Source of the DNA: an uncultured virus (IMG/VR IMGVR_UViG_3300044953_000297)
Lineage: Duplodnaviria > Heunggongvirae > Uroviricota > Caudoviricetes
Strand: one strand, 5' to 3'
DNA length: 64,000 nt
Virus record (IMG/VR): IMGVR_UViG_3300044953_000297
Notes under the pieces: generated by a model
Databases searched by the model: none
Told to the model about the DNA's origin: nothing
The model's input: only the letters and a program-made list of their open reading frames with translations
Part shown: one piece after another, positions 1-64,000 of the stretch
Layout: the number at the start of each line of letters is the position of its first letter
Position numbering within the stretch: position 1 is the first letter of the stretch
Made by a program: the position numbers and the translations under genes

Positions 1-465
1 GTTATCTGAGTTGTCTGAAACCGCATCCGTGTCTGGTGGCAAAACAATGATTGGTATTGAAGACGAAGCGGTTACATCTATTAACAAGCTATCAATTGCT
101 TTAGCTACATTTCCAACTGATAAGTTAACAGGATTTGCATCAAACTTCTCTAATACAACAAGTGCAAATATAGCATCAATAAATAAGTTATCTGAGTTGT
201 CTGAAACCGCATCCGTGTCTGGTGGCAAAACAATGATTGGTATTGAAGACGAAGCGGTTACATCTATTAACAAGCTATCAATTGCTTTAGCTACATTTCC
301 AACTGATAAGTTAACAGGATTTGCATCAAACTTCTCTAATATAACAAGTGCAAATATAGCATCAATAAATAAGTTATCTGAGTTGTTTGAAACCGCATCC
401 GTGTCTGGTGGCAAAACAATGATTGGTATTGAAGACGAAGCGGTTACATCTATTAACAAGCTATC
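1..465 (+). repeat. 186-bp (62-aa) tandem repeat, ~2.5 copies in window
   Basis: GTTATCTGAGTTG... recurs at 1, 187 and 373 with only ~2 substitutions. Confidence 0.95.
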
Positions 466-667
466 CGACCTAAAAGGTGAACGGGATGAACTAAAACAAG
501 CAATTAGAGATGGAAATGATCGATTGGTTAATGGAATTGAAAATTTGACCAATCTATTGATTAATGGTGGAATAGCTGTTAACCTTGATGGACAACGTGT
601 ATCTAGACAATTATCAACAACCGCATACAGATCTGGTGGATTTGGTCAATCAACATCTAGAGCTTAA
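1..667 (+). CDS. C-terminal part of tail tape measure-like protein (5' partial)
   Basis: Ala/Ser-rich helical repeats; typical C-terminus (GGIAVNLDGQRVSRQL); lies directly upstream of baseplate genes. Confidence 0.65.
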   Translation, partial: LSELSETASVSGGKTMIGIEDEAVTSINKLSIALATFPTDKLTGFASNFSNTTSANIASINKLSELSETASVSGGKTMIGIEDEAVTSINKLSIALATFPTDKLTGFASNFSNITSANIASINKLSELFETASVSGGKTMIGIEDEAVTSINKLSDLKGERDELKQAIRDGNDRLVNGIENLTNLLINGGIAVNLDGQRVSRQLSTTAYRSGGFGQSTSRA

Positions 668-682
668 TACTATTTATAAACA

Positions 683-3262
683 ATGGCAAATAGTCAAACA
701 TATATAGAAGGACTTGGAGGTGCCTCTCAAATTACCACATTATCCCAAGTTCAAGGTGCTGGTTTAAAATTACCAGTACCAACTGCCGATTTTATTAACA
801 TAAGATCTCCTGGTAAGATAGAACGATTGTTTACAGCTCAAGGTAACTCCAATGTTTTATATACAACAAATAAACCGCCGGATTTATATTTAAAAGGGCC
901 ATTAGCAACGGCTAATTTTGAATATCGCTCAATTGAACAAGGTCAACGAAACAAATTGACCACCCCGTTTAAAGCTTCTCGTCGTGATGCTCGCAGAATT
1001 ACAAAATTTTTAGGAAGCTCGGCTGGCACAAAATTTATATTAAAACAGCTGGTTCTGCAAGGATTTCAACCACATGATGAAACCAAAGTTTACAACCCAG
1101 CTTCTCCAATTATTGCAGCTTTAAGATTGGCGTCGTTTGCAACGCTGGACAGACCAACACGGCACTTGGACACAAGCAATATTGTTGGCGGACTATTAGG
1201 TGGTACTGGATTGGGTAGTATCGTTAATACGATTGGCCGACTAGCCGGTAAAGGGCCTCCTGTTCCAGCTCCACCTAGAAGTAGCGTTGCTAGTGGAGCT
1301 AGTTCAGGTTTTGGATTGGCAACATTCACATCAATGCTTGGTGGAGCTGATAAATCGGATAAGGTGGTATCTCCACTTGCCAGACCAGATGTTAGAGACT
1401 TATTACGAGGACAAACTGCAACAAATGCATACAACTCTACAAGATACAGTAAATTGGTTGGCGGTGGTGGCGGATCATTTTTTGGAAGACTACTAAGCGG
1501 GGTTGGAAAATTTTTGCAAAATAATACATTGATTGGTGGAATCATACCACCAAAACAACCGTGGGCCGCAAACTATCGTGCCGATGAAGAAACATATGAT
1601 CTTTATCTAAACGCTGGAAAACTTTTTAATCCGGATCAAACCGGAATTGGGGGTGGGGGAATATTAAGCGGAATTTTAAAAGCTGTAGGATTTGGTAAAA
1701 AGGCAGATTATTCTCAAGCTGTACGACAAAGATTTTATAACAAGTCTAAAAATTCTCCAAACTTTAACAGAAGCATCGTTGTTTCTAGAATAAATAGAAG
1801 TGTTTCGACGGTTGAATCCACAGATGAAACCGCATATAAATCCATAGACCAAGGTTCCCAAATTCTACCATACCAAGTGGCAACAACCCGAAAAGTAAGC
1901 GGCAGAGATTCTGGTCTCAAGTATACAGACTTAATAAATGTAAAGAATAACGGTAATTTAGAACAGAGCGATCAGCTTTTAAACTATAAAGTTTTGACGA
2001 CGCAATCCAAAAATTTTAGCGACACATTTTCAGATCCTCAAAGTCAGACTGCAAAAGATATTGCAGAAAATTATTCTAAAGCGATTATCAATATACTTGG
2101 TCAAAATAATCAAAATTATAAACCAGCTAGTCAGTTTGGTCGGGTAGACGATATATTACCACAACAATTTCATTCAATAAATATTGCTAGCAAAGAATTT
2201 TATACAGACGCAAGTATAGGATTCGATAAAATGGCTAATAGAAAGTATTTAAACCGATTTGAAAATAGTTTTCGTCAACCAACAATAACCGGTAGATCTA
2301 ATTCAGAACGATTTATCGAACCAACGAATGGTGTAGATTACGTTAACAGTCTTGACGTCTTAAAAAAAGAACAATTCGAAGAATTGTATAAAAACCAAGG
2401 TAACGGATTCGGGCCAGATATTGTAAGTTTTTATTTTTATGATATTGTAAATCAAAAATACATACCATTCGCAGCAACTGTAAAGGGAATACAAGATTCA
2501 AATTCCGCTGAATGGGAAACTGTTGAATATCTTGGAAGACCAGACAAACAGTATTACTATAAAGGATTTACAAGAGAAGTTTCATTTAACTTCACAGTAA
2601 ACGCACATAGTATTAAAGAACTAATGCCTATGTGGCAACGAATTAACTATTTGGTTGGTTTAACCAGACCAGCAAATTACACGGAACAAGCTAATGGTGG
2701 GTTTATGATACCACCTATGGTGCAGCTAACGCTTGGAGATTTTTATAAAAATCATTTTGTTGTAATAAGATCGTGCAACATCACAATACCTGAAGATGCA
2801 TCTTGGGAAACACTTCCCGAAAAGTGGTATTTGAAATACAATTGGCACTGGGGCCCTAACAGATCTGCGGGCGGCTTGGGAGCATTCGAATGGCAAAATT
2901 CATTTGGCAAGTACGCTCAATTTCCTAGAACGGTTGAAATTAATATGAATATGTCTATACTAGAAAAAGATAGACCAAAAGTCGGAAGAGCTATTTGGGG
3001 AGATGCGATTGTATCGAATGAAAACGGCGCTGATATATACGGCACATATAATAAAAACACTGGTGATATTACGTTTAACCTTGAAGATAATTTCTCAACA
3101 CATGTTCGATACGACACCGATATAGCAGCATTTGCCGATGAGATAGAAAAAATTGAGAGAAGAGCAGCTGAAGCTCGAGCGGTCGCCTTGGCCAAGTCGC
3201 CAACTATTGTATCCGATCTAGCAGCGCTTGACGGTGCCGATGAGCCACTTATAACTTTTTGA
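683..3262 (+). CDS. Baseplate/tail-tube initiator-like structural protein
   Basis: C-terminal domain SAEWETVEYLGRPDKQYYYKGFTREVSFNF...PPMVQLTLGD typical of tube-initiator/baseplate proteins; position after tape measure. Confidence 0.6.
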   Translation: MANSQTYIEGLGGASQITTLSQVQGAGLKLPVPTADFINIRSPGKIERLFTAQGNSNVLYTTNKPPDLYLKGPLATANFEYRSIEQGQRNKLTTPFKASRRDARRITKFLGSSAGTKFILKQLVLQGFQPHDETKVYNPASPIIAALRLASFATLDRPTRHLDTSNIVGGLLGGTGLGSIVNTIGRLAGKGPPVPAPPRSSVASGASSGFGLATFTSMLGGADKSDKVVSPLARPDVRDLLRGQTATNAYNSTRYSKLVGGGGGSFFGRLLSGVGKFLQNNTLIGGIIPPKQPWAANYRADEETYDLYLNAGKLFNPDQTGIGGGGILSGILKAVGFGKKADYSQAVRQRFYNKSKNSPNFNRSIVVSRINRSVSTVESTDETAYKSIDQGSQILPYQVATTRKVSGRDSGLKYTDLINVKNNGNLEQSDQLLNYKVLTTQSKNFSDTFSDPQSQTAKDIAENYSKAIINILGQNNQNYKPASQFGRVDDILPQQFHSINIASKEFYTDASIGFDKMANRKYLNRFENSFRQPTITGRSNSERFIEPTNGVDYVNSLDVLKKEQFEELYKNQGNGFGPDIVSFYFYDIVNQKYIPFAATVKGIQDSNSAEWETVEYLGRPDKQYYYKGFTREVSFNFTVNAHSIKELMPMWQRINYLVGLTRPANYTEQANGGFMIPPMVQLTLGDFYKNHFVVIRSCNITIPEDASWETLPEKWYLKYNWHWGPNRSAGGLGAFEWQNSFGKYAQFPRTVEINMNMSILEKDRPKVGRAIWGDAIVSNENGADIYGTYNKNTGDITFNLEDNFSTHVRYDTDIAAFADEIEKIERRAAEARAVALAKSPTIVSDLAALDGADEPLITF

Positions 3263-3293
3263 GTACATAGAAATAATTTGAAAATAAAAATCC

Positions 3294-3584
3294 ATGAGAT
3301 ACCAATTCACACCAATTGAAAAAAGATTTGATGGAAAAAATGTATATAAAACTACATATTATCCCGTCATACCTGAATCAGCGAATGATTTTTACATAAC
3401 TGTAAGTGAAGCTGATTATTTAGATTCACTCGCAAAAAAATATTACGGTGACGAAAGTTTATGGTGGATAATAGCAAATGCAAACAATTTGCCCGGATAC
3501 AAATTGTCAATCCAAACAGACAAACAAATAAGAATTCCAGCAAATGTCAGTCAAATACTGAATCAGTTAAAAAATTTAAATTAA
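3294..3584 (+). CDS. LysM-like baseplate wedge protein (gp53-like)
   Basis: DYLDSLAKKYYGDESLWWIIANAN...QIRIP motif. Confidence 0.8.
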   Translation: MRYQFTPIEKRFDGKNVYKTTYYPVIPESANDFYITVSEADYLDSLAKKYYGDESLWWIIANANNLPGYKLSIQTDKQIRIPANVSQILNQLKNLN

Positions 3585-3588
3585 TGTT

Positions 3589-6500
3589 ATGGCAAAACTA
3601 CCAGAGATAAGCGATACAGCGCCATTGTGGTGGGAAATACAAAACATCCCCACCGAGTTGGTTAGAGAATTGAGAAGAAGAAATAATACCAACAATGTTG
3701 GTATGAACATACCCAATCCATTTACAAAAACTACCTTTGATTTTGAAAACACATACGATCAATATAAAGGACCAATGACTCCATGGGTTCGTGTGTTTTC
3801 CAACAGTACTGGTAAATCGTTGAATATATTGGTTCCTGGAAGCGAATATTTGGATAAAAATAAAACGCAAACCGATTACGATGGATTTATACTTAAAGGT
3901 GGAGATGGATTTTATGATGCGTTTGGATATCAACAAAATAAACCATTGTCGGACGCTAGAGCTATAATTGGATACGAAGCCAACGGAAAACCACACTATA
4001 TAGACAACGCATATCGAAGTCAATATAATTATTCAACTAAACGTACTACATTATATCCACAAAACAATCAAACGCCGCCGTTAGTGCCGGCGCCTGCAAT
4101 AACCAGTATTAATGTTCGTCAGTCTAAAGAGTATATAACTTTTTCCAGTTTCAAATTCAAATGTTTTGGATTAGCACAACTTGAATATCTCACGCCGTTC
4201 TTTTTGACAACGGGTATAAATGTGTTCATAGAATTCGGTTGGAATCTTTTTAACCAGAAATCGTTGCTCGATCTATCAAATATACAAGAATGTTGGGACA
4301 TAGTATCTAAACCGCAGACAGCTATAGATCGTGCCATTGCATCAAATGGAAATTATGGATGTGTGACGGGTATTATAACAAAATATTCGTTCACTAGCAC
4401 AGATGGATTTGTATATGAGTGTAATGTAGAAACTACTTCTAGACAGGGATTATATGCGGGGATGAGAACCGACAATAATGCAAAAATATCTAATACAAAA
4501 AATGATGGCACAACATTTAATCAAGAGTTCTTAGATTTAAAAACATTTATAAAATTATATTTGCCGACCATAAATGAGGTGTTAACATATTATTCGAGCT
4601 CTAACTTTTTAAATTACGTAACACAAAAGATCGAAGCCGAAAAAACGTCGAACGAAAGCAAACAAGATAATGATACTAAAGCTAATGTAGAACAAACTGA
4701 ACAAGATAAAACAAAAAATAATCTAATACAATCGTTGATCCAAAAAAAAGAATCAGGAAACAAATTATTTTACAACGGAAAACCAGAGGATAGGGTATTC
4801 ATGGGAAGACTTGAAAACATTTATCAAGGATTGAAAAAAAGACCAACAGCACCAGAATCGCCAATTATTGATTATGGCACCGTTCATCCAGATAAGTTGG
4901 AAACTGGATACAATCAAGTATCGTGTGATGATGATAAAACCGATTTTGATTCGAAGGACGGATCTGATGAAGTTTGGTTACAATTGGATTTTGTATTTGA
5001 AATAATAAATCTGTTTATGTCAAACAGATATACAAACCTATACAAAATTGATATATCAGATGTAATTATTAATGCACATCCAAATTTAATTTCGTGTGAT
5101 AAAGATGTGTTAATTCCAAATCCGGTCTCTCCAAAAGTAAACATTGGTACACTAAAGTCCCCAAAAGGAACTGGCGGAGGTTTTTTGAAAAAATCCGATG
5201 CACTACCATTACAGAGGATAAATATGTATGCAGTCAAAGTAGACGAGAAAACTGGAGAAGTTAGCGAGACTCGCCGCTTTTTTGATTTAAATTTTTGGCG
5301 TAAGCAAGAGACTGGTAACATGTTTCAAAATCAACAAGCCGACATCACGGTTGAGACAAACAAAGAGCTACAATCTAAAATAAATAAAAAATCGTTGGAT
5401 TATCCTAATTTAACCACCGATCAAAGTTATTATTTAGCGTGTGAAGCTGCTAGAAATACTTTTAAAACTAGAGGAAGAGTACGAGATGATCTGGACAAAA
5501 TTGTTAATTGGATATATTACAATAAAGTAAAAGGATCACATGAAGATAAATCTGCGTCATTTCCATTTGCAACTGACATAACCGTTGAACGAGTAAACAA
5601 AAATGGGAAAACTGAGAAGGTTACTTATAAACGATATTATTATGGATATTTAAAACACTTGTATATAAGTAAAACCAAGTTGATTAACATTGCTGAATCC
5701 TCCGACACAAAAAATTACAAACAATTTGTAAACGCAATATTGAATGTAATAAATGAATCGGTTGATGATTTTTGGAAATTTGAAATACAAGAGGGTCAGG
5801 ATAAAAATGGAAATTCTGTTGTATCTGTTGTTGATAAAAACACTATAAATTTTGAAGCGCTTCGTGAAATATACATGTTTGAGGTTGGTAGAACAAATAA
5901 TGTTGTAAAATCCTTAGAGTTTGATGTAAGCCTTACAAATGAACAAGCTGTAAATACATTGTTTAGCGGACAGACTGTAACAGAAACATCTACTGCCAAA
6001 ATAAAGTCTGCCGCAACCATTGATCAACTAAACGCAACAATTAATACTATAAATAATGTTCCGTTTATAAAATTTAATGATAGACTCGACAGATTTCAAC
6101 TTGGATTATTAGCAAATGAACAAAGTGGGTCTATAGCAGCATCCACTGTGCCTGGCACCACATCTGGAATATCTAATGAAAATAACGACATAGCCGATTT
6201 ACAAAAATACGGAGACAAATCCAAGAGTGGAGTATTGTGTATAACTGTCAAAAATCTAAATCCAAATTACTCCGATAGTATGGAAAACATTCAAGACGAT
6301 CAAAAAAATAAAAAAAACTATAAGTTTTTGTGTCTGCCGCCAAGCATGAAAACTAGATTGAGACAAATGTTGGATGATCGAGACTATACAAATAATGCTG
6401 CAAAATATAGTGGTGTTGCTGATAATTTTACAGTAACACTGCGATTTGACGGATTATTTGCATTGAGAAATCTTCAATGTTTTGCAATAAGCAATTTGCC

Positions 6501-6639
6501 TAAACCATATGTTCCTGGAAATATAGTTTTTCAGGTACTTGAAGCAGAACATACAGTTGATGCCGGCAAATGGGAAACTGTGGTTACCGCATTAGTAAGA
6601 TGTGTGGGAACATCCAACATAAAATATGTAATAGTATGA
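3589..6639 (+). CDS. Baseplate hub-like protein
   Basis: 1016 aa; VFIEFGW motif and C-terminal FQVLEAEHTVDAGKWETVV typical of hub proteins; synteny. Confidence 0.55.
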   Translation: MAKLPEISDTAPLWWEIQNIPTELVRELRRRNNTNNVGMNIPNPFTKTTFDFENTYDQYKGPMTPWVRVFSNSTGKSLNILVPGSEYLDKNKTQTDYDGFILKGGDGFYDAFGYQQNKPLSDARAIIGYEANGKPHYIDNAYRSQYNYSTKRTTLYPQNNQTPPLVPAPAITSINVRQSKEYITFSSFKFKCFGLAQLEYLTPFFLTTGINVFIEFGWNLFNQKSLLDLSNIQECWDIVSKPQTAIDRAIASNGNYGCVTGIITKYSFTSTDGFVYECNVETTSRQGLYAGMRTDNNAKISNTKNDGTTFNQEFLDLKTFIKLYLPTINEVLTYYSSSNFLNYVTQKIEAEKTSNESKQDNDTKANVEQTEQDKTKNNLIQSLIQKKESGNKLFYNGKPEDRVFMGRLENIYQGLKKRPTAPESPIIDYGTVHPDKLETGYNQVSCDDDKTDFDSKDGSDEVWLQLDFVFEIINLFMSNRYTNLYKIDISDVIINAHPNLISCDKDVLIPNPVSPKVNIGTLKSPKGTGGGFLKKSDALPLQRINMYAVKVDEKTGEVSETRRFFDLNFWRKQETGNMFQNQQADITVETNKELQSKINKKSLDYPNLTTDQSYYLACEAARNTFKTRGRVRDDLDKIVNWIYYNKVKGSHEDKSASFPFATDITVERVNKNGKTEKVTYKRYYYGYLKHLYISKTKLINIAESSDTKNYKQFVNAILNVINESVDDFWKFEIQEGQDKNGNSVVSVVDKNTINFEALREIYMFEVGRTNNVVKSLEFDVSLTNEQAVNTLFSGQTVTETSTAKIKSAATIDQLNATINTINNVPFIKFNDRLDRFQLGLLANEQSGSIAASTVPGTTSGISNENNDIADLQKYGDKSKSGVLCITVKNLNPNYSDSMENIQDDQKNKKNYKFLCLPPSMKTRLRQMLDDRDYTNNAAKYSGVADNFTVTLRFDGLFALRNLQCFAISNLPKPYVPGNIVFQVLEAEHTVDAGKWETVVTALVRCVGTSNIKYVIV

Positions 6640-7031
6640 TGCCAAATATACCAGATACTCCATATAGCGTAAAATCTAAGTTGGGATTGCAATCGTACAA
6701 CTTTGTACAACCATCGACATATATTCCAACAATTAATCAAAATGATTATGAAAACGGTTATATTACAAGATATTTTATAGGTAAGATCAATTATTTTCAA
6801 GTAATAGAAACCCACGCGAAAGATTATAATATTGCGAATCCAGCTTATTTTGCTAAATCAAAAATAAAATGGAAAATAACAGGGCCCGAGTTTAATGTGT
6901 ACAACAAAAAATTACTGGAAACCACAGGAGTTGTCGATTACAACATATTGAGAATAAATGAAGCCGCCCAGTATATAAAAAACATAGAGGTTGTTTTAAA
7001 TAATCCAAGGCAGTTTTGGAGAGGGTTTTAA
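6636..7031 (+). CDS. Conserved phage hypothetical protein (structural module)
   Basis: ATGA overlap with upstream gene; DYENGYITRYF...KWKITGP motif. Confidence 0.6.
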   Translation: MMPNIPDTPYSVKSKLGLQSYNFVQPSTYIPTINQNDYENGYITRYFIGKINYFQVIETHAKDYNIANPAYFAKSKIKWKITGPEFNVYNKKLLETTGVVDYNILRINEAAQYIKNIEVVLNNPRQFWRGF

Positions 7032-7060
7032 TTGACCAATCTATTGTTTTGTGTTACAAT
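7032..7060 (+). promoter_or_regulatory. sigma70-type promoter
   Basis: TTGACC-17 bp-TACAAT. Confidence 0.6.
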
Positions 7061-7066
7061 GTGAAT

Positions 7067-8359
7067 GTGATAGACTGTAATAAAATATATTTAAAGTTCA
7101 TAACAAAAAACAATAACAGACATACCAAGTGTGATGAAGTTATCGCTGCATTTTATTATGACTATGAAAATAAATCTACACAATATATAAACTTCACGCA
7201 TACCGATGTTATATCAGATACTTCTTTTGCATCTTTCAAAGAATCTATAAATAATAGAGATAAAAACTTCAAGGTTTATGTAAACAATAAAAAGAAGTAC
7301 AAATACTGGCTAACCTGTGAATTGGTTGATGTAAACTTATTTGGATTCATTGAGGATAATGAAATAATCGAAGAAGTTGACGATACAACAAAAAATTACT
7401 TGTCGATATCAAATGGTGAAATAAACGATTTTAACCTGATTGTGCCTTATGCGATTCACCAAAAGTGTTTTGACAAAGAGGTTAAAATGGTTGAAAAGTT
7501 AAATGAACAAAAAACTGACACTTATTGTTTTAAATTTTTTAACAATATTGTGTCTGAAACTTTGTATGAAGTTGAAAAGAATGGAATAAAAATTAACAAA
7601 GAGATTTATGATAAATTCTTTGAAGCTAGAACCACAAATGGATATGTTTACACGGAATATCATATTTACAATCCAACTGGCAGGCCCAGTAACTGTTACG
7701 ATGGTATAAATTATGTAGCCTTGAAAAAAGACGATGGTTCAAGAGCAAGTTTTGTATCTCGATATAAAGATGGAAATCTGATGATGGTAGATTTTACCGG
7801 ATTTCATCCATATATTGTTGCAAACATAATTGGATATAAGGTGCCAGAACAAGAAACAATATACGAACATTTAGCAAAAATGTATTATGGAGTTGAAACA
7901 GTTACATCCGACATTTTAGCTAAAAGCAAAAAATTGACCATGATAAATCTGTACGGTCAAATCAACGAACAATATTTGGAAATTGAGTTTTTCAGAAAAA
8001 CTAATGAGCTTAAAGATAAATACTGGTTGGATTTTACCGAAAAGGGATATGTAACCACTCCAATTTACAAAAGAAAAATAACTCAAAAACATGTTCTAGG
8101 TGCAAATAAGAATAAACTATTTGCATATATTATACAAGCGGCTGAAACCGAATACGGAATTGATAGGTTGAGAGATTGCCTTAAATTTGTAAAGGGTAAG
8201 GAAATTTTACCAATATTATATAATTATGACGCTATATTATTTGATGTAGGTAATGTGGATACGTCTGATATTAAGGATTTGATAGAAATTATCAAAAATA
8301 AGAAATTCAAGGTTAAAGTGTACAAAGGAGAGAATTACCATAATTTAATTCAAGTGTAA
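7067..8359 (+). CDS. Family A DNA polymerase-like protein with divergent motifs
   Basis: TGRPS, motif A-like VDFTGFHP, YIIQAAETE, motif C-like YNYDAILFD; start probably GTG 7061/7067 behind the promoter. Confidence 0.7.
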   Translation: MIDCNKIYLKFITKNNNRHTKCDEVIAAFYYDYENKSTQYINFTHTDVISDTSFASFKESINNRDKNFKVYVNNKKKYKYWLTCELVDVNLFGFIEDNEIIEEVDDTTKNYLSISNGEINDFNLIVPYAIHQKCFDKEVKMVEKLNEQKTDTYCFKFFNNIVSETLYEVEKNGIKINKEIYDKFFEARTTNGYVYTEYHIYNPTGRPSNCYDGINYVALKKDDGSRASFVSRYKDGNLMMVDFTGFHPYIVANIIGYKVPEQETIYEHLAKMYYGVETVTSDILAKSKKLTMINLYGQINEQYLEIEFFRKTNELKDKYWLDFTEKGYVTTPIYKRKITQKHVLGANKNKLFAYIIQAAETEYGIDRLRDCLKFVKGKEILPILYNYDAILFDVGNVDTSDIKDLIEIIKNKKFKVKVYKGENYHNLIQV

Positions 8360-8389
8360 ATATATTTATATTTATAAATTACACTCTGA

Positions 8390-10114
8390 ATGAACTTTAA
8401 ATCTGTATTAAACGATGTTTGTTGTGATTCTCGTATAAAAAACGGGGTTGTGGATATTCGCAATCCCGATCACGTTTTTGTATTGCAGGAATATTTGGAA
8501 AAAGTTGGATTTTCAATTAATGAAATTGTAAACAAAACCGCTTCTTTATTTGAAGCTGGCAGATTTCCTGAAAGACAAGCTTACAACAAAGATGGTATTC
8601 TTGTCACCTTTCCAAACAAAGAGTATCGTGATAGAGCTGTAAATAAAGGTACACATTTTGCGGAAAATCCAAAAAAATCGCAATCCAATATATTTGCAGA
8701 ACCGCCAGCGGATGTTCAACCAGAAAAGCCCGAGGGAAGTGTATCCATTGATTCGGAGTTAAACAACGATGCGGATGACGAACGATTAGATACTTACAAA
8801 AATAGAACGCCTAAAGAAAAAGTGATAGATGCTCAGGCGGTCGATTATATACTGCAAGGAGAAACCCCATTAGTAAATTATAGTGTGGATGAAGCGAAAA
8901 GATACGGTTTCTATAAAAAAGGAACATCTTGGTACAACGCTGACGGAAATCTTGTAGGAGAACAGATTTTTGATGAATCGTTAAACAGACCTTTAATTAA
9001 ATCAAAACCGCTAATAACAGAGGGAGCTGAGGAATTAGAAGACGCAATAGTCAATGCCTTATACGACCGAGGATATCCAAATAAAAATATTGAATCCGTT
9101 GCTAAAAAAGTTGCAATTTCTATTAAACCTATAGTTGGCGATATTAAAGTTGCGGATAGTGTTGGACGTTTTGGTGGAGAACTAAGTCAATTCTGGAAAT
9201 CATATCACGCCACCGATAATACTCCAAAAACAGATGTAATTATTAACAAATTCAACTCTTCTGTCAAATACGGACCATCTCAATTAATGTCTGGTGGAAA
9301 AAATGAATCGTTAGCAACATTTATGGCAGCGGTCGAATCTACCCCAACATTAGAAACACAAGTGATACAAAATGTAACTGCTATGTTGGATAATTTCGTA
9401 GCCTCCACAAGAACAATTCGAGGTGGAGTTGAAGATTTATTAAAAAAGAAACCATCCGAGATTAAATCTGAATTAGAAGAAAAAGTAAAAACAATTGCGG
9501 ACAATGCCAACAAAGCACACAAAGATTTAATGGCATATCTAGACACAATATTCAGTCAAAATGCGCCATTCAAATCTTCCTTTGTACGAGAAGCTATGAC
9601 TGGAGAACATAAGTTTCCACGCGGGTCATTTGCAATAGCAAATTACATATTGTCAGTATCCAAAACAGGAGAGTCAGTCTATTTCAACAAAATTGACAAC
9701 ACGGTTGTAAACAGCGTTGCCAACTCAACAAAAGTCTCTGTACGATTTAAGTCAACCTCGGTCAAAAAGAAGGGAATCAAAACAGGAGAATATAATTTTT
9801 GGAGTGTTGTTGGATTAATCGTTAAAGATTATAAAGAAAAATATACAAAAATAAATGAAATATTAGAATCTCATTCAATATTAACCGAAAATGTTATTGA
9901 TCAAATTAAAGCCTTTTTACAAAATAGTTGGAAATTTATAACTGAAATTTATGACAAAATGATAGCTTATATAAAATCTGGTTTCACCAGTGTACTTAAC
10001 TTTTTCGATATTGGTTTGGATAGTGAAGACATATCGGTAAATGGACGATCTGGCGACCAATCGGTTTATATAGATTTTTCTGCAATACTAAATGGCAATA
10101 CACCAAGCGCGTAA
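8390..10114 (+). CDS. Hypothetical protein (possible nuclease-fold C-terminal domain)
   Basis: 574-aa ORF preceded by TATTTATA motif; TPKTDVII...SVK resembles a PD-(D/E)XK core (weak). Confidence 0.5.
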   Translation: MNFKSVLNDVCCDSRIKNGVVDIRNPDHVFVLQEYLEKVGFSINEIVNKTASLFEAGRFPERQAYNKDGILVTFPNKEYRDRAVNKGTHFAENPKKSQSNIFAEPPADVQPEKPEGSVSIDSELNNDADDERLDTYKNRTPKEKVIDAQAVDYILQGETPLVNYSVDEAKRYGFYKKGTSWYNADGNLVGEQIFDESLNRPLIKSKPLITEGAEELEDAIVNALYDRGYPNKNIESVAKKVAISIKPIVGDIKVADSVGRFGGELSQFWKSYHATDNTPKTDVIINKFNSSVKYGPSQLMSGGKNESLATFMAAVESTPTLETQVIQNVTAMLDNFVASTRTIRGGVEDLLKKKPSEIKSELEEKVKTIADNANKAHKDLMAYLDTIFSQNAPFKSSFVREAMTGEHKFPRGSFAIANYILSVSKTGESVYFNKIDNTVVNSVANSTKVSVRFKSTSVKKKGIKTGEYNFWSVVGLIVKDYKEKYTKINEILESHSILTENVIDQIKAFLQNSWKFITEIYDKMIAYIKSGFTSVLNFFDIGLDSEDISVNGRSGDQSVYIDFSAILNGNTPSA

Positions 10115-10123
10115 CGGTACAAT

Positions 10124-10519
10124 ATGATCATTCAAAAACAATTACTTTGTGCATTTGCCAATAGTACAAATTATAATCAAATAATTGACGGTGTTAAAAA
10201 TCAATATGATTTGGTTGATCGGAAAATATTTGTTTTTGTAAATGAGAAGAATTTAAAGGAGTTATATCTAACATTTAATATACTGAAGGGTCATATTAAT
10301 AACCGATATAAAGGAATTATAAGTGTACACAGGAAAAAGCAAACAAACACGCTTTATACGTTGAACGCTATGAACAAGTTGATTGCCGATGAAAATAACG
10401 GAGTGTTTGATAAAAAGTTTCAATTGAATTGGGATCTATATCAAAATTGTATAATTTTGACCAATGAAATTGGTGTAAAAATTGTGCCATTAAAATTATT
10501 TTCTATAGTCCCAGCTTAA
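10124..10519 (+). CDS. Conserved phage hypothetical protein
   Basis: 131-aa ORF with HRKKQTNTLYTLNAMN motif. Confidence 0.6.
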   Translation: MIIQKQLLCAFANSTNYNQIIDGVKNQYDLVDRKIFVFVNEKNLKELYLTFNILKGHINNRYKGIISVHRKKQTNTLYTLNAMNKLIADENNGVFDKKFQLNWDLYQNCIILTNEIGVKIVPLKLFSIVPA

Positions 10520-10535
10520 TATATATTTAGTACAC

Positions 10536-10564
10536 TTGACATCGTTTTACACCTGTTGTAAAGT
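10536..10564 (+). promoter_or_regulatory. sigma70-type promoter of SSB
   Basis: TTGACA-17 bp-TAAAGT. Confidence 0.55.
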
Positions 10565-10639
10565 GAATCAAGTTAGTTACACTTCTTATCTCGGGTGAGT
10601 TAAGTCTTAACTAATTAACAATTAACCAATTAAATAATT

Positions 10640-11470
10640 ATGGCATTAGATCTAAGTAAATTAAAGAGTCGTTTGAACTCTCTTTCAAACACAAATCAAA
10701 AATCCAACCTCATCTGGAAGCCAAAGCCTGGTAAACAAGTAGTTCGTATCGTTCCCTACAAGTATGTTCCAGAAAATCCATTTATTGAACTCAAGTTTCA
10801 TTATAATTTGAATGGCAAGAGCTATATATCACCTGATAGTTTCGGCCGTCCAGATCCTATTGTTGAGTTTAGTAATCGTCTCAAGAAGACTGGCGATAAG
10901 GAAGATTGGAAGATGGGACGTAAGATGGAACCCAAGATGCGTACCTTTGCTCCTGCAATTATTCGCGGTGAAGAACATGAAGGTGTAAAGTTCTGGGGAT
11001 TCGGCAAGCAAGTTTATCAAGAATTGCTTTCAATCATCAGCGATCCTGATTTCGGTGATATTACTGACCTAAGTAGTGGTCGTGATATTGTGGTGGAATT
11101 TAAGACTGGTGACGACTCAGGCAAGAATTTCCCTGAAACTAACATTCGTGTTAAGCCAAATACCAGTGTTGCGGTTGATCCGAAGAATGGACAGTTGCTT
11201 GAAGCACTCAAGAGTCAAGTCAATATTCTGGATTTATTCCCAGAGTTGAGTTATGATGAACTCAAGGATGTTATGGATAAGTGGCTAAATCCTGATACAG
11301 CAGAAACCGCCGACACACCCGATGTTGTGGCGTCAACAGACGATGATGATGTACCAGTTGCAGCACCAGCTCAAACTGTAACACCTTCACCATCTGCTGC
11401 TAAAGCAAAAACAAATGCTCCAACTAAAGATAGTGTGGAACAAGAATTTGATGACTTGTTCAACTCCTAA
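10640..11470 (+). CDS. Single-stranded DNA-binding protein (gp32-like)
   Basis: WKP...VRIVP, GVKFWGFGKQVY, DITD...GRD motifs; acidic tail ending FDDLFNS. Confidence 0.8.
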   Translation: MALDLSKLKSRLNSLSNTNQKSNLIWKPKPGKQVVRIVPYKYVPENPFIELKFHYNLNGKSYISPDSFGRPDPIVEFSNRLKKTGDKEDWKMGRKMEPKMRTFAPAIIRGEEHEGVKFWGFGKQVYQELLSIISDPDFGDITDLSSGRDIVVEFKTGDDSGKNFPETNIRVKPNTSVAVDPKNGQLLEALKSQVNILDLFPELSYDELKDVMDKWLNPDTAETADTPDVVASTDDDDVPVAAPAQTVTPSPSAAKAKTNAPTKDSVEQEFDDLFNS

Positions 11471-11480
11471 ACAATAAAAT

Positions 11481-11514
11481 AAAGCCGGTGGAGTTTTTAT
11501 ACCCCACCGGCTTT
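11481..11514 (+). terminator. Intrinsic terminator after SSB
   Basis: AAAGCCGGTGG...CCACCGGCTTT hairpin. Confidence 0.7.
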
Positions 11515-11528
11515 CTAGTTATACACAT

Positions 11529-12674
11529 ATGGCAAAAAAATCTAGTGTTACAAAAGAATCTGCTCAACGAGATGAATTAATTGAATTGTTGGCAAACGAG
11601 CTTAACAAAGCAAATAAAGATGGTGGAAAGATCGCTTATTTCTTGGATGAACAGGAAAATCCAGCAGAAATTAGTGATTGGATTGGTACTGGGTCGTCTA
11701 TCCTAGACCTCGCAATTAGCAATCGTCCTCACGGAGGTTTGCCCGTTGGTAAGATGGTTGAATTCAATGGATTGGAAGGTACTGGTAAGAGTCTAGTATC
11801 CGCACATGTTGTTGCAAACACTCAAAAGAAAGGTGGTGTTGCGGTAGTAATTGATACTGAAAACGCAGCTGCTCCTGAGTTCTGGAAGAGCTTGGGTGTA
11901 GATTTGTCTAAGCTACTATATGTTCAATGTGAAACCGTTGAAGATATTTTTGCTCAGATGGAAAAGATGATTGCAATTGTTCGTAAGAGCAACAAAGATC
12001 GTATTCTAACAGTTATTGTTGACTCTGTAGCAGCAGCATCCACAAAATCAGAACTAGAAAGCGACCACGGTAAAGACGGGTTCGCAACTGGTAAGAGTAT
12101 CATTATCAGTAAGGCAATGCGTAAGATTACTACCATGATTGGTCGTCAAAAGGTTCTTACTGTATTTACTAATCAACTTCGTCAGAATCTAAATGCAATG
12201 GCATTTGGTGACAAGTATGTGGTAAGTGGCGGTAAGGCACTTGCTTACCATTGTAGTGTTCGTGTTCGTTTGAACAATACTGGAAAGCTGAAAAAGGCCG
12301 AGGAAGTTATTGGTAACGAGTGTAAAGCGGTTGTTATCAAAAACCGAATAGGTCCACCACAACGACAAGCTAATTTTGAAATTTACTTTGATAGTGGAAT
12401 TGCCGACTATAGCAGTTGGATCAAAGTATTGAAAGAAAATAATATTGTCAAACAAGGTGGTGCTTACTATTCCTATAGAAAAGATGACGGAAACGAATGG
12501 AAATTTCAATCCAAAGATTTTGTGACAACCATGCGGTCTGATGAAGCTCTAAAAGAAGAGTTGTATCTGAAGATTTGTGACGCCGTTATTATGAAATACA
12601 AGGATCCGAACAGCCAGATTGTTGATGACGCTGTGGTTGACACCGAAGAAGAAACTGCTAGAAACGAAGAATAA
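11529..12674 (+). CDS. recA: RecA/UvsX recombinase
   Basis: Walker A GLEGTGKS, IDTENA, VDSVAA, FTNQLR, SGGKAL, KNRIGPP. Confidence 0.92.
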   Translation: MAKKSSVTKESAQRDELIELLANELNKANKDGGKIAYFLDEQENPAEISDWIGTGSSILDLAISNRPHGGLPVGKMVEFNGLEGTGKSLVSAHVVANTQKKGGVAVVIDTENAAAPEFWKSLGVDLSKLLYVQCETVEDIFAQMEKMIAIVRKSNKDRILTVIVDSVAAASTKSELESDHGKDGFATGKSIIISKAMRKITTMIGRQKVLTVFTNQLRQNLNAMAFGDKYVVSGGKALAYHCSVRVRLNNTGKLKKAEEVIGNECKAVVIKNRIGPPQRQANFEIYFDSGIADYSSWIKVLKENNIVKQGGAYYSYRKDDGNEWKFQSKDFVTTMRSDEALKEELYLKICDAVIMKYKDPNSQIVDDAVVDTEEETARNEE

Positions 12675-13747
12675 TGAGTGGTTTCACACCAAACGAACGA
12701 AAGAAACTATTCTCTCTGTTTAAGAACATAGAAGGAGATTCCGTCACAACAGGACTAAAAAAGTCGCTTAACAGCGATGTCCTGTTGGTTGACGGGTTGT
12801 AGTTAAACACCTATATTCGTAGTTTCATGTCAGTGCCATCGCTAAATGATGACGGTCTTCATACTGGCGGTATTGCTGGATTTTTAAAAAGTGTGGGATA
12901 TGCAATTAAATTATTAAGTCCTACGCGGGTTATTATTGTATTTGACGGAAAAGGTGGATCACAAAAAAGAAGAAAGATTTATCTTGATTACAAAAATGGT
13001 CGTAGAACTGATATTAGATTAAACAGAACATATAATGAATTGTCGGACAGTATTACAGAATCGCAAAATTTTAAAAAGGAATTAATTAGAACGGTAAGTT
13101 ATTTGGATACCCTTCCAACAACTGTAATGGCCATTGATCAAGTTGAAGCCGATGATACTATTGCCTATCTAGCTAAACAGACATTCAAAGATAGCAATGT
13201 CACTATCATGTCTACCGACAAAGACTTTTTACAGTTAGCTAACGATAGAATTAATGTGTGGAGTCCTGTAAAGAAAAAGATTTTTGGTTGCAAAGAAATT
13301 GTGGATGAATATGGTATTACATGCAAAAATTTTATCTTCTATAGAATTATGGAGGGTGATACAAGTGATAATATTCCGGGATTAGATGGTGTAGGTTTAA
13401 AGAGAGTTGTACAAGCGTTTCCTTTTCTAGGAGAAGATCCTCAGGCTTGTATACAACAAATATATAATTATAGTGAGAATCACCGTAACAAGTATAAGAT
13501 TTATGATCGTGTGCTAGACAACAAATTATTGTTGGAACGAAATTATGAATTGATGCAGCTGCATGATACTCAAATTCAATCATTCACTCAATTGAGAATT
13601 GAAGAAATAATAAACAAGCCAATTCCCCGTATAGACAAGATGGGATTCAGTAAATTAATAACTGAAGATAAGATGTGGAATAATTTGCCAAACTATATAG
13701 TTTGGTTAAGTGAGACGTGGGGTAAACTCAACAGTTTTGTTGAGTAA
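12674..13747 (+). CDS. 5'-3' exonuclease/flap endonuclease (T4 RNase H-like), interrupted by in-frame TAG at 12800-12802
   Basis: Starts at TAATG overlap with recA; VLLVDGL*LNTYIRSF, VFDG, YKNGR, EADD, STDKD, GDTSDNIPG motifs. Confidence 0.88.
12740..12805 (+). other. Candidate ribosomal bypass element 1 (long hairpin + TTG-TAG-TTA)
   Basis: CCGTCA/TGACGG, CAACAGGAC/GTCCTGTTG and GTCGCT/AGCGAT stems end at 12796; then TTG TAG TTA. Confidence 0.65.
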
Positions 13748-13805
13748 AACAAACAATAACTTTTTACAAGTTGAAAAATTAACAACGCAAGTATACTATT
13801 TACAT

Positions 13806-15188
13806 ATGGAGACCAACAAACAAATCATTGATAACCTAAAGAAATACGGACTTGACTTTCAAATCAAGTGCATAGCCTGTCTGCTATCAGATCGTAGTTT
13901 CATGGAAAGAATTCAAGACATCGTTGAGGCTGAGTTTTTTGAAAGTGATGCTCAAAAATGGATATTAAAAGAAAGTGTTAAGTATTTTAATGAATATAAA
14001 GATTTACCAACATTAACCGTTTTCAAAGTTAAGGTTGACACTGTTGAGAACGAAGTTCTTAAGAAGACTATTGTAGACAGTTTGAAGTTGGTATACCAAA
14101 AGTTAAATGACAACGATTTGAAATTTGTCAAGGAACAATTTTTGGAATTCTGCAAGAATCAGAAGCTTAAGAATGCTATCTTTGAAAGTGCAGATTTGTT
14201 GGCCATCGGTCAATACGATAAAATCAAGATGGTTGTTGATGTGGCTATGAAGGCTGGTATGGAAAGAAATATCGGTCATGAATATGATGTAGAAATTGAA
14301 AATCGTATGAGCATCATGGCTCGTAACACAACTAAAACCAATTGGACTGAAATTGATACCATTATGGATGGTGGTCTTGGACCTGGCGAATTAGGAATCG
14401 TTGTTGCTCCGGCTGGTATTGGTAAAAGTTGGGTTCTCGCCAAACTTGGTGCTGAGGCAATGAAACAGGATAAGAATGTTTTGCATTTTACCTTGGAGTT
14501 AAACGAAAATTATGTTGGTCTTCGTTATGACAGTTGTTTTACCGGAATAGATTTCCAAAATATTCGCAACAATATTGACATCGTAAAACAAAAGATTGCA
14601 GAGGTGCCTGGTAAACTTGTGATCAAGTATTTCCCTCTAAAGACGGTATCAGCTCACAGTTTAAAGGCGCACGCTGAAAGGTTAGCCGTATTGGGTACAA
14701 AGATTGACATGATTGTTGTAGATTACGCAGACATTCTTCGTCCAGTACACAGTGATCGTAACAGTAATAGTTATAGCGAAGCTGGTGGTATTTATGAAGA
14801 GTTGAGAAGTATTGCTGGTGAACTTCAAATTCCAATTTGGAGTGCAAGTCAAGCAAATCGGTCAGCCGCAGACGAAGATATCGTTATGGCACATCATGCT
14901 GCTGATAGTTATCGCAAAATTATGACTGCCGACTTCGTAATGAGTGTATCTCGTAAGACAAACGACAAAGTTAGTAATACCGCACGATTCCATATCATTA
15001 AAAATCGTTTCGGACCAGACGGTTTGACATTCCCAAGCAAAATGAATGCTGGCTGCGGACAAATTGAAATTTTCTCTGAAAATAGCCGTGAGGGTCTCGC
15101 TGTACTAAATGAAATGATGGATGGTGAGAATAATGTTAAAAAAGTGTTGAAAAACAAGTGGAATGCTCACAATACAGATGATGAATAA
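13806..15188 (+). CDS. DnaB-like replicative helicase (gp41-like)
   Basis: Walker A APAGIGKS, TLEL, VDYAD, SASQANR, KNRFG. Confidence 0.9.
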   Translation: METNKQIIDNLKKYGLDFQIKCIACLLSDRSFMERIQDIVEAEFFESDAQKWILKESVKYFNEYKDLPTLTVFKVKVDTVENEVLKKTIVDSLKLVYQKLNDNDLKFVKEQFLEFCKNQKLKNAIFESADLLAIGQYDKIKMVVDVAMKAGMERNIGHEYDVEIENRMSIMARNTTKTNWTEIDTIMDGGLGPGELGIVVAPAGIGKSWVLAKLGAEAMKQDKNVLHFTLELNENYVGLRYDSCFTGIDFQNIRNNIDIVKQKIAEVPGKLVIKYFPLKTVSAHSLKAHAERLAVLGTKIDMIVVDYADILRPVHSDRNSNSYSEAGGIYEELRSIAGELQIPIWSASQANRSAADEDIVMAHHAADSYRKIMTADFVMSVSRKTNDKVSNTARFHIIKNRFGPDGLTFPSKMNAGCGQIEIFSENSREGLAVLNEMMDGENNVKKVLKNKWNAHNTDDE

Positions 15189-15292
15189 TAATTCATAGTT
15201 TTGTCGTAAGAAAAAAGTTTTAAAAAATTAAAAATAATTTTTGCGACAAAACTGAAAATTAGGTTTCAAATTGATAGTTATTTTTTACCAGT

Positions 15293-16909
15293 ATGAATAA
15301 AGAAATTTTTATAAAGAAGCGAAATGGTATAGTTGAAAAGTTTAACGCGGACAAAATAAACAAAGTGTTGCAATGGGCGACTGACGATATAAAAGGTGTC
15401 AGTTTTGAAGAAGTAGGAATGAATGCACATTTATCATTTTTTGACGGAATGGCAAGTGTTGATATTCACAAATTACTTATTGAGTCTGCTGCAAATCTAA
15501 TTAGTGAAGAAAAACCAAACTATCAATATGTGGCCTCTAGACTGTTAAATTATCAGCTTAGAAAAAATGTATGGGGAGGTAAAAATCCACCCAAGTTATA
15601 TGATATTGTAAAAAAGAATGTTGAGTCACTCGTATATGATCAACAAATTCTAGAATGGTATAGTAAACAAGAATTTGATAAATTGGATGAATATCTGAAG
15701 CATGACCGTGATTTTAATTTCACATATGCTGGTATCAAACAATTGTGTGATAAGTATTTGGTACAAAATCGTGTAACCAAAACTGTTTACGAAACTCCAC
15801 AATTTACATATATGTTGATTGCTATGACCTTCTTCAAAGGTTATAAAGAAAAGAGACTAGAGTATATTAAAAAAGCATACAACTACTTTAGCAAACACAA
15901 GATTAATCTTCCAACGCCAATCATGGCTGGAGTCAGAACTGTAATGAAGAGTTATGCAAGTTGTTCTCTCTTTACTGTTGATGACACCCTTAAGAGCATT
16001 TTTGCTAATAATAGTGCAGTAGGATTTGCTACTGCAAGTCGTTATGGTATTGGTTTGAATCTATCAAGATTACGTGCCACAAATGCTCCTATTCGTAATG
16101 GTGAAGTAATTCATACAGGTCCAGTTCCTTTTAGTAAGGCATTTGAATCTACCGTAAAGAGTTGTCACCAGAATGGTATTCGTGGCGGAAGCGCAACAGT
16201 TAATTTCGCATGGTTTCATTATGATATTCTTGACATTCTTGTATTGAAGAACAATCAAGGAACTGATGATAATCGTGTTCGCAAATTAGATTATTGTATT
16301 GGTTTAGACAAATTAATATTTGAACGATTCTTACAGAACAAGGACGTTACACTATTTAGTTATCATGAATGTCCATCATTGTGGAACAGTTTTGGATTGC
16401 CAGACTTTAAAGAAAAGTATGAAAGGGCTGAAGCTGACAAGAATATTAAATTCAAGAAGAAAGTATCTGCTCGTGAACTGATGGGTCTACTTGCTAAAGA
16501 AAGATTGGAAACTGGTCGTATTTATACCATGCATGTAGATCATGCAAATGAACACGGTAGCTGGCTAGATCAAGTAGATACAAGCAATTTGTGTTTACAT
16601 CCAGATACACAAGTTTCTTGCGTAGTTGATAATATTCCCATGAAATTATCTCTTAAAGAAGTGGATGATTTATTCAAACAAAATAAAAATATAAATGTAT
16701 TATCAAAAAATATAGACAATCAAGAAATTTCTTATAAAGAAGTTTTAAATTCAAATATTACCGGTGTTGATGCAAACTTAATAGAAATTACAGATGAAGA
16801 AACTGGATTTACTATTAAATGTACAGAGGATCATTTAATTTTCACTAAAAATAGAGGATATGTAAAAGCCAAAGATTTAAATGAAACTGACAGTTTAGAT
16901 ATTATATAA
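15293..16909 (+). CDS. nrdA: Ribonucleotide reductase alpha, N-terminal part fused to split intein N-fragment
   Basis: ATP cone, PTPIMAG, ASC, QNGIRGG; SNL followed by intein start CLHPDT at 16592. Confidence 0.92.
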   Translation: MNKEIFIKKRNGIVEKFNADKINKVLQWATDDIKGVSFEEVGMNAHLSFFDGMASVDIHKLLIESAANLISEEKPNYQYVASRLLNYQLRKNVWGGKNPPKLYDIVKKNVESLVYDQQILEWYSKQEFDKLDEYLKHDRDFNFTYAGIKQLCDKYLVQNRVTKTVYETPQFTYMLIAMTFFKGYKEKRLEYIKKAYNYFSKHKINLPTPIMAGVRTVMKSYASCSLFTVDDTLKSIFANNSAVGFATASRYGIGLNLSRLRATNAPIRNGEVIHTGPVPFSKAFESTVKSCHQNGIRGGSATVNFAWFHYDILDILVLKNNQGTDDNRVRKLDYCIGLDKLIFERFLQNKDVTLFSYHECPSLWNSFGLPDFKEKYERAEADKNIKFKKKVSARELMGLLAKERLETGRIYTMHVDHANEHGSWLDQVDTSNLCLHPDTQVSCVVDNIPMKLSLKEVDDLFKQNKNINVLSKNIDNQEISYKEVLNSNITGVDANLIEITDEETGFTIKCTEDHLIFTKNRGYVKAKDLNETDSLDII

Positions 16910-17078
16910 AAATAATTATATGTTGTATTTAAACGATGAAAAAATAACAACATTGAATTTAAAAAAGGATTTTTGAAATATGTTAAAAATTAAAAAAATA
17001 AAAGAAAAATCAGATGTGTATGATATAACCGTAAAAGATAATCATAATTTTTATGCCAATAATATATTAGTTCACAAT
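16592..17078 (+). mobile_element. Split intein in NrdA (IntN 105 aa at 16592-16906, IntC 33 aa at 16980-17078)
   Basis: Block A CLHPDT, block B CTEDH, blocks F/G VYDITV..NHNFYANNILVHN/C; 70-nt spacer containing stops and an AAGGA RBS. Confidence 0.92.
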
Positions 17079-18068
17079 TGTCTTGAGGTAAATCATCCTT
17101 TAACTCCAATTTATGATGTAAATGATCCCAAGGGAGAAATCGGCGTTTGTATTTTGGCCGCATTAAATTGGTTAGAAATTAAAGATGATGAGGAAATGGA
17201 AAATGTTTGTGAAATTATTGTGAGAATGTTAGATTCACTAATTGATCACCAACAATATTTCGTTCCAGCAGCTGAAAACTTTGCAAAGAAGCGTCGTAGT
17301 CTTGGAGTCGGTGTAAGTAATTTGGCTGCTCTATTGGCTAAAGAAGGCATAAAGTATTGGGATAAAGAAACTCCGAACTTTGTTGCCAAATGGATGGAGA
17401 AGACGAGTTATTATTTAATTAAAGCTAGTGTACAAATGGCTAAAGAAGTTGGTAAATGTGAGAAGTTTGATCGCACTAAATTCAGTCAGGGAATTCTTCC
17501 AATTGACACATACAAGAGAGATATTGACGAATTTATTACAGAAAAATTACATTGTGACTGGGAAACTCTTCGTGAAGAAATTAAGAAACATGGTATGAGA
17601 CACAGTACACTTACTGCTTGTATGCCTGTTGAATCTAGCAGTGTGATTCAAAGTAGTACCAATGGCATTGAACCACCCCGTAGTGCTATTAGTTTCAAGG
17701 GTAGTAAGAGCAATATCTTGCCTGTGGTAATTCCAAATATTGATAAGTATAAAGATAATTATACTTTTGCGTTTGACATGCCAAGCAATGAAGGTTATCT
17801 AAAGGTAGCTGCGGCCATTCAAAAATTTACGGATATGAGCATAAGCACCAATACCTATTATATTCCTTCACGATATGATAAGAATAAAGTGCCTGTACAA
17901 GACGTAATCAAAGACATTCTATTGGCTTATAAGTATGGATTAAAGAATCTTTATTATGCAAATACAGATGATGGTGATAAACAAACTGTTATGGAAGAAA
18001 AGAATGTAGAAATAAAACAACCAACTGTACAAGAATCCGGTTGTGAAAGCGGAGCTTGTGCGCTATAA
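16980..18068 (+). CDS. nrdA: Intein C-fragment plus ribonucleotide reductase alpha C-terminal part
   Basis: HN/CLEV, VCILAA, RSLGVG, MPVESSS, NGIEP, KNLYY, terminal CESGAC. Confidence 0.92.
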   Translation: MLKIKKIKEKSDVYDITVKDNHNFYANNILVHNCLEVNHPLTPIYDVNDPKGEIGVCILAALNWLEIKDDEEMENVCEIIVRMLDSLIDHQQYFVPAAENFAKKRRSLGVGVSNLAALLAKEGIKYWDKETPNFVAKWMEKTSYYLIKASVQMAKEVGKCEKFDRTKFSQGILPIDTYKRDIDEFITEKLHCDWETLREEIKKHGMRHSTLTACMPVESSSVIQSSTNGIEPPRSAISFKGSKSNILPVVIPNIDKYKDNYTFAFDMPSNEGYLKVAAAIQKFTDMSISTNTYYIPSRYDKNKVPVQDVIKDILLAYKYGLKNLYYANTDDGDKQTVMEEKNVEIKQPTVQESGCESGACAL

Positions 18069-18079
18069 TAGGAGGAAAA

Positions 18080-19138
18080 ATGAAAACAGTACTAAATAAG
18101 AAAAATATAGATCAGATGCGTAATCCAATGTTCTTGGGAGAAGATCTATCTTTACAACGATATGATCAGATCAAATATCCTAAGTTTTATGAATTGTATG
18201 ATCAACAGTTAAATTTCTTTTGGAGACCACAAGAAGTTTCGTTGGTCAAAGATATTGCTGATTATAAGAACCTTTCCCCAGAAGAACGATTTGTATTTGA
18301 TAGTAATTTGAAATTTCAAACTATGACCGACAGTATGTTGAGTCGTAGTATTCATGAATTAATGAAACATTGTACGAACAGTGAGTTAGAGATTTGCATG
18401 AATACGTGGAGTTTCTTTGAAACTATTCATAGTAATAGTTATACATACATTTTAAACAATGTATATCCAAATGCTACTAAGTTCTTTGATAGTATCTTGG
18501 AAGACGAAGAAATAGTCAAACGTGCGAAAGCCATTAGCAAAAAATATGATGAATTACTCACAGGTAACACCGATGTGAAACAACAGTTATTTGACGCTAT
18601 ATTGGCAACGCAAATTACTGAAGGATTGATTTTCTATGTGTCATTCGCATGTAGTTTTTATTTTGGTTATCGTGGAAAGATGGAGGGCAATAGTAAAATT
18701 ATCAAGTTCATCAGTAGAGATGAAAATCTACATGTTGCTATTACTCAGAACATCATGAAGAATTGGATTAATAATCCAGATGAGGGTTTTCAAGACATCG
18801 TTAAGAAGAACGAAGAAAAAATCTATGCTGCATATGAAATGGCGGTTAACGCCGAAAAAGACTGGGCAGATTATCTATTCAGCAAGGGCAACTTGGTTGG
18901 GTTGACATCTGAAAGTCTAAAACACTATGTAGAGTGGTTGGCTAACAATAGATTATCAAGTTTGGGATATAAGAAATTGTATTCTAATGCAAAAATTAAT
19001 CCTTTAAGTGGTTGGTTGGATAGTTATTATGATAGTAAGAAACTTCAAGTAGCACCTCAAGAAACTGAATTGAGTAGTTATGTTAAAGGCATAGATAACA
19101 CAATTAATGAGAATGCGTTTGACGATTTTAAACTTTAA
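18080..19138 (+). CDS. nrdB: Ribonucleotide reductase beta subunit
   Basis: FFWRPQEV, ETIHSNSY, EGLIFYVSF, RDENLH, VAPQETE; GGAGG RBS. Confidence 0.93.
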   Translation: MKTVLNKKNIDQMRNPMFLGEDLSLQRYDQIKYPKFYELYDQQLNFFWRPQEVSLVKDIADYKNLSPEERFVFDSNLKFQTMTDSMLSRSIHELMKHCTNSELEICMNTWSFFETIHSNSYTYILNNVYPNATKFFDSILEDEEIVKRAKAISKKYDELLTGNTDVKQQLFDAILATQITEGLIFYVSFACSFYFGYRGKMEGNSKIIKFISRDENLHVAITQNIMKNWINNPDEGFQDIVKKNEEKIYAAYEMAVNAEKDWADYLFSKGNLVGLTSESLKHYVEWLANNRLSSLGYKKLYSNAKINPLSGWLDSYYDSKKLQVAPQETELSSYVKGIDNTINENAFDDFKL

Positions 19139-19161
19139 AATAAACTTACAATAAAAAAACG

Positions 19162-19190
19162 AAGACCATCTTATTTGATGGTCTTTTTAT
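19162..19190 (+). terminator. Intrinsic terminator after nrdB
   Basis: AAGACCATC-loop-GATGGTCTTTTT. Confidence 0.7.
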
Positions 19191-19212
19191 TTATATTTAT
19201 AATAACAATATT

Positions 19213-19776
19213 ATGGATGATTTAACAAAATATGCTGATTTTGCTGATTTAATTATTAAGGTGGGAGGCGCATTGAGTTTGTTGGGTGGATTGGCATTAT
19301 GGCTTCACTCTTTAAAGAAGAGTGTCAATGAAATACTGGGTGAGGTAAGACCCAACGGAGGCAAATCTCTGAAAGATCGGGTAACAGCAATTCAGGCACA
19401 GGTTAATAAAGATTCAAATAACATAAATACCATATATTCTAGGCAGAAATGGATGTTGGATAATAGACCAGAACCAATATTTGAATGCAATACCAGTGGA
19501 AGTTGTACTTGGGTTAATGAAAAATACTGTCAATTATTACAACACGATGTAGAATATTTTAAAGGCAACGGATGGAAAAATGGCATTCATAATGATGACA
19601 GACAGCGTGTTGAGATCGAATGGGATCGAGCTATAAAAGATCGTAGAAGTAGCACATCAGAACATAGATTGGTAGATAGAGAAGGATCGGTGATACCAGT
19701 AAAGGTAACCGCAATTAGAAATGATGATCATGGATATATAGGGCGAATTGAGATTATAGATAAACAAAATAAGTAA
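19213..19776 (+). CDS. Membrane-anchored PAS-domain protein
   Basis: N-terminal hydrophobic helix; WVNEKYCQL...GWKNGIHNDDRQRV...W PAS signature. Confidence 0.75.
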   Translation: MDDLTKYADFADLIIKVGGALSLLGGLALWLHSLKKSVNEILGEVRPNGGKSLKDRVTAIQAQVNKDSNNINTIYSRQKWMLDNRPEPIFECNTSGSCTWVNEKYCQLLQHDVEYFKGNGWKNGIHNDDRQRVEIEWDRAIKDRRSSTSEHRLVDREGSVIPVKVTAIRNDDHGYIGRIEIIDKQNK

Positions 19777-19814
19777 TATTCTATACCCCCGTACTATTTA
19801 TAAGATATAACAAT

Positions 19815-20447
19815 ATGATATCTTCTAAAGAATTAGTTAAAAAACTCGTCAAAGAAACATTGGAACAAAAATATACAAATTCCAAAAAGTCGTGGGAAGA
19901 GATGATGGAAGAATTGTCCAAGGAAATTAAAAAGCCAGTGGTATTGGATGATAAGGGTAATTATAATGTATGTGAGTGTGAACCACATCATATTAATATT
20001 AGACCAATTACACACAATGTATACGATGTACAAGCATTTAAAGACGGCACAGATAGAACCAAGAAGTTGTATGTAAAGTATGAAGATTTAAAGAAGTTTG
20101 TTAAAGAATATCTAGACGAGAACAATCTAAATTATGTAGACAGTACATACAGTCGCAATGTTGAAAACAGTAAGGATAAAGAAGGCGGTAAAAAGGCAGA
20201 TAAAGCTGCCGATGAACAAAATTTGGTTGATCCTGAGAAAAACAATAAAGTCGTCAAAAACATCAAGGCTGAGCCAATGAATAAAGAAATTGACGATCCC
20301 ACTCAACCAATGAGAGAGGTGGAGAAGTTTGAACGCCAGGTAGATCATAAGAGTAAGAAACCTGATTATAAACCACCTCAATTGCCAAAGAATTTGCAGA
20401 AATTGGTTGTTAAATATACCAAGGGCGGTAAAACTAAGAAAAAATAA
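19815..20447 (+). CDS. Hypothetical Lys/Glu-rich protein
   Basis: 210-aa ORF preceded by TACTATTTATA. Confidence 0.6.
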   Translation: MISSKELVKKLVKETLEQKYTNSKKSWEEMMEELSKEIKKPVVLDDKGNYNVCECEPHHINIRPITHNVYDVQAFKDGTDRTKKLYVKYEDLKKFVKEYLDENNLNYVDSTYSRNVENSKDKEGGKKADKAADEQNLVDPEKNNKVVKNIKAEPMNKEIDDPTQPMREVEKFERQVDHKSKKPDYKPPQLPKNLQKLVVKYTKGGKTKKK

Positions 20448-20493
20448 TTGACATTCTAAAGATAGAGTGTTATTGTCTAAAAAAGGATTAATT

Positions 20494-20847
20494 ATGAAGA
20501 CTATATTGAGTTTGGCACTAGTTGGGGTAGTATTAACATCAACAACAGTTAAAACATTCGCAGGTGATCGTGAGTGGGCAACAGTTGGAAAAGTACTAAC
20601 TGGAGTTGCCGCTGTACATGTTATCGATAGAATTGTTAATCCTCCTCCACAAATAGTTTATGTCCAACAACCCGTGGTGGTGCAACCAGCTCCAGTTGTA
20701 GTTCAACAACCGCAAGTGGTATATGTTCAACCAGTACCTGTTGTTTATTATCAAACTGCGCCAACTGTTGTATACTCTCCAATTTGTCCTCCACATTATT
20801 ACCATTACCATAGGACATATCACCCTATACATCGCCAATATCGTTAA
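20494..20847 (+). CDS. Secreted Pro/Val/Gln-rich protein
   Basis: Signal peptide, GDREWATVGKVLTG motif, QPVVV repeats; TTGACA-17-TATTGT promoter at 20448-20476. Confidence 0.7.
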   Translation: MKTILSLALVGVVLTSTTVKTFAGDREWATVGKVLTGVAAVHVIDRIVNPPPQIVYVQQPVVVQPAPVVVQQPQVVYVQPVPVVYYQTAPTVVYSPICPPHYYHYHRTYHPIHRQYR

Positions 20848-20864
20848 TAATATTTAAACAAATA

Positions 20865-20892
20865 GCCGTCAGAGAAATCTGACGGTTTTTTT
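20865..20892 (+). terminator. Intrinsic terminator
   Basis: GCCGTCAGA-GAAA-TCTGACGGTTTTTTT. Confidence 0.85.
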
Positions 20893-20949
20893 ATTTTTGG
20901 GGTTGACATTGTAAAAAGGTCTGATAAGATTAAGGTATAGTTTAAATAT

Positions 20950-21918
20950 ATGAAGAACAAAACATCAGCAAAACTCACCGTTTCAAATCTAGACATCAAG
21001 CAGTATCTTGATACTTGTATCAACCTTCGTCCGACATCACTGATTATGGATGATCTTAAGTGGAAGTATATGGTTCGTTCCGCTCTTCGTGGAAAGAATA
21101 TTCTTCTACTTGGACCTACTGGTTGTGGTAAGACTCTAGCTGCTCAAACTGTTGCCAAGGTACTTAATAAGGAATCCTCATTTTTCTATTTTAATCTAGG
21201 TGCTACACAAGATGCACGGTCTGCTCTTATTGGAAATACTCACTTTGACAAGAGTACTGGCACACTATTTAAGGAGTCTAGTTTCGTTAAGGCTATTCGT
21301 ACACCTAACGCTATCATTCTTCTGGATGAAATTAGTCGTGCTCATCACGATGGTGTAAATATTCTTATGACCGTACTTGATGATCTTCAACGGTATCTTC
21401 GTTTGGATGAAAAGGAAGATAACGAAGTTGTAAAGGTTGCGGGGGGAGTCACTTTTATTGCTACTGCAAATGTTGGTAACGAATATACCGCTACCCGTGT
21501 TATGGATCGTGCTTTGCTTAGCCGTTTTCCTGTAAAAATTGAAATGAGTCCTCTTGACGTAGATAGCGAATATAACCTTCTTAAGTCACGGTTCAATATT
21601 TCAGATGATTCACACCTCCAAGTATTGAAGGCTGTATGTGAGATTTCTGACCATACTCGCAAACAGGTTAAGCAAGATGATAGTAAGTTGACTAATTTTA
21701 TTCCAACTCGTACCACAGTTGAAATTGCTGAACTTATTGTTGACGGATTTAATCTTATGGAAATTGCTGAAACTACCATCTATCCCAACTTTAGTGAAGA
21801 TGGTGGCGTAGATAGTGAGCGTACTTATATCAAGCAATTGGTTCAAAAGTATGTAAAGGTTGAATCTAAAGACAATCTATTCAATGATCCGCTGAAGTCT
21901 GATCAGCCTCCTTTTTAA
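20950..21918 (+). CDS. MoxR/CobS-like AAA+ ATPase
   Basis: GPTGCGKT, LLDEISRA, ATAN, MDRALLSRF. Confidence 0.88.
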   Translation: MKNKTSAKLTVSNLDIKQYLDTCINLRPTSLIMDDLKWKYMVRSALRGKNILLLGPTGCGKTLAAQTVAKVLNKESSFFYFNLGATQDARSALIGNTHFDKSTGTLFKESSFVKAIRTPNAIILLDEISRAHHDGVNILMTVLDDLQRYLRLDEKEDNEVVKVAGGVTFIATANVGNEYTATRVMDRALLSRFPVKIEMSPLDVDSEYNLLKSRFNISDDSHLQVLKAVCEISDHTRKQVKQDDSKLTNFIPTRTTVEIAELIVDGFNLMEIAETTIYPNFSEDGGVDSERTYIKQLVQKYVKVESKDNLFNDPLKSDQPPF

Positions 21919-21937
21919 TAATTAACCATAATACTAT

Positions 21938-24085
21938 ATGAGCAATCATAGCGATTTCTGGATGACAGAGTACGATGATTGGGACTTTATTGAAGATCCC
22001 ACATTGTCTGAAAATGTTGACGATTCTACTGACGATGGTAATGATAAAGATTTTCTTCAATCGGAACGCACTCGTAAGCTAATTCGTCTATCATCGGCTC
22101 GTCGTGCTGTGGCAAATTATGTCGCAATTCTTACGGGTAAAAATGTACCTGTAATGTTCAACGATAGCAATGTCAACTGCACAGATGGTAGCGTTGTATA
22201 CTTGAGTAGCGACATTACTAAAAAAGACAACTTTGATGTAGCAGTTGGACTGGCGCTGCATGAAAGTAGTCATATTAAATACAGTGACTTTGAACTGTTT
22301 AAGACAGTTTGGATGAAAGTACCTCGTAGTATTTACAATTACACCGAAAAGCTGAATATCAGCAAGGACACGGTTGGCACTGTATGTAAAGATATTTACA
22401 ATTATGTTGAAGATCGGTATATTGATTATACTGTACACGAAAACGCTCCGGGTTATCGGGGGTATTATGATGCACTATACGATGAGTATTTTAATTCTAA
22501 AGTAATTACTGATGCATTGCAGAGTGATCTATACAAGACCCTTAGTGTGGAATCATACATGTTTCGTATTATCAATTTAACTAATCCAGATACAAATCTA
22601 AGGGTATTGCCAGGTCTTTATGACATTGCCAAGATTCTAGATTTGAGCAATATTAAGCGTTTGGAGAAACCTTCTGACAGACTTGATGTGGCATTCCAGA
22701 TTGCTGAAATTGTGTTCAAAAACGTCACGGAGTTTAGTGATATTAATAAAATCAAAAAGTCCTCTGCTGGATCTGATGGAGAAGGTGATTCTGGAAACGG
22801 TGAACCTTCAAACCAAACTGGCCAAGATGGAGAATCTGAAAGCGTTGGAATTTCCGTTGAACAAAATTCAAATCAATCTGGAGACGTAAGTAACGCAGAT
22901 TCTTCAAGTTCTGGTCTAGATGATTTACTTGGAGGTACTGAATCTGCGGTTGCTACAACGCAGAACGATAAGATTATTGACAATATTGGCGAAGATAAAA
23001 AGGTAAGCAAAACCAAGCTATCAAAAATCAAGAAGGCTTTTGAAAAGCAAAAGGAGTTCTTGAAGGGATCTATTAAGAAGAAAAAGGTTACCACGAAAGA
23101 AAAAGACCTTTTGGATATTCTTGAAAAGAGCAAGGTTGAGATCGTAGATGTTGCACAAGAATATGCTAAAAATTATGGAGTAATTGGCGGCGTTGAATGT
23201 ATTGTTGTCAAGAACATGACCAAGGAACTTTTGATGTCCGAGGAATGTCCAATGTATATTGGAAACAATAACACCGATACATATAAGCGTCATCTCACAA
23301 ATGTAAATGCTGGTATTATTATGGGCACCAAGCTCGGCCGTCGTCTACAAGTTCGAAATGAAATTAATACACATAAGTTTTCTCGTCGTTATACTGGGAA
23401 ACTAGATAAACGATTGATTCACGAATTGGGATTTAGTGACGAGAATATTTTCTATACAACTCTTACCGAGAAGTATAAGAAGATTAATTTTCATATCAGT
23501 GTAGATGCTAGCTCAAGCATGTCTGGACATAAGTGGGACAAGGCAATTCGTTTATGTGTTGCTATTGCTAAGGCTGCGTCTATGTTGGATAATGTAAATC
23601 TAACCATTAGTTTTAGAACAACTACGGGTAAGAATCCGTATATCTTGATTGGATACGATTCCAAAGTAGACAAGTTTAGTAAGATTCGTAATCTGTTTCC
23701 ATATCTAACTGCAACAGCGGTGACTCCTGAAGGATTGTGTTTTGAAGCAATTATGAAACATTTGTCAACTTTCTCTAACGATGCAAACAATTATTTTGTA
23801 AATCTTAGTGATGGTGAACCATATTTTTCATATAATGTCGGTACCACCTCTATTAGTTATAGTGGTCTCTCGGCAGCAACTCATACACAGACCCAAGTTA
23901 AGAAAATTCGCAATGCTGGTTATAATGTAATTAGCTATTTTATTTCGGATAATTATTTTAATCCAAATAGTAAAGAGCTATTTCGTACCATGTATGGTGA
24001 GGATTCTAATTTCATCAATGTAGATAATATTATTCAAATCGCTGGAACTTTGAATAAAAAGATGATGGAATCGCTTGACACATAA
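21938..24085 (+). CDS. CobT-like protein: HExxH peptidase-like domain + VWA domain
   Basis: LHESSH, VEDRYI, acidic linker, MIDAS DASSSMSG, TPEG, SDGEP. Confidence 0.82.
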   Translation: MSNHSDFWMTEYDDWDFIEDPTLSENVDDSTDDGNDKDFLQSERTRKLIRLSSARRAVANYVAILTGKNVPVMFNDSNVNCTDGSVVYLSSDITKKDNFDVAVGLALHESSHIKYSDFELFKTVWMKVPRSIYNYTEKLNISKDTVGTVCKDIYNYVEDRYIDYTVHENAPGYRGYYDALYDEYFNSKVITDALQSDLYKTLSVESYMFRIINLTNPDTNLRVLPGLYDIAKILDLSNIKRLEKPSDRLDVAFQIAEIVFKNVTEFSDINKIKKSSAGSDGEGDSGNGEPSNQTGQDGESESVGISVEQNSNQSGDVSNADSSSSGLDDLLGGTESAVATTQNDKIIDNIGEDKKVSKTKLSKIKKAFEKQKEFLKGSIKKKKVTTKEKDLLDILEKSKVEIVDVAQEYAKNYGVIGGVECIVVKNMTKELLMSEECPMYIGNNNTDTYKRHLTNVNAGIIMGTKLGRRLQVRNEINTHKFSRRYTGKLDKRLIHELGFSDENIFYTTLTEKYKKINFHISVDASSSMSGHKWDKAIRLCVAIAKAASMLDNVNLTISFRTTTGKNPYILIGYDSKVDKFSKIRNLFPYLTATAVTPEGLCFEAIMKHLSTFSNDANNYFVNLSDGEPYFSYNVGTTSISYSGLSAATHTQTQVKKIRNAGYNVISYFISDNYFNPNSKELFRTMYGEDSNFINVDNIIQIAGTLNKKMMESLDT

Positions 24086-24102
24086 CATACCTGTGTTATA
24101 AT
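24075..24102 (+). promoter_or_regulatory. sigma70-type promoter
   Basis: TTGACA-16 bp-TATAAT with TG upstream of -10. Confidence 0.7.
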
Positions 24103-24160
24103 ATATTTGTGGGTAATTACTACCTAAAAAACATAAACAAAATAATAAGGAAAAAATAAA

Positions 24161-24535
24161 ATGAAGAAGACTGATCGCAAGAACAAGACTAACCTAACTG
24201 TAACTTGGCCAACTGACATTTTTACTATTAAAGAGTTGAACGCCGCAAATCCTGACTTCGTGGAGATTACTCTACGAGTTCGTCTCAAGAAGGCACTTGA
24301 ATCTGGAGAGGTAAATGATGTAGGTGTGTTGCATAACGGTAAGGGTCGTCCAACAAGTGTATTTGTACACGGCACTCCTACAGAGGCTCATATTGATGAA
24401 GCTAAGTCTAGGGAAGTCATTCTAAAAGATAGTTTGGTTGTCAATGTACTCAAGGTTGACTCTAACAAAACCCAAACATCAAATCCCGCTGTCATTACAA
24501 TGGATGTTGATATGCGTCAACGAACTGTTGCTTAA
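24161..24535 (+). CDS. Small basic protein, possible winged-helix DNA-binding
   Basis: FTIKEL...ITLRVRL...GKGRP pattern; AAGGA RBS. Confidence 0.55.
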   Translation: MKKTDRKNKTNLTVTWPTDIFTIKELNAANPDFVEITLRVRLKKALESGEVNDVGVLHNGKGRPTSVFVHGTPTEAHIDEAKSREVILKDSLVVNVLKVDSNKTQTSNPAVITMDVDMRQRTVA

Positions 24536-24542
24536 TATTTAC

Positions 24543-24782
24543 TTAAATGTTGTAAGACCACTGCGGATCCAATTTCATGGGTCCGTTTTTTTCTTTTATA
24601 TAATAATATATTGAGGAATTTTTATTGTGTTCTTTTATACTTTTCATGATGCCCTCAACCATATTCCATTTTCCATAATAAATGGGAACATCAAAGTTAT
24701 TATCGTAAATTGCAAATTCTGTCGTAGAAAGTTCTAGAACATAAAATATTGATTCTTTTGGATTGAGTTTTTTAAAGGTCAT
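24543..24782 (-). CDS. Hypothetical protein
   Basis: ORF divergent from 24797; probable start MTFKK. Confidence 0.5.
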   Translation of the reverse strand: MTFKKLNPKESIFYVLELSTTEFAIYDNNFDVPIYYGKWNMVEGIMKSIKEHNKNSSIYYYIKEKNGPMKLDPQWSYNI

Positions 24783-24796
24783 GATATAGTATATAT

Positions 24797-25981
24797 ATGG
24801 ATGCATTACAAGAATTTTTCGGAGTAGAAGCATTTGATTTTGAAACCAATAAACGAAAATTGATTCAAAACTTAGATACGCTCAAAGCCATGTCTGTCGA
24901 GGAACAGACATTTTATAAGAAATGGCAAGAAATACAATCATATTCAGATGATTCGGTAAAAGCCAACACTGTAAAAGCTAAGATTTGGACCCCAACCGAT
25001 TTTAACGATGAATCTTTAACTATAAAGGAAATTGAACAGTGTAATCCTACACTTGTACATATAGATAATAAATTGTTAAATGATGATTGGACTACACTGC
25101 GAGTATTTGGTCATACTATGAGGTTTGATCAAACCCCCGGCAGATTTTTAAAGTTTTTGATTACAGATGGAAATGTGGACAATCCACGATATATTGGAGT
25201 AATCAGCGTATCCAGTGATGTTATTTCAATTAATGATCGTGACACTTATATTGGTTGGTCTACCGATAACAAAATCAAAGATAAAAAGTTGGCGCATAGT
25301 GCAATTGGTAGTTGTATTATGAGTACACAACCAATTGGATATAACTTTTTGGGCGGTAAATTGGTTGCCGCTATGATTACTACATCTGCGGTCAGAAATT
25401 TGTGGAAGAAGTTGTATAATCAAACATTAGTAGGAATGACCACCACTAGTTTGTATGGTAGCTACAGTATGTACAACAGCTTGAAGTGGTGGCACAAATG
25501 TGGATCAAGTGCTGGAAAAATTGCAATTAAACCTGATGAAGACCTTTATAAAGTGTGGCACGAATGGATTAAGGAGAATTTTAGTGAAAAGTATGATGAA
25601 GCCATGACTCAACGAGAAGGAGTATCAGGACCTGTAACTGGCGCTAAATCTAGGGTAATATCCATGATTTTTAATAAGTGTGGAATTAAACAAAGTGCAT
25701 ATCAACATGGATATGAACGAGGCGTATATTACAGTTGTTTCTATGACAACACTAAAGAGTATCTTCAAAATAAAATCGACGATGGACAGTTAAAGATGAA
25801 AGAACTGTACACCAATGATGTAAAGGGGGTTACCGATTGGTGGAAGCCTAAAGCCGTAGAAAGATATAAGAAATTAAAGTCAGAAGGTAATTTGAAGACC
25901 GATATTCATTTTTATAATAAAATGATTGGAATGAGTTATGATGAAGCCAAATTGCACTACTTCAAAGAAGTGGGCCGATAA
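24797..25981 (+). CDS. DUF4338/DruA-like protein
   Basis: PGRFLKF, QPIGYNFLGGKLVA, TTTSLYG..SMYN, GSSAG motifs. Confidence 0.7.
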   Translation: MDALQEFFGVEAFDFETNKRKLIQNLDTLKAMSVEEQTFYKKWQEIQSYSDDSVKANTVKAKIWTPTDFNDESLTIKEIEQCNPTLVHIDNKLLNDDWTTLRVFGHTMRFDQTPGRFLKFLITDGNVDNPRYIGVISVSSDVISINDRDTYIGWSTDNKIKDKKLAHSAIGSCIMSTQPIGYNFLGGKLVAAMITTSAVRNLWKKLYNQTLVGMTTTSLYGSYSMYNSLKWWHKCGSSAGKIAIKPDEDLYKVWHEWIKENFSEKYDEAMTQREGVSGPVTGAKSRVISMIFNKCGIKQSAYQHGYERGVYYSCFYDNTKEYLQNKIDDGQLKMKELYTNDVKGVTDWWKPKAVERYKKLKSEGNLKTDIHFYNKMIGMSYDEAKLHYFKEVGR

Positions 25982-25984
25982 TCT

Positions 25985-26013
25985 TTGACTTTCTATATAG
26001 AGTGTGTTATAAT
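25985..26013 (+). promoter_or_regulatory. sigma70-type promoter, probably leaderless uvsE transcript
   Basis: TTGACT-17 bp-TATAAT, ATG 6 nt downstream. Confidence 0.75.
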
Positions 26014-26019
26014 ATTAGT

Positions 26020-26931
26020 ATGAATAAATCTCTGTGTTGCATTTCACTCAAGTTACAAGAACAAGGTATTAAAGCGTCTACAATAACAAAGACGAGGTTT
26101 TTTGCACTTAATCGTAAAGAAGCTGAAAAAATTGTAGCTGATAGAACACTTAATAATGTGTATGTTACTCGTAAGACATTGGAATATTGTGCTTTACACA
26201 AGTGGAATTATCGAGTAACAAGTGGCATGATGCCATTGGAAACTCTTCCAGAAGCTAATTTGTTGTTGGAAAACACTTATAATTACAAGGCTATACAAAA
26301 CGAGTTTACATTGTGTGCTAAAATTATCAAGGAAAACAAGATAAGGTGTAGTACTCATCCGGATCAATTTGTTGTGCCTGCTAGTGCAAATAATAATGTA
26401 GTTAAGAAATCTATTGAAGAACTTAACATGCATGCTAAAATGATGGATATGTTGGGACTACCTCAAAGTTATGAGGCTCCTATCAATATTCATATGAACT
26501 GTTATAAAGGTAACCTTAAAGACATCGCCTTTCGTTTTATTGATGTATATAACACACTTTCTCACAGTGTACGGTCTAGGCTGACCCTCGAAAACGAAGA
26601 CAAACTTAATAGTTGGAATATAGAAGAGTTGTATGATTATATTTATTCAAAAACCGGAATACCTATCGTGTACGACAACCTCCATTTTCGGTGTAATAGT
26701 GGTAAGTTGACGGCTAAAAAAGCTGTAAACTTAGCTTGTAGTACTTGGCAAAACTATCGACCGTTGTTTCACTTTAGCGATAACGACCCGAATAACCGTA
26801 ACCCCAGAGCACACGGTAATTATGTTCGTGAACTGCCTAGTGAATATGTTGATTTGGATGTAGACTTTGAATTTGAGTTCAAGGCGAAAGACTATGCCAT
26901 TGAACGATTTGAGACTGAATATAAAATTTAA
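26020..26931 (+). CDS. uvsE: UV-damage endonuclease
   Basis: HPDQF, INIH, LENED, DNLH, FHFS, RAH, EFKAKD. Confidence 0.88.
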   Translation: MNKSLCCISLKLQEQGIKASTITKTRFFALNRKEAEKIVADRTLNNVYVTRKTLEYCALHKWNYRVTSGMMPLETLPEANLLLENTYNYKAIQNEFTLCAKIIKENKIRCSTHPDQFVVPASANNNVVKKSIEELNMHAKMMDMLGLPQSYEAPINIHMNCYKGNLKDIAFRFIDVYNTLSHSVRSRLTLENEDKLNSWNIEELYDYIYSKTGIPIVYDNLHFRCNSGKLTAKKAVNLACSTWQNYRPLFHFSDNDPNNRNPRAHGNYVRELPSEYVDLDVDFEFEFKAKDYAIERFETEYKI

Positions 26932-26943
26932 TCAAAAAAGTTA

Positions 26944-26972
26944 TTGACAGATTGGTAAAGATGTTGTAATAT
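26944..26972 (+). promoter_or_regulatory. sigma70-type promoter
   Basis: TTGACA-17 bp-TAATAT. Confidence 0.6.
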
Positions 26973-27032
26973 AAATTTAAGTTAGTAACACACTAACGAA
27001 ACAAACAAAAAAAAAATAAAAGGAAAGTATAT

Positions 27033-27245
27033 ATGTATACTCGTAAAAATGCTCGTAACAAGACTAACTTCGTCGGCCATAACACCAGTGGCGTTGAGAT
27101 TTATCTCTCTACTCCGTTTCTGAAGGCTAAGAAGGCGTCTCGATTAACCCTCCGCGCTGGTAACGCTCGTGTCGATCTCACCGGTCGTCAGATTAATGCT
27201 CTCCGTGAGGTTCTCGCTGCTGGTACCCGTACTACCCGCGCCTAA
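27033..27245 (+). CDS. Small basic hypothetical protein
   Basis: AAGGA RBS; biased codon use (CGT, GCT, CTC) suggesting high expression. Confidence 0.65.
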   Translation: MYTRKNARNKTNFVGHNTSGVEIYLSTPFLKAKKASRLTLRAGNARVDLTGRQINALREVLAAGTRTTRA

Positions 27246-27254
27246 TCGTTACGA

Positions 27255-27512
27255 ATGAACGAAAACCATAATTTGGTTTGGATGTGGTTGCTAGTAGGAC
27301 TGGCAACCACATTTTCTTTAATTAATATCTATTTGTTCGTTAGATTGTTAAAGAAACTTGATGACAATATGCTTGTAGTGTCTGAAGCACTTGAAGTGTA
27401 TAATGAACAGTTATCTCGTCTTGTAAAAGATGTTGAGGTTTTAAAGAAAAATGTTAGAACGATGAATAATGAAGTTAAAGAAAACATCCGATATCGAAAA
27501 GACAAAGACTAA
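27255..27512 (+). CDS. Small membrane-anchored coiled-coil protein
   Basis: N-terminal TM helix then heptad-like region. Confidence 0.55.
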   Translation: MNENHNLVWMWLLVGLATTFSLINIYLFVRLLKKLDDNMLVVSEALEVYNEQLSRLVKDVEVLKKNVRTMNNEVKENIRYRKDKD

Positions 27513-27945
27513 AGGATTATTCGATCATATAAATCACATTCGTGAGGTTAAAGATCCTAATTATTATGTTAATTTGACGGATGAAGAAAAGAAGTCATTT
27601 AACAAATATATGCTTGTGCGTATACTGAGTATGGATAGTGATGTAATTGAAGAGATGTCGATAATTTCAAAATATTTTCAAGTTATTCCAGAAGAACAAT
27701 TTTACAAAGTATTGATTGATATAATTCCAAGAGGTCGTAAATTTTGTAAGTACATTAAAAAAAGTACTGAAAATGTAAATGAAACGATACTTGAATGTAT
27801 TTGTAATAAGTTTGGTGTAGGTAAAAGAGATGCTACCGATTATTATAATATACTTATTACGAACGATGTTGGTATAAAAGAACTAGTATCACTTGTTGAA
27901 GGATATGGATATAGTGAAAAAGAGATAGAAAAGTTATTTAAATAA
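27469..27945 (+). CDS. Clamp loader accessory subunit (gp62-like)
   Basis: LFDHIN, FNKYMLVRILSMD, IPRGRKFCKYIKK pattern. Confidence 0.65.
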   Translation: MKLKKTSDIEKTKTKGLFDHINHIREVKDPNYYVNLTDEEKKSFNKYMLVRILSMDSDVIEEMSIISKYFQVIPEEQFYKVLIDIIPRGRKFCKYIKKSTENVNETILECICNKFGVGKRDATDYYNILITNDVGIKELVSLVEGYGYSEKEIEKLFK

Positions 27946-27946
27946 T

Positions 27947-28588
27947 ATGAAAATTATAGGAATTAGTGGTATAGCTCGTAGTGGCAAAGACTTATTTACT
28001 ACAGTTGCGCAACGGATATTGTCTGCTAACGGATTAAAGACTGAAAGATGTGCTTTGGCGTATGAATTAAAGAGTGATTTAAAAGATCTTATTAAAGAAA
28101 AGACCGGAATAAATGTTTTTACGGAAGACACTAAAGAAAAGAACATTATTCGTCCGTTACTTGTTGCCTATGGCGATGTGATGAGAAAGATTAGTGAAGG
28201 TAAGTATTGGACTTCTAAAGTTGAGACTCGTATAAGTACATTAAAAGCTGATGTAATTTTTATTACTGATATAAGATATGATGTTTATCCAGAGGATGAG
28301 TGTAATTGGCTCCAAAGAAAAATGAATGGTAAATTAATTCATTTAACGAAATATCAGATGTCACCCGCACCATCTAAACGAAGAATTAGTACAACTAAGC
28401 CTGTAAAAGTGTATGAAGCGGCGCCAAATGAACATGAATTATTTAATAATCCAAAAGTGAGAGCTAAAGCTGATTATGTTTTTGAATGGGAAGACTATAG
28501 TCAAAAACTAGATAAATATAAGTTGGAAGAACATCCTTATATTATTGAAAATGTCACGATAGCGCTTCAGAAGATTAACGCAATTTAA
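27947..28588 (+). CDS. Deoxynucleoside monophosphate kinase
   Basis: GISGIARSGKD P-loop, RPLLVAYG, ITDIRY. Confidence 0.8.
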   Translation: MKIIGISGIARSGKDLFTTVAQRILSANGLKTERCALAYELKSDLKDLIKEKTGINVFTEDTKEKNIIRPLLVAYGDVMRKISEGKYWTSKVETRISTLKADVIFITDIRYDVYPEDECNWLQRKMNGKLIHLTKYQMSPAPSKRRISTTKPVKVYEAAPNEHELFNNPKVRAKADYVFEWEDYSQKLDKYKLEEHPYIIENVTIALQKINAI

Positions 28589-28856
28589 TTCGTTTAATTT
28601 CGTGAGATCCGTTATGGTAGAATATAATTTCGGAATCTGATGTTTTTAATTTCAAATAATCTATCATATTTACAACTGTAGAATTTACTAAATTAATGTA
28701 TAATATATTACATTCTTCAGCTTTTATAGCTTTTCTTTGTCGTTGACAACTACATATTTTATTTAAAACGGATATACAATTTTTAAGCGTATTAAATTGT
28801 GAGATATTATCATTTCCAAATATATTTATAAATTCTTGATAATTGCCTATAATCAT
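28575..28856 (-). CDS. Hypothetical protein
   Basis: 93-aa ORF, ATGA-coupled to upstream gene. Confidence 0.55.
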   Translation of the reverse strand: MIIGNYQEFINIFGNDNISQFNTLKNCISVLNKICSCQRQRKAIKAEECNILYINLVNSTVVNMIDYLKLKTSDSEIIFYHNGSHEIKRIKLR

Positions 28857-29242
28857 AATAGTTTTCTTATTATTAAATATAATAACAAACTAAAAATATA
28901 ATTTATTGGTAATAGTATTAATGAGTGCTCAATAGGGTGACCTAAATATAGAATAAAACTTAATACACTAATTAAAGTGCTCCAAAAACATAAACATATT
29001 GGACAACTAATTAATTTAGTCAGATATCCAGGATATTTTGTATAGAGAAAATTTGCATAATTACTCATCACATCTTCTTCTAATTTATATTTTTCAAATT
29101 CAGGCAATTTTAATAAATATCGCGTTTTAGTTAATTTGCCAAATGTTTGAACTATATCACTTTCAAACCACATGGTTAAAATAAAAGTGATAAAACAAAT
29201 TAAGGAAACATTTATTATTATATAATTAAACATATTGAACAT
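28853..29242 (-). CDS. Membrane protein with CPICxxFW motif
   Basis: Hydrophobic segments; LISCPICLCFW. Confidence 0.6.
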   Translation of the reverse strand: MFNMFNYIIINVSLICFITFILTMWFESDIVQTFGKLTKTRYLLKLPEFEKYKLEEDVMSNYANFLYTKYPGYLTKLISCPICLCFWSTLISVLSFILYLGHPIEHSLILLPINYIFSLLLYLIIRKLL

Positions 29243-29244
29243 AA

Positions 29245-29811
29245 TTATTTTTCTATGCATATTATGCCTTCGTAATCAAACAAAGACCTAGTAAAATTTT
29301 CTTGTTGTGAATAACCTATTTTTTTAATAATTTCTATTTTATCGTACTCAACTAAATCATCTATTGCTTTTTTAATTTCAGAAAATGCACCATAATTGTC
29401 GAAAATGAAGTACTTCTTACCGTCTGATTTTAATTTTAAAGCATTATGTACATCTATTTGAACCGCATCATAGGTGTGAACAGCGTCAACCATGATTACA
29501 TCGGCAGTGTCCACAGGCAATCCATATTTATATACATCTTGCCCAAAGCTTTTTACATTGGTTCTACCATTTTTTTTACAGAACTCATCAGCTTTATCAA
29601 TTTTTTTTTCATTGATACCATATACTTGTTTGAATAGAAAACTCAGAATAAAGGTTGTATATCCCAAATCTGAACCAATTTCTAATGCAGTTTTGTCTTT
29701 GAATTCTGGTTTATCAAAGAATGAATAAACATCACGCTTAAACTTTTTTGAAGTGGTGTATTTATGTTCAAACTTATCTGGTACTAAAGCTAATATTTCG
29801 TCTATATTCAT
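29245..29811 (-). CDS. Class I SAM methyltransferase (Methyltransf_24-like)
   Basis: LEIGSDLGYT, MVDAVHTYDAV..D, FIFDN. Confidence 0.75.
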   Translation of the reverse strand: MNIDEILALVPDKFEHKYTTSKKFKRDVYSFFDKPEFKDKTALEIGSDLGYTTFILSFLFKQVYGINEKKIDKADEFCKKNGRTNVKSFGQDVYKYGLPVDTADVIMVDAVHTYDAVQIDVHNALKLKSDGKKYFIFDNYGAFSEIKKAIDDLVEYDKIEIIKKIGYSQQENFTRSLFDYEGIICIEK

Positions 29812-31010
29812 AACAATTTGGTAATATACCACTTATCATTAATATCTATTAATCCTTTACTATAATCTTTTAAATTTTTTATTTTTAATTTAAATATATC
29901 AAATTCTGCGTCTCCAATTTGACCACTATCTTCCAACATCATTTGTAACATATTGAAAAATTCAAAACTTTCATTTGTTAATTTGTTCGAGTCAAATTCT
30001 AATATCACATCATTTACTTTAGGATCTTCACACCTCTTTAATTTTTTATATAAATCAAATTTAGTATTTTTTTGTTCAACATTGATATATTGTTCATATG
30101 GTACATCTGTGTAGATGGTATCACACCAAGGTTCCAACAAAGCTAATTTATAAGCATCACAATTTTTAACTACAAATCCAACATCATACCGTTTAGGTAC
30201 GATAGGCTTCATTGTATCATTATGTTTAACAAAATGTCCCCATTTGCGAATAAAATTTCTAGCACTCCTATTGTTTTGAGCTAACCATTCATCACTTTCC
30301 TTTCCGACAGTAGTTAATGTCGGATTATATCGACTTCCTCTACAAGTCATGTGATATGCACAACCTTCCCAAGTTTGAATAAACTTATATTCATTGAGAA
30401 GAAATCTATTAAAAATATCACTATCTTCTTTACTTTGTGGAGCGTATAATGGATCGTGACCACCTATCGATTGAAAATCTTTCTTATAAATGGCCCAAGG
30501 CGCAAAAATACCCTCCGTGGTTTTATCTTTTCTAGTTAACTTGGTATCATTAAACCATTTCAAAAAACCAGCTTCATTGAAGTCTTCTGGTTCGGTACCA
30601 AATGCTTGTACGATCTTTTCTGGACCTGGAGGATGTAGAGGGGGTTCAATTCTGGTTAAACTAACGATTGTACCTGGCTGAATATATTTTTCAACATATT
30701 TATCAAAATTTGGACATGCATACATATCCGCATGATAAATCATGACTACATCATTGGTAGCTACTTCATTGATTAGACGGTCGTATAAAATTGTATGACC
30801 CAATCTAGTTGGTCCGTCGTTACGAATAAACTTAAAGTTCGGGTCTTTTTGAGCAGTTTCTTTACACCAATCCAAAGTGCCATCGTTACTGAAGTCGTCT
30901 GCAACACAGATTTCATGATCTTTGTGACTTAAATTTTTACGAATAGCCTCGTAACTCCATTTAAGATATTTCAGATTGTTTCTGCTCGGTTGGATAAAAC
31001 TAATTTTCAT
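29808..31010 (-). CDS. Family 2 glycosyltransferase
   Basis: ISFIQP, ADDFSNDGT, HADM, GGHD...EDSD. Confidence 0.85.
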   Translation of the reverse strand: MKISFIQPSRNNLKYLKWSYEAIRKNLSHKDHEICVADDFSNDGTLDWCKETAQKDPNFKFIRNDGPTRLGHTILYDRLINEVATNDVVMIYHADMYACPNFDKYVEKYIQPGTIVSLTRIEPPLHPPGPEKIVQAFGTEPEDFNEAGFLKWFNDTKLTRKDKTTEGIFAPWAIYKKDFQSIGGHDPLYAPQSKEDSDIFNRFLLNEYKFIQTWEGCAYHMTCRGSRYNPTLTTVGKESDEWLAQNNRSARNFIRKWGHFVKHNDTMKPIVPKRYDVGFVVKNCDAYKLALLEPWCDTIYTDVPYEQYINVEQKNTKFDLYKKLKRCEDPKVNDVILEFDSNKLTNESFEFFNMLQMMLEDSGQIGDAEFDIFKLKIKNLKDYSKGLIDINDKWYITKLL

Positions 31011-31060
31011 ATTGTATATATAATACTTATTGTTGTCAACTTTTAATTATAATTGTTTTT

Positions 31061-31708
31061 ATGGATAATATTGATAGAATTTACTGCATTAATATGCCAC
31101 ACCGAACTGATAGATGGGAGCAATGTTTAAAAAATTTTGACAAAATAAACTGTACAAATTATCAGAGAACCGATGGTCAGAAAGTATCATTTAGTTTTTT
31201 GAGATCTCATGAAAACGGTAACTTTGGGTTAATAAAAAGCATGACGAATTGTTTTAAAGATAGCATAAATAATAATTATAATAATATTCTTATATTTGAG
31301 GACGATTTTTTACCAACGGCTCATTTTAATAACGATGTGATCAAAAACACAATAAATGATGTGTATACTACTAACGATTGGGATATGGTATATCTGGGAT
31401 ATAGAAAAAAAGGAGATATTAAAAAGTATAACGATAACTTAAATAGAATATATGGTGCTTATACTACACATGCTATTTTATACAATAGAAAATACATTGA
31501 GTATTTATTAAATGAATTACCCCAAGATTGTTGGGACAATAATAAGATTAAAAATTGGATTAAACAACATAGGGCAATCGATGTTTATTTTTCAACGGAG
31601 TCTAATGTTAGAAAATATTATTGTGGTAAATTTAATTTTTTCACTCAAATGCCTTCACATTCTGATATAGAAAACGAGTGGGTAGATTATAATAAACTAA
31701 TATCATAA
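31061..31708 (+). CDS. Family 25 glycosyltransferase
   Basis: YCINM..RTDR, LIFEDD, TTHAIL, SDI. Confidence 0.8.
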   Translation: MDNIDRIYCINMPHRTDRWEQCLKNFDKINCTNYQRTDGQKVSFSFLRSHENGNFGLIKSMTNCFKDSINNNYNNILIFEDDFLPTAHFNNDVIKNTINDVYTTNDWDMVYLGYRKKGDIKKYNDNLNRIYGAYTTHAILYNRKYIEYLLNELPQDCWDNNKIKNWIKQHRAIDVYFSTESNVRKYYCGKFNFFTQMPSHSDIENEWVDYNKLIS

Positions 31709-32469
31709 AGTTTATTATAAGTTTTTGACATATAATATTCTACTTTATTTCCATATGAGTCGTCTGGTATGCCGTTAAAATGATACACCCACCCATATTT
31801 AGTAAAAACTAAATCGTCTGTTAGACCTTCCATTAAATTTAACCCCATCATATTAAATTCATAAGGAAGTATTGTAGTATCCACATTGTTTGTCTGAAGG
31901 AAAAAATTCATCGGAGTCTGATCCGTGCCCAGTTTAACAGTAGATTCTACCTGAAATATACGATCTCTATTTTCAATATAATATTGTTTGAATTTGTTTA
32001 TATGATCTTTATGAGATTCATTGAATATTTGAAATCCGCCATTAATATAATTCCATATGTTTAATTTGTAACCATTGAACAACAATTTACTATAACATTC
32101 GACGCTTCTCATTACCCATTCATAAACTACACCGTCATGTACACCTGTATATTTGTTTTCAGTCATTTCAAAGAAATTTGGACATTCCGGATGTACAATT
32201 GTATCCGCATCAACAATTAATACTTGATTATATTTAATATTACTTTGTTCTAATAGATCTAATACGTAGTATCTTTGCCATGCCATACTAGTTATATTAG
32301 GATCCATTATACATTGATCTAAAACTACTACTTCACAATCGTATTTTTTTGCAAAGTGTTTCCAACTTTTAATACTATAGTCAAATATATTTTTTACTAA
32401 TGGAGTGTTTCTTAACTTTTTTTCTCCGTTGGTAGATACTACTGCAGGTATGAATATTATATTTTTCAT
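31687..32469 (-). CDS. GT-A glycosyltransferase (GT8-like)
   Basis: VDADT, YINGG, DQT..N, YHF. Confidence 0.75.
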   Translation of the reverse strand: MKNIIFIPAVVSTNGEKKLRNTPLVKNIFDYSIKSWKHFAKKYDCEVVVLDQCIMDPNITSMAWQRYYVLDLLEQSNIKYNQVLIVDADTIVHPECPNFFEMTENKYTGVHDGVVYEWVMRSVECYSKLLFNGYKLNIWNYINGGFQIFNESHKDHINKFKQYYIENRDRIFQVESTVKLGTDQTPMNFFLQTNNVDTTILPYEFNMMGLNLMEGLTDDLVFTKYGWVYHFNGIPDDSYGNKVEYYMSKTYNKLYDISLL

Positions 32470-33227
32470 TTATAAAATTGATTTATTTGACTCCAAACTT
32501 CGTTTATTAATTGATTTCTTTGTTGTATTGGAAATCCTGTAAAATGCCACAGATAACAGTATTTAATAAAGAATGGCGTTGGATCATTTAATTTATCATT
32601 GTGCCACATTAATCCTTTTTTAATCATACCAACAGTATTCCAAGAATAAGGTAGATATTTACATTTAATGTTGTGTAGTTTTAGGTGTAGGTTTAATAGA
32701 GTTTGTTCTTTTCCTGTATTTGGAACTGACCAATTATCAAGAATAACTTTATTGTTTAAATAGAATTGTTTTAATGTTTCAAAAAACGGTTTATGGTGTT
32801 TCGTAAAAAATAAAACTCCACCATTAATATGTTCGCTTAGTCCGACACGAACATCTTTAAACTGTTGAAATGTAGTTTTATATGCATTTTGACTAGTTTC
32901 CATCCAACTAATCGAGTTTTGATCCAATACTCCAACAAACTCGTCATTGTATAACTCAAATATATTAGGAGCATCCCATCTGATCATTGTATCAAAGTCA
33001 ACGATTCCGATTTTTTCATAATCATTGCCTATAAAATCAAATACAAATTCTTTGTGCCAGACGCTATATTTTACATTTGGTAACTTTTTATCTACAACTT
33101 TGAAATCTATATTATGTTTATTACAATAATATTGCCAAGACTTTATTGTGTGGTCAAAATATGTTTTGTGATTGTGTTTTGACAATTCATCTTCTATTGC
33201 AACCATCATTATACAATGTTTATTCAT
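32466..33227 (-). CDS. GT-A glycosyltransferase (GT8-like)
   Basis: VDFDT, INGGV, EQTLLN, WHF. Confidence 0.75.
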   Translation of the reverse strand: MNKHCIMMVAIEDELSKHNHKTYFDHTIKSWQYYCNKHNIDFKVVDKKLPNVKYSVWHKEFVFDFIGNDYEKIGIVDFDTMIRWDAPNIFELYNDEFVGVLDQNSISWMETSQNAYKTTFQQFKDVRVGLSEHINGGVLFFTKHHKPFFETLKQFYLNNKVILDNWSVPNTGKEQTLLNLHLKLHNIKCKYLPYSWNTVGMIKKGLMWHNDKLNDPTPFFIKYCYLWHFTGFPIQQRNQLINEVWSQINQFYK

Positions 33228-33927
33228 CTCGTAATGTATCCCAGTTAGTGTTTATTAAATGTTTTTCGTTTTTATAATGTGCAAATGAACATACTTTTTC
33301 TTTATTTTCGACTTGCCACCGAGCCGTTGTATTAAATCTTCTGTCCAAGATATCAATTTTAATGTCACTCTTAGTCAAGAAATAATTAAAATATGATTGT
33401 TCATAATCTCGACGGGGTGGATACTTTTTTAAGTATGATTTAACATCGTTGCCAATCTCAGATTTATATATATCAAACAGTTTCTTAGCAGAATTTTTAT
33501 TTAATCCAAATACTCCTGTATTGAACATATAATTTATTGTACACATGTGATTATATGTTGTTTTAACCCAATGTTTAAATGATTGTACAACGGGTAAATT
33601 TTCATCTTCAATTGTTGTAGTGTATTTATCAAACGTTCTATTTTCTCGATCTAACACAAATGCTGCCTCGGTAAATTTATCAAATATATTTTCTGCGGTT
33701 TTTAATATTCTTACATCTATATCCAGAAATAATAGTTTATCGTAATTCGATGATATAAACTGTTCAATTATGTAGAACTTATCAAAGTGTGGACTATAAT
33801 TGTTTTTAGTTTCGGTCAAAACGAAAAAATCAGAATTAGTGTGTTTAGCATAATATGAAAACGAATTTAACATTGTTTTCGCATATGCGATAGATCCGAT
33901 GTTGATTGTAGATATTAAATTACTCAT
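33220..33927 (-). CDS. GT-A glycosyltransferase (GT8-like)
   Basis: LDIDV, FNTGV, EQSYFN, AHY. Confidence 0.72.
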   Translation of the reverse strand: MSNLISTINIGSIAYAKTMLNSFSYYAKHTNSDFFVLTETKNNYSPHFDKFYIIEQFISSNYDKLLFLDIDVRILKTAENIFDKFTEAAFVLDRENRTFDKYTTTIEDENLPVVQSFKHWVKTTYNHMCTINYMFNTGVFGLNKNSAKKLFDIYKSEIGNDVKSYLKKYPPRRDYEQSYFNYFLTKSDIKIDILDRRFNTTARWQVENKEKVCSFAHYKNEKHLINTNWDTLRDE

Positions 33928-34654
33928 ATATACCAGTCAATTCTTTACATATATCTTCATTTAATTTTAATACACATTTGACTTTGTTTGAACAATTATT
34001 TACATGTGTACCATATAAATCCTTCAAAAGCACATCAGATTTCTCAAAAAAAGATCTATCCATGATATCTACAATGGCATTTTTAGTTAATGTGTGGGTA
34101 AAATTATCATCAAACTCATTGCAACTAGTCTTTTCTAAAAATGGACATTGCAATATAGAATCGACATGTATTGCATTTAACGCTCCTCTAATCCATCGAT
34201 TCTTTTTATTTCCAACGAATAATCGTTTATTACCTGAAAATAATCCGGAGATTAGTTTTTGAAACGAATTGACTTTATAATGTACAAAGTCCGTATCAAT
34301 TTTGCAAAATAATGAATTTTCGTATATAGATAGATTTCGTTCTATATATTTTTTCATCAAATTAAATTTTTCTACATAAGAGTTCTCTTCTGAATGAAGA
34401 AATACACCTTTTACTCCATTATTTTTTAAATATTGATCGTAATTAATACCATCTATTTGTCCAGATGTAAGTATAAAATAACTTTGCGTATTTGTTAGTT
34501 CTATAAAATTTTTATTTACAATAGTGTAATCGTTACACACTGCGTCTAAAAATGTGTAATAGTGTACTTTATATTGATTCATATCATTTCTTTTTAAAAT
34601 ATCAATGGTTCTGAGACTATGATTAACAAGACTATTTAGTTTAAATAGACTCAT
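33920..34654 (-). CDS. Hypothetical, possible GT-A glycosyltransferase
   Basis: KIDTD DxD motif; operon context. Confidence 0.45.
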   Translation of the reverse strand: MSLFKLNSLVNHSLRTIDILKRNDMNQYKVHYYTFLDAVCNDYTIVNKNFIELTNTQSYFILTSGQIDGINYDQYLKNNGVKGVFLHSEENSYVEKFNLMKKYIERNLSIYENSLFCKIDTDFVHYKVNSFQKLISGLFSGNKRLFVGNKKNRWIRGALNAIHVDSILQCPFLEKTSCNEFDDNFTHTLTKNAIVDIMDRSFFEKSDVLLKDLYGTHVNNCSNKVKCVLKLNEDICKELTGIYE

Positions 34655-35591
34655 AAATTTTTTTCCAATTATCTTTCCACCGCTTTTCTGTATAATATAT
34701 TTGATATAATTCTCTAGACGCGTGTGAACATTTTTTATAAAATTCCACGTCGTCTCTCAACCTAATCGCAAGTTGATTTGCTTGATCTATATCACCTATG
34801 TTAACTGACAAGCTTGGATGCAAAATTTCTTGTGTGTCCAAACCTTTATAACCTATACATGGTATACCAAGATATGCACAGTTGAGAGCAAATGTACCTG
34901 CGGCGTGAGTTCTCATCAAATGTATACCCACATTAAATTGTGATAGTGTGTGTATCCATTGAGTCCATTGCATATATGGTAGATGTTTTAAATCCGGTAT
35001 TTGATCTTCATTTGCAATTTTTCTGCTCATACTTGGAACATATATTTCTTTATTAAAGTTACGAGCAACAAAATAACTGTCTGCGCCGCCATACCAACTA
35101 CAGAAGTTGCCCCCTATAATAGGATGTCCACTGTTCTGATTTTTGATGTCTTTTACAGTATCTTCAATCATTAATGATTGTAAATTGAATGTTGGTTTTT
35201 TAAATATACCTTTAAAATATGATATATCACTTTTATTATGAACCAATAAGAAATCCATCTGATTCAAGAAATTTATATAATTAACTTGGTTTGTATAATC
35301 ATAATCCTGATAATACCAAGCTGGGCCTTCCTGCATTACTGTAGTTTTCTGGCCAATAGACTTTACTATATTTAATAAACTAATCACATCAAACTTTTCT
35401 AACTTTTTAGGTAATATTACTATAACCAAATCATATTGTGATACACCTTTGGATGGTTTACTTAAAATATATTGAATAGGCAAATGATCCGCGTTCAAAG
35501 CAATTTGCCACGCAAACTCCGTTCGTACATTTTGAAAATCTCTGGGAACTTTTCCTAAGTGTCCATTTTCACTGACGAAACATATTTTCAT
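34641..35591 (-). CDS. GT-B glycosyltransferase
   Basis: FALNCAYLGIPCIG C-terminal GT-B motif. Confidence 0.65.
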   Translation of the reverse strand: MKICFVSENGHLGKVPRDFQNVRTEFAWQIALNADHLPIQYILSKPSKGVSQYDLVIVILPKKLEKFDVISLLNIVKSIGQKTTVMQEGPAWYYQDYDYTNQVNYINFLNQMDFLLVHNKSDISYFKGIFKKPTFNLQSLMIEDTVKDIKNQNSGHPIIGGNFCSWYGGADSYFVARNFNKEIYVPSMSRKIANEDQIPDLKHLPYMQWTQWIHTLSQFNVGIHLMRTHAAGTFALNCAYLGIPCIGYKGLDTQEILHPSLSVNIGDIDQANQLAIRLRDDVEFYKKCSHASRELYQIYYTEKRWKDNWKKIYESI

Positions 35592-35941
35592 ACACTTGCG
35601 TGATTCATTTTAATATCTTTAAAACCTTCTTCGTATTTTTCAACCATTTCATTTTTAATACCAACTCTTATCTTGTTTTTACCACGGATTATTATTGCAC
35701 GTCTACCTACTTCTTCCAATCCTAGTAAATTTTCTTTGCCTTTACGAATATCTGATTCTAAATCCCATATTTCGCCATTAATGATATAAAGTCTATCGAT
35801 AAATGGTTTAATATTGTCGTATTTATCTAATTCATGTTTATAAGTATTTAATTCACCTTGGAGGTTTACGCCTTCAATTCTTTCACTTTTTAATAGTGTA
35901 ATACTATATCTATCCGCTATTTCTGATATTGGCATTTTCAT
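35588..35941 (-). CDS. Small helical protein typical of phage glycan loci
   Basis: EIADRYSITLLK...NGEIWDLESDIR...N..R..IK pattern. Confidence 0.6.
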   Translation of the reverse strand: MKMPISEIADRYSITLLKSERIEGVNLQGELNTYKHELDKYDNIKPFIDRLYIINGEIWDLESDIRKGKENLLGLEEVGRRAIIIRGKNKIRVGIKNEMVEKYEEGFKDIKMNHASV

Positions 35942-35943
35942 AA

Positions 35944-36870
35944 TTAAATTTCTATTAAATTATCTAATCTTAGGAAAAAGTCTTTGGTTTGATTGTCGAT
36001 AAAATTTCTTAAGTTAATTGTATTTTGTTTATATTTGTCTGGATTTTGTTTGATATCCAAAACTTTATTTATCATATCTTGTCTAGATTCGATAAAGACG
36101 ATATCTTTTTCTGCACCATACCAGTTTACAGTGGGATATCTATAAGATAGTAAAGGACTCCTTGCAAACATAATTTCTGAATAACGACCATTTATTTGAC
36201 CATTGGTTCTTTGATTATTGCCAATTTGTGCAACTGAACTTTTAACGCTACAGTACAAAGAACCTACATCATTTTCAGGAAGAACCCCACCATAGTGAGG
36301 CCAATCTGGCCAGCCACTTCCATAAATTTTAAAATCAAATTCTCGAAATCCACCGTAGTATGTATCTCGTTCTAATTTATAAAACGGATCGGTTAATCTT
36401 GCATGACCCATACCTAAGAATACACAATCGTGATTGTATTCCGGTTTATAAACCAGTTCTTCATCCAATAATGATGAAAAGTAATATTCAAATATGGTTG
36501 TTATAATTCCTTCTGATGTGAAATATTTTGCAATATTAGGAGAATTAGTTATGATTTTATCAAACCATTTACCTTTGTATTGAGGTATATCTTTTTCACT
36601 GTTAAGTATTCCTTTAGAAGCGTATAGTAATATTTTTTGACACTGTAAGTGTTCTACTACTTTGAACGTTTCTCTGTCTAACATTTCATAATACACTAAC
36701 TCGGGTTTGAGTTCCTGTATAGCATCAATATATTCAACTGTTGCAGGAACGCCGTTTAGTTGTTCTACATAATAAACTGTATGACCTTTGCTTTTGAAAT
36801 GTTTAGCAACAGTTTCGTTTACTTTGTAATTTCCCATTGGGAACGGTTGATGAAAAACAATTATATTCAT
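35944..36870 (-). CDS. CgeB-like glycosyltransferase
   Basis: CVFLG, KIYGSGW, INGRYSEI. Confidence 0.65.
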   Translation of the reverse strand: MNIIVFHQPFPMGNYKVNETVAKHFKSKGHTVYYVEQLNGVPATVEYIDAIQELKPELVYYEMLDRETFKVVEHLQCQKILLYASKGILNSEKDIPQYKGKWFDKIITNSPNIAKYFTSEGIITTIFEYYFSSLLDEELVYKPEYNHDCVFLGMGHARLTDPFYKLERDTYYGGFREFDFKIYGSGWPDWPHYGGVLPENDVGSLYCSVKSSVAQIGNNQRTNGQINGRYSEIMFARSPLLSYRYPTVNWYGAEKDIVFIESRQDMINKVLDIKQNPDKYKQNTINLRNFIDNQTKDFFLRLDNLIEI

Positions 36871-36873
36871 AAA

Positions 36874-37545
36874 TTAATAAGCGCATAACATTAAACTTCC
36901 GTAAGGACTGTTATATTCTACTGTATAGTTGTCATTTATTTTTTTCAATGCTTTAAATACATTTTCTCGATTTGTTTCAACATAGTCACATATCGGTTCA
37001 TTCGTTTTTGAATGATATTGCATTTTTCCAAACATATGAGCATCATCTATCGCTATAATATGATTTTTAATATGATGATTAGCAATTGTTTCTAATTCAT
37101 CTAAAAGAGGTACATCTTTTGGTCCTCTTGCATATTTTTAAGATCCTGCGTGTGCATCTAACCAAAAACAACATGGTTCATTAATTGTAGGTAGTAATTC
37201 TTGCAACCCTTTCACACTATCTGAGTTGATTAATTCGATTTGTTCATATAAATATGTTGATCTCGATTTAAATTCTTCGTCCATTTCATCGGTATGGAAG
37301 TTAAATTTAGAGGTATCGCCGATATATTCTTCAAACAATTTAAATCTTTTACTAGCGATTTTTGCTATATTTTCACCTAGTTCAAATGTATAAATTTTAC
37401 TAAATGGTTCTATAGATCCAAATCTTTCTAAGAAAATTAGTGCTAATCTTCCTTTAAAAGTACCGGTTTCTATTAAGATTTTCGGTAAATTTCTATTTGA
37501 AAGTTTTGATAATTTTTCGTAATATTCCGGTAGAATAAATCCCAT
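36874..37545 (-). pseudogene. Methyltransferase-like gene with in-frame TAA at 37138-37140
   Basis: IETGT...FWLDAHAGS*KYARGPKDVPLLDELE...IAIDD continues in frame to TAA at 36874. Confidence 0.7.
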
Positions 37546-37548
37546 ATA

Positions 37549-38343
37549 CTATATGATAATTGATGGTGGATAAGTATTTTGAAAATTGTATTCAAAATCT
37601 TGTGTTATTTTATAATAACTATCTCTTCTTAATAAGTAAGGCATTTTAAAAATATTTATTCCTTTAACTATATTCCTATTATTCGACATGAAATTATATA
37701 AACTATATGCCAGCCAACATTCTTCACAGTACAATTTTTTATTGGACGAGAGTATATAATTTTTTTCTTCTTCATTAAACGATTTTTGGATATCAAAATA
37801 TACGTGATTAAAAATTTTCATTATTTTTGAACTGGAAAAATTTAATAGATCTCCAAGCCCAAATAGTTTATGATGATTAATTGACGGATAAAATTTTATG
37901 TTATCGGATGCGTTAAAATTTTCTTTATAAAAACTTAATCTTTCCTTTTTAAATATTAATGTGTTTAAGATAAAAACATCCATTCGTATTCTAAATACTA
38001 AATCGTATTCAAAATCATTTTCTTTTTCATATTCATCCTTTAATTCAAACGCTCTTTTCGTAGAGTATGAGTACGATACAAAATTATTGATTGGTCTATA
38101 CTTGCTAACGTTTTTATTTTCTACATTAAATGTTTGTATGTAATCGGAAAAGTCTTTTTGATTTTCGAATTCAAACTTTTTTGGTTTTAAAATATCTAAA
38201 ATTTCATTATTTTGAGTTCCCCAAAAATGAAAGAAAAAATCAATTTCGTGATCAAATTCAAATAAAAATTTAGACATATATTCTTTATATAAAGATATAA
38301 ATCTAGGTTGACCACAGATTATGAAAGCAATTTTTTGTTTCAT
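37549..38343 (-). CDS. Hypothetical glycan-locus protein
   Basis: IAFIICGQPR...YDLVFRIRMD family pattern. Confidence 0.6.
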   Translation of the reverse strand: MKQKIAFIICGQPRFISLYKEYMSKFLFEFDHEIDFFFHFWGTQNNEILDILKPKKFEFENQKDFSDYIQTFNVENKNVSKYRPINNFVSYSYSTKRAFELKDEYEKENDFEYDLVFRIRMDVFILNTLIFKKERLSFYKENFNASDNIKFYPSINHHKLFGLGDLLNFSSSKIMKIFNHVYFDIQKSFNEEEKNYILSSNKKLYCEECWLAYSLYNFMSNNRNIVKGINIFKMPYLLRRDSYYKITQDFEYNFQNTYPPSIII

Positions 38344-39347
38344 TTCAATGTATTTAAACAATCTTGATACGTAAAAAACTTATTTTGATTCGTGTTTCTA
38401 TACATATCAAGATTTTGTTCGTTTGTATTTCTTATAATTTTATACCAATCGCCTTTTTTTGATTGTGTACTTTCTTGTCCTAAAATATTTAAAGCATAAT
38501 TTCTTTTAAGGGGATGTTCTCTATTATGTACTTTAAGTACATTTTTAACAACATATTGAATATATTGTTGTCCCATTGTTTTCCTACAGGATTCCATCAT
38601 GAATGTATCATCAGATGCTATACCAAATGCGGCCAACGGTATATTAGCTCCAGACTTAATTAAGTCTGTTGAGAATATAGCACCGGATCCATCAAATTGT
38701 GGATAATTTAATATTCTTATATCTAATTCTTTAGATTTTGCATTAATTTCATTCATTTCGTCTATAGACATCACATATCGTATAGAGGATTTTTCTGTAA
38801 AACATTTTGGTTCTGTTTTTTCATAATATTTTGCATTTTCAAAATCTACATGTTCTAATGGCGACCAGCTATTATCCCACATTTTTCTTATAGCAAAAGT
38901 AACTACATATTTCCAAATATTTTGTGATGTTGAATAATTATGAATTTGTTCTAAAATGGGAAATGTTTCTGCAGGCATATAACAATCTGTTTCTCCCCAT
39001 ATTAATATATCGTTATTCGTACAATTTAGATAATTAAAATCTCTACGATAATTTGCCATTGAATATGGTTCTTTACCTTCTAGTATGTCATATTTAACAT
39101 TTACACCTTCATTTTTTAATCTATCTATTTGTACAAGAAATTTTCTTTTAAGCTCTTCTTTAGAAATTTTTTTTGTATCAATTAATTCAAATGCTTCGGA
39201 CATGTTGAATGTAAAATGATACGATAAATTTTCTTTATTTTCCACATGTTTTAATGTATTAATTATACCAGAAATGTTGTCGGGAAACATTTCAATTTCA
39301 TAAAACAATATTTGAGTGCCTGTAATATATCGATTTTTAATTTGCAT
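38340..39347 (-). CDS. Putative GT-A glycosyltransferase
   Basis: YRRDFN, WGETD, DDT, KVHNR. Confidence 0.55.
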   Translation of the reverse strand: MQIKNRYITGTQILFYEIEMFPDNISGIINTLKHVENKENLSYHFTFNMSEAFELIDTKKISKEELKRKFLVQIDRLKNEGVNVKYDILEGKEPYSMANYRRDFNYLNCTNNDILIWGETDCYMPAETFPILEQIHNYSTSQNIWKYVVTFAIRKMWDNSWSPLEHVDFENAKYYEKTEPKCFTEKSSIRYVMSIDEMNEINAKSKELDIRILNYPQFDGSGAIFSTDLIKSGANIPLAAFGIASDDTFMMESCRKTMGQQYIQYVVKNVLKVHNREHPLKRNYALNILGQESTQSKKGDWYKIIRNTNEQNLDMYRNTNQNKFFTYQDCLNTLK

Positions 39348-39348
39348 A

Positions 39349-40266
39349 TTATTCAGTTGTAATACCATCAATATTTTTAAAAATATTGTAATAATACATT
39401 ACTAATTTTTCAGGGTTATACTCTTCTATATATTTTTTTCTAAAATTTTCTACTAATTTTTTTTGCAAATGGTTATAATTTGATAAAACATAATCTATTT
39501 TTTCATCTAAATCTGAAAAGTCATGTTTACACGGAATATAAGTTTCATTTGGAATATAAACATTTGGAAGAGTTTCTATAAGGGACATATCGGGTTTAAT
39601 GAGAACGGATCCAAACATAGCAGATTCTAAATCTCTAGGCGAAATTTCTCCAAATCTAAACGGCGCTAGAACGATTTTAGAATTATACATTCTATTATAA
39701 TATTCATTTATTTCATACTTTTTATTATTTACTAATTTAGTAATTTTATATTTATTATTTAAATTTTTAAATAAATCATCGCGATGTTTTTTGTAAAAAA
39801 TTGAGTGATTTATACCATGTTCGAATGTATCTTTTTGTGAAGGTGAAAACATAGCAGATACATCATATTCTTTATTGTTAGAATATTGATACCAACTCGG
39901 TTGTATAGTAGATAACCAATTTGCATGAGTTAATTGTCTGGTAAATTTTTCTTCTTGTGAATGACCTATTTTACATACGATTTTTATTTTATTAAACTCG
40001 ATTAAATCAGTAATCGCTTTTTTAATATCTGGGTATGCACCATAATCGTCATATATAAAATATTTTTTTCCAATTTCATTTAAAATATTTATATATTTGT
40101 CTTCAAGTAATCTTGTAATTATATAATACTTTCCTTTTAATTTTAAAGATGACAATGCATATTCAATTATGTATTTGTCTTTTACTTTTACGAATGGTTT
40201 TGGTTCGTTAAATCCCTTTGAGTTGAATTTAGTTCCGTAACCGGCAATTGGAAATAAAATATTCAT
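39349..40266 (-). CDS. Chimeric ORF: nucleotidyltransferase N-term + methyltransferase fragment + GT C-term
   Basis: PIAGYGTKF..PKP; segment paralogous to the 29245 gene; SKIVLAP..GE..RD.E. Confidence 0.65.
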   Translation of the reverse strand: MNILFPIAGYGTKFNSKGFNEPKPFVKVKDKYIIEYALSSLKLKGKYYIITRLLEDKYINILNEIGKKYFIYDDYGAYPDIKKAITDLIEFNKIKIVCKIGHSQEEKFTRQLTHANWLSTIQPSWYQYSNNKEYDVSAMFSPSQKDTFEHGINHSIFYKKHRDDLFKNLNNKYKITKLVNNKKYEINEYYNRMYNSKIVLAPFRFGEISPRDLESAMFGSVLIKPDMSLIETLPNVYIPNETYIPCKHDFSDLDEKIDYVLSNYNHLQKKLVENFRKKYIEEYNPEKLVMYYYNIFKNIDGITTE

Positions 40267-40267
40267 G

Positions 40268-41012
40268 TTATCCTCTGTATAAAACGTAAGATATATCTTT
40301 CATTATAACTGGAATGTTGTGTATTTTTCTTGCAACATATCCCAAGTATGATTCTGCATGAGGAAATGGATAAATATTATGATGATGATTTTCAAAATCT
40401 AAAATAACTGATGTAATTTTATCCATTGTTGGTGATGATGAAATTATAAATGTATCTGCCATCCTACTATAAGTGTCTCCGTTTTTCAAGGGACAAGAAC
40501 TGTTCGCTATCCCACTGTGATACATCTCAGGAACATATGCGGATGTTTTAATGTTTTCATCAATTAACTCTTGAACTATAACTGGTTTATGATAGAACAC
40601 ATCTATTCTGGTTTTTTACAACTACATCATAAACGAAATTGTTTGCTTTTTCATAATCACATTTCAATTTATTGGCCATATATGCAGAATAAAACATGCT
40701 TGCAAGAGCACATTGATTTGCGGTTTCTACATTTGGCAAATGTGCATATTGTGAAAAGGAGTTAGGTGGTTCTGCCATAAATCCTTTTGGTTTAAATACT
40801 TCTTTTAATACTTTATCGGTGTGTGGTTTCCAAATGCCTAATTTTCTATTAGGCATGGCAGAATCAAAAGGTTTGTTTACCACACTTTCATCATACCATG
40901 TATGTATAAATATGTCTGTTATATTTGATGGTATAACAAGTGAGCTTAATGTGTAATGAATTGAATTTGGTATTCCTCTTGGTTGACCTGAAAGACACAA
41001 TGCGATTCTCAT
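40268..41012 (-). pseudogene. Glycan-locus protein frameshifted at A6 run near 40612
   Basis: IALCLSGQPR...YDVVVK continues as TRIDVFYHKP if one A is removed. Confidence 0.7.
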
Positions 41013-41032
41013 ATTTTCTGTTTTAATTGTGA

Positions 41033-41296
41033 TTATTTTACGTTATATCCTCTATTTTCTTCCTCCGTAAACAATTTATTATAGTTTAAGTTGGTTTGTC
41101 TTTGTTTTTCGATAGTTTTTTCATGTACTATTGCATAGTCTTTTTGAGGCGGCAAAAATGTGTATGATTTAAATCCCTCAACTTTTTCATGTAAACGTCG
41201 TTGATATCTAATGTGAGATAAATTTTTATAAATACGGGATTGGTAATCCGGTGCATTAATCAAAGGCGGATTGTATTTAATTTTAACGATGGCCAT
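41033..41296 (-). CDS. C-terminal part of split family 2 glycosyltransferase
   Basis: PDYQSRIYKN...LHE...IVHEKTIEKQ..N..Y is the C-terminal half matching 42113-42628. Confidence 0.75.
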   Translation of the reverse strand: MAIVKIKYNPPLINAPDYQSRIYKNLSHIRYQRRLHEKVEGFKSYTFLPPQKDYAIVHEKTIEKQRQTNLNYNKLFTEEENRGYNVK

Positions 41297-42084
41297 AATA
41301 TTTTTCTAATAAAAATTCTTTTGTGATCGAACTTTTTGTATTTTTTTTTACTATTCTGATTTGAAGGAATAAATTCAAGATTGTTAATAGAACCTATTAT
41401 TTCCGGATTTATACCACCAGTAAACCCCTGCTTAACACTAAACTTGTGATCCAAACTATACGAACCGGATATTTCTATTCGAGCACGTTTATTGTAATTT
41501 TCTAATTTTGTTAAATCGTTTTGATTTGTATAATACCATACCAATTGTTTATATTGTTCCCATTCTGATTTTTGAGACAACGGAGTGAAGTATCCAAGAT
41601 CTTCCATAGTTTGTCTCCATTGGTCAACACATCTATTTTCCGAAACAGATTTCGTAACTTTGTCTCTGTATTCTTCGTTTTTCCAAAACAATTCACTATG
41701 TTTTCCTATGATTCGTTTAGTATTTTCATCACGCTTAAATCCGGTGTGATTTTTTGCATTATTGTTTATAATTTGACTTGTATGTTTTGTTAATCCTTTG
41801 TTCCAAGGTGGATTATTTTTTCTATACGCTATCATTCTTTTAGAATGTAATTCTCCTGTTTTTTTCAAAGAATCATTATTTTCTTTTGTCAAACCTAAAT
41901 TCCAACATCCACATTTTGAACATTTTCGGTTTTCTCTGAGACAACATCTAGCTGATGTGACATTTTTATGAAAAACATCGTTTAAACATTGTGGACATTT
42001 TCTAATCCAAATAGATTTTCCTTCATTATTTTTAATTTCTCGTATTGAAGAATAATTAAATTTGGTCGTGCCTATGGGTCTCAT
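41260..42084 (-). CDS. HNH homing endonuclease (frameshifted near 3' end)
   Basis: CPQC/CSKC, WNKGLTK (NUMOD-like), LDHKFS...NLEFIP..N; removing one A at ~41345 gives NSKKNTKSSITKEFLL. Confidence 0.8.
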   Translation of the reverse strand: MRPIGTTKFNYSSIREIKNNEGKSIWIRKCPQCLNDVFHKNVTSARCCLRENRKCSKCGCWNLGLTKENNDSLKKTGELHSKRMIAYRKNNPPWNKGLTKHTSQIINNNAKNHTGFKRDENTKRIIGKHSELFWKNEEYRDKVTKSVSENRCVDQWRQTMEDLGYFTPLSQKSEWEQYKQLVWYYTNQNDLTKLENYNKRARIEISGSYSLDHKFSVKQGFTGGINPEIIGSINNLEFIPSNQNSKKKYKKFDHKRIFIRKILWPSLKLNTIRL

Positions 42085-42112
42085 ATTATTATATAATCGG
42101 GATTAATATATA

Positions 42113-42628
42113 TTAATTAATTTTATATTCTTCTAATATTAATCCTTCATTTTTTAAGAATTTATATTCTTCGGACGTATCATCAATTAATTTTTCGTGT
42201 ATTAAATCTTTAAATGTATTACAATTCCATCCCCACATCATAATATCTTGTTGAGTTACACCATAAAAGTAATTTAAACGAGGTAACCAAATAACTTCAT
42301 TTGAATCATTAGCTTCTAATATTTCGTTTATATTTTCTAACAATATATCTGTCGGACATTCGTCTGCGTCTATTTGAAATACCCATTTACCTTTACATAA
42401 ACTTATACCATAATTTTTATGTGCGCCATAATCTTTATCTAATTTTTTTTGATAAAAATTAATTTTACCTTTGAAAGATTGAATAATTGTATTTGTTTTA
42501 TTATTATCAGAATAATCGTCTAATAATATTATTTCTTGATTATCTTTTTTGTATAAAATTAATTTTTCTAGAAGTCGATTTAATGAGTCTTCTTCATTGT
42601 GGCTTGTAATTAAGTATGATAAAAACAT
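42113..42628 (-). CDS. N-terminal part of split family 2 glycosyltransferase
   Basis: ITSHNE, LDD, KN.G, QIDADE, PRLN, WGWN. Confidence 0.8.
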   Translation of the reverse strand: MFLSYLITSHNEEDSLNRLLEKLILYKKDNQEIILLDDYSDNNKTNTIIQSFKGKINFYQKKLDKDYGAHKNYGISLCKGKWVFQIDADECPTDILLENINEILEANDSNEVIWLPRLNYFYGVTQQDIMMWGWNCNTFKDLIHEKLIDDTSEEYKFLKNEGLILEEYKIN

Positions 42629-42629
42629 A

Positions 42630-43970
42630 TTAGACTAACTTGAGTTTTGGTAAAATAATTTGATTTTGTAGTTTACCACTGTCATTCAATGGTTTTAATT
42701 TTGGAAGAACAAATGTATTTTCTACTGCAAATTTAGGTACATATTTGTCTAATAAAGACCACAACTTTGTATCCATTGCCTGTAAGCTAAACTTTTCAGC
42801 ATTTTCAGCACGTAGATATTCAGCCTTTTGAATAACTTTATCATTATTTCTATTTTGATAGATATACTTTAGCTTGTCTTCAGCTAGTGAATAAGCTACT
42901 TTAAACCACTTACTTTCCTCTAAAATCCATTGATTTACTGATTTTTTATCAACATTTGATAAGTTTCCTGGCAATAAATTAGCGTATTGTGGATTCAAAT
43001 AATCTAAGTGACCACTCCAATTTGATGTTAATAATGGTTTACCACTTAATGTTGCCAATAACATTGGATGACCAAATCCTTCTCCATGAGTAAATGAAAC
43101 ATGAGCTATTATTTTTTCATGGTTAAATAACGCGTTCATTTCCATATCGTTTAACTCACCGTGTAACAAATATACATTTGGTGCATTTTCTCCAAAAAAA
43201 CCTCGTATACACTTGATTTTATCAAGGATTTCAAATCGATCAACTGTCGAATAGTTAGCGCCGTTTGTTTTAACAATTAAACAAGGACGATCGTGTTCTG
43301 GACTGTTTTTGAATGATGAACAAAAAGTTTTAATTAAATTTCCTATATTTTTTCTATCATTGTACAATCCACCATGTGTCCATTGACCAACAAATAGAAA
43401 CGCATAGTTTTCTTTTATTTTGGATAAGGCTTCTTCGATGGTATTCGATTTTTCATCTGTCTTTTTATAAACAGATGTATCCGCTCCCCAAAAACAAACC
43501 TCAATTGGTTTTTCAATTTGAACAGGTACCTGTTGACCATTTTCCAGTTTTTTAGTCATTTTTGTTTCTATAAATATTTTTTTAACATGGTTGGACAATC
43601 CAATTGTTAAATTCATTCTATTGACACCTTCTAACCAAGAACCAGGACATATGGTGGTTTCAATTCCAGCAGTCATACCGATATTGTATTTTCCAACAGG
43701 TTGAAACTCTTCTGGAATGGTTAATTGAATAAATAAATCTGGTTGTTTATTCAATTGGTTCTGAAGAAACTTTGAAGCAACAACTTTATCTTCGGGATCG
43801 GTCAAATCTTCCAAAAATCGTTTGCTTGGACAATTACCCCAACGAGTTGGTGCAATTTTAACATCGTATTTATCATAACGAATAATAGATTTGGCTACTG
43901 TTGTTGCCCAGTCTCCGTATCCGCTTCGGTTAAATACTGGTCCTGAAATTAAACATAATGGTTTGCTCAT
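42630..43970 (-). CDS. GT-B (family 4) glycosyltransferase
   Basis: SGYG, RKN, GEGFGHPMLLA..SGKP. Confidence 0.82.
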   Translation of the reverse strand: MSKPLCLISGPVFNRSGYGDWATTVAKSIIRYDKYDVKIAPTRWGNCPSKRFLEDLTDPEDKVVASKFLQNQLNKQPDLFIQLTIPEEFQPVGKYNIGMTAGIETTICPGSWLEGVNRMNLTIGLSNHVKKIFIETKMTKKLENGQQVPVQIEKPIEVCFWGADTSVYKKTDEKSNTIEEALSKIKENYAFLFVGQWTHGGLYNDRKNIGNLIKTFCSSFKNSPEHDRPCLIVKTNGANYSTVDRFEILDKIKCIRGFFGENAPNVYLLHGELNDMEMNALFNHEKIIAHVSFTHGEGFGHPMLLATLSGKPLLTSNWSGHLDYLNPQYANLLPGNLSNVDKKSVNQWILEESKWFKVAYSLAEDKLKYIYQNRNNDKVIQKAEYLRAENAEKFSLQAMDTKLWSLLDKYVPKFAVENTFVLPKLKPLNDSGKLQNQIILPKLKLV

Positions 43971-43971
43971 A

Positions 43972-44664
43972 TTAATTATTAAATTGTTTTGAATCTCTTT
44001 CTTGTACTAACTGTGTATATTTTTTTGATGGCGTAGGTACGCCTCCCACTTTATTATATAAAGCCTCCATCGTGGACATTTGTTTAGCCGCTACATCCGC
44101 TTTTTCAGACTTTTTACTATCCGTACTACCAAATCCACCATCTCCTCGATCAGTTGTATCTAATTCGTTAACCAAAACAAATTCCACATTTTCTACTTTG
44201 GTTACTTTGAGTTGACATACTTTATCACCTTTTTTATAGATTTTATCAGTGTTGTATGAACCCACAATTTTTTCTGTAAATATATTAAGATCCTCTGGCT
44301 GCCAGATATACTTGAATCTAAGCAATACTTCCCCACGATAATCAGCATCGATTAGTCCGATACAATTAGCTAGTACCAAATTATATTTACTTATACTACT
44401 ACGAGGAAACGCTAGAATATCATAATCTGTTAAATCTACACTAAATCCTGTATGAGATACTTGTTCTTTTTGGACGGCCATTTTCAGATTGGTCTTATAT
44501 TGAATATAATCAATTCTTTTATAAGAACCATCTTCACGTTGAATACCCACAATTTCCGGATCACTTGTAGTGACAACATCATATCCAGTTGCACGTTTTG
44601 TACCTTTTGTAGGTAAATTACTTACTTCTTCGTAAGTTTCATTTTTTAAAACTTGTATTTTCAT
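43972..44664 (-). CDS. dut: dUTPase (trimeric)
   Basis: ATGYD, PRSS, GLIDADYRGE, RGDGGFGST. Confidence 0.92.
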   Translation of the reverse strand: MKIQVLKNETYEEVSNLPTKGTKRATGYDVVTTSDPEIVGIQREDGSYKRIDYIQYKTNLKMAVQKEQVSHTGFSVDLTDYDILAFPRSSISKYNLVLANCIGLIDADYRGEVLLRFKYIWQPEDLNIFTEKIVGSYNTDKIYKKGDKVCQLKVTKVENVEFVLVNELDTTDRGDGGFGSTDSKKSEKADVAAKQMSTMEALYNKVGGVPTPSKKYTQLVQERDSKQFNN

Positions 44665-45626
44665 ACTATTTCATTTTTAATCTGTTCGATGTCTACCTTG
44701 TGCAGCTCAAATCCAAGTTTTCCTTGCGGTAGATTTTTAATATCGTACCCAATATTTGTGTATATGTCAAATTTTTTAACAGGTGTAAAGTTATTAATCG
44801 TAAAATCCATAGCTGTACTGAATTGATTACACATATTTTTACTATTAATTCCTCCTTCACTCATCGCCCACTTACGACCCTCAAATCCATATTTTTCTCG
44901 TTTTTCACTGCCTACGAGGTACCAATACATAATAGCGTCAGCTATGTCACTATAGTCTGTCAAGTCATCCATAATATATGGTGTTGGAGGACTGCCTTGA
45001 AGGTTTTGAACTTTGGTCCAAATAGGTTTTACCCAAACACCATGTTTCTTATATTTTGCAGTAACATTTGTACCGAATTCTAAATCAAATTCGACTGGAG
45101 AACCATCATCCTTAGTCATGCCTATTTGATCTTGTAGACCACCTGTAACAGTAGCTATAACAGGAGTACCGCACATTATACTTTCAGCAACACTCAATCC
45201 AAATCCTTCGTTTGAACTTATATTTGCGGTTACATCTGCTAAATTGTAGAATGCAACCATTTCTTCTGGAGTTCTACGAGATTCATCGATAACAATTTTA
45301 TACTCAGGACATACAGCTTGTACTGTGGCCGGAAGATCAGTTCCAGCTTCACATACTTTATCGGTGTGCATAATTAATGCACATTTTTTTGCTTCCTCTG
45401 GAGTTAATGAGGAACAAAATGATTTGAATGCCATTATTAAATTTGCAGGATGTTTACGATGTGCATTTCTACTATTAAATGCAATAATAAAATTGTATTC
45501 TCCGTCCCCTAGATATTCTTTTTTAATTTTATTGATAGACGAGTCACCTTTTGGAAGGGGCTTAAATTCGTCACTATTGATACCGTGCGGTACTAGATGT
45601 AATAGATGTTTTCCTTTTACTGGCAT
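44661..45626 (-). CDS. GT-B glycosyltransferase, C-terminal part
   Basis: VPHGI, RK, NEGFGLSVAESIMCGTPVI. Confidence 0.82.
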   Translation of the reverse strand: MPVKGKHLLHLVPHGINSDEFKPLPKGDSSINKIKKEYLGDGEYNFIIAFNSRNAHRKHPANLIMAFKSFCSSLTPEEAKKCALIMHTDKVCEAGTDLPATVQAVCPEYKIVIDESRRTPEEMVAFYNLADVTANISSNEGFGLSVAESIMCGTPVIATVTGGLQDQIGMTKDDGSPVEFDLEFGTNVTAKYKKHGVWVKPIWTKVQNLQGSPPTPYIMDDLTDYSDIADAIMYWYLVGSEKREKYGFEGRKWAMSEGGINSKNMCNQFSTAMDFTINNFTPVKKFDIYTNIGYDIKNLPQGKLGFELHKVDIEQIKNEIV

Positions 45627-45629
45627 AAA

Positions 45630-46222
45630 TTATCCTTTAATAATGTTTCCGTTGTTATCAAAATCACCATAGACACTGGTACAATTTTCTGGTCCCAATA
45701 CCCACTTATTTATATTATATGTTTGTTTGCTAATTGTAAACAATGCATCACAACTTTGATAGAATGGTTTATTCCACATTGGATACGGCAAATCGTCCCA
45801 AATATTTAAGTATGTTAATGGAATTTTACTGCGAATCTGATTTTCTACAGCATATAACCATCCCCAAAAACGAGGATCTGTAAAGTGAAGAATAGCATCT
45901 GGTTTTTCAATAGCCATAACTTGGAATAAAATTTCCTCGTCTCCATACCCGTCTACCGGATATAATTTAAGATAACAGTCGTTTCTGCCAGTCATTTTAT
46001 CACTGGCCTCTTTCATATCTACAATTTTACCTTTCTCAGGATGATTAATTGCACCCGCAATTTGTACCCAATCGTAGTGGTGTAGTGTGCCTAATACAAG
46101 TTCTCGACTCATAGTGGCTACACCAGAATGCATTCTCATTACAAATCGTCACTCAGAAGAAGAATTTTCTTCTTGTGACGATTTGCTGCCTCCTTAACAG
46201 CGATATTATCAATATTAATCAT
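45630..46222 (-). CDS. GT-B glycosyltransferase N-terminal part, interrupted by TTG-TAA-TG at 46137-46144
   Basis: MINIDN...KKKILLLSDDL* (46222-46139) then, in another frame, RMHSGVATMSRE...TDPRFW...WDD. Confidence 0.78.
46137..46186 (-). other. Candidate ribosomal bypass element 2 (long hairpin + TTG-TAA-TG)
   Basis: GCAAATCGTCAC/GTGACGATTTGT 12-bp stem plus AAGAAGA/TCTTCTT 7-bp stem, covering the TTG. Confidence 0.6.
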
Positions 46223-47218
46223 ATTATTTTATTTATTGTTCCGTCGTCATTAAAAATATAAATTTTATATTTAAACCCACACTGAATCGCAGCGTTTTGT
46301 TTTAATGACATATTTTTTTTTGTGTAAATTGTATGTATAAATTGATTTAACATCAATCAATAAATTATCGGATTTTATATAAAAATCTGGACAGTGAATT
46401 CTTTCTTTTTGATTCTCTATATATTTTATCTTTGGAATTAAAACTCTGTCATTTATAATTTCTGTTTCATTATATTCCGTTAATAAAAGATTCAAGCCAA
46501 ACGGCTCATATCCTTGACACTTTACATTTTTCCCAGATAGCAGTGTATAATTTTTCCATTTACATTTTATAGAATTTGAAAATTGCGGATTTTCAACTCC
46601 GTGAGTCTTTAATAAAGTACTTTTAGATTTTTCTTTCACACTATCCAACTGAAACCCATTTTTTACGCCATATTTTTTTAACATTGTCTGTTTATACGAC
46701 TCACTTCTTTTTTTAAGATTTTCGTGATTCCAAGATTTTTTGATAGACTCCGCATTTCTATTTACCCGAACATCGTTAGTTTTTGTCAATCCCACATTCC
46801 ACGATATAAATGATTTTCGTTTCTTATATTCTTCATTGTTTTTTATAAATAAAGATGAGTGAGTGTGAATGTAATCGTGAAATCCATCTTTTATATTTTT
46901 GAATGTAGATTTGGTATTACAACCACATTTACACAAAGGCGCAATATTATTGCAATAGTATTTTATGTAATAAGATTCTAAAGTTTCTTTATGTGTTTTT
47001 ATATGTCGTGACAAAGATTGTGAACCCTTTATATTTTTATTACAATTTTTACAAGTATATGTTATTATATTTGGATTTCTTTTCCCAATATTAGATGTTG
47101 GAAATTTATTAATATAATCTTCTAATGATATATTATGAATTCTTTTTAAATGAGAACCATTTAAACGGTCTTTCATATTTAGACCACACAATTCACATTT
47201 TATTAGACAATTACTCAT
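46219..47218 (-). CDS. Zinc-finger / PD-(D/E)XK homing endonuclease-like protein (frameshifted at A run ~46315)
   Basis: CxxC..H..H fingers, CKCGC, KYGVKN repeats, QGYE, PDFY...IDVKS; removing one A extends it to a TGA overlapping ATG 46222. Confidence 0.75.
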
Positions 47219-47358
47219 TTTTTAATGCTTCCGCTAATCTTTGTTAAAATTGCATTTTCCACAAATCTATTCATTTTGTAACCATTATCATCGCAGAACG
47301 ATTTTAATATTATTTTGAATTTTTTTGATATTTGTATAGACCATTTATCATCTTTCAT
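47215..47358 (-). CDS. Small ribbon-helix-helix-like protein (47 aa)
   Basis: MKDDKWSIQISKKFKIILKSFCDDNGYKMNRFVENAI...; ATGA overlap with endonuclease. Confidence 0.6.
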   Translation of the reverse strand: MKDDKWSIQISKKFKIILKSFCDDNGYKMNRFVENAILTKISGSIKK

Positions 47359-47384
47359 ATCTAATATATATTATATATCTAAGA

Positions 47385-47447
47385 TTAAATAAGAAAAATC
47401 TTACTTAAATCATCGTCACTTAATAAGAGTATTTTCTTTTTCTTCAT
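47385..47447 (-). pseudogene. Abandoned original 5' end of the GT-B gene
   Basis: MKKKKILLLSDDDLSKIFLI*, ATGA-coupled to upstream ORF; duplicates KKKILLLSDDL at 46142-46174. Confidence 0.75.
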
Positions 47448-47665
47448 TTATTAAATCCTCCAGATGATAATGAAAATGGAGCATTGTGACTTAGCTTAGT
47501 ACAAACACTCTCACTTATTTCGGTTTGAAAATCTGTATCTGTCAAATATTTTTCTAGACATTTATTTACAAAATCTTGAAAAGATATTTTACCTCGTATA
47601 TTAATTTCTTTGAATTGATTGTACAATTCTTGATTAAGTTTTACTGTTGTAACAAATTGATCCAT
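47444..47665 (-). CDS. Ribbon-helix-helix-like DNA-binding protein
   Basis: TTVKLNQELYNQFK...SFQDFVNKCLEKYL. Confidence 0.65.
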   Translation of the reverse strand: MDQFVTTVKLNQELYNQFKEINIRGKISFQDFVNKCLEKYLTDTDFQTEISESVCTKLSHNAPFSLSSGGFNK

Positions 47666-47707
47666 AACATATGTACATATACATATATTTACATATGTAC
47701 ATATGTT
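47666..47707. repeat. Tandem ACATATGT palindromic boxes with 15-bp inverted repeat (putative operator)
   Basis: AACATATGTACATAT...ATATGTACATATGTT directly upstream of the RHH start codon. Confidence 0.7.
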
Positions 47708-47715
47708 AATTATAT

Positions 47716-48603
47716 TTATAATTTGTCGGCTTTTGCGTCACAATTTTTCTTATAGTGAATGCAATACTTGCAGTTCTTCTTTCTATCACCTGGAATTTTT
47801 GGATAAGAATTATTAATATTATATGATCCATCTGAATTGAATCCGTGATCCAAGAATTGTATAAAGTTACCAATCGATTCTTTTATTACCGGTGAACTAC
47901 TTGCTGGTTTAAATATTTGTATACGACTTTGAGGAAACGCTGCAGTTTCAAATAATTTTCGTTTTACGATAAAAAATTCAACATCAATATTGGTTAGTGG
48001 AACATTAAATTTTTTACTATACACACTTTTATACAAATGCAGCTGTGCATATTTACTTTCATCTTCTTTTTGATATTTGTTCCAACCATTTGATGAAGTT
48101 TTAAAATCGATGATACGATAATTTTCTTTATTTTTTTCCTTGAGTACGATATCGATAAAACCAACAAACTCAACATTGTTTTTAATTGAGATTTCTAAAG
48201 GAATTTCAATGCCGATTAATTCGTATTGGTCGCTGGGAAAATGTTTAATTCTATTTGAAGACTTCAAAAATGTATCGATGATATCATGTCCATCAAATGT
48301 AAAATCTGTAAATTCTTGGCCGTCAAGATTTTTAATCTTTTTAGCTTCTTCTGTGAATTTATCCAAGAATAACTTTTTAACATCGAGTGAATCCGCAGCC
48401 GATACACTTTCTTTATATAACGCAGTTAAATATGTTTGAAATGCGTGATGTATCGCCGTACCAAATGTAGTGTGAATACTATCATCTCGTTCACGAAGAT
48501 TCTTTACATAGTCTAAGTACCATTTATGTGGACATTTCAAAAATGTCGAGTATTGACTAAAACTTACACGATTCTTTTTTATTTCTTGAGTCTCCATTTT
48601 CAT
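47716..48603 (-). CDS. PD-(D/E)XK (RecB/Cas4-like) nuclease
   Basis: SFSQ...CPHKW, FGTAIH, GFID, IDFKT, QLHLY, CKYC..C. Confidence 0.85.
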   Translation of the reverse strand: MKMETQEIKKNRVSFSQYSTFLKCPHKWYLDYVKNLRERDDSIHTTFGTAIHHAFQTYLTALYKESVSAADSLDVKKLFLDKFTEEAKKIKNLDGQEFTDFTFDGHDIIDTFLKSSNRIKHFPSDQYELIGIEIPLEISIKNNVEFVGFIDIVLKEKNKENYRIIDFKTSSNGWNKYQKEDESKYAQLHLYKSVYSKKFNVPLTNIDVEFFIVKRKLFETAAFPQSRIQIFKPASSSPVIKESIGNFIQFLDHGFNSDGSYNINNSYPKIPGDRKKNCKYCIHYKKNCDAKADKL

Positions 48604-48655
48604 ATGATACTCTATAATTAGAATCAGTCAATTTATAACAACTACTTATTAGTAT

Positions 48656-49393
48656 ATGAAGAAACTACTATTAATTTTATTAAGTTCATCCGTGTTAATT
48701 GCAAACGATTTATTTTTATATGAATCTGATAAAACGGCTGAAATTTCAGATGTTATCAATAACAAGCTTAATGTTCTAGAAAATATTACGGGCAAAACAT
48801 ATTCATTAAAAAATAATTTGAGTATAGTAAATAATACAAATGGAGTTAGTGTATACGTATTACCACATAGAATTATAGTTCAACAACAAGAATCTACATC
48901 CGCATACTTTACTGGAGATGATATTAAATACATTAATGATTTTAAATTACCTTCGGTGACACATGTTAAGGAGTCTATGTTTAATATGTCTATTAACGGA
49001 GAAATATATGTTGTGAGTGAATGTACTAATCAAAATATTATAGGTACATCTATGATAAACATATCTTTTGACAAAGCAAAATTGTTTATAAAATCTGGGG
49101 ATAAATACACACAGGTATACGTAGAAGAAGGTAACGTGTTGGTAACAGATGTTAAATCTTCCAAGAAGAAAAAAGAATTGAAATCCGGAGATTATTTAGT
49201 TGTAACTCCCCAGATTACATTAAGTCCAAAAGAAGGATCGTTAAAATCAAACGGAAATTCGTTTAGTATAAAAGAAGTAGATGAAGATGAATTAAAACTT
49301 CATAAAAATAATTTAACAAACGTCCAAGGTAAATTGGATAATACGCTGTTTGTAAATTATAACACAAATGTATTTGGTGTTAAATTAAAGTAA
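48656..49393 (+). CDS. Secreted protein, FecR-like beta domain
   Basis: Signal peptide; TQVYVEEGNVLV...ELKSG. Confidence 0.55.
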   Translation: MKKLLLILLSSSVLIANDLFLYESDKTAEISDVINNKLNVLENITGKTYSLKNNLSIVNNTNGVSVYVLPHRIIVQQQESTSAYFTGDDIKYINDFKLPSVTHVKESMFNMSINGEIYVVSECTNQNIIGTSMINISFDKAKLFIKSGDKYTQVYVEEGNVLVTDVKSSKKKKELKSGDYLVVTPQITLSPKEGSLKSNGNSFSIKEVDEDELKLHKNNLTNVQGKLDNTLFVNYNTNVFGVKLK

Positions 49394-49430
49394 TTATGGC
49401 TGCCACAATCCTATTCCACCATAGTGTTCT

Positions 49431-49631
49431 TTATATATTCCCATTGTATGCGGTGATGTAAAAAGTTCCACCTTTACATCCAATTTCTAATATATTGTTT
49501 GGTTTAAATGATGCTAAAAAATATGCCAATAAAGTAAATTCTTCTTTTACTTGTTGAATATAAGTACTTTTTATTATATATTCGTTCAACAACAAATAAT
49601 CAATTGTATTTTTAACTTTGTCTGTTATCAT
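49431..49631 (-). pseudogene. Truncated methyltransferase fragment
   Basis: QVKEEF...PNNILEIGCKGGT then stop at 66 aa. Confidence 0.6.
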
Positions 49632-49660
49632 AACATTTTAATGTAAATATATATTATGAA

Positions 49661-49888
49661 ATGAAACTAGAACAACTTAAATCATTATCTGAAGATGAAC
49701 TTGTTTTATTGTGGGGGTGCATTAATTTAGTTGAACCTAAAATTGTGCAATCTTATGATTTAGAACCGTCTTTATTTCCATCAATAAACCATAGAAAGTT
49801 AATGGATAAGCTTACTAATTGTAAAACTAAAATAAAAGAAGAACACCATGCACTTTTTGATGGACTTCTTAACAAGTTGCGTATATAA
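49661..49888 (+). CDS. Hypothetical protein
   Basis: 75-aa ORF upstream of polB. Confidence 0.55.
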   Translation: MKLEQLKSLSEDELVLLWGCINLVEPKIVQSYDLEPSLFPSINHRKLMDKLTNCKTKIKEEHHALFDGLLNKLRI

Positions 49889-49895
49889 TTTTATA

Positions 49896-51935
49896 ATGTA
49901 TCAAACTATCTTTATTTCTAAAAAAGACAATACTGTTCATCTATGGGACGATCAAAAAGGTTACATAAAGTTCCCATATCGACCATATGCTTATCGTAAG
50001 CGTACTGGTGGTATGTATCGCAGTATTTATGGAGATGAACTTGAAAAAGTTTATAAATTTAATCCCAAAGATCCTTCGCTATTTGAAAGTGACGTTCCAG
50101 ACACCACACGCGTCTTGATCGACGCATATGAAGATAGTGACGAACCTTCTACGGGTCATAGGTTAGTTTATTACGATATCGAAGTAAGTACTGAAGGTGG
50201 GTTTCCAAAGGTTGATGAAGCTGATAAGGAAATTACAGCTATTGCTTTGTACGATGCTACAACTGAACAATATACTGCATTTATTTTGGATAAGGATGAT
50301 CGTCTACAAGAATACAAGAAGGATAATGTAGAAGTACGTAGTTTTACAAATGAAGAAAGTTTGTTGAGTCATTTTCTAACTAAATGGGAAGAGATACAAC
50401 CAACTATTGCCACTGGATGGAATATTGATGAATTTGATACTCCTTATTTGTTTAATAGAATTAAACGGGTATTTGATGATCGTGAAGCCAAAAGACTTTC
50501 TCCCATCAAAGTTTGTTATAGAAACGATTGGAGTAAAAAGATAGTTGTAGCTGGTATATCATTTATTGACTACATGGTTTTGTACAAGAAGTGGAATATT
50601 AAACAAGAACCTAGTTATGCTTTGGGTGCGATTGGTAAGAAAGTTGTTGGGTTGGAGAAGATTACTTATAAAGGTAGTCTTGATGATTTGTATAAAGCTG
50701 ATATCAATCGTTATATTGAATATAATCTCAATGACGTTAAAATTATTGTTGCGTTGGAAAAAAAGCTTCAGTTTATTGAACAAGTTAGGGCTATATGTCA
50801 CAAAGGACACGTTCCGTATGATTGTTTTACGATGAGTTCACGTTTCATTGAAGGTGCAATTCTTATGTATCTTCGTCGTAAAGGACAAGTTGCTAAGAAT
50901 AAGCCCGTAGATGGACGTGAAGAATATGAAAATCAGATGGAACAAGGCGAAGAAGGATTTGAAGGTGCTTATGTAAAAGATCCTGTGCCTGGCCGGTATG
51001 ATTGGGTCTTTGACTTGGATCTTACTTCTATGTATCCAAATATTATTATTAGTTTGAATATTAGTCCCGAAACGAAAGTGGCAAAGGCTGAGAATTGGGA
51101 TCCAGAAAAGTTTATAAAGAATGAAGTGGAAACTGTTCAAGTTGGTAGTGCTTCTTATACAAAAGACGAATTTAAACAGTTGCTTGAAAAATCACAGTAT
51201 AGTATTGCTAGTAACGGTGTTATGTATAAACAAGATTATCAAGGCGTCATACCTGAAATTCTAGTCAAATGGTTCGATGAACGAAAAGAACTGCGAAAAC
51301 AAGCCAAGAAACACGGTGATGCAAAAGAATGGGAAAAGTATGAGTTCTACGATCAAAGACAAAAAGTACAAAAAGTACTTCTCAATTCAATTTATGGTGT
51401 ATTGGGTCTACCAATTTTCAGATTTTATGACAAGGATAATGCGAGCGCTGTTACTTTGACGGGTCAGGATATTATTAAAACTGCTAATAAAGCTATTAAT
51501 CAGTATTATAAGAGAACTCTCAACGAGACTGAGAATAAAGATTATGTTATATATGTAGACACAGATTCAGTTGCGTCTGATAGCTTAGTTAAGACCGATT
51601 TATATGGTGATATTAAAATTTGTGATTTATTTAATAATCTTTCGATGAATAAAGATGTTCAATATATTGAAGATATTCTTGGAAAAAAATTTATTTTTCC
51701 AAATAATTTGAAGATGCCTTATTACGATGAAACTGAAAAGATTGTAAAGTTTGGCAATGTAGATTATATAGAAAAACATAATGTTAAAAAAATTTCGTAT
51801 AAAATTAAAACCAAAACTGGAAAAAGTATTATCGTTACTGAGGATCATTCGGTTATGATTTTAGAAAATGACAAACTTGTTAAAAAACTTACAAAAGATT
51901 TAAAGAAAAACGATAAAATAATTTCGATTTGTTGA
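49896..51935 (+). CDS. Family B DNA polymerase N-terminal part + split intein N-fragment
   Basis: Exo DIE, GWN..FD, YNLND; DLTSMYP; K..LNSIYG; YVDTD followed by intein SVASDS at 51567. Confidence 0.93.
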   Translation: MYQTIFISKKDNTVHLWDDQKGYIKFPYRPYAYRKRTGGMYRSIYGDELEKVYKFNPKDPSLFESDVPDTTRVLIDAYEDSDEPSTGHRLVYYDIEVSTEGGFPKVDEADKEITAIALYDATTEQYTAFILDKDDRLQEYKKDNVEVRSFTNEESLLSHFLTKWEEIQPTIATGWNIDEFDTPYLFNRIKRVFDDREAKRLSPIKVCYRNDWSKKIVVAGISFIDYMVLYKKWNIKQEPSYALGAIGKKVVGLEKITYKGSLDDLYKADINRYIEYNLNDVKIIVALEKKLQFIEQVRAICHKGHVPYDCFTMSSRFIEGAILMYLRRKGQVAKNKPVDGREEYENQMEQGEEGFEGAYVKDPVPGRYDWVFDLDLTSMYPNIIISLNISPETKVAKAENWDPEKFIKNEVETVQVGSASYTKDEFKQLLEKSQYSIASNGVMYKQDYQGVIPEILVKWFDERKELRKQAKKHGDAKEWEKYEFYDQRQKVQKVLLNSIYGVLGLPIFRFYDKDNASAVTLTGQDIIKTANKAINQYYKRTLNETENKDYVIYVDTDSVASDSLVKTDLYGDIKICDLFNNLSMNKDVQYIEDILGKKFIFPNNLKMPYYDETEKIVKFGNVDYIEKHNVKKISYKIKTKTGKSIIVTEDHSVMILENDKLVKKLTKDLKKNDKIISIC

Positions 51936-52107
51936 AAGATATCAATAAATTAATAAATGAAACTTTTGACTATCTCATAAAATGAATTATATTATTGACG
52001 AAATTGAATCCGTAGAACCTTTAGGTGAAGTTCAAGAAGATTTTTACGACGTTGGTATGCGAGACACACCACATACATTTTTTGCTAATGATATTTTGGT
52101 TCATAAT
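51567..52107 (+). mobile_element. Split intein in PolB (IntN 122 aa, IntC 42 aa)
   Basis: Ser1, VTEDHS block B; FYDVGM..PHTFFANDILVHN/S. Confidence 0.92.
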
Positions 52108-52965
52108 AGTTGTTTTGTTAGCGCACTGCCTATTATCGAGAAAACGATGCCTGATATTGATGTAAACAATGAGAAACAAATGACCAAAGCTATTTTGGAA
52201 GTTTGTACAGAAGCTCAAAATCATGTAAATGATACATTCAATATTATGGCAAAGAGAATGTTTAATGTGGTCAAACATCGTTTTGATGCAAAACAAGAGG
52301 TTATTGCCAAGACCAGTTTTTGGCTGGCTAAGAAACGATATGCTCAGTTTATCATTAATACGGGTGGTATTGAATGTGATGAACTTGAAGTCAAGGGTAT
52401 TGACGTTGTTAGAACATCTTTCCCACTTAGATTCCGTAAGTTTATGGAACAATTCTTACAAGATATTCTTCGTAAAGTTGATAAAGAAAAGATTGATGCT
52501 AATATTTTGAAGTTGGTAGAAGATTTGCCTACGTTTAATGTGATTGAGATTGCAAAGAACACTAGTGTAAAGTTTAAGAGTCAAGATGGTAAGAAAGAAT
52601 ATGCTCCCAAGAGTCGTAGTCCGTTTAAGTATGTGTTAGGCACACCCGCACAAGCTAAAGCAGCTATATTCTATAATGATTTACTTGAACAGTTTGGTTT
52701 GACTAGGAATACACCTAAGATTCTTCATGGCCAAAAGATTAAGTGGGTATATCTTAAACAGAATGAGTATGGTGCTGAAGGTATTGCTTTGAAAGCGGAT
52801 GGTACAGATCCGGATGAAATTCTTGAGTTCATTGAGAAGTATGTAGATAGAACTGCTATGTACGAACAAGAACTTAAAGGTAAATTAAAAGATTTCTATG
52901 ATGTATTGAATTGGGAATATCCATCTGTAAATGATGCAAAAGCAAACGAGTTTTTTAGTTTTTAA
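51982..52965 (+). CDS. Intein C-fragment + family B DNA polymerase C-terminal part
   Basis: HN/SCFV, KKRYA, KGIDVVR; tail NEFFSF. Confidence 0.93.
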   Translation: MNYIIDEIESVEPLGEVQEDFYDVGMRDTPHTFFANDILVHNSCFVSALPIIEKTMPDIDVNNEKQMTKAILEVCTEAQNHVNDTFNIMAKRMFNVVKHRFDAKQEVIAKTSFWLAKKRYAQFIINTGGIECDELEVKGIDVVRTSFPLRFRKFMEQFLQDILRKVDKEKIDANILKLVEDLPTFNVIEIAKNTSVKFKSQDGKKEYAPKSRSPFKYVLGTPAQAKAAIFYNDLLEQFGLTRNTPKILHGQKIKWVYLKQNEYGAEGIALKADGTDPDEILEFIEKYVDRTAMYEQELKGKLKDFYDVLNWEYPSVNDAKANEFFSF

Positions 52966-53153
52966 TTAAAATTAAAGCTGTGTTTTAATAATATATATAT
53001 TAATGTTATGATTACAAAAAAAATAGAAGATTTAATTGTTATACAAAATAAAGACATTTCATTTGGAAATGTTGTTACATATTATATTCAATCCTCAAAA
53101 ATTTAATAGCAAACTAAGCGATTTCTACTCTATATTGAAGTGGGATTATCCAA
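52911..53153 (+). repeat. 243-bp direct repeat, copy 1
   Basis: Matches 54640-54882 (offset 1729). Confidence 0.92.
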
Positions 53154-53196
53154 CTCCAGAGAGTAGAAAGGCAGAAGAATTTTTTGGATTTTGAGT

Positions 53197-54072
53197 ATGA
53201 AATATAAGAAACTTTTACCTTTTCACGATGATGTAAAGGTTATGACCCAGTTTGGAGTTCTTCCTTTGTCTGTAATGGCGTTTTTAAATGATGATAAATG
53301 GGAGTGTGCTTATTTTGAACAAGACGAATCTGAAAAACGCAGGTCGGACGACTGTGAATACTTAGCCGGCCTTGGAATGAGTGAATTTAGCAGTGCCATC
53401 TGTGAGTTCATTGTCAAGTATTGGAGTTTGGAGAACGCAAACATAGTTGACCCATTTGCTGGCAGAGCTACACGAGCAATAATTTCTTCAAAGTTAAATC
53501 GGAAGTATGTCGGTTACGAAATTTCTCCAATGACATACACCCGAAGTCAGAAACAATATTTTAAGGCCAAGGTTGACCCAATTTTATATCTATCCGATGG
53601 TTGTCTTATGAAAGAGACTCCTGACGAGTTTGCCCATTTGGTTATGACGTGTCCTCCGTATGGTTCAATCGAAAAGTATGAGAGTGTTCCTGGACAGTTG
53701 AGCGACATAAAAAGCTATGACGGGTTTTTGACAAACATAAGTGTATGTGCATCAAATATATACAGAGTTCTTAAACCGGGTGGGTTCTGTTGTTGGGTAG
53801 TTGGTGATTGGAGAGACGGTTCTGGATATCATCAATTTAGCAACGATAGTATTAATATATTTAAGAAGAATGGGTTAATTCCCCATGACACCATTATTAT
53901 AAAGAACAACTCCCCCTTCGCTGCATTACAAGCCGGTAAGGCCGCCAGTAAAAGAATTTCTTCAAAGGTTCACGAATACCTTTTAGTCTTTCGTAAAGAG
54001 GGCGAATTAGACCTAACTGGATTGAAATTGACCGAAATAAACAAATCCGCTGAAGAATTCTTTGAGATGTAA
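53197..54072 (+). CDS. DNA (N6-adenine/N4-cytosine) methyltransferase
   Basis: DPFAGRAT motif I, TCPPY motif IV, LKPGG, HEYLLVFRK. Confidence 0.85.
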   Translation: MKYKKLLPFHDDVKVMTQFGVLPLSVMAFLNDDKWECAYFEQDESEKRRSDDCEYLAGLGMSEFSSAICEFIVKYWSLENANIVDPFAGRATRAIISSKLNRKYVGYEISPMTYTRSQKQYFKAKVDPILYLSDGCLMKETPDEFAHLVMTCPPYGSIEKYESVPGQLSDIKSYDGFLTNISVCASNIYRVLKPGGFCCWVVGDWRDGSGYHQFSNDSINIFKKNGLIPHDTIIIKNNSPFAALQAGKAASKRISSKVHEYLLVFRKEGELDLTGLKLTEINKSAEEFFEM

Positions 54073-54127
54073 AATAAGTTTACATTCAATACCTTTGTGA
54101 TAACCTAAAAACAGTCTTATACATAAT

Positions 54128-54694
54128 ATGAAAAAACAAATCTTAGACACATTCATTAAAAAATATTCACTTAACGGAATCATCAACTCAGTAAAGTGGG
54201 CAGTTGACTCCGACAAGAAAACCTTAAAGACAAATGCGATAACCGAAGAAAAGAACGTGTTGGTTTCAGTTGAGGTGGCAAACTTTGATTCGATTGGTGA
54301 AACCTGTGAATTGGGTGTCTATGAAACAAGTCGATTGTCAAAAATGTTAGCGGTGTTGGATGACACCGCAGAACTCGGACTTAATAAAAAGGACGACAAA
54401 ATCACCTCGGTTAGTTTTTCTGACGATGCCACTGATGCACAATTCATTACCGCCGATTTGTCGGTCATTCCTGCTGCTCCGAATTTAAAGAAACTCCCTG
54501 AGTTTGGCACAGAAATTGAACTTGATAAGGATTTTGTGGACCGGTTTATCAAGGCCAAGAGTGCGTTGCCAGAAGTTGACACTTTCACTCTTCTTATGAA
54601 CAAGAAGAAGAAACTTTTGGATTTCTATAATGTGTTGAGTTGGGAATATCCATCTGTAAATGATGCAAAAGCAAACGAGTTTTTTAGTTTTTAA
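54128..54694 (+). pseudogene. Truncated second sliding clamp fused to PolB C-terminal tail
   Basis: First ~160 aa paralogous to 59009-59746; ends DFYNVLSWEYPSVNDAKANEFFSF. Confidence 0.8.
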
Positions 54695-54882
54695 TTAAAA
54701 TTAAAGCTGTGTTTTAATAATATATATATTAATGTTATGATTACAAAAAAAATAGAAGATTTAATTGTTATACAAAATAAAGACATTTCATTTGGAAATG
54801 TTGTTACATATTATATTCAATCCTCAAAAATTTAATAGCAAACTAAGCGATTTCTACTCTATATTGAAGTGGGATTATCCAA
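54640..54882 (+). repeat. 243-bp direct repeat, copy 2
   Basis: Matches 52911-53153. Confidence 0.92.
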
Positions 54883-54925
54883 GTGAGAGTGATGCGACTG
54901 TTAACGAATTCTTCGGGTTTTAATC

Positions 54926-55744
54926 ATGAATATAGCTGTTTTATTTACAGGTCAGATACGAATAAATCATGATGTGGTTGAAAATATAAAATTTTTATTT
55001 TCGGAATTAAATGACGTTAATGTTGATTTTTTTTGTTCAACTTGGCATGAATCAAATATTGACTATAAATCTATTGAGACATTATTTAATTTTAAAATAT
55101 TTGATGTGGAAACGTATAATCAGTACACCACTCAATTTGTTGAAAATTACGATAAATTTTCCGAATTTTGTATAATTTATAAAAATAATGATCCGGATTA
55201 TATTTCAAGATCCGAACACGATTGGATGAATGGTGTTTGGAAAAATGTTCCGATAGTTTTCTACAAATTCAATCGTAGTATTAAATTGATTGAAAAATAT
55301 CAAGAACTAAATAATATAAAGTATGATTTGATTGTAAGAGTTAGATGGGATATTATATTTGATAATAAATTATCGTTGGAACATATTAATGAGGTAGTTT
55401 ACAATAATAAACTCGCGGTATATACACATTCAATATCGGAATATACAAATGTTTATGAAAAAATGAATATTGTATGGCCCGAGTTGTATAACACAGAAAA
55501 TTTAGGATATCATAAGTATGTAGATGGATGGGTTGATGAGACTGTTTATTATGGAAATCCATTTGTAATGAAATTATTTTCAAATATTTATGAAGAGTAT
55601 TTTGAAATTTGTAAAAATAGAAATTGTTGGATTGTGCATGTAATATTAAAAGAATACCTTAGAAAGATAAACATCCAAACAATTATACCAAAATTAATAA
55701 TATTATTAAAAAACACCAGAATATATCATTATTATAATTTATGA
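54926..55744 (+). CDS. Hypothetical glycan-locus protein
   Basis: IAVLFTGQIR...YDLIVRVRWD, same family as 37549 and 40268 genes. Confidence 0.6.
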   Translation: MNIAVLFTGQIRINHDVVENIKFLFSELNDVNVDFFCSTWHESNIDYKSIETLFNFKIFDVETYNQYTTQFVENYDKFSEFCIIYKNNDPDYISRSEHDWMNGVWKNVPIVFYKFNRSIKLIEKYQELNNIKYDLIVRVRWDIIFDNKLSLEHINEVVYNNKLAVYTHSISEYTNVYEKMNIVWPELYNTENLGYHKYVDGWVDETVYYGNPFVMKLFSNIYEEYFEICKNRNCWIVHVILKEYLRKINIQTIIPKLIILLKNTRIYHYYNL

Positions 55745-57117
55745 TTAAATTGATTGTTTTTGATTTGGATGGAGTTTTGGTTGAAACCAAAAAACTTCAC
55801 TATGATGCTTTTAATAAAGCACTTCATGATGTTGATCCAAAATATGAGATTAGTTACGATGAACATCTAGCTAAGTATGATGGATTGAGCACGCATAAAA
55901 AGTTAGATTTACTCAGCCGTGAAAAGGGTTTGAGTGGAATGGAATTTGAAAGTATATGGATGCGTAAACAACTGTATACTTCACAGATGTTGCGTGAATT
56001 GAAACCAGATACTAGACTTGTTGAAGTATTGAGAAAACTAAAAGAAAAAGCTACATATAAAATAGCGGTTGCGAGCAACAGTATTCGTGAAAGTGTCAAG
56101 ATAACACTTTTGAAATTGGGACTGTTGGAATATATTGACTTTTATTTGTCTAATGAAGATGTTAAATATCCAAAACCACATCCCGAAATTTATTTAAGAT
56201 CAATGATTAATTCTGGAGCTACTCCAAAAGAAACTCTTATTGTTGAAGATAGCGTGATTGGAAGAACTGCTGCAAACGATAGCGGAGCTTATTTGTTTGG
56301 AGTAAATAATCCGACTGATGTAACTTACGAAAATATTATGGATCATATAAGTTGTATAAACAAAAGTATTAAAAGACCTAAATGGCAAGGACGAAAAATG
56401 AATGTATTGATACCAATGGCTGGCGCTGGAAGCAGATTTGAAAAAGCCGGGTATACATTTCCGAAACCACTGATTGAGGTTCGTGGAAAACCCATGATTC
56501 AGTGGGTTGTTGACAATTTAAATGTGGAAGCTAAGTATATCTTTATCGTTCAAAAGAGTCATTTTGAAAAATATAACCTAAAAGATACACTGAATAATTT
56601 TTGTCCTAACAACGAAATTGTACAGATAGATGGTATTACTGAAGGCGCCGCTTGTACAACTTTATTGGCAAAACAATATATTGATACCGAAGATTCACTG
56701 ATCATTGCTAATAGTGATCAGTTTGTAGAGTGGAATAGTGAGGAATTCATTTATACATCAACAACGGGTGATCTGGATGGCAACATTCTTACTTTTAAAT
56801 CTACACACCCCAAATGGAGTTACGCCAAAATAAATGAACTTGGATATGTGAGTGAAGTCGCCGAAAAACGTCCTATAAGCGACATTGCTACAGTTGGTAT
56901 ATACTATTGGAGACACGGTAGTGATTATGTTAAATATGCAGAACAAATGATTAATAAAAACGTTCGCGTTAACAATGAGTTTTATGTATGTCCTGTGTTT
57001 AACGAAGCTATTGCGGATGGTAAAAAGATTAGAACATATAATATTGAAAAGATGTGGGGTCTTGGAACGCCTGAAGATCTTGAGTATTTTTTAAAAAATT
57101 ATAACGATATAAGATGA
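55741..57117 (+). CDS. HAD phosphatase - sugar nucleotidyltransferase fusion
   Basis: FDLDGVL, KPHP, VEDS; PMAGAGSRF..PKPLI, NSDQ, GLGTPEDL. Confidence 0.88.
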   Translation: MIKLIVFDLDGVLVETKKLHYDAFNKALHDVDPKYEISYDEHLAKYDGLSTHKKLDLLSREKGLSGMEFESIWMRKQLYTSQMLRELKPDTRLVEVLRKLKEKATYKIAVASNSIRESVKITLLKLGLLEYIDFYLSNEDVKYPKPHPEIYLRSMINSGATPKETLIVEDSVIGRTAANDSGAYLFGVNNPTDVTYENIMDHISCINKSIKRPKWQGRKMNVLIPMAGAGSRFEKAGYTFPKPLIEVRGKPMIQWVVDNLNVEAKYIFIVQKSHFEKYNLKDTLNNFCPNNEIVQIDGITEGAACTTLLAKQYIDTEDSLIIANSDQFVEWNSEEFIYTSTTGDLDGNILTFKSTHPKWSYAKINELGYVSEVAEKRPISDIATVGIYYWRHGSDYVKYAEQMINKNVRVNNEFYVCPVFNEAIADGKKIRTYNIEKMWGLGTPEDLEYFLKNYNDIR

Positions 57118-58133
57118 AAGTTATTGCTGACCTTAAATTTCCAAAAAGCATCTGTGTGCAGACAGGAAGTTTAGACCCAAATAGAGAAAGAATAATACCT
57201 GCACAAATTGTTGTTATTAAAAATAACATTGAGTTTTTACCATACATTGATCCATTAGAAATATATTTAAATCAACATAATTCTTCAATCGGTAAAACTT
57301 GGGATTTACATAATGACAATTTTGCTAAAAAAATAGCAAATTATGAATATGAAAATATAGTTGAGATAGGCGGTGGATCTGGAAACATATATAAAAAATA
57401 TAAATTGATTAATAAAAATATTAATTGGACTTTAATTGATTTAAACCCAACAATTGTTGATGAAAATGTTAAAGTTATAAAAGATAAATATAATATAAAT
57501 TACATTAACAAGAATGACACTGTTATTAGTTCACATTTTGTAGAACATATTAATGATATTGAAAATTACTTTGTAGAGTTACGATCAAAGAATCCAAAAT
57601 ATCACATTTTTTCAATTCCTAATTTCAAAAAGTATGCTGAGTCAAAATTTTGTTCAACGTTAATGTTTGAACATCCTCATTTTTTGACCGAAGAAAGAAT
57701 TGAATATATTCTACAAAAGACACAGTGGAGAATATTAGAAAAAAATTATTACCGAGATCATTCTATTTTTTTTGTTACCGAACCAAGCAATCATTCTGTT
57801 GACATTGAAGATTTCAATATAGACCAATCACAATTAATTATAGATTGGATTGATTATATAAAACGCAGAAGTGAAGATGTTAAGCGTATAGAAAAATTTT
57901 ATGTGTTTGGAGCACACTTTCCATATTATTATTTTTTAAATTTCGGAGTTAAAGAAGAACAAATTATTGCAGTTGTAGATAATGATAAATTAAAATGTGG
58001 TCGGAGAATGTATGGAACAAACACAAAAGTTATTCATTCATCTGACTTATCTGTAAATTCAGATATTGTAGTTGAAATGGGCCCTTACACACACGAAATA
58101 AAAGATAATTTATTAGGAATGAACTTTATATGA
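57114..58133 (+). CDS. Sugar C-methyltransferase-like protein
   Basis: VEIGGGSG, SHFVEH, EH, FGA...VDND..KCG. Confidence 0.7.
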   Translation: MKVIADLKFPKSICVQTGSLDPNRERIIPAQIVVIKNNIEFLPYIDPLEIYLNQHNSSIGKTWDLHNDNFAKKIANYEYENIVEIGGGSGNIYKKYKLINKNINWTLIDLNPTIVDENVKVIKDKYNINYINKNDTVISSHFVEHINDIENYFVELRSKNPKYHIFSIPNFKKYAESKFCSTLMFEHPHFLTEERIEYILQKTQWRILEKNYYRDHSIFFVTEPSNHSVDIEDFNIDQSQLIIDWIDYIKRRSEDVKRIEKFYVFGAHFPYYYFLNFGVKEEQIIAVVDNDKLKCGRRMYGTNTKVIHSSDLSVNSDIVVEMGPYTHEIKDNLLGMNFI

Positions 58134-58567
58134 AATTAATCGCTCACCGAGGTAATGTACACGGTCCTAATATCAATAGAGAAAATCAGCCTGATTATAT
58201 TAAAGATGCTTTAACAGATGGTTACGATGTTGAAATTGATGTCTGGTTCTTAGAAAATAAATGGTATTTAGGTCACGATGGACCACAATACAAAGTTAAA
58301 TATGATTTTTTAACACTGGATGGATTGTGGTTACATGCAAAGAACGGAGATGCATTTTATCATCTATTACAAGATTGTTATTGCAATGTATTTTGGCACA
58401 CTGATGAAGATTGGGTTTTAACAAGTAAAAATGATATATGGACATATCCAAATAAATTTTTATATCCAAATAGTATTTGTGTTTTACCAGAATTGGGATA
58501 TAATGGTGATATAAAGAACTGCAAAGGTATTTGTAGTGATTTTATATCTAGATATGAAAAAAATTAG
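58130..58567 (+). CDS. Glycerophosphodiester phosphodiesterase-like protein
   Basis: IAHRGN, EN, VEIDV, GHD, GICSD. Confidence 0.8.
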   Translation: MKLIAHRGNVHGPNINRENQPDYIKDALTDGYDVEIDVWFLENKWYLGHDGPQYKVKYDFLTLDGLWLHAKNGDAFYHLLQDCYCNVFWHTDEDWVLTSKNDIWTYPNKFLYPNSICVLPELGYNGDIKNCKGICSDFISRYEKN

Positions 58568-58970
58568 TGAATTGTTAACTATACCAATTGACGGTGCAAA
58601 AATTTCTCTGTATGCAAAACATCCATCTTATAATGTAATTGCGGATAAATATCAAAGGGTGGTAATCGGTCAACGAGGTCCATACATAGAATTTACAAAA
58701 AATCAAATTGTGGATACACAATTATATATTCCAAAGGGACAATTATATAGATTGAGTGATCCAAAAGTATACTACATTGAATTCAGAACAATTGAAAATG
58801 ATGTAAAGGTTTATTATCAAATGAGAAGCGTAGCATATGCTGATTATTTAATTAATCATTTTTATATAAGTCCATATGATTTATACAAAGATGATGGTGA
58901 ATGTTGTATATTGTCGCCGGTTGATGCAACAAAACATTCAGAAGAATTCTTTGACTTTGCGGTAAAATAA
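58554..58970 (+). CDS. Hypothetical protein with C-terminal EEFF motif
   Basis: RVVIGQRGPYIEF...YQMRSVAYADY; tail SEEFFDF. Confidence 0.6.
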   Translation: MKKISELLTIPIDGAKISLYAKHPSYNVIADKYQRVVIGQRGPYIEFTKNQIVDTQLYIPKGQLYRLSDPKVYYIEFRTIENDVKVYYQMRSVAYADYLINHFYISPYDLYKDDGECCILSPVDATKHSEEFFDFAVK

Positions 58971-59008
58971 CTTGAATGCGGGAACAGAATAGAGTAAACT
59001 AATAGAGT

Positions 59009-59746
59009 ATGAAAAAACAAACATTAAATTCATTTATTGACAAATATTCACTCAACGGAACCATTGAAAGTGTAAAATGGGTAGTTGACAACAACGATAA
59101 ACAAATCAAGACATCATCAATTAGTGATGACAAAAATGTTTTGAGCTTCGTAGTAATCAAAGATACCGCCGGTCTTGAAAATGCTGAGTTGGGTGTTAAT
59201 GATACTACCAAGCTTAAGAAGCTATTGAATGTTCTTGGCGATGAAGTAAACATCACATTTAATAAACGAGATGACAAGGTTGTATCGTTGTCTCTGAGTA
59301 CGGAAAGCACCGATGTACAGTATGTTACTGCGGATTTGAGTGTCATTCCAAATGTACCAGCTTTAAAGAAACTTCCACCATTTAACTTAGAAATTCCTCT
59401 AACTAAAGAATTTGTAAGTACATTTGTAAAAGCCAAGGGTGCTTTGAGTGATGTTGACACTCTTACATTCCTTAAAGATAAGAAAGACAAGATCAAGTTG
59501 GTTATCGGATATAGTAGCGTCAATAGTAATCGTATCAATATTGATGTAAAACCATCGGAAGGCAAAGATACCTTGGGTAAGACACTACATTTTAGTGCTA
59601 AATATCTAAAAGAGATTCTTACCAGTAACAGTGATTGTGAAAATGCTGTACTTAAGGTTAGTGATGCTGGATTGGCACATGTAGAGTTCAATAACGATAC
59701 ATTCAACAGCAATTATTATCTAGTTGAAATTAAGAACATTGATTAA
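59009..59746 (+). CDS. Sliding clamp (gp45-like)
   Basis: 245 aa between polB and clamp loader; FSAKYL and two-domain clamp pattern. Confidence 0.75.
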   Translation: MKKQTLNSFIDKYSLNGTIESVKWVVDNNDKQIKTSSISDDKNVLSFVVIKDTAGLENAELGVNDTTKLKKLLNVLGDEVNITFNKRDDKVVSLSLSTESTDVQYVTADLSVIPNVPALKKLPPFNLEIPLTKEFVSTFVKAKGALSDVDTLTFLKDKKDKIKLVIGYSSVNSNRINIDVKPSEGKDTLGKTLHFSAKYLKEILTSNSDCENAVLKVSDAGLAHVEFNNDTFNSNYYLVEIKNID

Positions 59747-59752
59747 TCATAT

Positions 59753-60025
59753 ATGAGTTTCTTTAGCGAAGAAAGTTCCTCTTCCGTCAAAAATCATTCT
59801 TTGTGGTCGGAAAAATATCGTCCGGATGTATTGGATGGTTATATCTGTGATAGCAATCTAAAAAGCATTATTACAGATTTTATCAATCGTAAAGACATTC
59901 CGCATATATTGTTACATGGTAATGCTGGTACTGGAAAATGTTTAGATTATGATGAATTTATAGATGTAGAAATGGAAGTAACAAACGATGAATATGAAAT
60001 TTTAAAAAAATATGAAATAAATTGA
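59753..60025 (+). CDS. Clamp loader (RFC/gp44) piece 1 + 28-aa intein N-fragment
   Basis: WSEKYRP, PHILLHGNAGTGK, then CLDYDE at 59939. Confidence 0.88.
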   Translation: MSFFSEESSSSVKNHSLWSEKYRPDVLDGYICDSNLKSIITDFINRKDIPHILLHGNAGTGKCLDYDEFIDVEMEVTNDEYEILKKYEIN

Positions 60026-60040
60026 AATCGTGATACTGTG

Positions 60041-60086
60041 TATAGTTATGCAGGATTTGGACTTTTCCGATACCGGCATAACTATA
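60041..60086 (+). promoter_or_regulatory. Hairpin over translation start region of HNH gene
   Basis: TATAGTTATGC/GCATAACTATA stem, inner TTGGA/TCCGA, 4 nt before ATG 60091. Confidence 0.6.
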
Positions 60087-60090
60087 AATT

Positions 60091-61060
60091 ATGAAAATAA
60101 TATATAAACAATATAAAATTTTATCGGATGTTAAAAATTATAAAGAATTAGAAAATTTTATTATATCAAATCATTTGTTGAAAAATTTCAAATCGTTCGA
60201 TGTAAAATTTATTAATATTATTAATGTGGAAATTAACAAGACCGATAAAGTCTCTTTTAAAATATTTAAAAACAATTTTATTAAAAAATGGGTTAATTGT
60301 GGTACTTTTTTAAAAACTGAATATTGGACTCAGAGAGGTTGGACAATGGATGAAGCCATTGAAAATATTAAAAAATCCAATCTAATTATTCAAAAAAATC
60401 AAATTTAAAAAATAAACCGTGAGCACTTAATACTAGAATTGAATTTTGGTTAAAAAAAGGATATTCACAATCGGAAGCGGTTGAAAAATTGAGAGAAAGA
60501 CAGTCGTGTTTTTCCAGAAATAAATTAATAAAGAAGTATGGCGAAGAAATTGGAAACAGAATAGTTGATGAACGAAATAAAAAATGGGTTGATTCTTTGA
60601 AAAAGAATAATGATTGGGATGCATTATCAATTAAAAAAGGAAATAATGGTTTGAATAAATATAAAAGTCTAAATGATATGATCTCAGTATATGGAGAATT
60701 GGAAGGTAGAATAATATTTTCGTTAAGATATTGGGGGAAAAAAATTTCAACCGTCGAAGAATTTAATGAAATAGACTTATTTAAAAAAAGAGAACGAACA
60801 TCATTATTTTACAATAAAAATTACAGATTTAAAATATTATCCAAACAAAATTTCAGTTGTGGGGAATGTGGGGAATGTGGGATTTCAAATAAAGAACGTT
60901 TATTTCATCTACATCATATAGATTTCGATAAAAAAATGATAAAATTGACAACTTGATCTTTTTATGTCATAATTGTCATGCAAAAACTACAAATGCGAAG
61001 TTAGAAAAAAGAAAATGCTTAATAGAAAAGTTTAAAAAATTGAATGAAAAATACACTTAA
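60091..61060 (+). pseudogene. Degenerate HNH homing endonuclease between intein halves
   Basis: W..KG.S..EA repeats, KYGEE.G; HHIDFDK..D.IDNLIFLCHNCH after frameshift; two frameshifts and an in-frame TGA. Confidence 0.78.
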
Positions 61061-61913
61061 AAAGTTTCGTATTCCAATTGGGGAACTGTTCACATTTTTC
61101 AATTTAAATGGAAATGATTATGACATTCCAAAGAAAATTTCCAGATTATTAAAAATAAAAACAGCTGACGGAAAATATACCGACATATTATATTTAATCA
61201 AAAAGTTTGGTAAAATTTATAATTATAAATTGGAAAATGGTATTGAAATAACTTGTGATGAAAACCATTTAGTTAAATCAAACGGAAAATTTACTTTTAT
61301 AAAAGACTGTACTTTGGTCGATACTATAAATGGGTCGTATAAAATTATAAATTCAACCTATCTAAAAGATGGTGATGTATATGATATGTCATTAAACGAT
61401 CCTCATGAATATATTACTTCATCTGGAATTATTTGTCATAATACAACCTTAGCTAAGATTATTGTAAAAAATATTCCATGTGATTGTGTTTATATTAATG
61501 CTAGTGATACTAATGGTATTGAGATGGTAAGAACTAAGATTAAGGGATTTGCTGGATCCGCAGGTTTCCAACCATTAAAAGTGATTATATTAGATGAATG
61601 TTTGGATGAAAATACTTTTGTTTATGTATTGAGAAAAGGTATTGAAACCAAAGTAAAAATAAAAGATGTCAATGAGAATGAAGATTTGATAAAATCTTTC
61701 AATATTAAACAATCTAAAATAGAATGGAGAACATTTTATTTGTGGGACAAAGGTGAACAAGAATGTGTGAGAATTGAATTGGAAAACGGAGAATCCGTAA
61801 TTTGTACATTAGATCATAAATGGTATGTTTTAAACGATAAAAACGAACCAATAAAAGTAAAAACAAAAGAATTAGTAGAAGGTAAATATGATTGCATTTT
61901 GTCTCCAGAATAA
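61044..61913 (+). CDS. Clamp loader piece 2: IntC (133 aa) - 52-aa extein - second IntN (104 aa)
   Basis: CDENH, VYDMS..PHEY..IICHN/TTLAK; INASD; VIILDE/CLDENT; CTLDH. Confidence 0.9.
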   Translation: MKNTLKKFRIPIGELFTFFNLNGNDYDIPKKISRLLKIKTADGKYTDILYLIKKFGKIYNYKLENGIEITCDENHLVKSNGKFTFIKDCTLVDTINGSYKIINSTYLKDGDVYDMSLNDPHEYITSSGIICHNTTLAKIIVKNIPCDCVYINASDTNGIEMVRTKIKGFAGSAGFQPLKVIILDECLDENTFVYVLRKGIETKVKIKDVNENEDLIKSFNIKQSKIEWRTFYLWDKGEQECVRIELENGESVICTLDHKWYVLNDKNEPIKVKTKELVEGKYDCILSPE

Positions 61914-61978
61914 AATTATTTGTCTCTTGACTCACAAATTTCATATATGTTATATAATAAAAAAGTAATTTAATTTAT

Positions 61979-62563
61979 ATGAAATTGAACGATATAATGA
62001 TTTTTGATATAAAAAGTGAAACGCCAATAATATTTGATTTAGGTGGACATAAGGGAGATTGGGTTCAGATAGCTTTAACTAAGTATCCGAAATCGATCAT
62101 TTATGTATTTGAACCCATAAAACTATATTATGATTTAATTTGTGATCGATTTAAATCTATAAATAATGTTAAAGTTTTTAACTTTGCTATTTCGGACAAA
62201 ACATATGAAACTGAGATTTCTATAGAAGGAGATCGATCATCTATTCATTTTGATTCAAAAACAATAGAGAAAGAGTGTATTAAAGTAAAGAATATCAGAG
62301 AATTTTTATTTGAAGAACAAATATTTTTTGTGGATTTAATAAAAATTAACATAGAGGGTGAAGAGTATAATTTATTAGAATACTTGATGAACACCCCTGA
62401 ATTATGCGTTTTTCAAAACTATGTAGTTCAGTTTCATAGAAACATTGAAAATCATATTTCTAGACGAAATTTTATATTAAACAACATTAAAAAATTCTAC
62501 GATATAATATTTTCTGTAGATTTTGTTTGGGAAGGTTGGTCTATTAAAAAAATTAAAAAATAA
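61979..62563 (+). CDS. FkbM-family methyltransferase
   Basis: DLGGHKG, VFEP, KINIEGEEY, VQFH. Confidence 0.85.
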   Translation: MKLNDIMIFDIKSETPIIFDLGGHKGDWVQIALTKYPKSIIYVFEPIKLYYDLICDRFKSINNVKVFNFAISDKTYETEISIEGDRSSIHFDSKTIEKECIKVKNIREFLFEEQIFFVDLIKINIEGEEYNLLEYLMNTPELCVFQNYVVQFHRNIENHISRRNFILNNIKKFYDIIFSVDFVWEGWSIKKIKK

Positions 62564-62613
62564 ATGCTAAGTCAACTAGAGAAAAATTAAAAAATGCAGC
62601 AATAAATCAAGGA

Positions 62614-63592
62614 TTGGGAAAATATAAAATATATGAACGAGAAAATTATTGTGATACGGAAATTAAAAGTTTAGTAGAAAAGTATAAAAATTTGCCAAAA
62701 TATACCGATATTTTTAATTCAACTATAACATATAAATCGGAACATATTTGGAGAAACTCTATAATAAGAAAAATGGATATTTCTTCGTGTAATTTATTTT
62801 TCTATCTTTTAGAAGATAATATTCCCGATTGTAAGTATTGTAATATTAAATTATCAATTGATTCATATTCATATGGTGGGAAGGGTTTTTCATTTAAAGG
62901 ATTTAAAAAATATTGTCTAATTTGTACAAATAATCAAAACTATAAAAGATATAAACATTCTAAAGAATCAGTTTTAAAATTTAAAATTTCAAAATTAAAA
63001 TGGACAAATTCAAAATCAGGAAAGTTATTTTATAAAAAACTCGGAAAACAAAATAGTATAGGTTTAAAAAAAATATTTTCAAACAGATCAGGGGCGTAAT
63101 CAAATTGAAAAAACATCATTAAAACAATCAAAAATTTTAAAAGAAAAAATATTAAAGGGAGAATTTCATCCAAATATAACAAACAGTTGGACAAATTGGA
63201 ATGCTATAATTACATTAGAAAATAAAATATATAAGTTTAGAAGTTCATGGGAAGCTTCATTTTTTGTTAGTAACACTCATTGTAAATATGAGTATATTAG
63301 GATACCATATATTGATAAACATGACAAAACTAAAACTTATATTGCGGATTTTTATGATGAAAAAAACAAAATTTTATATGAACTAAAACCTAGATCCGTA
63401 TTTAAAAAAGAAGTAGTAAAAATAAATCAAGTTATAGAATATTGCATAAAAAATGAAATAAAATTTATATGGTTGAATGAAAACAACATTCTAAATCATA
63501 TTGACAAAAAAGATTTCTCGGATGATAATCTAAATCAATACAATAAAATGTTAGAGGGTATTTATGGTAAAAATAAAAATAAAATCAATTAA
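62614..63592 (+). pseudogene. PD-(D/E)XK (TnsA-like) homing endonuclease, frameshifted at A8 run ~63070
   Basis: CxxC pairs; after shift FRSSWEA...YE..RIPY...YIADF...ELKP; no clear own start. Confidence 0.72.
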
Positions 63593-64000
63593 AAAATTGG
63601 AAGAAAAAATGCATGTATATGATTTATCAGTGGATGGAAATCATAACTTTTTCATAGGAAACAAACCAACTTTAACATCAAATTGTGATTTTTTAACGAC
63701 TGAAGCTCAGGCATCTCTTCGTAATTTGATGGAAACATATAGTCAAACTACGAGGTTTATTTTGACTTGTAATTATGTTGAGAAGATCATCAAGCCTCTT
63801 ATTAGTCGTTGTCAAGTGTTTGATATTGAACCGCCTACTCCAAAGAATGTAGCGATTCATATCAAGAATATCTTGGATAAAGAGAATATTAAGTACGAAT
63901 TGCCATCTCTTAAGAACGTATTGGATGATTTTTATCCAGATGTACGGAAGATTATCAACTTCGTACAACAGAATAGCACTAGTGGTACATTGAAGATTGT
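63564..64000 (+). CDS. Clamp loader piece 3: 40-aa intein C-fragment + C-terminal extein (3' partial; absent from ORF track)
   Basis: GAGGG RBS; MVKIKIKSIKK...VYDLSVDGNHNFFIG..TLTSN/CDFLTTEAQASLRNLME...FILTCN...SRC. Confidence 0.9.
   Translation, partial: MVKIKIKSIKKLEEKMHVYDLSVDGNHNFFIGNKPTLTSNCDFLTTEAQASLRNLMETYSQTTRFILTCNYVEKIIKPLISRCQVFDIEPPTPKNVAIHIKNILDKENIKYELPSLKNVLDDFYPDVRKIINFVQQNSTSGTLKI

Follow-up and report, generated by a model that had tools for sequence, protein, structure and literature searches.

Organization of the locus

The window, that is, the whole 64,000-nucleotide stretch of DNA analyzed here (IMG/VR record IMGVR_UViG_3300044953_000297), comes from a lake phage. On its plus strand, downstream of a recA-like gene, it carries a gene for a 5'-3' exonuclease, a DNA-repair nuclease (hereafter FEN; 12674-13747), that contains a single in-frame TAG (12800-12802) located inside six extra bases. 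The features of the locus are the following:

11529..12674 (+): recA/UvsX-like recombinase gene (Pfam PF00154, RecA, 178.8 bits; ORF list)
12674..12799 (+): part 1 of the FEN frame, 42 codons up to ...VLLVDGL, with the presumed first metal-binding Asp of the 5' nuclease fold (ORF list, Pfam)
12728..12805 (+): tract of about 75 nt that resembles the cassette and differs from L001, the closest intact relative (segment identities; three-way alignment)
12740..12796 (+): predicted three-segment RNA hairpin of 22 pairs: outer CCGTCA/TGACGG, 2-nt bulge, middle CAACAGGAC/GTCCTGTTG, inner GTCGCT/AGCGAT
12797..12799 (+): TTG (Leu42), proposed take-off codon (sequence; invariant in all cassette alleles with 5 or 6 extra bases)
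12800..12802 (+): in-frame TAG, the putative slow A-site codon (sequence, translation)
12803..12805 (+): TTA (Leu), proposed landing codon (sequence; a single Leu codon is present here in intact homologs)
12806..13747 (+): part 2 of the FEN frame, 313 codons from the proposed resume codon AAC (Asn), then stop (translation, Pfam)
12827..12829 (+): internal ATG (Met52), the gene callers' start of a 306-aa product (ORF list)

The sequence observations behind the original prediction for this locus were all confirmed, and its interpretation is supported in part. The TAA of the recA-like gene (12672-12674) shares one base with the FEN ATG (12674-12676), forming the TAATG overlap. The six extra bases can be described as TAG plus TTA or, equally, as TTG plus TAG, and their removal restores DGLN as claimed: the intact homologs are 355 aa long, that is, 357 minus 2, and read DGLNTYIR. 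Apart from the TAG, no lesion was found up to 13747, in agreement with the claim that the rest of the gene is unbroken; past the TAG, translation in the same frame gives LNTYIRSFMSV... and runs uninterrupted to this point. The stop is indeed flanked by the Leu codons TTG and TTA, so that under the proposed hop nine nucleotides would specify one Leu; the match of TTG to TTA in the window requires a tRNA-Leu that reads both UUG and UUA. The internal Met52 is retained in intact homologs as well, and no SD-like motif was found before ATG 12827.

Two contigs of a sequencing run from another study (X7) span positions 12730-12924 and 12776-12955 with zero gaps; four further viral-contig loci contain the same TTG TAG TTA, and so does the near-identical IMG/VR record G001, which may represent the same phage. 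The independent contigs rule out an assembly slip as the source of the insert. Megablast comparison of the region with 50,697 phage records produced no match, and a run labelled RNA-Seq that is probably DNA (X24) yielded diverged relatives only. At the protein level, even the nearest records show no more than 43% identity, so that there is no cultured relative for bench work.

The match to the nuclease domain spans the stop codon

The match to the Pfam profile PF02739 (5_3_exonuc_N) runs across the stop, with residues 36-214 corresponding to profile positions 2-164 (95.6 bits, cut-off 34.3). The C-terminal helix-hairpin-helix (SAM-fold) domain, PF01367, scores 24.9 bits, below the cut-off of 40; precomputed matches to this profile are listed for many close homologs. 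In all 14 full-length homologs fetched, the junction contains no added residue (DGLN in 13 and DALN in one), and the adjacent LNTYIRSF is invariant among homologs. The intact homolog P0001 (ILLVDGLNTYIRSF) and Taq polymerase (VLLVDGHHLAYRTF) align without gaps at the VDG motif, the Asp of which we take to be the metal-binding residue; the gap-free alignment of P0001 covers residues 13-206 of Taq polymerase (E 2e-19), and a gap-free alignment was also obtained with mycobacterial Pol I (E 6e-18). The claim that simple readthrough would add two residues at this place stood up to the comparison, given that the segment never varies in length among homologs. Products of 306 aa that begin at the internal Met make up 11 of the 120 clusters among the matches listed; within the eleven 306/307-aa clusters, the junction type was read for P0114 and P0119.

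In-frame and out-of-frame forms of the insert in related phages

In addition to the in-frame 6-nt form found in the window (+6), the insert exists as an out-of-frame 5-nt sister form (+5), GGA TTG TAG TG AAY, which was identified in 15 of the 80 loci retrieved by protein. A pattern search placed 40 of its 80 matches in a FEN context, of which 36 were +5 and 4 were +6. TTG TAG is present in all +5 and +6 alleles, a "conservation" that does not amount to many independent trials because all cassette alleles derive from one or two ancestors. Scans that permitted any 10 nt at that place detected no allele in which a sense codon replaces the stop, and a search of the viral contigs for inserts of 6-21 nt matched 14 stretches, with FEN only in the four known +6 loci. 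One metagenome scan returned 10 stretches: four known cassette alleles, five unrelated sequences, and a separate lineage, L179, which reads GGC ACC TAA AAT AAC and is represented by a single contig, with no second copy of this form found in viral contigs. In each form, the stop lies directly 3' of the putative take-off codon, as TAG after TTG in the +5 and +6 alleles and as TAA after ACC in L179. The match between the take-off and landing codons is complete only in the +6 form; in the +5 form (UUG to GUG) and in L179 (ACC to AAU), it extends over two of the three positions.

Reassignment of TAG was considered and rejected: ORFs are dense under table 11, and the 5-nt form is out of frame anyway.

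A homing endonuclease cassette between recA and FEN in related phages

In all 46 intact alleles for which the arrangement could be determined, recA and FEN are adjacent. The +5 loci, by contrast with the window, from which it is absent, contain a 310-aa ORF between these two genes, and the +5 insert lies directly behind this gene or behind its deletion remnant. Among the +5 alleles, the distance between recA and FEN is 963-965 nt in nine and corresponds to a remnant of 91-95 nt in six (another six could not be assigned); the remnant retains the hairpin that is seen at the start of the endonuclease gene. A full-length version of the 310-aa ORF was found in 31 loci; in L036, it occupies positions 1582-2514. 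Its product matches PHROG 559 (2.5e-16) and PHROG 3339, annotated as homing endonuclease (1.2e-10), as well as NUMOD3 in Pfam (21.7 bits in L078 and 16.5 in L036, with a cut-off of 20.4) and, at 30-32 bits, under the cut-off of 38.2, the restriction-endonuclease-like family REase_MTES_1575; no match to MobA appeared in the family scans of this ORF. From these family matches, we conclude that the 310-aa ORF is a predicted free-standing homing endonuclease.

The similarity to intact relatives switches precisely at the insert. Thus, on the downstream side of the insert, the +5 allele L078 shares 97-98% identity with the intact L017, whereas the value is 51-55% on the upstream side. In the window, the flanks on both sides of the cassette-like tract are 78-87% identical to L001, whereas the hairpin segment shows 57% identity to L001 and 97% to L135. 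The hairpin segment of the cassette is 100% identical across four compared backgrounds, the downstream parts of which are 65-90% alike. In the tree of the downstream part, +5 and intact alleles are intermixed at eight or more places, and the endonuclease-free 6-nt form occurs on at least three diverged backgrounds. Taken together, the segment identities, gene adjacency and tree reveal a presence/absence polymorphism of the endonuclease cassette, with co-conversion of the flanks.

FEN remains under selection

Both frames are unbroken in all 25 distinct insert alleles. In insert-only clades, including those that lack the endonuclease, dN/dS is 0.00-0.08, with the exception of one pair (7 differing codons) with 0.19, at dS of up to 0.22, and these values are similar to those of the intact controls; the argument from dN/dS is weakened by the transfer of the cassette through recombination, which blurs the time spent with the insert. 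Judging by these substitution patterns, FEN is under purifying selection. The combination of the cassette, the link to the endonuclease, the breakpoint and the unbroken alleles points to a homing-endonuclease immunity insert in a gene that apparently still works, as in the case of T4 mobA/gene 60.

A conserved hairpin upstream of the stop

The hairpin of about 22 bp in three segments that had been predicted to end one base before the TTG is well supported: it has a folding energy of -29.1 kcal/mol (z -5.5), and none of 200 shuffled sequences was as stable. Across six distinct alleles, 97.7% of the cells are paired and two pairs are changed on both sides, a covariation score reached by 6 of 500 shuffles. 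However, intact homologs have a covarying hairpin at the same codons too, ending mostly 4-10 nt further upstream, with both-side changes in 7 of the 13 consensus pairs (17 intact sequences) and a mean energy of -23.8 kcal/mol versus -26.2 kcal/mol for the insert alleles. This hairpin thus predates the insert and was not created for the hop; it may have some other role. Accordingly, of the expectations attached to the original prediction, those of the insert in relatives and of covarying hairpin arms held, whereas that of homologs without the insert lacking such a hairpin held only in part.

What sets the insert alleles apart is the register. Among distinct fragments, the hairpin includes all of GAYGG in its pairing, and so extends to the Gly codon that precedes take-off, in 11 of 11 with the insert versus 2 of 43 intact ones, a difference contributed by two lineages only, the cassette and L179. 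The same outer and middle stems recur in L179, where they carry compensatory changes; compared with the intact relative L185, the outer stem of L179 is completed by three synonymous changes.

Alternative explanations

It is unlikely, in our assessment, that FEN is now a split gene, in which a 42-codon peptide is followed by a restart at the GTG over the stop (5-nt form) or at the downstream start ATG 12827 (window), so that two polypeptides are made or the C-terminal fragment is active. Translational coupling usually involves a stop and a start codon that overlap, and the TAGTG stop/GTG overlap in every +5 allele opens a 314-aa ORF starting M-NTYIRSF; FEN's own start is a TAATG overlap, and the 306-aa clusters mentioned above show that gene callers do choose the internal Met. 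Moreover, homing endonucleases leave split genes whose products still assemble (Topo2L 39/60 and Aeh1 NrdA; bioRxiv 2022.08.31.505936, partial text). Against such a split, the junction codon is TTA in the window and AAT in L179, neither of which is a start, and a restart at ATG 12827 would lose the invariant LNTYIRSF, with Pfam coverage beginning only at profile position 24. Neither restart site is preceded by an SD-like motif (the phage hardly uses SD, with 3 of 57 long ORFs), and GTG starts are rare in the window (3 of 57 by the longest-ORF rule). The break falls between the first strand, which bears a catalytic Asp, and the next helix, without the tails of known endonuclease-split genes, and the two forms of one cassette would require two mechanisms. 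Plain readthrough by a near-cognate or suppressor tRNA, with two tolerated extra residues (DGL-X-LNTY), is decidedly unlikely. The 6-nt insert preserves the frame, and of the 61 stop-to-stop frames with at least 150 codons in the window, 4 end in TAG, the least frequent stop, compared with 45 in TAA and 12 in TGA; sets of tRNAs are frequent in large phages, and 22-24 tRNA genes lie on the contig of a related +5 phage. Nevertheless, readthrough would not rescue the 5-nt form of the same cassette and so is no general answer, and no extra residues occur at the junction in the 14 full-length proteins or in the gap-free alignments with Taq polymerase and mycobacterial Pol I. If two residues were tolerated, full expression could be reached by a single base change turning TAG into a sense codon, and no such allele was found. 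As for a suppressor tRNA, there are no tRNA genes in the window and no tRNA match in the related records G001-G003, all of which are fragments, so that absence is unproven; among the 24 tRNA calls of G004, also a fragment record, none has the anticodon cta, tta or tca.

A dead or dispensable gene, with the insert being an immunity scar or a hitch-hiker and the FEN function lost or supplied by another enzyme, is very improbable. A selfish cassette can spread despite its cost, and without rescue the stop would truncate the protein after 42 residues; but no second lesion is found in either part of any insert allele, dN/dS remains at the level of the intact controls even in endonuclease-less clades, and the 6-nt form persists without the endonuclease on several diverged backgrounds. 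Finally, the problem might be solved at the nucleic-acid level, through excision of the 5-6 nt from the mRNA or the presence of genomes without the insert in part of the population. We know of no precedent for RNA excision of 5-6 nt in bacteria or phages, and although insert-bearing and insert-free backgrounds can be nearly identical (over its length, the 306-aa cluster P0107 shares 99.3% identity with the intact L001) and the hairpin could act as a recognition element, the insert is present in assembled contigs of several runs (contigs, by their nature, cannot show minor variants); we consider this explanation barely plausible.

Proposed mechanism and its implications

We regard an immunity cassette combined with a ribosomal hop, UUG-(UAG)-UUA, as the best reading of the locus and hold it with middling confidence. 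Under this scenario, the six extra bases would mark, like a scar, where a small mobile cassette ends on its 3' side, and this cassette would owe its existence to the 310-aa endonuclease of the related phages. The target of the endonuclease would be the highly conserved site encoding VDGLNTYIR in intact FEN genes, and a 5- or 6-nt insert at that site would render the genome immune to cutting. The window would then represent the endonuclease-free, in-frame 6-nt version, together with some 70 nt of cassette DNA specifying the hairpin. During translation, a ribosome whose P site holds Leu-tRNA paired with UUG would pause at the UAG in its A site. The peptidyl-tRNA would then lose its pairing, the mRNA would slide 6 nt forward, and the tRNA would pair again on UUA; in the sister form, the slide would be 5 nt and the new pairing would be on GUG. 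Decoding would resume at AAC, giving the normal DGLNTYIR protein with the junction peptide VLLVDGLNTYIR. The hairpin, with its 3' arm ending just before the take-off codon, might pull the mRNA forward as it re-forms. A single mechanism for the in-frame and out-of-frame forms is favored because only a hop would restore the invariant DGxN spacing in both.

Extending this reading, we tentatively propose, at somewhat less than even confidence, a natural stop-hop in which a conserved hairpin re-forming behind a stop-stalled ribosome drives a slide of 5 or 6 nt, such that the nine nucleotides Leu-stop-Leu yield one Leu and re-pairing at two of three positions is tolerated. Such gaps would be routine immunity patches of phages against homing endonucleases at active-site codons of replication genes, and gene 60 would be the long-gap extreme of a widespread class.

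If this is true, the FEN locus is a small-scale natural counterpart of the bypass in phage T4 gene 60. The 5-/6-nt pair of one cassette would provide a compact test system for the drivers of hopping, namely the stop codon, the codon used for landing and the placement of the hairpin with respect to take-off, with natural controls in the form of intact alleles on nearly identical backgrounds, forms with and without the endonuclease, and covarying hairpin variants. Selfish endonucleases could then put non-coding bases into an active-site motif without killing the gene, and for annotation, such "pseudogenes" or truncated 306-aa calls in phage metagenomes may be intact genes.

Comparison with known recoding systems and split genes

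To our knowledge, there is one well-studied case of natural bypass, that of T4 gene 60, with a gap of 50 nt. Bonocora 2011 and Huang 1988 are said to deal with this bypass and the MobA element. The bypass insert of the MobA element is described as protecting from nicking and outliving the endonuclease (bioRxiv 2022.08.31.505936), and for gene 60, one proposal is that pairing of the mRNA as it leaves the ribosome drives the forward movement (bioRxiv 2024.12.09.627546). In a 70S system, refolding upstream hairpins by the shift site promote +1 (forward) shifting at CUU UGA (PMC6321510), and their stimulation of +1 frameshifting is also reported in PMC3639245. Synthetic stop-hops involve matched codons around the stop; according to the 2016 review by Atkins and colleagues, stop-hops in frame were known from synthetic constructs only, with no natural example (PMC5009743), and our search for natural in-frame stop-hops in the literature collection available here found none.

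The arrangement in FEN resembles the T4 39/60 and Aeh1 nrdA cases in that an endonuclease insertion breaks an essential replication gene the function of which is apparently kept (bioRxiv 2022.08.31.505936, partial text); unlike FEN, where the break is 5-6 nt, with no tails and no start codon in the window form, the pieces of those genes have their own starts and tails. With the stop-hops in E. coli reporters (Weiss et al. 1987, as cited in the available parts of PMC5009743 and bioRxiv 2024.12.09.627546), the FEN locus would share the decoding of nine nucleotides as one residue and the slow A-site trigger, and both +5 and +6 hops are reported there. Those hops, however, are low-level, artificial and without stimulators, whereas the FEN arrangement is natural, recurrent and located behind a conserved hairpin. 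The refolding-hairpin +1 shifts are similar in having a stable hairpin directly adjoining the shift site, an A-site stop and a forward move on the 70S ribosome, but these are engineered shifts by one nucleotide onto an overlapping codon rather than a 5-6-nt hop to a non-overlapping one (PMC6321510, partial text).

The terminase gene of Streptomyces phage Hau3 is another phage gene with a naturally occurring short gap in its coding sequence; a 5' stem-loop is the proposed stimulator, and a junction peptide in E. coli supports bypass in that case (PMC10732093, partial text). Unlike in FEN, the Hau3 gap is 10 nt, is bypassed at UUA, and is triggered by a rare sense codon with a regulatory role; in the available part of that source (PMC10732093), a link to a homing endonuclease is not described.

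As far as the accessible parts of the sources go, the closest parallel is T4 gene 60 with its MobA element, although the differences are substantial. Compared with 50 nt in gene 60, the FEN gap of 5-6 nt leaves no room for a take-off stem-loop or a mini-SD, in a phage with the sparse SD usage noted above. The endonuclease is of the NUMOD3 plus restriction-endonuclease-like type, unlike MobA, and lies between two genes rather than splitting one; the host gene encodes FEN, not a topoisomerase, no added N-terminal peptide signal is evident, and the FEN case is known from sequence alone. In both systems, nevertheless, a non-coding insert marks the 3' edge of an endonuclease cassette some 40-46 codons into the gene (bioRxiv 10.1101/2022.08.31.505936, partial text), interrupts a conserved D-G motif assigned to metal binding, and has a stop right after the take-off codon. 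In both, the endonuclease is often lost while the insert is kept, the cassette occurs on diverged backgrounds, and a stem-loop is present upstream.

A stop-containing insert in the flap endonuclease gene

The replication module in the window encodes a gp32-like protein, a RecA/UvsX-like protein, a 5'-3' exonuclease (flap endonuclease, FEN), a DnaB-like helicase and ribonucleotide reductase. The original prediction described a FEN gene that starts at an overlap with recA and is interrupted by one stop codon, with no other lesion, and both the window sequence and the ORF reading bear this out:

12674, FEN start, in a TAATG overlap with recA
12800-12802, in-frame TAG in FEN, after ...VLLVDGL and before LNTYIRSF...

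The same frame is open after the TAG to 13747, with no further lesions. The Pfam 5'-3' exonuclease N-domain spans the stop (95.6 bits, cut-off 34.3); in the ORF from the internal ATG at 12827, the match would start only at profile position 24. Among the best 120 of the 3718 FEN homologs retrieved by protein search, most are 355 aa long, two residues below the read-through length, and 11 are products of 306 or 307 aa starting at the internal Met. An extra junction residue is found in none of the 14 full-length homologs fetched (13 with DGLN and one with DALN), so that the 6 nt are indeed additional, as originally proposed; furthermore, a homolog lacking the insert (hereafter, intact) aligns with Taq polymerase without gaps across the junction segment. 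The insert is also present in an independent assembly, where contigs from a sequencing run of another study (X7) bridge the junction gap-free; a contig of a further set (X24) lacks one base at 12808 and thus has the 5-nt form. The insert in the window FEN is real.

Two other features of the window can be mentioned. ORFs of 574 and 131 aa (8390-10114 and 10124-10519) lie directly upstream of the gp32-like gene; neither matches a Pfam family, and the smaller one matches no PHROG. The ribonucleotide reductase large subunit occupies two ORFs (15293-16909 and 16980-18068), with the beginning of an intein splicing domain at the end of the first and the final part of one at the beginning of the second, which looks like a split intein.

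Insert alleles and the homing endonuclease

At the position of the window insert, 15 of the 80 loci collected by protein similarity carry a 5-nt form, GGA TTG TAG TG AAY (+5), which combines the stop with a frame shift and is accompanied by the distinctive upstream sequence of the window. A pattern scan returned 80 stretches, 40 of them chance matches in other genes and 40 in FEN (36 +5 and four with the 6-nt form, TTG TAG TTA, denoted +6); hence the TTG-stop insert of the original prediction recurs in the FEN of relatives, along with its 5-nt sister form. The deduplicated set comprises 83 distinct FEN sequences, 58 intact, 21 +5 and 4 +6 (window included), shares that cannot be taken as unbiased frequencies, since the insert itself was the target of one of the two scans. 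A second insert lineage, L179, consists of one metagenome contig reading GGC ACC TAA AAT AAC; L185, the nearest relative at 78% identity, is intact, with DGTNTFIR. Between recA and the TAA-insert FEN, L179 encodes a 103-aa ORF (1673-1984, minus strand) that has no Pfam or PHROG family and is not recognisable as an endonuclease.

In +5 loci, a 310-aa ORF is located between recA and FEN, its end overlapping the FEN start. This ORF, found full-length in 31 loci (84-100% identity), hits PHROG families with HNH or homing endonuclease annotation (2.5e-16 and 1.2e-10). In Pfam, NUMOD3 passes the cut-off in one of two copies, and a restriction-endonuclease-like domain scores below its own.

Spacing between recA and FEN by allele
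Intact: adjacent in all 46 determinable; 12 undetermined
+5: gap of 963-965 nt in 9; gap of 91-95 nt in 6; 6 undetermined
+6: adjacent in 4 of 4

The 91-95-nt spacer retains the hairpin enclosing the endonuclease start and the final bases before the FEN ATG, and is therefore a deletion remnant of the endonuclease locus. This 14-15-bp hairpin, followed by a T-run (L036:1540-1610 and L029/L035/L042:2405-2500), surrounds the endonuclease start codon and persists where the ORF has been deleted; it resembles a terminator or a lock on translation of the endonuclease. In another +5 locus (L030:159-2404), recA itself is interrupted: a fragment ending ...GDKYC is followed by a 344-aa ORF whose end resembles a DUF559 nuclease and then by the C-terminal part of recA, which suggests an intein or an endonuclease insertion.

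Distant paralogs (28-38% identity) of the endonuclease nuclease domain elsewhere in the replication module of related phages
L037:4822-5202
L045:4843-5214
L047:3184-3594
L073/L074:1428-1622
L131:316-510

Comparison of +5 and intact alleles reveals a sharp boundary. The +5 locus L078 and the intact L017 are 97-98% identical from the first base past the insert and 51-55% identical upstream, and the same switch occurs in two other pairs (L027 vs L002, L036 vs L022). Among four +5 backgrounds compared, identity is 100% over the 60-nt hairpin segment but only 65-90% in the downstream parts. In the window, the cassette-like tract (insert plus upstream sequence, ~75 nt, about 12728-12805) shares 57% identity with L001, the nearest intact relative, between flanks that are 78-87% identical to it. 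In a tree built from the 313 codons past the insert, +5 and intact alleles interleave in at least 8 places, and L001 falls within the +6 group. The boundary and the tree pattern bear the signature of homing in which co-conversion is one-sided and stops at the insert. The MobA/gene 60 element of phage T4 has the same layout; its bypass insert keeps MobA from nicking and outlasts loss of the endonuclease, according to bioRxiv 2022.08.31.505936; by analogy, the FEN insert may protect the DNA against cutting. That the insert originated as an immunity patch against the homing endonuclease has good support and is highly probable.

The upstream hairpin

Folding corroborates the hairpin originally proposed to precede TTG (12740-12796; -29.1 kcal/mol, z -5.5, equalled in none of 200 shuffles). 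Across six distinct alleles of the cassette, pairing covers 97.7% of cells, two pairs are changed on both sides (C-G/A-U/G-U and A-U/G-C/G-U), and pairing is retained as a 5' arm residue varies (Gly, Glu, Thr); the covariation score was reached by 6 of 500 shuffles, and slid registers pair at 30-54%. The hairpin is thus stable and covarying but not specific to the insert: intact homologs fold at the same codons (17 sequences in two clades share 13 consensus pairs, 7 with two-sided changes), with a mean energy of -23.8 kcal/mol vs -26.2 for insert fragments. It is therefore a family-wide feature older than the insert. It lies within codons of about 18-38, in all intact homologs (loci L001-L075) and in the 12725-12790 region of the window, and may be a site of processing or pausing, or a regulatory RNA element. 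In the close clade, the arms resemble SD (AAGGAGG) and anti-SD-like CCTCCTT sequences; SD motifs are barely used by the phage.

The alleles differ in where the helix ends. Every one of the 11 distinct insert fragments, which represent only two lineages (the cassette and L179), pairs the five GAYGG bases in full, and its helix stops 0-1 nt short of the Gly codon end. Of the 43 intact fragments, only 2 do so, and most have a helix that stops 4-10 nt farther upstream. L179 and L185 share the 5' arm, GTT GAC GGC occurs in L179 only, and three synonymous differences complete its outer stem (-29 vs -17 kcal/mol in L185). Upstream refolding hairpins adjoining the shift site promote forward shifts at CUU UGA in a 70S system, as reported in the accessible portion of PMC6321510, and for gene 60, bioRxiv 2024.12.09.627546 proposes that the forward movement is driven by pairing of the mRNA as it exits. 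By analogy, a role of the hairpin in a hop is plausible, albeit weakened by its presence in intact genes.

Routes past the stop

In the proposed hop, peptidyl-tRNA-Leu would move forward over UAG from UUG to UUA in the +6 form and from UUG to GUG in the +5 form, giving back DGLNTYIR in both. Form-by-form comparison of the rescue routes ranks such a ribosomal hop first, at roughly even chances, followed by restart, readthrough, a dead gene and removal of the insert. Coupled re-initiation, yielding a restarted or split enzyme, is a serious rival in the +5 form, where TAG overlaps a GTG opening a 314-aa ORF (M-NTYIRSF); yet the junction codon is TTA in the window and AAT in L179, restart at the next ATG would lose the invariant LNTYIRSF, and SD-like motifs are hardly used by the phage (3 of 57), so that overall this route appears unlikely. 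Somewhat less likely still is stop-codon readthrough, which cannot serve the 5-nt form and, as the original prediction correctly held, would add two residues where homologs have none. Were two residues tolerated, a sense codon in place of the stop would be expected; scans allowing any 10 bases at the insert site found only TAG, plus TAA in L179. No suppressor tRNA was found in the window or in related records, which are fragments.

FEN remains functional, and a dead gene is very unlikely, judging from the alleles themselves: the 42-codon first part and the frame of 313 or 314 codons from the resume codon are unbroken in 25 of 25 distinct insert alleles. In insert-only clades, endonuclease-free ones included, dN/dS is 0.00-0.08 at dS up to 0.22 (except for one pair with 7 differing codons, 0.19), although, with a cassette that spreads by recombination, alleles may have diverged in part before they gained the insert; intact controls gave 0.00-0.05, and 0.25 for one pair with 2 differing codons. 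Removal of the insert at the RNA or DNA level is the least probable route, and a highly improbable one. Reassignment of TAG, also considered as a route, was set aside, with no sign of it in the window.

The related +5 phage G004 carries a tRNA cluster (about 9000-20300, loci L189-L210) of 22 genes by Rfam or 24 by ARAGORN, several with long inserts; for one of them, ARAGORN gives two readings, a ctct anticodon of four bases or a tRNA-Gln carrying a 3-nt insert.

Comparison with known bypass systems

Full-text literature searches on coding gaps with homing endonucleases and on stop-hops returned only gene 60 papers and a paper on phage Hau3, whose terminase gene, with a 10-nt gap, is the closest short natural case found (excerpts of PMC10732093). 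The Leu-stop-Leu of the window is the arrangement of synthetic stop-hops, where 9 nt specify one residue; according to a 2016 review (PMC5009743), no natural stop-hop is known. The window element works like the MobA/gene 60 cassette and shares its layout, yet does not belong to it: the two differ in endonuclease family and in host gene, and the window gap, a tenth of the gene 60 gap in length, has neither an internal stem-loop nor a mini-SD.

Follow-up and report, generated by a model that had tools for sequence, protein, structure and literature searches.

A probable homing-endonuclease cassette with a short coding gap in a phage glycosyltransferase gene, and its possible crossing by a ribosomal stop-hop

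How could a phage gene yield its ancestral protein when a stop codon and two further bases interrupt it after 27 codons? The question is posed by the minus strand of an uncultured virus of the Caudoviricetes (IMG/VR record IMGVR_UViG_3300044953_000297), of which we analysed a stretch of 64,000 nucleotides, called the window throughout. There, coding for the N-domain of a GT-B glycosyltransferase begins with a 27-codon ORF (46222-46139, translation MINIDNIAVKEAANRHKKKILLLSDDL*), a replacement 5' exon here called copy B, which consists of a 16-aa extension followed by KKKILLLSDDL and ends in TAA, so that the junction reads ...GAT TTG TAA TG AGA ATG CAT.... The Leu codon TTG (46142-46144) is our proposed take-off codon, and in every version described below the stop comes straight after a Leu codon. 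It is followed by a 5-nt insert, TAATG (46137-46141), in which TAA (46141-46139) is overlapped by an ATG (46139-46137) that begins a 169-aa ORF (46139-45630) and that we propose as the landing codon or, alternatively, as a restart codon. From 46136 to 45630 N-domain coding resumes in the reading of the relatives (RMHSGVATMS...). Dropping TAATG gives KKKILLLSDDL-RMHSGVATMS, in agreement with the original prediction that a 5-nt skip in SDD-TTG-TAA-TG-AGA-ATG-CAT restores continuity, and this uninterrupted reading (KKKILLLSDDLRMHSG) is found at the junction in 79 of 80 IMG/VR relatives. The C-domain is encoded on the same strand by a separate ORF of 321 aa (44661-45626; Pfam Glycos_transf_1, E 1e-12); each of the 15 relatives examined shows the split between N- and C-domain, as does Microcystis phage Mel-JY01, and the domains are fused in Flavobacterium phage immuto.

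A coding gap at the end of a mobile cassette

The original prediction would have failed had the insert been an assembly error. TAATG was found again in two metagenome contigs, L086 and L100, and in a 4.8-kb contig of run X10, from another study, and a 6-nt in-frame version, TAATTG, was found in L049, so the insert is real; the copy-B ORF is likewise present in L049, L086 and L100. A further record, G001, belongs to the same phage and is not independent evidence, since it is 100% identical to the window over the part where they overlap. In searches for further glycosyltransferase carriers, an exact 26-mer and a degenerate junction pattern run against IMG/VR returned the contig of L049 alone, a protein search with the endonuclease matched only a near-identical contig end (L084), and a pattern of the hairpin arms run on metagenome contigs returned 18 loci, of which two were real (L086 and L100) and 16 were unrelated palindromes.

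The sequence upstream of the junction shows what the insert belongs to. At 47404-47447, on the minus strand, lies a remnant of the old 5' end of the resident gene (copy A, ATG..AGT GAC GAT GAT TTA AG), which bears out an older gene start predicted at 47447 (MKKKKILLLSDDD...). Copy A encodes MKKKKILLLSDDDL, as intact relatives do, breaks at the Leu/Arg codons, the very position of the 5-nt insert of copy B, then continues into cassette sequence and terminates at 47385; it is absent from L100 and L049. The first cassette gene is a ribbon-helix-helix (RHH, Arc-like) ORF of 47 aa (47215-47358, minus strand), which has a weak match to a PHROG Arc-like repressor (E 0.007) and is identical at 99 of 144 nt in L049 and 125 of 144 nt in L100. 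It is followed on the same strand by a homing-endonuclease-like gene (46219-47218), in the window 315 aa and a shifted C-terminal piece, whose ORF (46271-47218) matches Pfam DUF7487 (E 7.5e-28) and PHROG "homing endonuclease" families (5.7e-7 and 2e-5). The endonuclease ORF is in two pieces in the window because of an A9 run at 46313-46321; it is a single frame in L100, contigs of runs X6, X8 and X10 lack one A at 46313, and both the window's gene and that of L049 are decaying. The endonuclease gene ends in a TGA that overlaps the ATG with which the 27-codon ORF begins.

An empty-site allele was found in a contig of run X6, from another lake sample, which reads GAC GAT CTA AGA ATG and differs from the window at 15 of 459 nt of the N-domain (about 97% identity). 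Carriers are not each other's closest relatives, the window and L049 sharing 72% of amino acids while intact relatives share 86-87% with each, and they are scattered among intact relatives, a presence/absence polymorphism at one site that, with the old-exon remnants of the window and of G003 (described below) as traces of gene conversion, fits a free-standing homing-endonuclease cassette of the intronless-homing type. The insert is thus the 3' end of a mobile cassette composed of the RHH ORF, the endonuclease-like ORF and recoded first codons. The sequence comparisons make it very probable that this cassette carries a coding gap at codon 12-13 of the N-domain gene: it would have landed at that site, with the recoded first 11 codons placed behind a new 16-aa extension, and the extra bases TAATG may break up the sequence that the endonuclease itself would cut, which would shield the genome that carries them. 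A group I intron was considered and rejected, as no Rfam family matched the window at the gathering score and copy B, unlike an intron, retains its protein reading with synonymous changes.

The insert is preceded by a strong hairpin. Folding confirmed a predicted stem of 12 bp (outer) and 7 bp (inner) on the minus strand at 46141-46186, which ends on TTG-T and whose 3' arm encodes S-D-D-L. For a 91-nt RNA that contains it the folding energy is -28.3 kcal/mol (z -4.07), a stability reached by none of 200 shuffles, and when all 1,154 window stop codons preceded by at least 25 open codons were ranked by the stability of the 58 nt upstream, the glycosyltransferase junction came second (-24.7; mean -6.2, sd 3.6) and the sister element described below third. 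The hairpin lies entirely 5' of the take-off codon, and there is no other strong structure at the gap. At its foot is a Shine-Dalgarno(SD)-like AAGGAGG (46189-46195, minus strand), 2 nt 5' of the folded outer stem, which begins at 46186, or 4 nt when only the Watson-Crick AAATCGTCAC arm is counted; it is identical in all four carrier sequences and occurs just three times in the window, both strands included. The 64-nt block that holds the SD-like sequence, the hairpin and the stop (46200-46137) is identical at 63 of 64 positions in L049 and at all 64 in L086 and L100, whereas identity to the same three carriers, which are diverged lineages, is 68-83% across the endonuclease gene and 71-81% across the N-domain ORF; synonymous sites outside the block are near saturation (pS 0.67-0.75). 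The hairpin is a DNA palindrome too, and it lies near the RHH gene.

A rival reading is a dead or dispensable N-domain gene: the insert would simply inactivate it or leave a truncated product for which there is no need, and the hairpin would have another use for the cassette, such as an operator for the RHH protein or an RNA end. The palindrome beside the RHH gene would suit such a role, as would the decay of the endonuclease gene in the window and L049 and a nonsense codon inside the N-domain ORF of the L100 contig. The substitution pattern argues otherwise: by the NG86 method the N-domain ORF gives dS 1.70 and omega 0.045 between the window and L086, and omega 0.109 between L086 and L049, values in the range of intact relatives that indicate strong purifying selection on the ORF downstream of the gap in carriers that differ at most synonymous sites. 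That ORF is intact, the coding of KKKILLLSDDL is retained, and the sister element resides in a replication gene with an omega of about 0.05. We therefore consider a dead gene very improbable.

A sister element in the flap-endonuclease gene

The original prediction described two unrelated genes with one design, a long upstream hairpin, a Leu TTG and an immediate stop, and this is what we observe. The second host gene, on the plus strand, encodes a flap endonuclease, a 5'-3' exonuclease (12674-13747), and its element (12674-12805) begins with a 42-codon ORF, has a hairpin (12741-12795) upstream of the TTG and a junction of TTG (12797-12799), TAG (12800-12802) and TTA (12803-12805), after which coding resumes at 12806 and ends at 13747. 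The prediction had implied the same 5-nt gap here; in the window the gap (junction 12797-12805) is instead 6 nt and in frame (TTG TAG TTA), and the 5-nt form occurs in relatives. In both elements the hairpin is built from N-terminal coding sequence and removal of the gap restores the ancestral protein.

Twenty of 80 relatives are interrupted directly after the Leu of VDGL, 18 by 5 nt (17 with TTG and one with CTG, then TAG TG), one by 6 nt (TTG TAG TTA, as in the window) and one by 7 nt (CTC TAG CGTC), and a pattern scan added further 6-nt and 7-nt carriers, among them CTC TAA CGTC, which beside CTC TAG CGTC implies that the sister stop changes identity yet remains a stop. The 6-nt and 7-nt classes (the window, L161, L192, L165, L191, L193, L198 and L200) have no start codon at the junction, because TTA or GTC stands just ahead of the codon at which coding resumes; their first in-frame start lies at least 8 codons after the junction and the intervening codons are conserved, as seen in the post-gap segment NTYIRSF/NTFIRAY. 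Between the window and L161, both of the 6-nt class, the flap-endonuclease gene shows dS 1.89 and omega 0.049. The sister hairpin is conserved as a structure, with 89.4% of cells paired versus 32-49% when the pairing is slid, with seven pairs changed on both sides, and with none of 500 shuffles reaching the covariation score. The main 5-nt class is without an SD-like sequence.

A second family of predicted endonucleases accompanies this gap. An ORF that matches NUMOD3, PHROG HNH and homing endonuclease lies directly upstream in 11 of the 20 interrupted loci and in none of the 60 intact ones, and the flap-endonuclease gene of the 303-kb record G003 has upstream of it an endonuclease gene that is itself preceded by an old-exon remnant. 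Compared by BLASTP, the cassette endonucleases of the two elements gave E 0.36, and both match phrog_3339 weakly. The suggestion of a general recoding system consequently holds in part: two unrelated genes do share one design, but since both elements are 3' ends of homing-endonuclease cassettes they would be carried by mobile DNA to disrupt its own target and would not form a host-wide system. A scan of the window for hairpin-plus-stop elements, with a filter calibrated on the window itself, returned both known elements and an unrelated hairpin at 60092; on G003 the same filter returned 106 candidates and is too loose at that record's 41% G+C.

How the gap may be crossed

Five gap versions can be compared, two in the glycosyltransferase and three in the flap endonuclease, with take-off and landing codons TTG>ATG, TTG>TTG, TTG or CTG>GTG, TTG>TTA and CTC>GTC. 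In all five the stop follows directly on the Leu codon (TAG or TAA in the sister), take-off and landing match at two to three positions (in the sister two, or three with wobble) and the exact ancestral protein returns once the gap is deleted; the landing codon covaries with the Leu codon. The match is complete in L049 (TTG TAA TTG), and in the window it covers two of three positions, with a first-position mismatch for tRNA-Leu. Two of the five versions have no start codon at the junction (the 6-nt sister with TTA and the 7-nt sister with GTC). Since small indels relate the five to one another, they are not independent trials. A 2-3-nt repeat flanks the insert in every case.

We hypothesise that a short stop-hop over the gap yields the glycosyltransferase, a reading of the sequence to which we give an even chance of being correct. 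Ribosomes would read the 27-codon ORF and reach the Leu TTG with TAA in the A site; the hairpin would re-form at the mRNA exit and pull the message forward, possibly with help from the AAGGAGG at its foot; peptidyl-tRNA-Leu would un-pair and re-pair at a distance of 5 nt downstream, or of 6 nt for the L049 lineage, and decoding would continue from AGA to give the ancestral ...ILLLSDDL-RMHSG.... Against a hop, the hairpin lies wholly 5' of the point of take-off and nothing obvious blocks the release factor, and the codon match at two of three positions could be a by-product of the insert's origin, for instance a 2-3-nt duplication.

The chief rival is that translation stops and restarts, with termination at TAA and re-initiation at the overlapping ATG (TTG in L049), or with direct hairpin-aided initiation. 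The enzyme would then consist of three non-covalently joined parts: a 27-aa peptide that holds beta-1 with the Asp-Asp motif, the remainder of the N-domain, and the C-domain. At the glycosyltransferase a restart would be workable, since TAATG and TAA-TTG each set the stop beside a canonical start and, once the hairpin is closed, AAGGAGG stands about 7-8 nt from that start; the conservation of AAGGAGG in all four carriers and the GTG contained in TAGTG at the 18 flap-endonuclease loci with 5 nt point the same way, and the change of frame between lineages with 5 and 6 nt would be immaterial. The literature, in the parts drawn on here, documents hairpin-bridged spacing between SD and start for T4 genes 38 and 25, and genes that work although an endonuclease has split them (Aeh1 nrdA, T4 genes 39/60); pieces are tolerated here too, because the glycosyltransferase already works as two polypeptides, an N- and a C-domain. 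However, the 6-nt and 7-nt sister classes offer no start for at least 8 codons, across which codons are conserved, and the main 5-nt sister class does without an SD-like sequence. This phage makes hardly any use of SD, the core being found upstream of 6 of 63 long window ORFs versus a 5% background, and a 27-aa peptide that supplies the central strand and acidic motif in trans would probably be unusual. We favour the stop-hop over restart, which we judge unlikely overall, because two of five versions have no junction start whereas all five keep a stop after Leu and a matching landing codon; the sister versions of 6 and 7 nt thus favour recoding.

Recoding might also proceed in a single step, by a P-site slip (-1 on GAU UUG UAA with 5 nt, +1 with 7 nt) or by readthrough (6 nt), with two added residues, as in SDDL-VM-RMHSG. 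The arithmetic is compatible with this, as two codons result from 5 nt plus 1, from 6 nt and from 7 nt minus 1 alike, the U-UUG of the glycosyltransferase permits -1 re-pairing on UUU, and slippage is known to be stimulated when a stop occupies the A site (review PMC5009743, in the part drawn on). Yet one conserved design would then require three different mechanisms, re-pairing of tRNA-Leu would be poor on AUU (-1, 5-nt sister) and on UCU (+1, 7-nt sister), and the two added residues would probably fall in the post-beta-1 loop with the conserved Asp motif, so that we find this reading improbable.

Finally, the gap might be removed before translation, by RNA processing or by realignment of the polymerase across the 2-3-nt direct repeats. 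Such a repeat always flanks the insert and a strong hairpin stands directly 5', but a repeat would need to be much longer to re-anchor an RNA:DNA hybrid, and we know of no system that excises 5-7 nt. Rfam families, group I introns included, were without a match in the region: at the gathering score none matched anywhere in the window, and up to E 10 only chance miRNA-like matches appeared in 45900-47700. We regard removal of the gap as hardly credible. Reassignment of stop codons was rejected as well, as TAA and TAG both serve as gap stops, long ORFs are intact under table 11 and the window has no tRNA gene.

Known systems and implications

To our knowledge, programmed bypassing known from the bench is essentially that of T4 gene 60 and its homologues, yeast mitochondria and one Streptomyces phage candidate, and our literature searches found no published descriptions of the glycosyltransferase and flap-endonuclease elements reported here. 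The comparisons that follow draw on parts of the sources cited. In T4, mobA and the gene 60 bypass are described as one mobile element whose insert blocks self-cleavage, and homologues of mobA/gene 60 are treated by Manning & Atkins (bioRxiv 10.1101/2022.08.31.505936). As there, an endonuclease gene (in the window a predicted nuclease) lies within an enzyme gene and is linked to the gap; an untranslatable insert just downstream is absent in relatives and would disrupt the target site; the stop directly follows the last sense codon; take-off comes early in the protein, at codon 46 in gene 60 and at codon 27 or 42 here; the cassette supplies new N-terminal sequence; the endonuclease decays or is lost and the gap persists; and the same type of gap occurs with different endonuclease families. 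Unlike gene 60, with its 50-nt gap, our elements have gaps of 5-7 nt, and the take-off stem-loop of gene 60, made of the take-off codon and the 5' part of the approximately 50-nt gap, is absent; neither the gap nor the sequence 3' of it has a stem-loop, and a long hairpin in coding sequence lies 5' of take-off. Moreover, the take-off codon is Leu (TTG, CTG or CTC) and not Gly GGA, the landing match is often two of three positions, and the host genes, for which bypassing is proposed, are a GT-B glycosyltransferase and a flap endonuclease instead of a topoisomerase large-subunit gene, with no kinship in sequence to the gene 60 cassette to be expected.

The terminase of Streptomyces phage Hau3 is closer in gap length, having 10-nt gaps, a proposed 5' stem loop and a flanking SD, and a junction peptide was found by MS in E. 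coli (PMC10732093). Shared features are short gaps missing from relatives, a slow A-site codon where the gap begins, a 5' stem loop with a flanking SD (here the hairpin 46186-46141 and AAGGAGG 46195-46189) and a landing codon that adjoins the resume codon. In contrast, a rare UUA sense codon is the trigger there and a true stop here, our gaps are 5-7 nt, and the account drawn on (PMC10732093) proposes a regulatory role for Hau3, with no endonuclease link among what it reports in the relevant part.

In E. coli, synthetic constructs support stop-hops over matched codons (Weiss et al. 1987, cited through PMC5009743), and the relevant part of that 2016 NAR review states that no natural stop-hop was known. 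In them, as in our proposal, the peptidyl-tRNA lets go of a codon that precedes a stop and pairs again with a matched one just past that stop, and TTG TAA TTG in L049 and TTG TAG TTA in the window's sister element have exactly the synthetic form; what differs is that the elements here are natural, with a conserved, stimulatory-looking hairpin and selection on the product. Split genes (Aeh1 nrdA/mobE, T4 39/60) and hairpin-bridged ribosome-binding sites (T4 38, 25) are described in PMC3014915 and one further source. Our elements resemble the former in having a free-standing endonuclease gene in an enzyme gene and new tails on the pieces, and T4 genes 38 and 25 in an intervening hairpin that brings an SD near a start codon; they differ from split genes in that one piece is just 27 aa and two sister versions have no start for the second piece.

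Taken beyond these two genes, the data allow the tentative proposal, which we hold at a little under even confidence, that hairpin-driven stop-hops are widespread in nature: modules of about 70 nt (5' hairpin, Leu, stop and 2-4 nt) would host different families of homing endonuclease in essential phage genes, and jumps of 5-7 nt would be efficient enough for a replication nuclease and a glycosyltransferase. Two unrelated genes of one lake phage, together with dozens of relatives, offer gaps of 5, 6 and 7 bases and two endonuclease families. Whichever mechanism applies, gene callers will mis-annotate such genes as truncated. If the pieces remain separate, these enzymes function with their first beta-strand and catalytic Asp on a peptide of 27-42 aa. 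If the hop is true, it would be a minimal natural system with ready variants for exit-side mRNA pairing, the SD-like sequence and the stop, and if the wider class is true, it would be a minimal and sequence-diverse system for forward slippage driven by mRNA pairing at the exit, and mobile DNA of environmental phages would use bypassing commonly, which would then be no mere curiosity of gene 60.

The glycosyltransferase junction

On the minus strand, a 27-codon ORF (46222-46139; MINIDNIAVKEAANRHKKKILLLSDDL) ends in ...GAT TTG TAA, and the ATG (46139-46137) of a 169-aa ORF (MRMHSGVATMS..., to 45630) begins at the A of this TAA; a 321-aa ORF with a Pfam Glycos_transf_1 match (E 1e-12) lies at 45626-44661. 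Within the 58 nt preceding the TAA a hairpin of 12 bp plus 7 bp (46186-46141) is formed, whose 3' arm is the coding sequence of S-D-D-L and terminates at TTG-T. The 91-nt RNA spanning it has a folding energy of -28.3 kcal/mol (z -4.07), equalled by 0 of 200 shuffles, and the segment upstream of the TAA is the second most stable among the 1,154 stops of the window with at least 25 open codons before them. The original prediction of a 27-codon ORF closed by TTG-TAA, behind a hairpin ending on TTG-T, is thus correct as written, since ORF layout, fold energy and stability rank all agree with it. At the DNA level the hairpin sequence is palindromic, and it may double as a binding site. By eye, a conserved 73-aa gene upstream of the glycosyltransferase (47444-47665) has the look of a ribbon-helix-helix protein.

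The 169-aa ORF has at least 589 relatives in IMG/VR; of the best 80, 79 read uninterrupted M(K)KKKILLLSDDLRMHSG..., as do the cultured Microcystis phage Mel-JY01 and Flavobacterium phage immuto. Compared with these, five additional bases, TAATG, are inserted in the window between the codons for Leu and Arg. The split between N-domain and C-domain within 44661-46139 (junction GGA TAA TTT ATG, found in the clade and in Mel-JY01) is old and ordinary: the domains are in separate ORFs in all 15 relatives whose ORF ends were read and in Mel-JY01, and are fused in immuto.

Four carrier sequences of the element were available: the window, L049 from IMG/VR, and L086 and L100, the two true matches among 18 metagenome loci. 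Compared with the window, the block 46200-46137 (SD-like AAGGAGG, hairpin and stop) is identical at 63/64 positions in L049 and at 64/64 in both L100 and L086; for the endonuclease gene the figures are 642/948 (L049) and 786/948 (L100), and for the rest of the N-domain ORF 316/443 and 358/443. The hairpin block is under strong constraint, and as the hairpin does not vary among the four sequences, the sister element is the only source of covariation evidence. Nei-Gojobori estimates for the ORF beyond the gap gave pS 0.67, dS 1.70 and omega 0.045 for the window versus L086, and omega 0.109 for L086 versus L049. Because these values fall within the range of intact relatives (0.038-0.138), the product downstream of the gap is under selection, which makes a dead or dispensable N-domain gene quite improbable. 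The L100 ORF does contain one nonsense codon (..EEILY*IMALE..) at a position that is Gln in L086, which comes from a sister sample; gene decay in one carrier, a variant or an error may account for it. The gap is 5 nt long in the window, in L086, in L100 and in a contig from the public run X10, and 6 nt long and in frame in L049 (GAT TTG TAA TTG AGA), therefore a bridging mechanism must work in either frame.

Endonuclease cassettes at the two genes

Upstream of the junction, a 20-codon minus-strand ORF at 47447 that begins MKKKKILLLSDDD is what is left of the original start of the resident gene (copy A). It ends at ...GAT GAT TTA AG, fused to cassette sequence TAAGATTTTTC..., and in L100 the same cassette sequence directly follows the upstream gene. 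The breakpoint of copy A is at the Leu/Arg codons, the same place as the insert of copy B, the replacement 5' exon (46222-46139, minus strand), in which a new 16-aa extension precedes KKKILLLSDDL, repeated with synonymous changes. The cassette also holds, on the minus strand, a 47-aa ORF (47215-47358) with a ribbon-helix-helix look by eye and a weak Arc-like PHROG match (E 0.007), and, upstream of the 27-codon ORF, a 315-aa ORF matching Pfam DUF7487 (7.5e-28) and PHROG 'homing endonuclease' (5.7e-7, 2e-5).

Contigs from four public runs were compared over 45600-47500. In one contig of run X6, which has 15 differences from the window in 459 nt, only CTA separates 47412 from 46136; this is an empty site with the sequence GAC GAT CTA AGA ATG. 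A second X6 contig has an L100-like junction. A 4.8-kb X10 contig contains the cassette, and its single length difference, at 46313, shows the endonuclease gene of the window to have one extra A in an A9 run (46313-46321); X6, X8 and X10 have one A fewer. The frameshift may represent genuine strain variation, an error in the homopolymer or a run prone to slippage. In L100 the endonuclease gene occupies a single frame, with its TGA overlapping the ATG of the 27-codon ORF, and in L049 it is broken at several places. Carriers are not each other's closest kin: the N-domains of the window and L049 share 72% of amino acids, and intact relatives are 86-87% identical to each. Together, the empty site, copy A and the scattered carriers point to a homing endonuclease with presence/absence polymorphism. 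By analogy, the insert may shield its carrier from its own nuclease, as the available part of the published account of mobA describes for the gene 60 insert.

The sister element is on the plus strand at 12674-12805, where a 42-codon ORF (...NSDVLLVDGL) ends TTG TAG and is followed by in-frame TTA AAC ACC... (LNTYIRSFMSVPS...), the remainder of a 5'-3' exonuclease; in the 306-aa ORF, the Pfam 5_3_exonuc_N match starts only at profile position 24. Its hairpin (12741-12795) lies 5' of the Leu codon. There are at least 598 relatives, and the best 80 comprise 60 that are uninterrupted (...LLVDGLNTYIRSF...) and 20 broken right after that Leu, 18 of them by 5 nt (17 with GGA TTG TAG TG AAT, and one whose Leu codon is CTG), one by 6 nt as in the window (L161) and one by 7 nt (L165: GGC CTC TAG CGTC AAT). 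A pattern scan returned 17 loci, 7 of which are unrelated chance matches; the remainder contributed another carrier of the 6-nt gap (L192) and increased the 7-nt carriers by four, two of which have TAA replacing TAG. Across 14 distinct hairpin sequences, 89.4% of cells are paired versus 32-49% with the 3' partners slid; seven pairs changed on both sides, and the covariation score is reached by 0 of 500 shuffles, a result to be read with caution because the sequences are related. Some of the compensating substitutions leave the encoded residues of both arms unchanged (TCA..AGT versus TCG..AGC). The exonuclease ORF after the gap (window versus L161, both 6-nt; dS 1.89, omega 0.049) is under purifying selection.

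The sister element is also endonuclease-borne. In G003, a 303-kb record, a RecA-like gene is followed by 35 codons left over from the start of the resident exonuclease (97% identical to three intact loci, L154, L156 and L158), and then by a 303-aa ORF (NUMOD3 9.5e-5; PHROG HNH/homing-endonuclease 1.7e-12, 1.1e-10), a 42-codon replacement exon, the 5-nt gap and the rest of the gene. Eleven of the 20 interrupted loci, the 7-nt L165 included, have a homologue of the 303-aa ORF (60-66% aa) directly upstream; eight have a spacer of ~100 nt in its stead, and the window and L161 have nothing, as if the nuclease gene had been lost and the gap retained. In each of the 60 intact loci the exonuclease gene directly adjoins the RecA-like gene. 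The spacers (L118, L119, L121, L139, L141, L143, L151 and L152, at about 330-450) contain a terminator-like inverted repeat, TTTTCCACA..TGTGGAAAA. The 5-nt carrier L108 is 95% identical to intact L105 and L117; the latter (300-620) combines an uninterrupted exonuclease with an N-terminal coding sequence of the cassette type (MSNFDNKEMKK..DSVTGGLKK) and with the ~100-nt spacer of nuclease-free carriers, and may itself be a former carrier from which the gap was precisely removed.

The two gap sites resemble each other in DNA sequence (46142-46152, GTGACGATTTG; 12789-12799, TTGACGGGTTG), because both code x-Asp-(Asp/Gly)-Leu after a hydrophobic strand, and CGTCAC occurs within the 5' arms of both hairpins. 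No likeness between the two endonucleases was detectable by BLASTP (E 0.36), so the design is common to two genes and two nuclease families.

Bridging of the gap

From sequence comparison, we give about even odds to a ribosome hop over the gap. Termination at the TAA with re-initiation at the adjacent start codon is a possible but rather doubtful alternative. In both glycosyltransferase versions an ATG or TTG directly follows the stop, and AAGGAGG, identical in all carriers, would lie 7-8 nt from the start codon once the hairpin has closed, an arrangement documented for T4 genes 38 and 25 in the part of the source available (PMC3014915). Its presence is not routine, since the motif has only three sites in the window, on both strands, and SD cores (4-mer, -18..-4) are few, upstream of 6/63 long ORFs versus a 5% background, a rough count with the first start taken per ORF. 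This very low overall SD use hints at a host rarely using SD. However, AAGGAGG would serve either initiation or landing, and the main 5-nt exonuclease class is without it. In the exonuclease, the resume codon is preceded by TTA (6-nt version) or GTC (7-nt version), neither of them a canonical start, and the next in-frame ATG, if any, is at least 8 codons downstream, yet the intervening residues are conserved (NTYIRSF, NTFIRAY), which favours the hop.

The hop is also favoured because in all five versions the gap opens with a stop right after the Leu codon, which may change from TAG to TAA but is always a stop, and because the codon just ahead of the resume codon follows the take-off codon: TTG and ATG in the glycosyltransferase of the window, TTG and TTG in L049, and in the exonuclease TTG or CTG and GTG (5 nt), TTG and TTA (6 nt), and CTC and GTC (7 nt). 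A random codon would match at two or more positions with a chance of 10/64. However, the five versions, being related by small indels, do not count as independent, and the same match would result from a short duplication arising when the insert was acquired. Herr et al. reportedly found in 2004 that minimal pairing can suffice for landing. In each of the versions, taking out the gap gives back exactly the ancestral protein. Slippage or readthrough, with a product carrying two extra residues, is improbable, and removal of the gap before translation extremely so.

In a hop, when TTG occupies the P site, the inner stem would be just out of the ribosome and the 3' arm of the outer stem still inside, so that stem zipping would pull the mRNA forward. 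This geometry fits published ideas on forward bypassing, exit-side mRNA pairing having been proposed as its driver in gene 60, in the portion of that report available (10.1101/2024.12.09.627546).

Known systems and other fractured genes

The closest system is T4 mobA/gene 60; the element would work like it without being a member, as it lacks three features that define bypassing in that family: a 50-nt gap, a take-off stem-loop within it and a topoisomerase gene as host. Closest in signal layout is the candidate of Streptomyces phage Hau3, with 10-nt gaps, for which the accessible sections propose a 5' stem loop with flanking SD and report a junction peptide by MS in E. coli after UUA was changed to UAA (PMC10732093). 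A 2016 review, in its accessible part, knows of no natural stop-hops (PMC5009743), and published descriptions of the glycosyltransferase and exonuclease gap elements were not found in the literature searched.

Three other genes lie in two ORFs each: the ribonucleotide reductase large subunit (15293-16909 and 16980-18068), a family B DNA polymerase (49848-51935 and 51982-52965) and a clamp-loader-like gene (61044-61913 and 63564-end). Intein_splicing matches are found at the end of the first piece of all three. In the reductase and the clamp-loader-like gene the second piece opens with such a match too; that of the polymerase is intein-like by eye only. At 59753-60956, a 90-aa ORF with a clamp-loader-like N-terminus (..EKYRP..) precedes two small ORFs without family matches and a strong hairpin before 60092; this region may be another fractured gene. 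The three two-ORF genes look like split inteins, and the phage would therefore have many fractured genes.

Follow-up and report, generated by a model that had tools for sequence, protein, structure and literature searches.

How might a phage gene still be expressed after a homing endonuclease has displaced its first codons and left a stop codon at the join? The question is raised by a glycosyltransferase (GT) gene in a 64,000-nucleotide stretch of DNA from an uncultured member of the Caudoviricetes (IMG/VR IMGVR_UViG_3300044953_000297), hereafter called the window. The answer that we favor, and to which as a whole we give an even chance, is a mobile cassette resembling the MobA/gene 60 element of phage T4, in which, we infer, a small gap blocks cleavage of the carrier by its own endonuclease and ribosomes hop the short distance across it.

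The elements that the first-pass annotation had assigned to the cassette are all found on the minus strand where it had placed them (Table 1). The original GT start, thought to be coupled to the upstream gene and then abandoned, indeed lies in an ATGA overlap and leads into an orphan 20-codon ORF. Its second KKKILLLSDDL, described as a recoded copy, is one: 11 identical residues are common to the old and new copies, whereas 5 of the 10 aligned codons differ, all synonymously, and the two copies are therefore no chance match. Small insertions are also present in both copies, since GAT is extra relative to an empty allele described below (run X6) and the 5 bases of the new copy are absent from 79 of 80 relatives. 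The further idea that this GAT is a second immunity insert is not supported, because it lies at an illegitimate left junction in a copy that is already without the right half of any site.

Table 1. Features of the interrupted GT locus in the window, listed in the order in which the minus strand is read
Feature	Positions	Strand	Remarks
Resident 73-aa small gene, RHH-like pattern	47444..47665	-	Left flank; TGA overlaps the original GT start (ATGA)
Orphaned original GT start, 20-codon ORF MKKKKILLLSDDDLSKIFLI plus stop	47385..47447	-	ATG at 47447; bases 47447..47412 native
Left junction GATTTAAG, extra GAT included	47411..47404	-	Part of the orphaned GT start ORF
Inserted segment, 1275 bases	46137..47411	-	Within codon 13-14 of the phage GT
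Donor intergenic region, inverted repeat TAAGAT...ATCTTA	47359..47403	-	Upstream of the 47-aa gene
47-aa RHH/Arc-like gene from donor	47215..47358	-	Stop overlaps the endonuclease ATG (ATGA)
DUF7487 endonuclease gene	46219..47218	-	Main frame 47218..46271 (315 aa); last 33 codons in frame 46356..46219
Leader ORF MINIDNIAVKEAANRHKKKILLLSDDL, 27 codons plus TAA	46139..46222	-	ATG overlaps TGA of the endonuclease tail
AAGGAGG	46189..46195	-	Three bases 5' of the hairpin
RNA hairpin, 12 + 7 base pairs	46142..46185	-	5' arm, codons NRHKK; 3' arm, codons LLLSDDL
5-base insert TAATG	46137..46141	-	Stop TAA 46141..46139 overlaps ATG 46139..46137
GT N-terminal half, RMHSGVATM... to in-frame TAA	45630..46136	-	Resumes AGA ATG CAT (RMH)
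GT C-terminal half (Glycos_transf_1)	44661..45626	-	Pfam PF00534, E 1e-12; same frame as the N half, resuming after TAA TTT

Evidence for mobility comes from run X6, an independent lake metagenome from a different study (2019), in which a filled and an empty allele stand on the same left flank. In the empty allele, 47412 is joined to 46136, with 1275 bases skipped and TAG (+ strand) between them, at a depth of 5.99; the X6 cassette contigs have a depth of 7.3. The empty allele reads ...GACGAT CTA AGAATG... (...SDD-L-RMHSG), the insert replacing the single Leu codon CTA, and the 30 bases 47441..47412 are common to three X6 contigs, one for the flank and one each for the paths into the cassette and into the empty allele. 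A second filled/empty pair was found in another clade, where L166 and L170 are filled and L171 and L172 are empty and endonuclease-free, with GTs that are 99% identical. These two pairs uphold the earlier claim of a mobile endonuclease cassette that replaces the 5' end of the GT with its own recoded copy. Judged on identity and mobility alone, a mobile homing-endonuclease element at the GT 5' end is highly probable, and its active presence/absence polymorphism is documented here in a wild lake phage population.

The distribution of the cassette is patchy relative to GT phylogeny. The endonuclease occurs in 2 of 80 IMG/VR relatives, and 79 of the 80 have an uninterrupted GT start, M(K)KKKILLLSDDLRMHSG; the window GT is 81 to 86% identical to 34 uninterrupted relatives and 72% identical to the GT of cassette-bearing L052. 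Co-occurrence of insert and endonuclease among relatives, as the first-pass annotation proposed, is found throughout, with interruption only beside this endonuclease clade or a remnant of it at 11 of 11 other interrupted loci. The predicted target, at which cleavage would occur, is the conserved DDL/RMHSG codons near the start of a phage glycosyltransferase of the GT4 type; both junction scars (the end of the old copy and the gap) fall on the same Leu/Arg codons. Homology to the L052 cassette begins at about 47407, and AAGTAAGATTTTTC is common to the window and to L088 and L093, in which the upstream small gene terminates at its TAA. When the window GT was aligned with L052 and others, a co-conversion tract longer than about 100 bases was not demonstrable, the region being conserved throughout. 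Filled and empty alleles are 97 to 99% alike, and the invasions are thus recent; because they are recent, intact GT frames downstream are no proof of function. A dN/dS analysis as a test of GT function was set aside for the same reason.

Could the arrangement be an assembly or sequencing artifact, either a chimeric join of strains at the repeated 5' end or the product of homopolymer or indel errors? Two IMG/VR contigs of this virus do end within the endonuclease gene, where they overlap by 127 bases, and the endonuclease frameshift sits in an A9 run. Nevertheless, those contigs and runs X1 to X5 (possibly from a common source sample) reproduce both cassette junctions at 100% identity, pieces from X6 and X7 support the cassette independently of X1 to X5, and the same module occurs at 11 other loci in different metagenomes. 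Moreover, L088 and L089, with endonucleases that are 82% and 60% identical to that of the window, have the 5-base form of the insert as well. We therefore give the artifact next to no credence.

By its sequence, the window endonuclease is a DUF7487 protein that joins zinc fingers to a PD-(D/E)XK-fold nuclease, and it is predicted to cleave DNA. It matches Pfam DUF7487 (PF24308) at an E value of 7.5e-28 and 98.4 bits, against a curated cutoff of 27, and the endonucleases of L062, L152, L139, and L166 match the same family at 127 to 184 bits. A weak C2H2 finger (Pfam) and a PHROG 'homing endonuclease' match (E 5.7e-7) were also found. Fold comparison with residues 213-332 of an 82%-identical relative pointed to TnsA (Z 8.5, rmsd 3.1, 104 aligned), Vsr (Z 6.6), and I-Bth0305I (Z 6.1). 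Foldseek against the PDB returned no match at an E value of <= 0.001, the best being PD-(D/E)XK cap-snatching nucleases at about 7e-3, and a PDB sequence search with the endonuclease gave weak zinc-finger matches only. In an alignment of 10 relatives, D278 and K291 are invariant, within CPDF and (D/E)VKS motifs.

The two frames of the window gene lie one base apart at the A9 run 46321..46313. Elsewhere the run is A8 and the frame is intact: X6 (2 contigs) and X7 (1 contig) have one base fewer at 46313, and the intact 332-aa relative P0004 is 82% identical to the window endonuclease. The L052 endonuclease is frameshifted too, at a different place. Searched against IMG/VR, the endonuclease protein matched only the window's own virus. 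In the endonuclease tree, all 10 gap-linked members fall in one clade, with weak support (86/68), and three related endonucleases (L062, L152, and L140) lie upstream of uninterrupted GTs, so the gap is not required by every member of the family. A literature search on DUF7487 found no paper, and the locus offers a first functional context for this domain.

On the favored reading, the cassette would supply its own 5' end for the GT, namely, an N-terminal extension followed by the synonymously recoded KKKILLLSDDL. The window leader has a 16-aa unique extension ahead of the recoded copy; across interrupted loci the extensions have 13 to 19 residues and are loosely alike. Recoding is also seen in L166, in which 7 of 9 codons differ from those of native L171, all synonymously. 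As a result of the synonymous recoding, the KKKILLLSDDL stretch can fold into a long hairpin, the 3' arm of which ends at the last sense codon, TTG (46144..46142), directly before the leader stop. The window hairpin has a dG of -30.5 kcal/mol and a z score of -4.35, none of 200 shuffles being as stable, and the best-conserved 60 bases between the window and L052 are the hairpin region (58/60). In 9 of 10 sequences folded with shuffles, z ranges from -4.1 to -7.0; the tenth, L164, which retains only an endonuclease remnant, has a z of -1.97, and four uninterrupted controls gave +0.9 to +1.7 in the same folding. The stem also covaries, with compensatory changes on both sides at 4 of 10 outer-stem positions among 10 sequences, where each sequence had its pairs counted in its own MFE fold, with the stop codon as anchor, so that the count is fitted to each fold. 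This per-sequence count was used because the 5' arms of L094 and L139 were misaligned by MAFFT. Leader DNA patterns searched in IMG/VR matched only in the L052 and L094 contigs.

How would the leader then be joined to the rest of the GT? The insert at the break point would destroy the endonuclease target and so protect the carrier, and ribosomes translating the leader would pause at its end, holding Leu-tRNA on UUG while UAA occupies the A site. As the mRNA leaves the ribosome, the hairpin would refold and drag the message forward, and the peptidyl-tRNA would re-pair five bases on, at AUG, where the second and third bases match. AGA would be read next, yielding one polypeptide, NTE-KKKILLLSDDL-RMHSG... 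Among the sequencing runs listed as containing the locus, none was an RNA run.

The 11 other loci carry the same module, consisting of a leader, a covarying hairpin, a stop, an insert of 5 to 15 bases, and a GT that resumes at R, and there are eight junction types in all. In all eight, the stop codon is immediately 3' of the take-off codon, with TAA, TGA, and TAG all in use, and the GT resumes exactly at the R codon, across gaps that are both in frame and out of frame. Reassignment of a stop codon was ruled out on these grounds, as the gap may begin with any of the three stops and the frame is not kept in three junction types; a simple -1 frameshift could in principle serve the window (UUG to UUU), but it fails for L091.

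The codon before R is the take-off codon or a synonym of it in 5 of the 8 junction types. It is identical in L052/L164 (TTG/TTG) and L094 (CTG/CTG) and synonymous in L090 (CTG/CTA), L139 (CTT/CTA), and L173 (CCG/CCT), as in the junctions CCG TAA AAA CCT AGA of L173 and CTT TAG AAA GAG GGA CTA CGT of L139. In the other three types, the last two bases of the take-off codon recur, the match being at the second and third positions only: the window (UUG/AUG), L091 (CUC/AUU), and L166 (CCG/ACA). Counting against a hop, the landing triplet AUG of the window matches UUG at two of three positions. Also, the repeated Leu/Pro codon could be a one-codon overlap of the recoded copy with the resident gene, which would give the same pattern as matched landing codons.

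The window itself has exactly what re-initiation needs, in that its AUG overlaps the stop and AAGGAGG is brought to about 5 bases from it by the hairpin. On the main rival reading, termination at the leader UAA would be followed by re-initiation at the overlapping AUG (UAAUG), leaving the GT in pieces, with the 27-residue leader giving the first beta-strand in trans to M-RMHSG...; we consider this rather unlikely as the explanation of the locus. Restart would be aided either by the hairpin-shortened spacing of AAGGAGG (a split Shine-Dalgarno [SD] sequence) or by obligate coupling, as the start is reachable only by a ribosome that has melted the hairpin. A split product would be cheap, the gap lying only 27 codons into the message, and separate N and C halves already make up the window GT. 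The cassette ORFs form a coupling chain of ATGA or TAATG overlaps, and start codons stand at or by the stop in six loci: ATG overlapping TAA in the window, L088, and L089; TTG right after TAA in L052 and L164; and GTG overlapping TGA in L166. The window and L052 differ by one T, which alters the frame relation, yet the start codon is kept at the same place, and the SD and start would effectively be 3+2 bases apart in the window and 3+3 bases apart in L052.

Other observations speak against re-initiation. L173 and L139 are without a canonical start before the conserved R..SG loop, L090 has its start 12 bases downstream, and L094 and L091 offer only CTG or ATT. AAGGAGG is present in 6 of the 11 interrupted loci compared (the window, L088, L089, L052, L164, and L091), but it is missing from L166, L173, and L139, and the effective spacing in L090 is 19 bases. 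It is not enriched in the window (3 occurrences versus 2.9 expected), where only 7 of 62 long ORFs have an SD-like motif ahead of them. Re-initiation also offers no reason for the agreement between the take-off codon and the codon before R, and it would be unusual for a 27-residue peptide to complete a Rossmann fold in trans with its central strand.

Precedents for a restart do exist. The nrdA gene of Aeromonas phage Aeh1, split by MobE, is reportedly a case of 'genes in pieces' (a study by Friedrich et al. in 2007). If the window GT is split, the likeness is that an endonuclease insertion leaves an enzyme in reassembling pieces with added tails; the difference is that the Aeh1 fragments are sizeable, whereas one piece here would be a 27-residue peptide, and the split is only the alternative reading. 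MobA- and MobE-split enzymes function as complexes with added tails (Manning & Atkins, bioRxiv 10.1101/2022.08.31.505936). For the hairpin, a review (PMC3014915) gives T4 gene 38, in which a hairpin cuts a 22-base SD spacing to 5, and gene 25, in which 27 bases become 11. The window is similar in that AAGGAGG, 3 bases, a 44-base hairpin, 2 bases, and AUG follow one another, so that 51 bases become about 5. Unlike those of genes 38 and 25, the hairpin here is coding sequence of the upstream ORF and ends at its stop codon, and the combination of SD and start is found in only part of the interrupted-GT family.

A third possibility is that the cassette is a pure parasite that has knocked out a dispensable GT, with a hairpin that serves the endonuclease, for example, as an mRNA 3' stabilizer or processing site or as a palindromic DNA site. 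The near identity of filled and empty alleles would have left little time for decay, the GT probably has an accessory role, the N half of the L088 GT is cut short by a premature stop, and the endonuclease is itself frameshifted in the window and in L052. Nevertheless, the GT amino acids of the recoded copy are kept though nearly every codon has changed, across endonucleases that are 31 to 35% identical, and the copy tracks clade-specific residues (F, C, and P in L166/L173), which a mere hairpin need not do. The invariable resumption at R points the same way, as do GT frames that are open, within the available DNA, in 10 of the 11 other interrupted loci, including L164 with its 43-residue endonuclease remnant. 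There is no T run after the hairpin, and a promoter/terminator scan, which is uninformative in 32% GC DNA, listed no terminator there. Pure parasitism is accordingly improbable. The window GT N half is 86% identical in amino acids to its nearest uninterrupted relatives; its N/C split is also seen in Microcystis phage Mel-JY01, and Flavobacterium phage immuto has a single ORF.

To our knowledge, T4 gene 60 was for decades the only known case in a bacterial virus of ribosomes skipping noncoding bases, and Bonocora et al. reportedly studied the T4 MobA/gene 60 element in 2011. As described in a preprint, that element combines an HNH homing endonuclease with a 50-nt translational bypass in a topoisomerase gene, its parts being an N-terminal extension (NTE), a HomR, and a stop-containing gap that blocks MobA (bioRxiv 10.1101/2022.08.31.505936). 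The architectural parallel drawn in the first-pass annotation is supported, NTE, HomR, and a stop-containing gap being present in both. In both systems, downstream of a mobile endonuclease gene, the element itself encodes an NTE and a recoded homologous copy (HomR) over the target region, and a stop-containing noncoding insert lies at invariant residues. Also shared are a leader ORF that overlaps the endonuclease ORF, filled/empty pairs in near-identical genomes, and an endonuclease that is often decayed while the gap persists (here, L164).

The two systems also differ. The endonuclease has a DUF7487 zinc-finger/PD-(D/E)XK fold here and is HNH in T4, the families being unrelated; the target is the GT 5' end rather than the middle of a topoisomerase gene; and 5 to 15 bases, not 50, separate the take-off codon from R. 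Unlike gene 60, the gap has no stem-loop inside it, and the conserved structure is wholly 5' of the take-off codon and made from HomR. Here the upstream gene is unsplit, there is no C-terminal extension, and bypass is predicted from sequence.

Matched codons around a stop have another parallel in E. coli stop hopping, for which Weiss et al. (1987) and O'Connor et al. (1989) are said to be the original papers. Such hops in E. coli are unstimulated and occur at about 1%. L052/L164 (TTG TAA TTG) and L094 (CTG TGA CTG) have the same layout, with matched codons flanking the stop; unlike the artificial E. coli cases, these are natural genes with a conserved hairpin and leader at the site, and the window form would be a +5 hop with an imperfect match. 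A recent preprint describes low-level E. coli stop hopping in which 9 bases specify one amino acid and puts forward pairing of the exiting mRNA as a driver of forward bypassing (Wills, Parsawar & Atkins, bioRxiv 10.1101/2024.12.09.627546).

It falls just short of an even chance, in our estimate, that these loci form a second family of natural programmed bypass elements, of separate evolutionary origin, in which the recoded-copy hairpin would push the ribosome and its peptidyl-tRNA over the stop and 2 to 12 further bases, and which would have co-diversified with the DUF7487 endonuclease as one mobile unit that both immunizes and rescues the invaded gene. The relatives of gene 60 reported in 2022 are homologous elements, all of them in the one topoisomerase gene, although File S1 and Table S2 of that preprint might list non-topoisomerase cases (Manning & Atkins, bioRxiv 10.1101/2022.08.31.505936). 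A search of literature from 2019 onward on translational bypassing with phage homing endonucleases returned gene 60 or general recoding only.

The gene 60 logic of an endonuclease, a recoded homology region, and a stop-led gap thus appears rebuilt from unrelated parts in a different gene, with a five-base gap behind a covarying hairpin. If the hop is true, these loci provide a minimal, naturally varied system of eight junction types for testing whether mRNA folding behind the ribosome drives forward slippage, and gene callers systematically misannotate such genes as broken. If it is untrue, they are a clear natural case of an endonuclease making an enzyme three-piece, with a hairpin-coupled restart.

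The left side of the insertion has a history of its own. In 63 of 80 relatives, the gene just before the GT is a homologue of the 73-aa gene, with 82 to 90% amino acid identity in the nearest. The 47-aa gene has a weak match to PHROG 582, an Arc-like repressor (E 0.007), and none in Pfam. The view that this RHH-like gene is an accessory specific to the endonuclease finds no support: homologues occur in 12 of 80 relatives, 10 of them being resident genes of endonuclease-free loci, and at least four interrupted loci (L089, L094, L166, and L139) have none upstream of the endonuclease. The right side of the insertion may have been resolved within the GT, while the left break end would have been joined illegitimately, at an AAG microhomology, to donor intergenic DNA, which would have stranded the original GT start and drawn in the donor's small RHH-like gene. 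The residence of the 47-aa gene in other phage lineages, like the 19-bp hairpin formed from the recoded copy and the TAA/ATG overlap, goes beyond the first reading of the locus. Finally, an alignment of upstream regions revealed TTTTCTAA-type repeats upstream of the 47-aa gene in relatives, and the inverted repeat at this place in the window is possibly a promoter/operator.

The phage glycosyltransferase (GT) gene on the minus strand of the window is interrupted at its 5' end. Among the 80 best IMG/VR relatives of the GT N half, 79 carry the uninterrupted form M(K)KKKILLLSDDLRMHSG..., which places the interruption between DDL and RMHSG and makes the ATG at 47447 the former start, as the first-pass annotation had supposed in calling that start abandoned. 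The interval it gave for the cassette, 46137..47447, runs exactly from the old ATG through the last of five extra bases. The anatomy of the locus was established by reading 48200..45500 together with an ORF listing and Pfam matches, and consecutive ORFs overlap via ATGA or TAATG.

Features of the interrupted GT locus in the window
Feature	Position	Strand	Basis or remark
PD-(D/E)XK nuclease gene	48603..47716	minus	Pfam PDDEXK_1
73-aa small gene	47665..47444	minus	ORF listing
Old GT start, ATG encoding only MKKKKILLLSDDDLSKIFLI and a stop	47447	minus	Overlaps TGA of 73-aa gene
47-aa ORF	47358..47215	minus	ORF listing
315-aa endonuclease ORF	47218..46271	minus	Pfam DUF7487, E 7.5e-28; weak C2H2 zinc-finger matches
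Natural endonuclease C-terminus, other frame	46356..46219	minus	Behind A9 run
Leader, 27 codons, MINIDNIAVKEAANRHKKKILLLSDDL and a stop	46222..46139	minus	ORF listing
GT N half, MRMHSGVATM...	46139..45630	minus	ORF listing
GT C half	45626..44661	minus	Glycos_transf_1; in frame with N half after TAA TTT

Direct evidence for the insertion comes from Logan contigs of four sequencing runs, compared with the window over 45500..47800. Contigs from X1, possibly the source sample, are identical to the window. In X6, an aquatic metagenome from 2019 and a different study, both alleles occur on one flank. The empty-allele contig (depth 5.99) joins 47412 straight to 46136 with CTA between them (minus strand), reading ...AGT GAC GAT CTA AGA ATG CAT.... 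Cassette contigs are also present (records 11-16); one spans the cassette and left junction to 47441, and another begins at 47412 and runs into the flank. Together, empty and filled contigs define the insert as 47411..46137, 1275 bases that replace one Leu codon. Three X6 contigs have the 30 bases 47441..47412 in common, the signature of a branch within one population. A pair of IMG/VR contigs that match the window at 100% and are perhaps not independent of it share a 127-base overlap inside the endonuclease gene, consistent with an assembly-graph branch; that the interrupted arrangement is itself an artefact is hardly credible.

The same GT is a single 480-aa protein in Flavobacterium phage immuto and is encoded as N and C halves in Microcystis phage Mel-JY01, where the N half begins MKKKKILLLSDDLRLTSG...; the nuclease, small gene, and GT neighbourhood is common to both. 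The window's own N/C split (45626-45632, minus) consists of an in-frame TAA followed by TTT ATG. At the same site, L089:4095-5206, from a metagenome locus, contains two small ORFs and one of 188 aa that bears a NUMOD3 motif (E 3.6e-4), and the GT is an unsplit ORF in L091, L094, L166, and L139, as in immuto. A second homing endonuclease may have left this split behind as a scar.

Full-length relatives of the cassette endonuclease have 324 to 342 residues. One of them, P0004, is intact, 82% identical, and ends in ...MSLKQNAAIQCGFKYKIYIFNDNGTLNKII, as does the window's shifted tail. An AlphaFold model of P0004, made with nine relatives, reached a pLDDT of 78. Foldseek returned no match to it at E <= 0.001; in a wide VIA-align search, residues 213-332 gave matches to TnsA (Z 8.5, rmsd 3.1, 104 aligned) and also to Vsr (6.6), I-Bth0305I (6.1), Hjc, and VRR-NUC nucleases. 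Because of these structural matches, and because D278 (CPDF motif) and K291 ((D/E)VKS motif) are invariant in the alignment, the earlier description of the protein as a zinc-finger plus PD-(D/E)XK nuclease is a reasonable prediction, in keeping with its C2H2 matches. Calling the predicted nuclease a homing endonuclease is based on context. A literature search found no paper describing DUF7487. Two X6 contigs and one X7 contig have A8 rather than A9 (one base fewer at 46313), which returns the endonuclease to a single frame. The A9 frameshift (46313-46321) could be a recent inactivation; alternatively, the run may be of a length at which transcriptional slippage restores some product.

The match of the 47-aa gene, RHH-like in the first-pass annotation, to Arc-like proteins is weak (PHROG E 0.007), and the gene follows the sequence pattern of the resident 73-aa gene, which is found in 63 of the 80 relatives. 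It does not serve as an accessory of the endonuclease: of the 80 relatives, 12 gave a tblastn homologue, and 10 of these have the gene as an endonuclease-free resident upstream of the GT. A repeat-rich conserved region lies upstream of 47-aa-type genes, and the window matches it from about 47403. AAGTAAGATTTTTC in L088 and L093 includes the stop of a 73-aa-type gene and in the window is preceded by ...GACGATGATTT; at the left junction, the broken GT (through TTAAG) is therefore linked to intergenic DNA of the donor by AAG microhomology. The extra GAT in the old GT copy is, at a guess, triplet slippage in a useless remnant. About 60 bases upstream of the resident 47-aa-type gene, L056, L054, L062, and others carry two or three tandem TCTAAT(C/T)TTTT repeats, which resemble an array of operator or promoter elements; the window's counterpart is shortened and contains the inverted repeat TAAGAT/ATCTTA.

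Ten aligned endonucleases served as the query for a metagenome scan, which yielded 80 loci; 11 of these have the GT N half just downstream. The GT is interrupted in eight (L088, L089, L164, L091, L094, L090, L166, L139) and uninterrupted with a short N-terminal extension in two (L152, L140); L154 carries a ~97-base tandem duplication from the DD/VRM codons (L154:1419-1600). That duplication comes immediately after an intact DUF7487 endonuclease of 460 aa and is possibly a further scar of repair at this position; L152 is alike but lacks it. In IMG/VR, L052 combines the leader and hairpin of the window with the junction TTG TAA TTG AGA; its endonuclease, too, carries a frameshift, at another place. 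Relatives of the L166 GT added L170, with the L166 junction, and L173, with a new one, as well as two empty, endonuclease-free alleles (L171, L172; GT 99% identical).

Eight junction types between leader and GT
Loci	Last leader codon	Stop	Spacer	Resumption
window, L088, L089	TTG	TAA	TG	AGA
L052, L164	TTG	TAA	TTG	AGR
L091	CTC	TGA	TT	AGA
L094	CTG	TGA	CTG	AGA
L090	CTG	TGA	AAA CTA	CGA
L166, L170	CCG	TGA	CA	AGA
L173	CCG	TAA	AAA CCT	AGA
L139	CTT	TAG	AAA GAG GGA CTA	CGT

A maximum-likelihood tree of 28 endonucleases places 10 of 10 gap-linked proteins in a single 13-row clade (support 86/68, weak) that also includes three database proteins. L152 and L140 are sister to this clade, and L062 is far away; the tree leaves aside L164 (a remnant), L170 (junction identical to L166), L154, and most of 84 database hits. 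In L088, nearest of the cassette relatives (endonuclease intact and 82% identical), a premature TAA in the GT N half (L088:2346-2348), a Gln codon in the window, means either that the GT is decaying after invasion or that this single contig contains an error.

The recoded copy in the leader can pair with itself, AAATCGTCAC with GTGACGATTT and AAGAAGA with TCTTCTT. At the RNA level, the 96 bases surrounding the hairpin fold at -30.5 kcal/mol (z -4.35; 0/200 shuffles as stable), and its 3' arm terminates at the G of TTG, the last sense codon (46142), immediately before TAA. In every junction type the hairpin closes <=3 bases from the stop, with z of -5.61 (L089), -5.11 (L091), -5.20 (L094), -5.84 (L090), -4.69 (L166, whose fold also stands for L170, identical in this sequence), -6.97 (L139), -4.13 (L052), and -5.3 (L173, mononucleotide shuffle), and of -1.97 in L164, where the endonuclease is reduced to 43 residues. 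Four uninterrupted 5' ends gave +0.9 to +1.7 (L152 and L062 with endonuclease, L056 and L014 without). With each fold anchored on the stop codon and the count fitted to each MFE fold, both-strand exchanges (A-U to G-C or C-G to G-C) occur at outer-stem positions 3, 4, 7, and 11; where a D or L codon changes synonymously, or S becomes A, the N/S/D-R-H/Q codons of the 5' arm change to match. The hairpin is the best-conserved 60 bases of the 4-kb window/L052 alignment (58/60 versus 35-45/60 typically), and the two endonucleases are 57% identical. Of 62 long ORFs in the window, only 7 have an SD-like motif ahead of them (background 5.6%), which makes the conserved, perfect AAGGAGG three bases 5' of the stem unusual whether ribosomes hop or re-initiate.

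This arrangement closely parallels the T4 MobA element, outlined in a preprint as an endonuclease followed by an element-encoded N-terminal extension (a unique part plus a recoded homology region) and a stop-containing gap at invariant residues, where the gap, not the recoding, blocks MobA (10.1101/2022.08.31.505936). By analogy, we infer that the gap, which sits where both scars map, marks the break and recognition site at GACGAT/YTA/AGAATG. Our literature search, preprint supplements aside, found no report of endonuclease-linked short gaps outside gene 60.

As to how the GT is expressed, we rate a ribosomal hop across the gap as an even bet. When UUG occupies the P site and the stop the A site, the ribosome would still enclose about 22 bases of the 3' arm, and the inner 7-bp stem would already have emerged; as the 12-bp outer stem zips up, the mRNA would then be dragged forward, leaving AAGGAGG adjoining the landing site. 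Pairing of this kind has been put forward in a preprint as a "driver" of gene 60 bypass (10.1101/2024.12.09.627546). In favour of a hop, the module is universal, whereas start codons and SD are not; ahead of the conserved R..SG loop, L173 and L139 lack any start codon. Five of eight types place before R either the take-off codon itself or a synonym of it, and in the remaining three the codon there has the same last two bases as the take-off codon. Gaps are found both in and out of frame, so read-through is ruled out as a general route.

Re-initiation after the leader stop, at an overlapping or adjacent start, is possible rather than probable. Classic restart signals are present in the window (UAAUG), L052 (UAA-UUG), and L166 (GUGA); the one-T difference between window and L052 shifts the frame relation and leaves the start at the same spot. 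The hairpin puts AAGGAGG about 5 bases from the start, much as hairpins bring the SD close to the start in T4 genes 38 and 25 (PMC3014915). The GT enzyme, too, is already in two pieces, and its first beta-strand would then be a separate 27-residue peptide.

That the gene is simply dead is improbable. The copy's protein sense, which also speaks for a hop, is preserved: 5 of 10 codons differ from the window's abandoned copy, all synonymously, and clade-specific residues are kept, as in L166 versus native L171 (7 of 9 codons differ, all synonymous, including F, C, and P). Some other explanation we hold to be quite unlikely.

Two further regions of the window deserve mention. Between the nuclease and 73-aa genes (47656-47732), an AT-rich ATGTACATATGT-type repeat shows summed contig depth 20- to 40-fold above its surroundings in X1, X6, and X7 and about 3- to 5-fold in X9; the motif is present in many other contigs. 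On the plus strand, a family-B DNA polymerase occupies two ORFs (49848-51935 and 51982-52965). The first ends within an intein-like insert just past YVDTDS (Intein_splicing E 9.8e-7, below cut-off), and the second starts with intein C-terminal-like residues ...ILVHN/S, so the insert is possibly a split or broken intein. Within 52900-54694, three more ORFs (ending 53194, 54072, and 54694) finish with the polymerase tail ...WEYPSVNDAKANEFFSF, as an exact or a loose copy. This suggests nested insertions, each of which carried in or regenerated the polymerase 3' end, a mirror image of the GT 5' duplication at the cassette.
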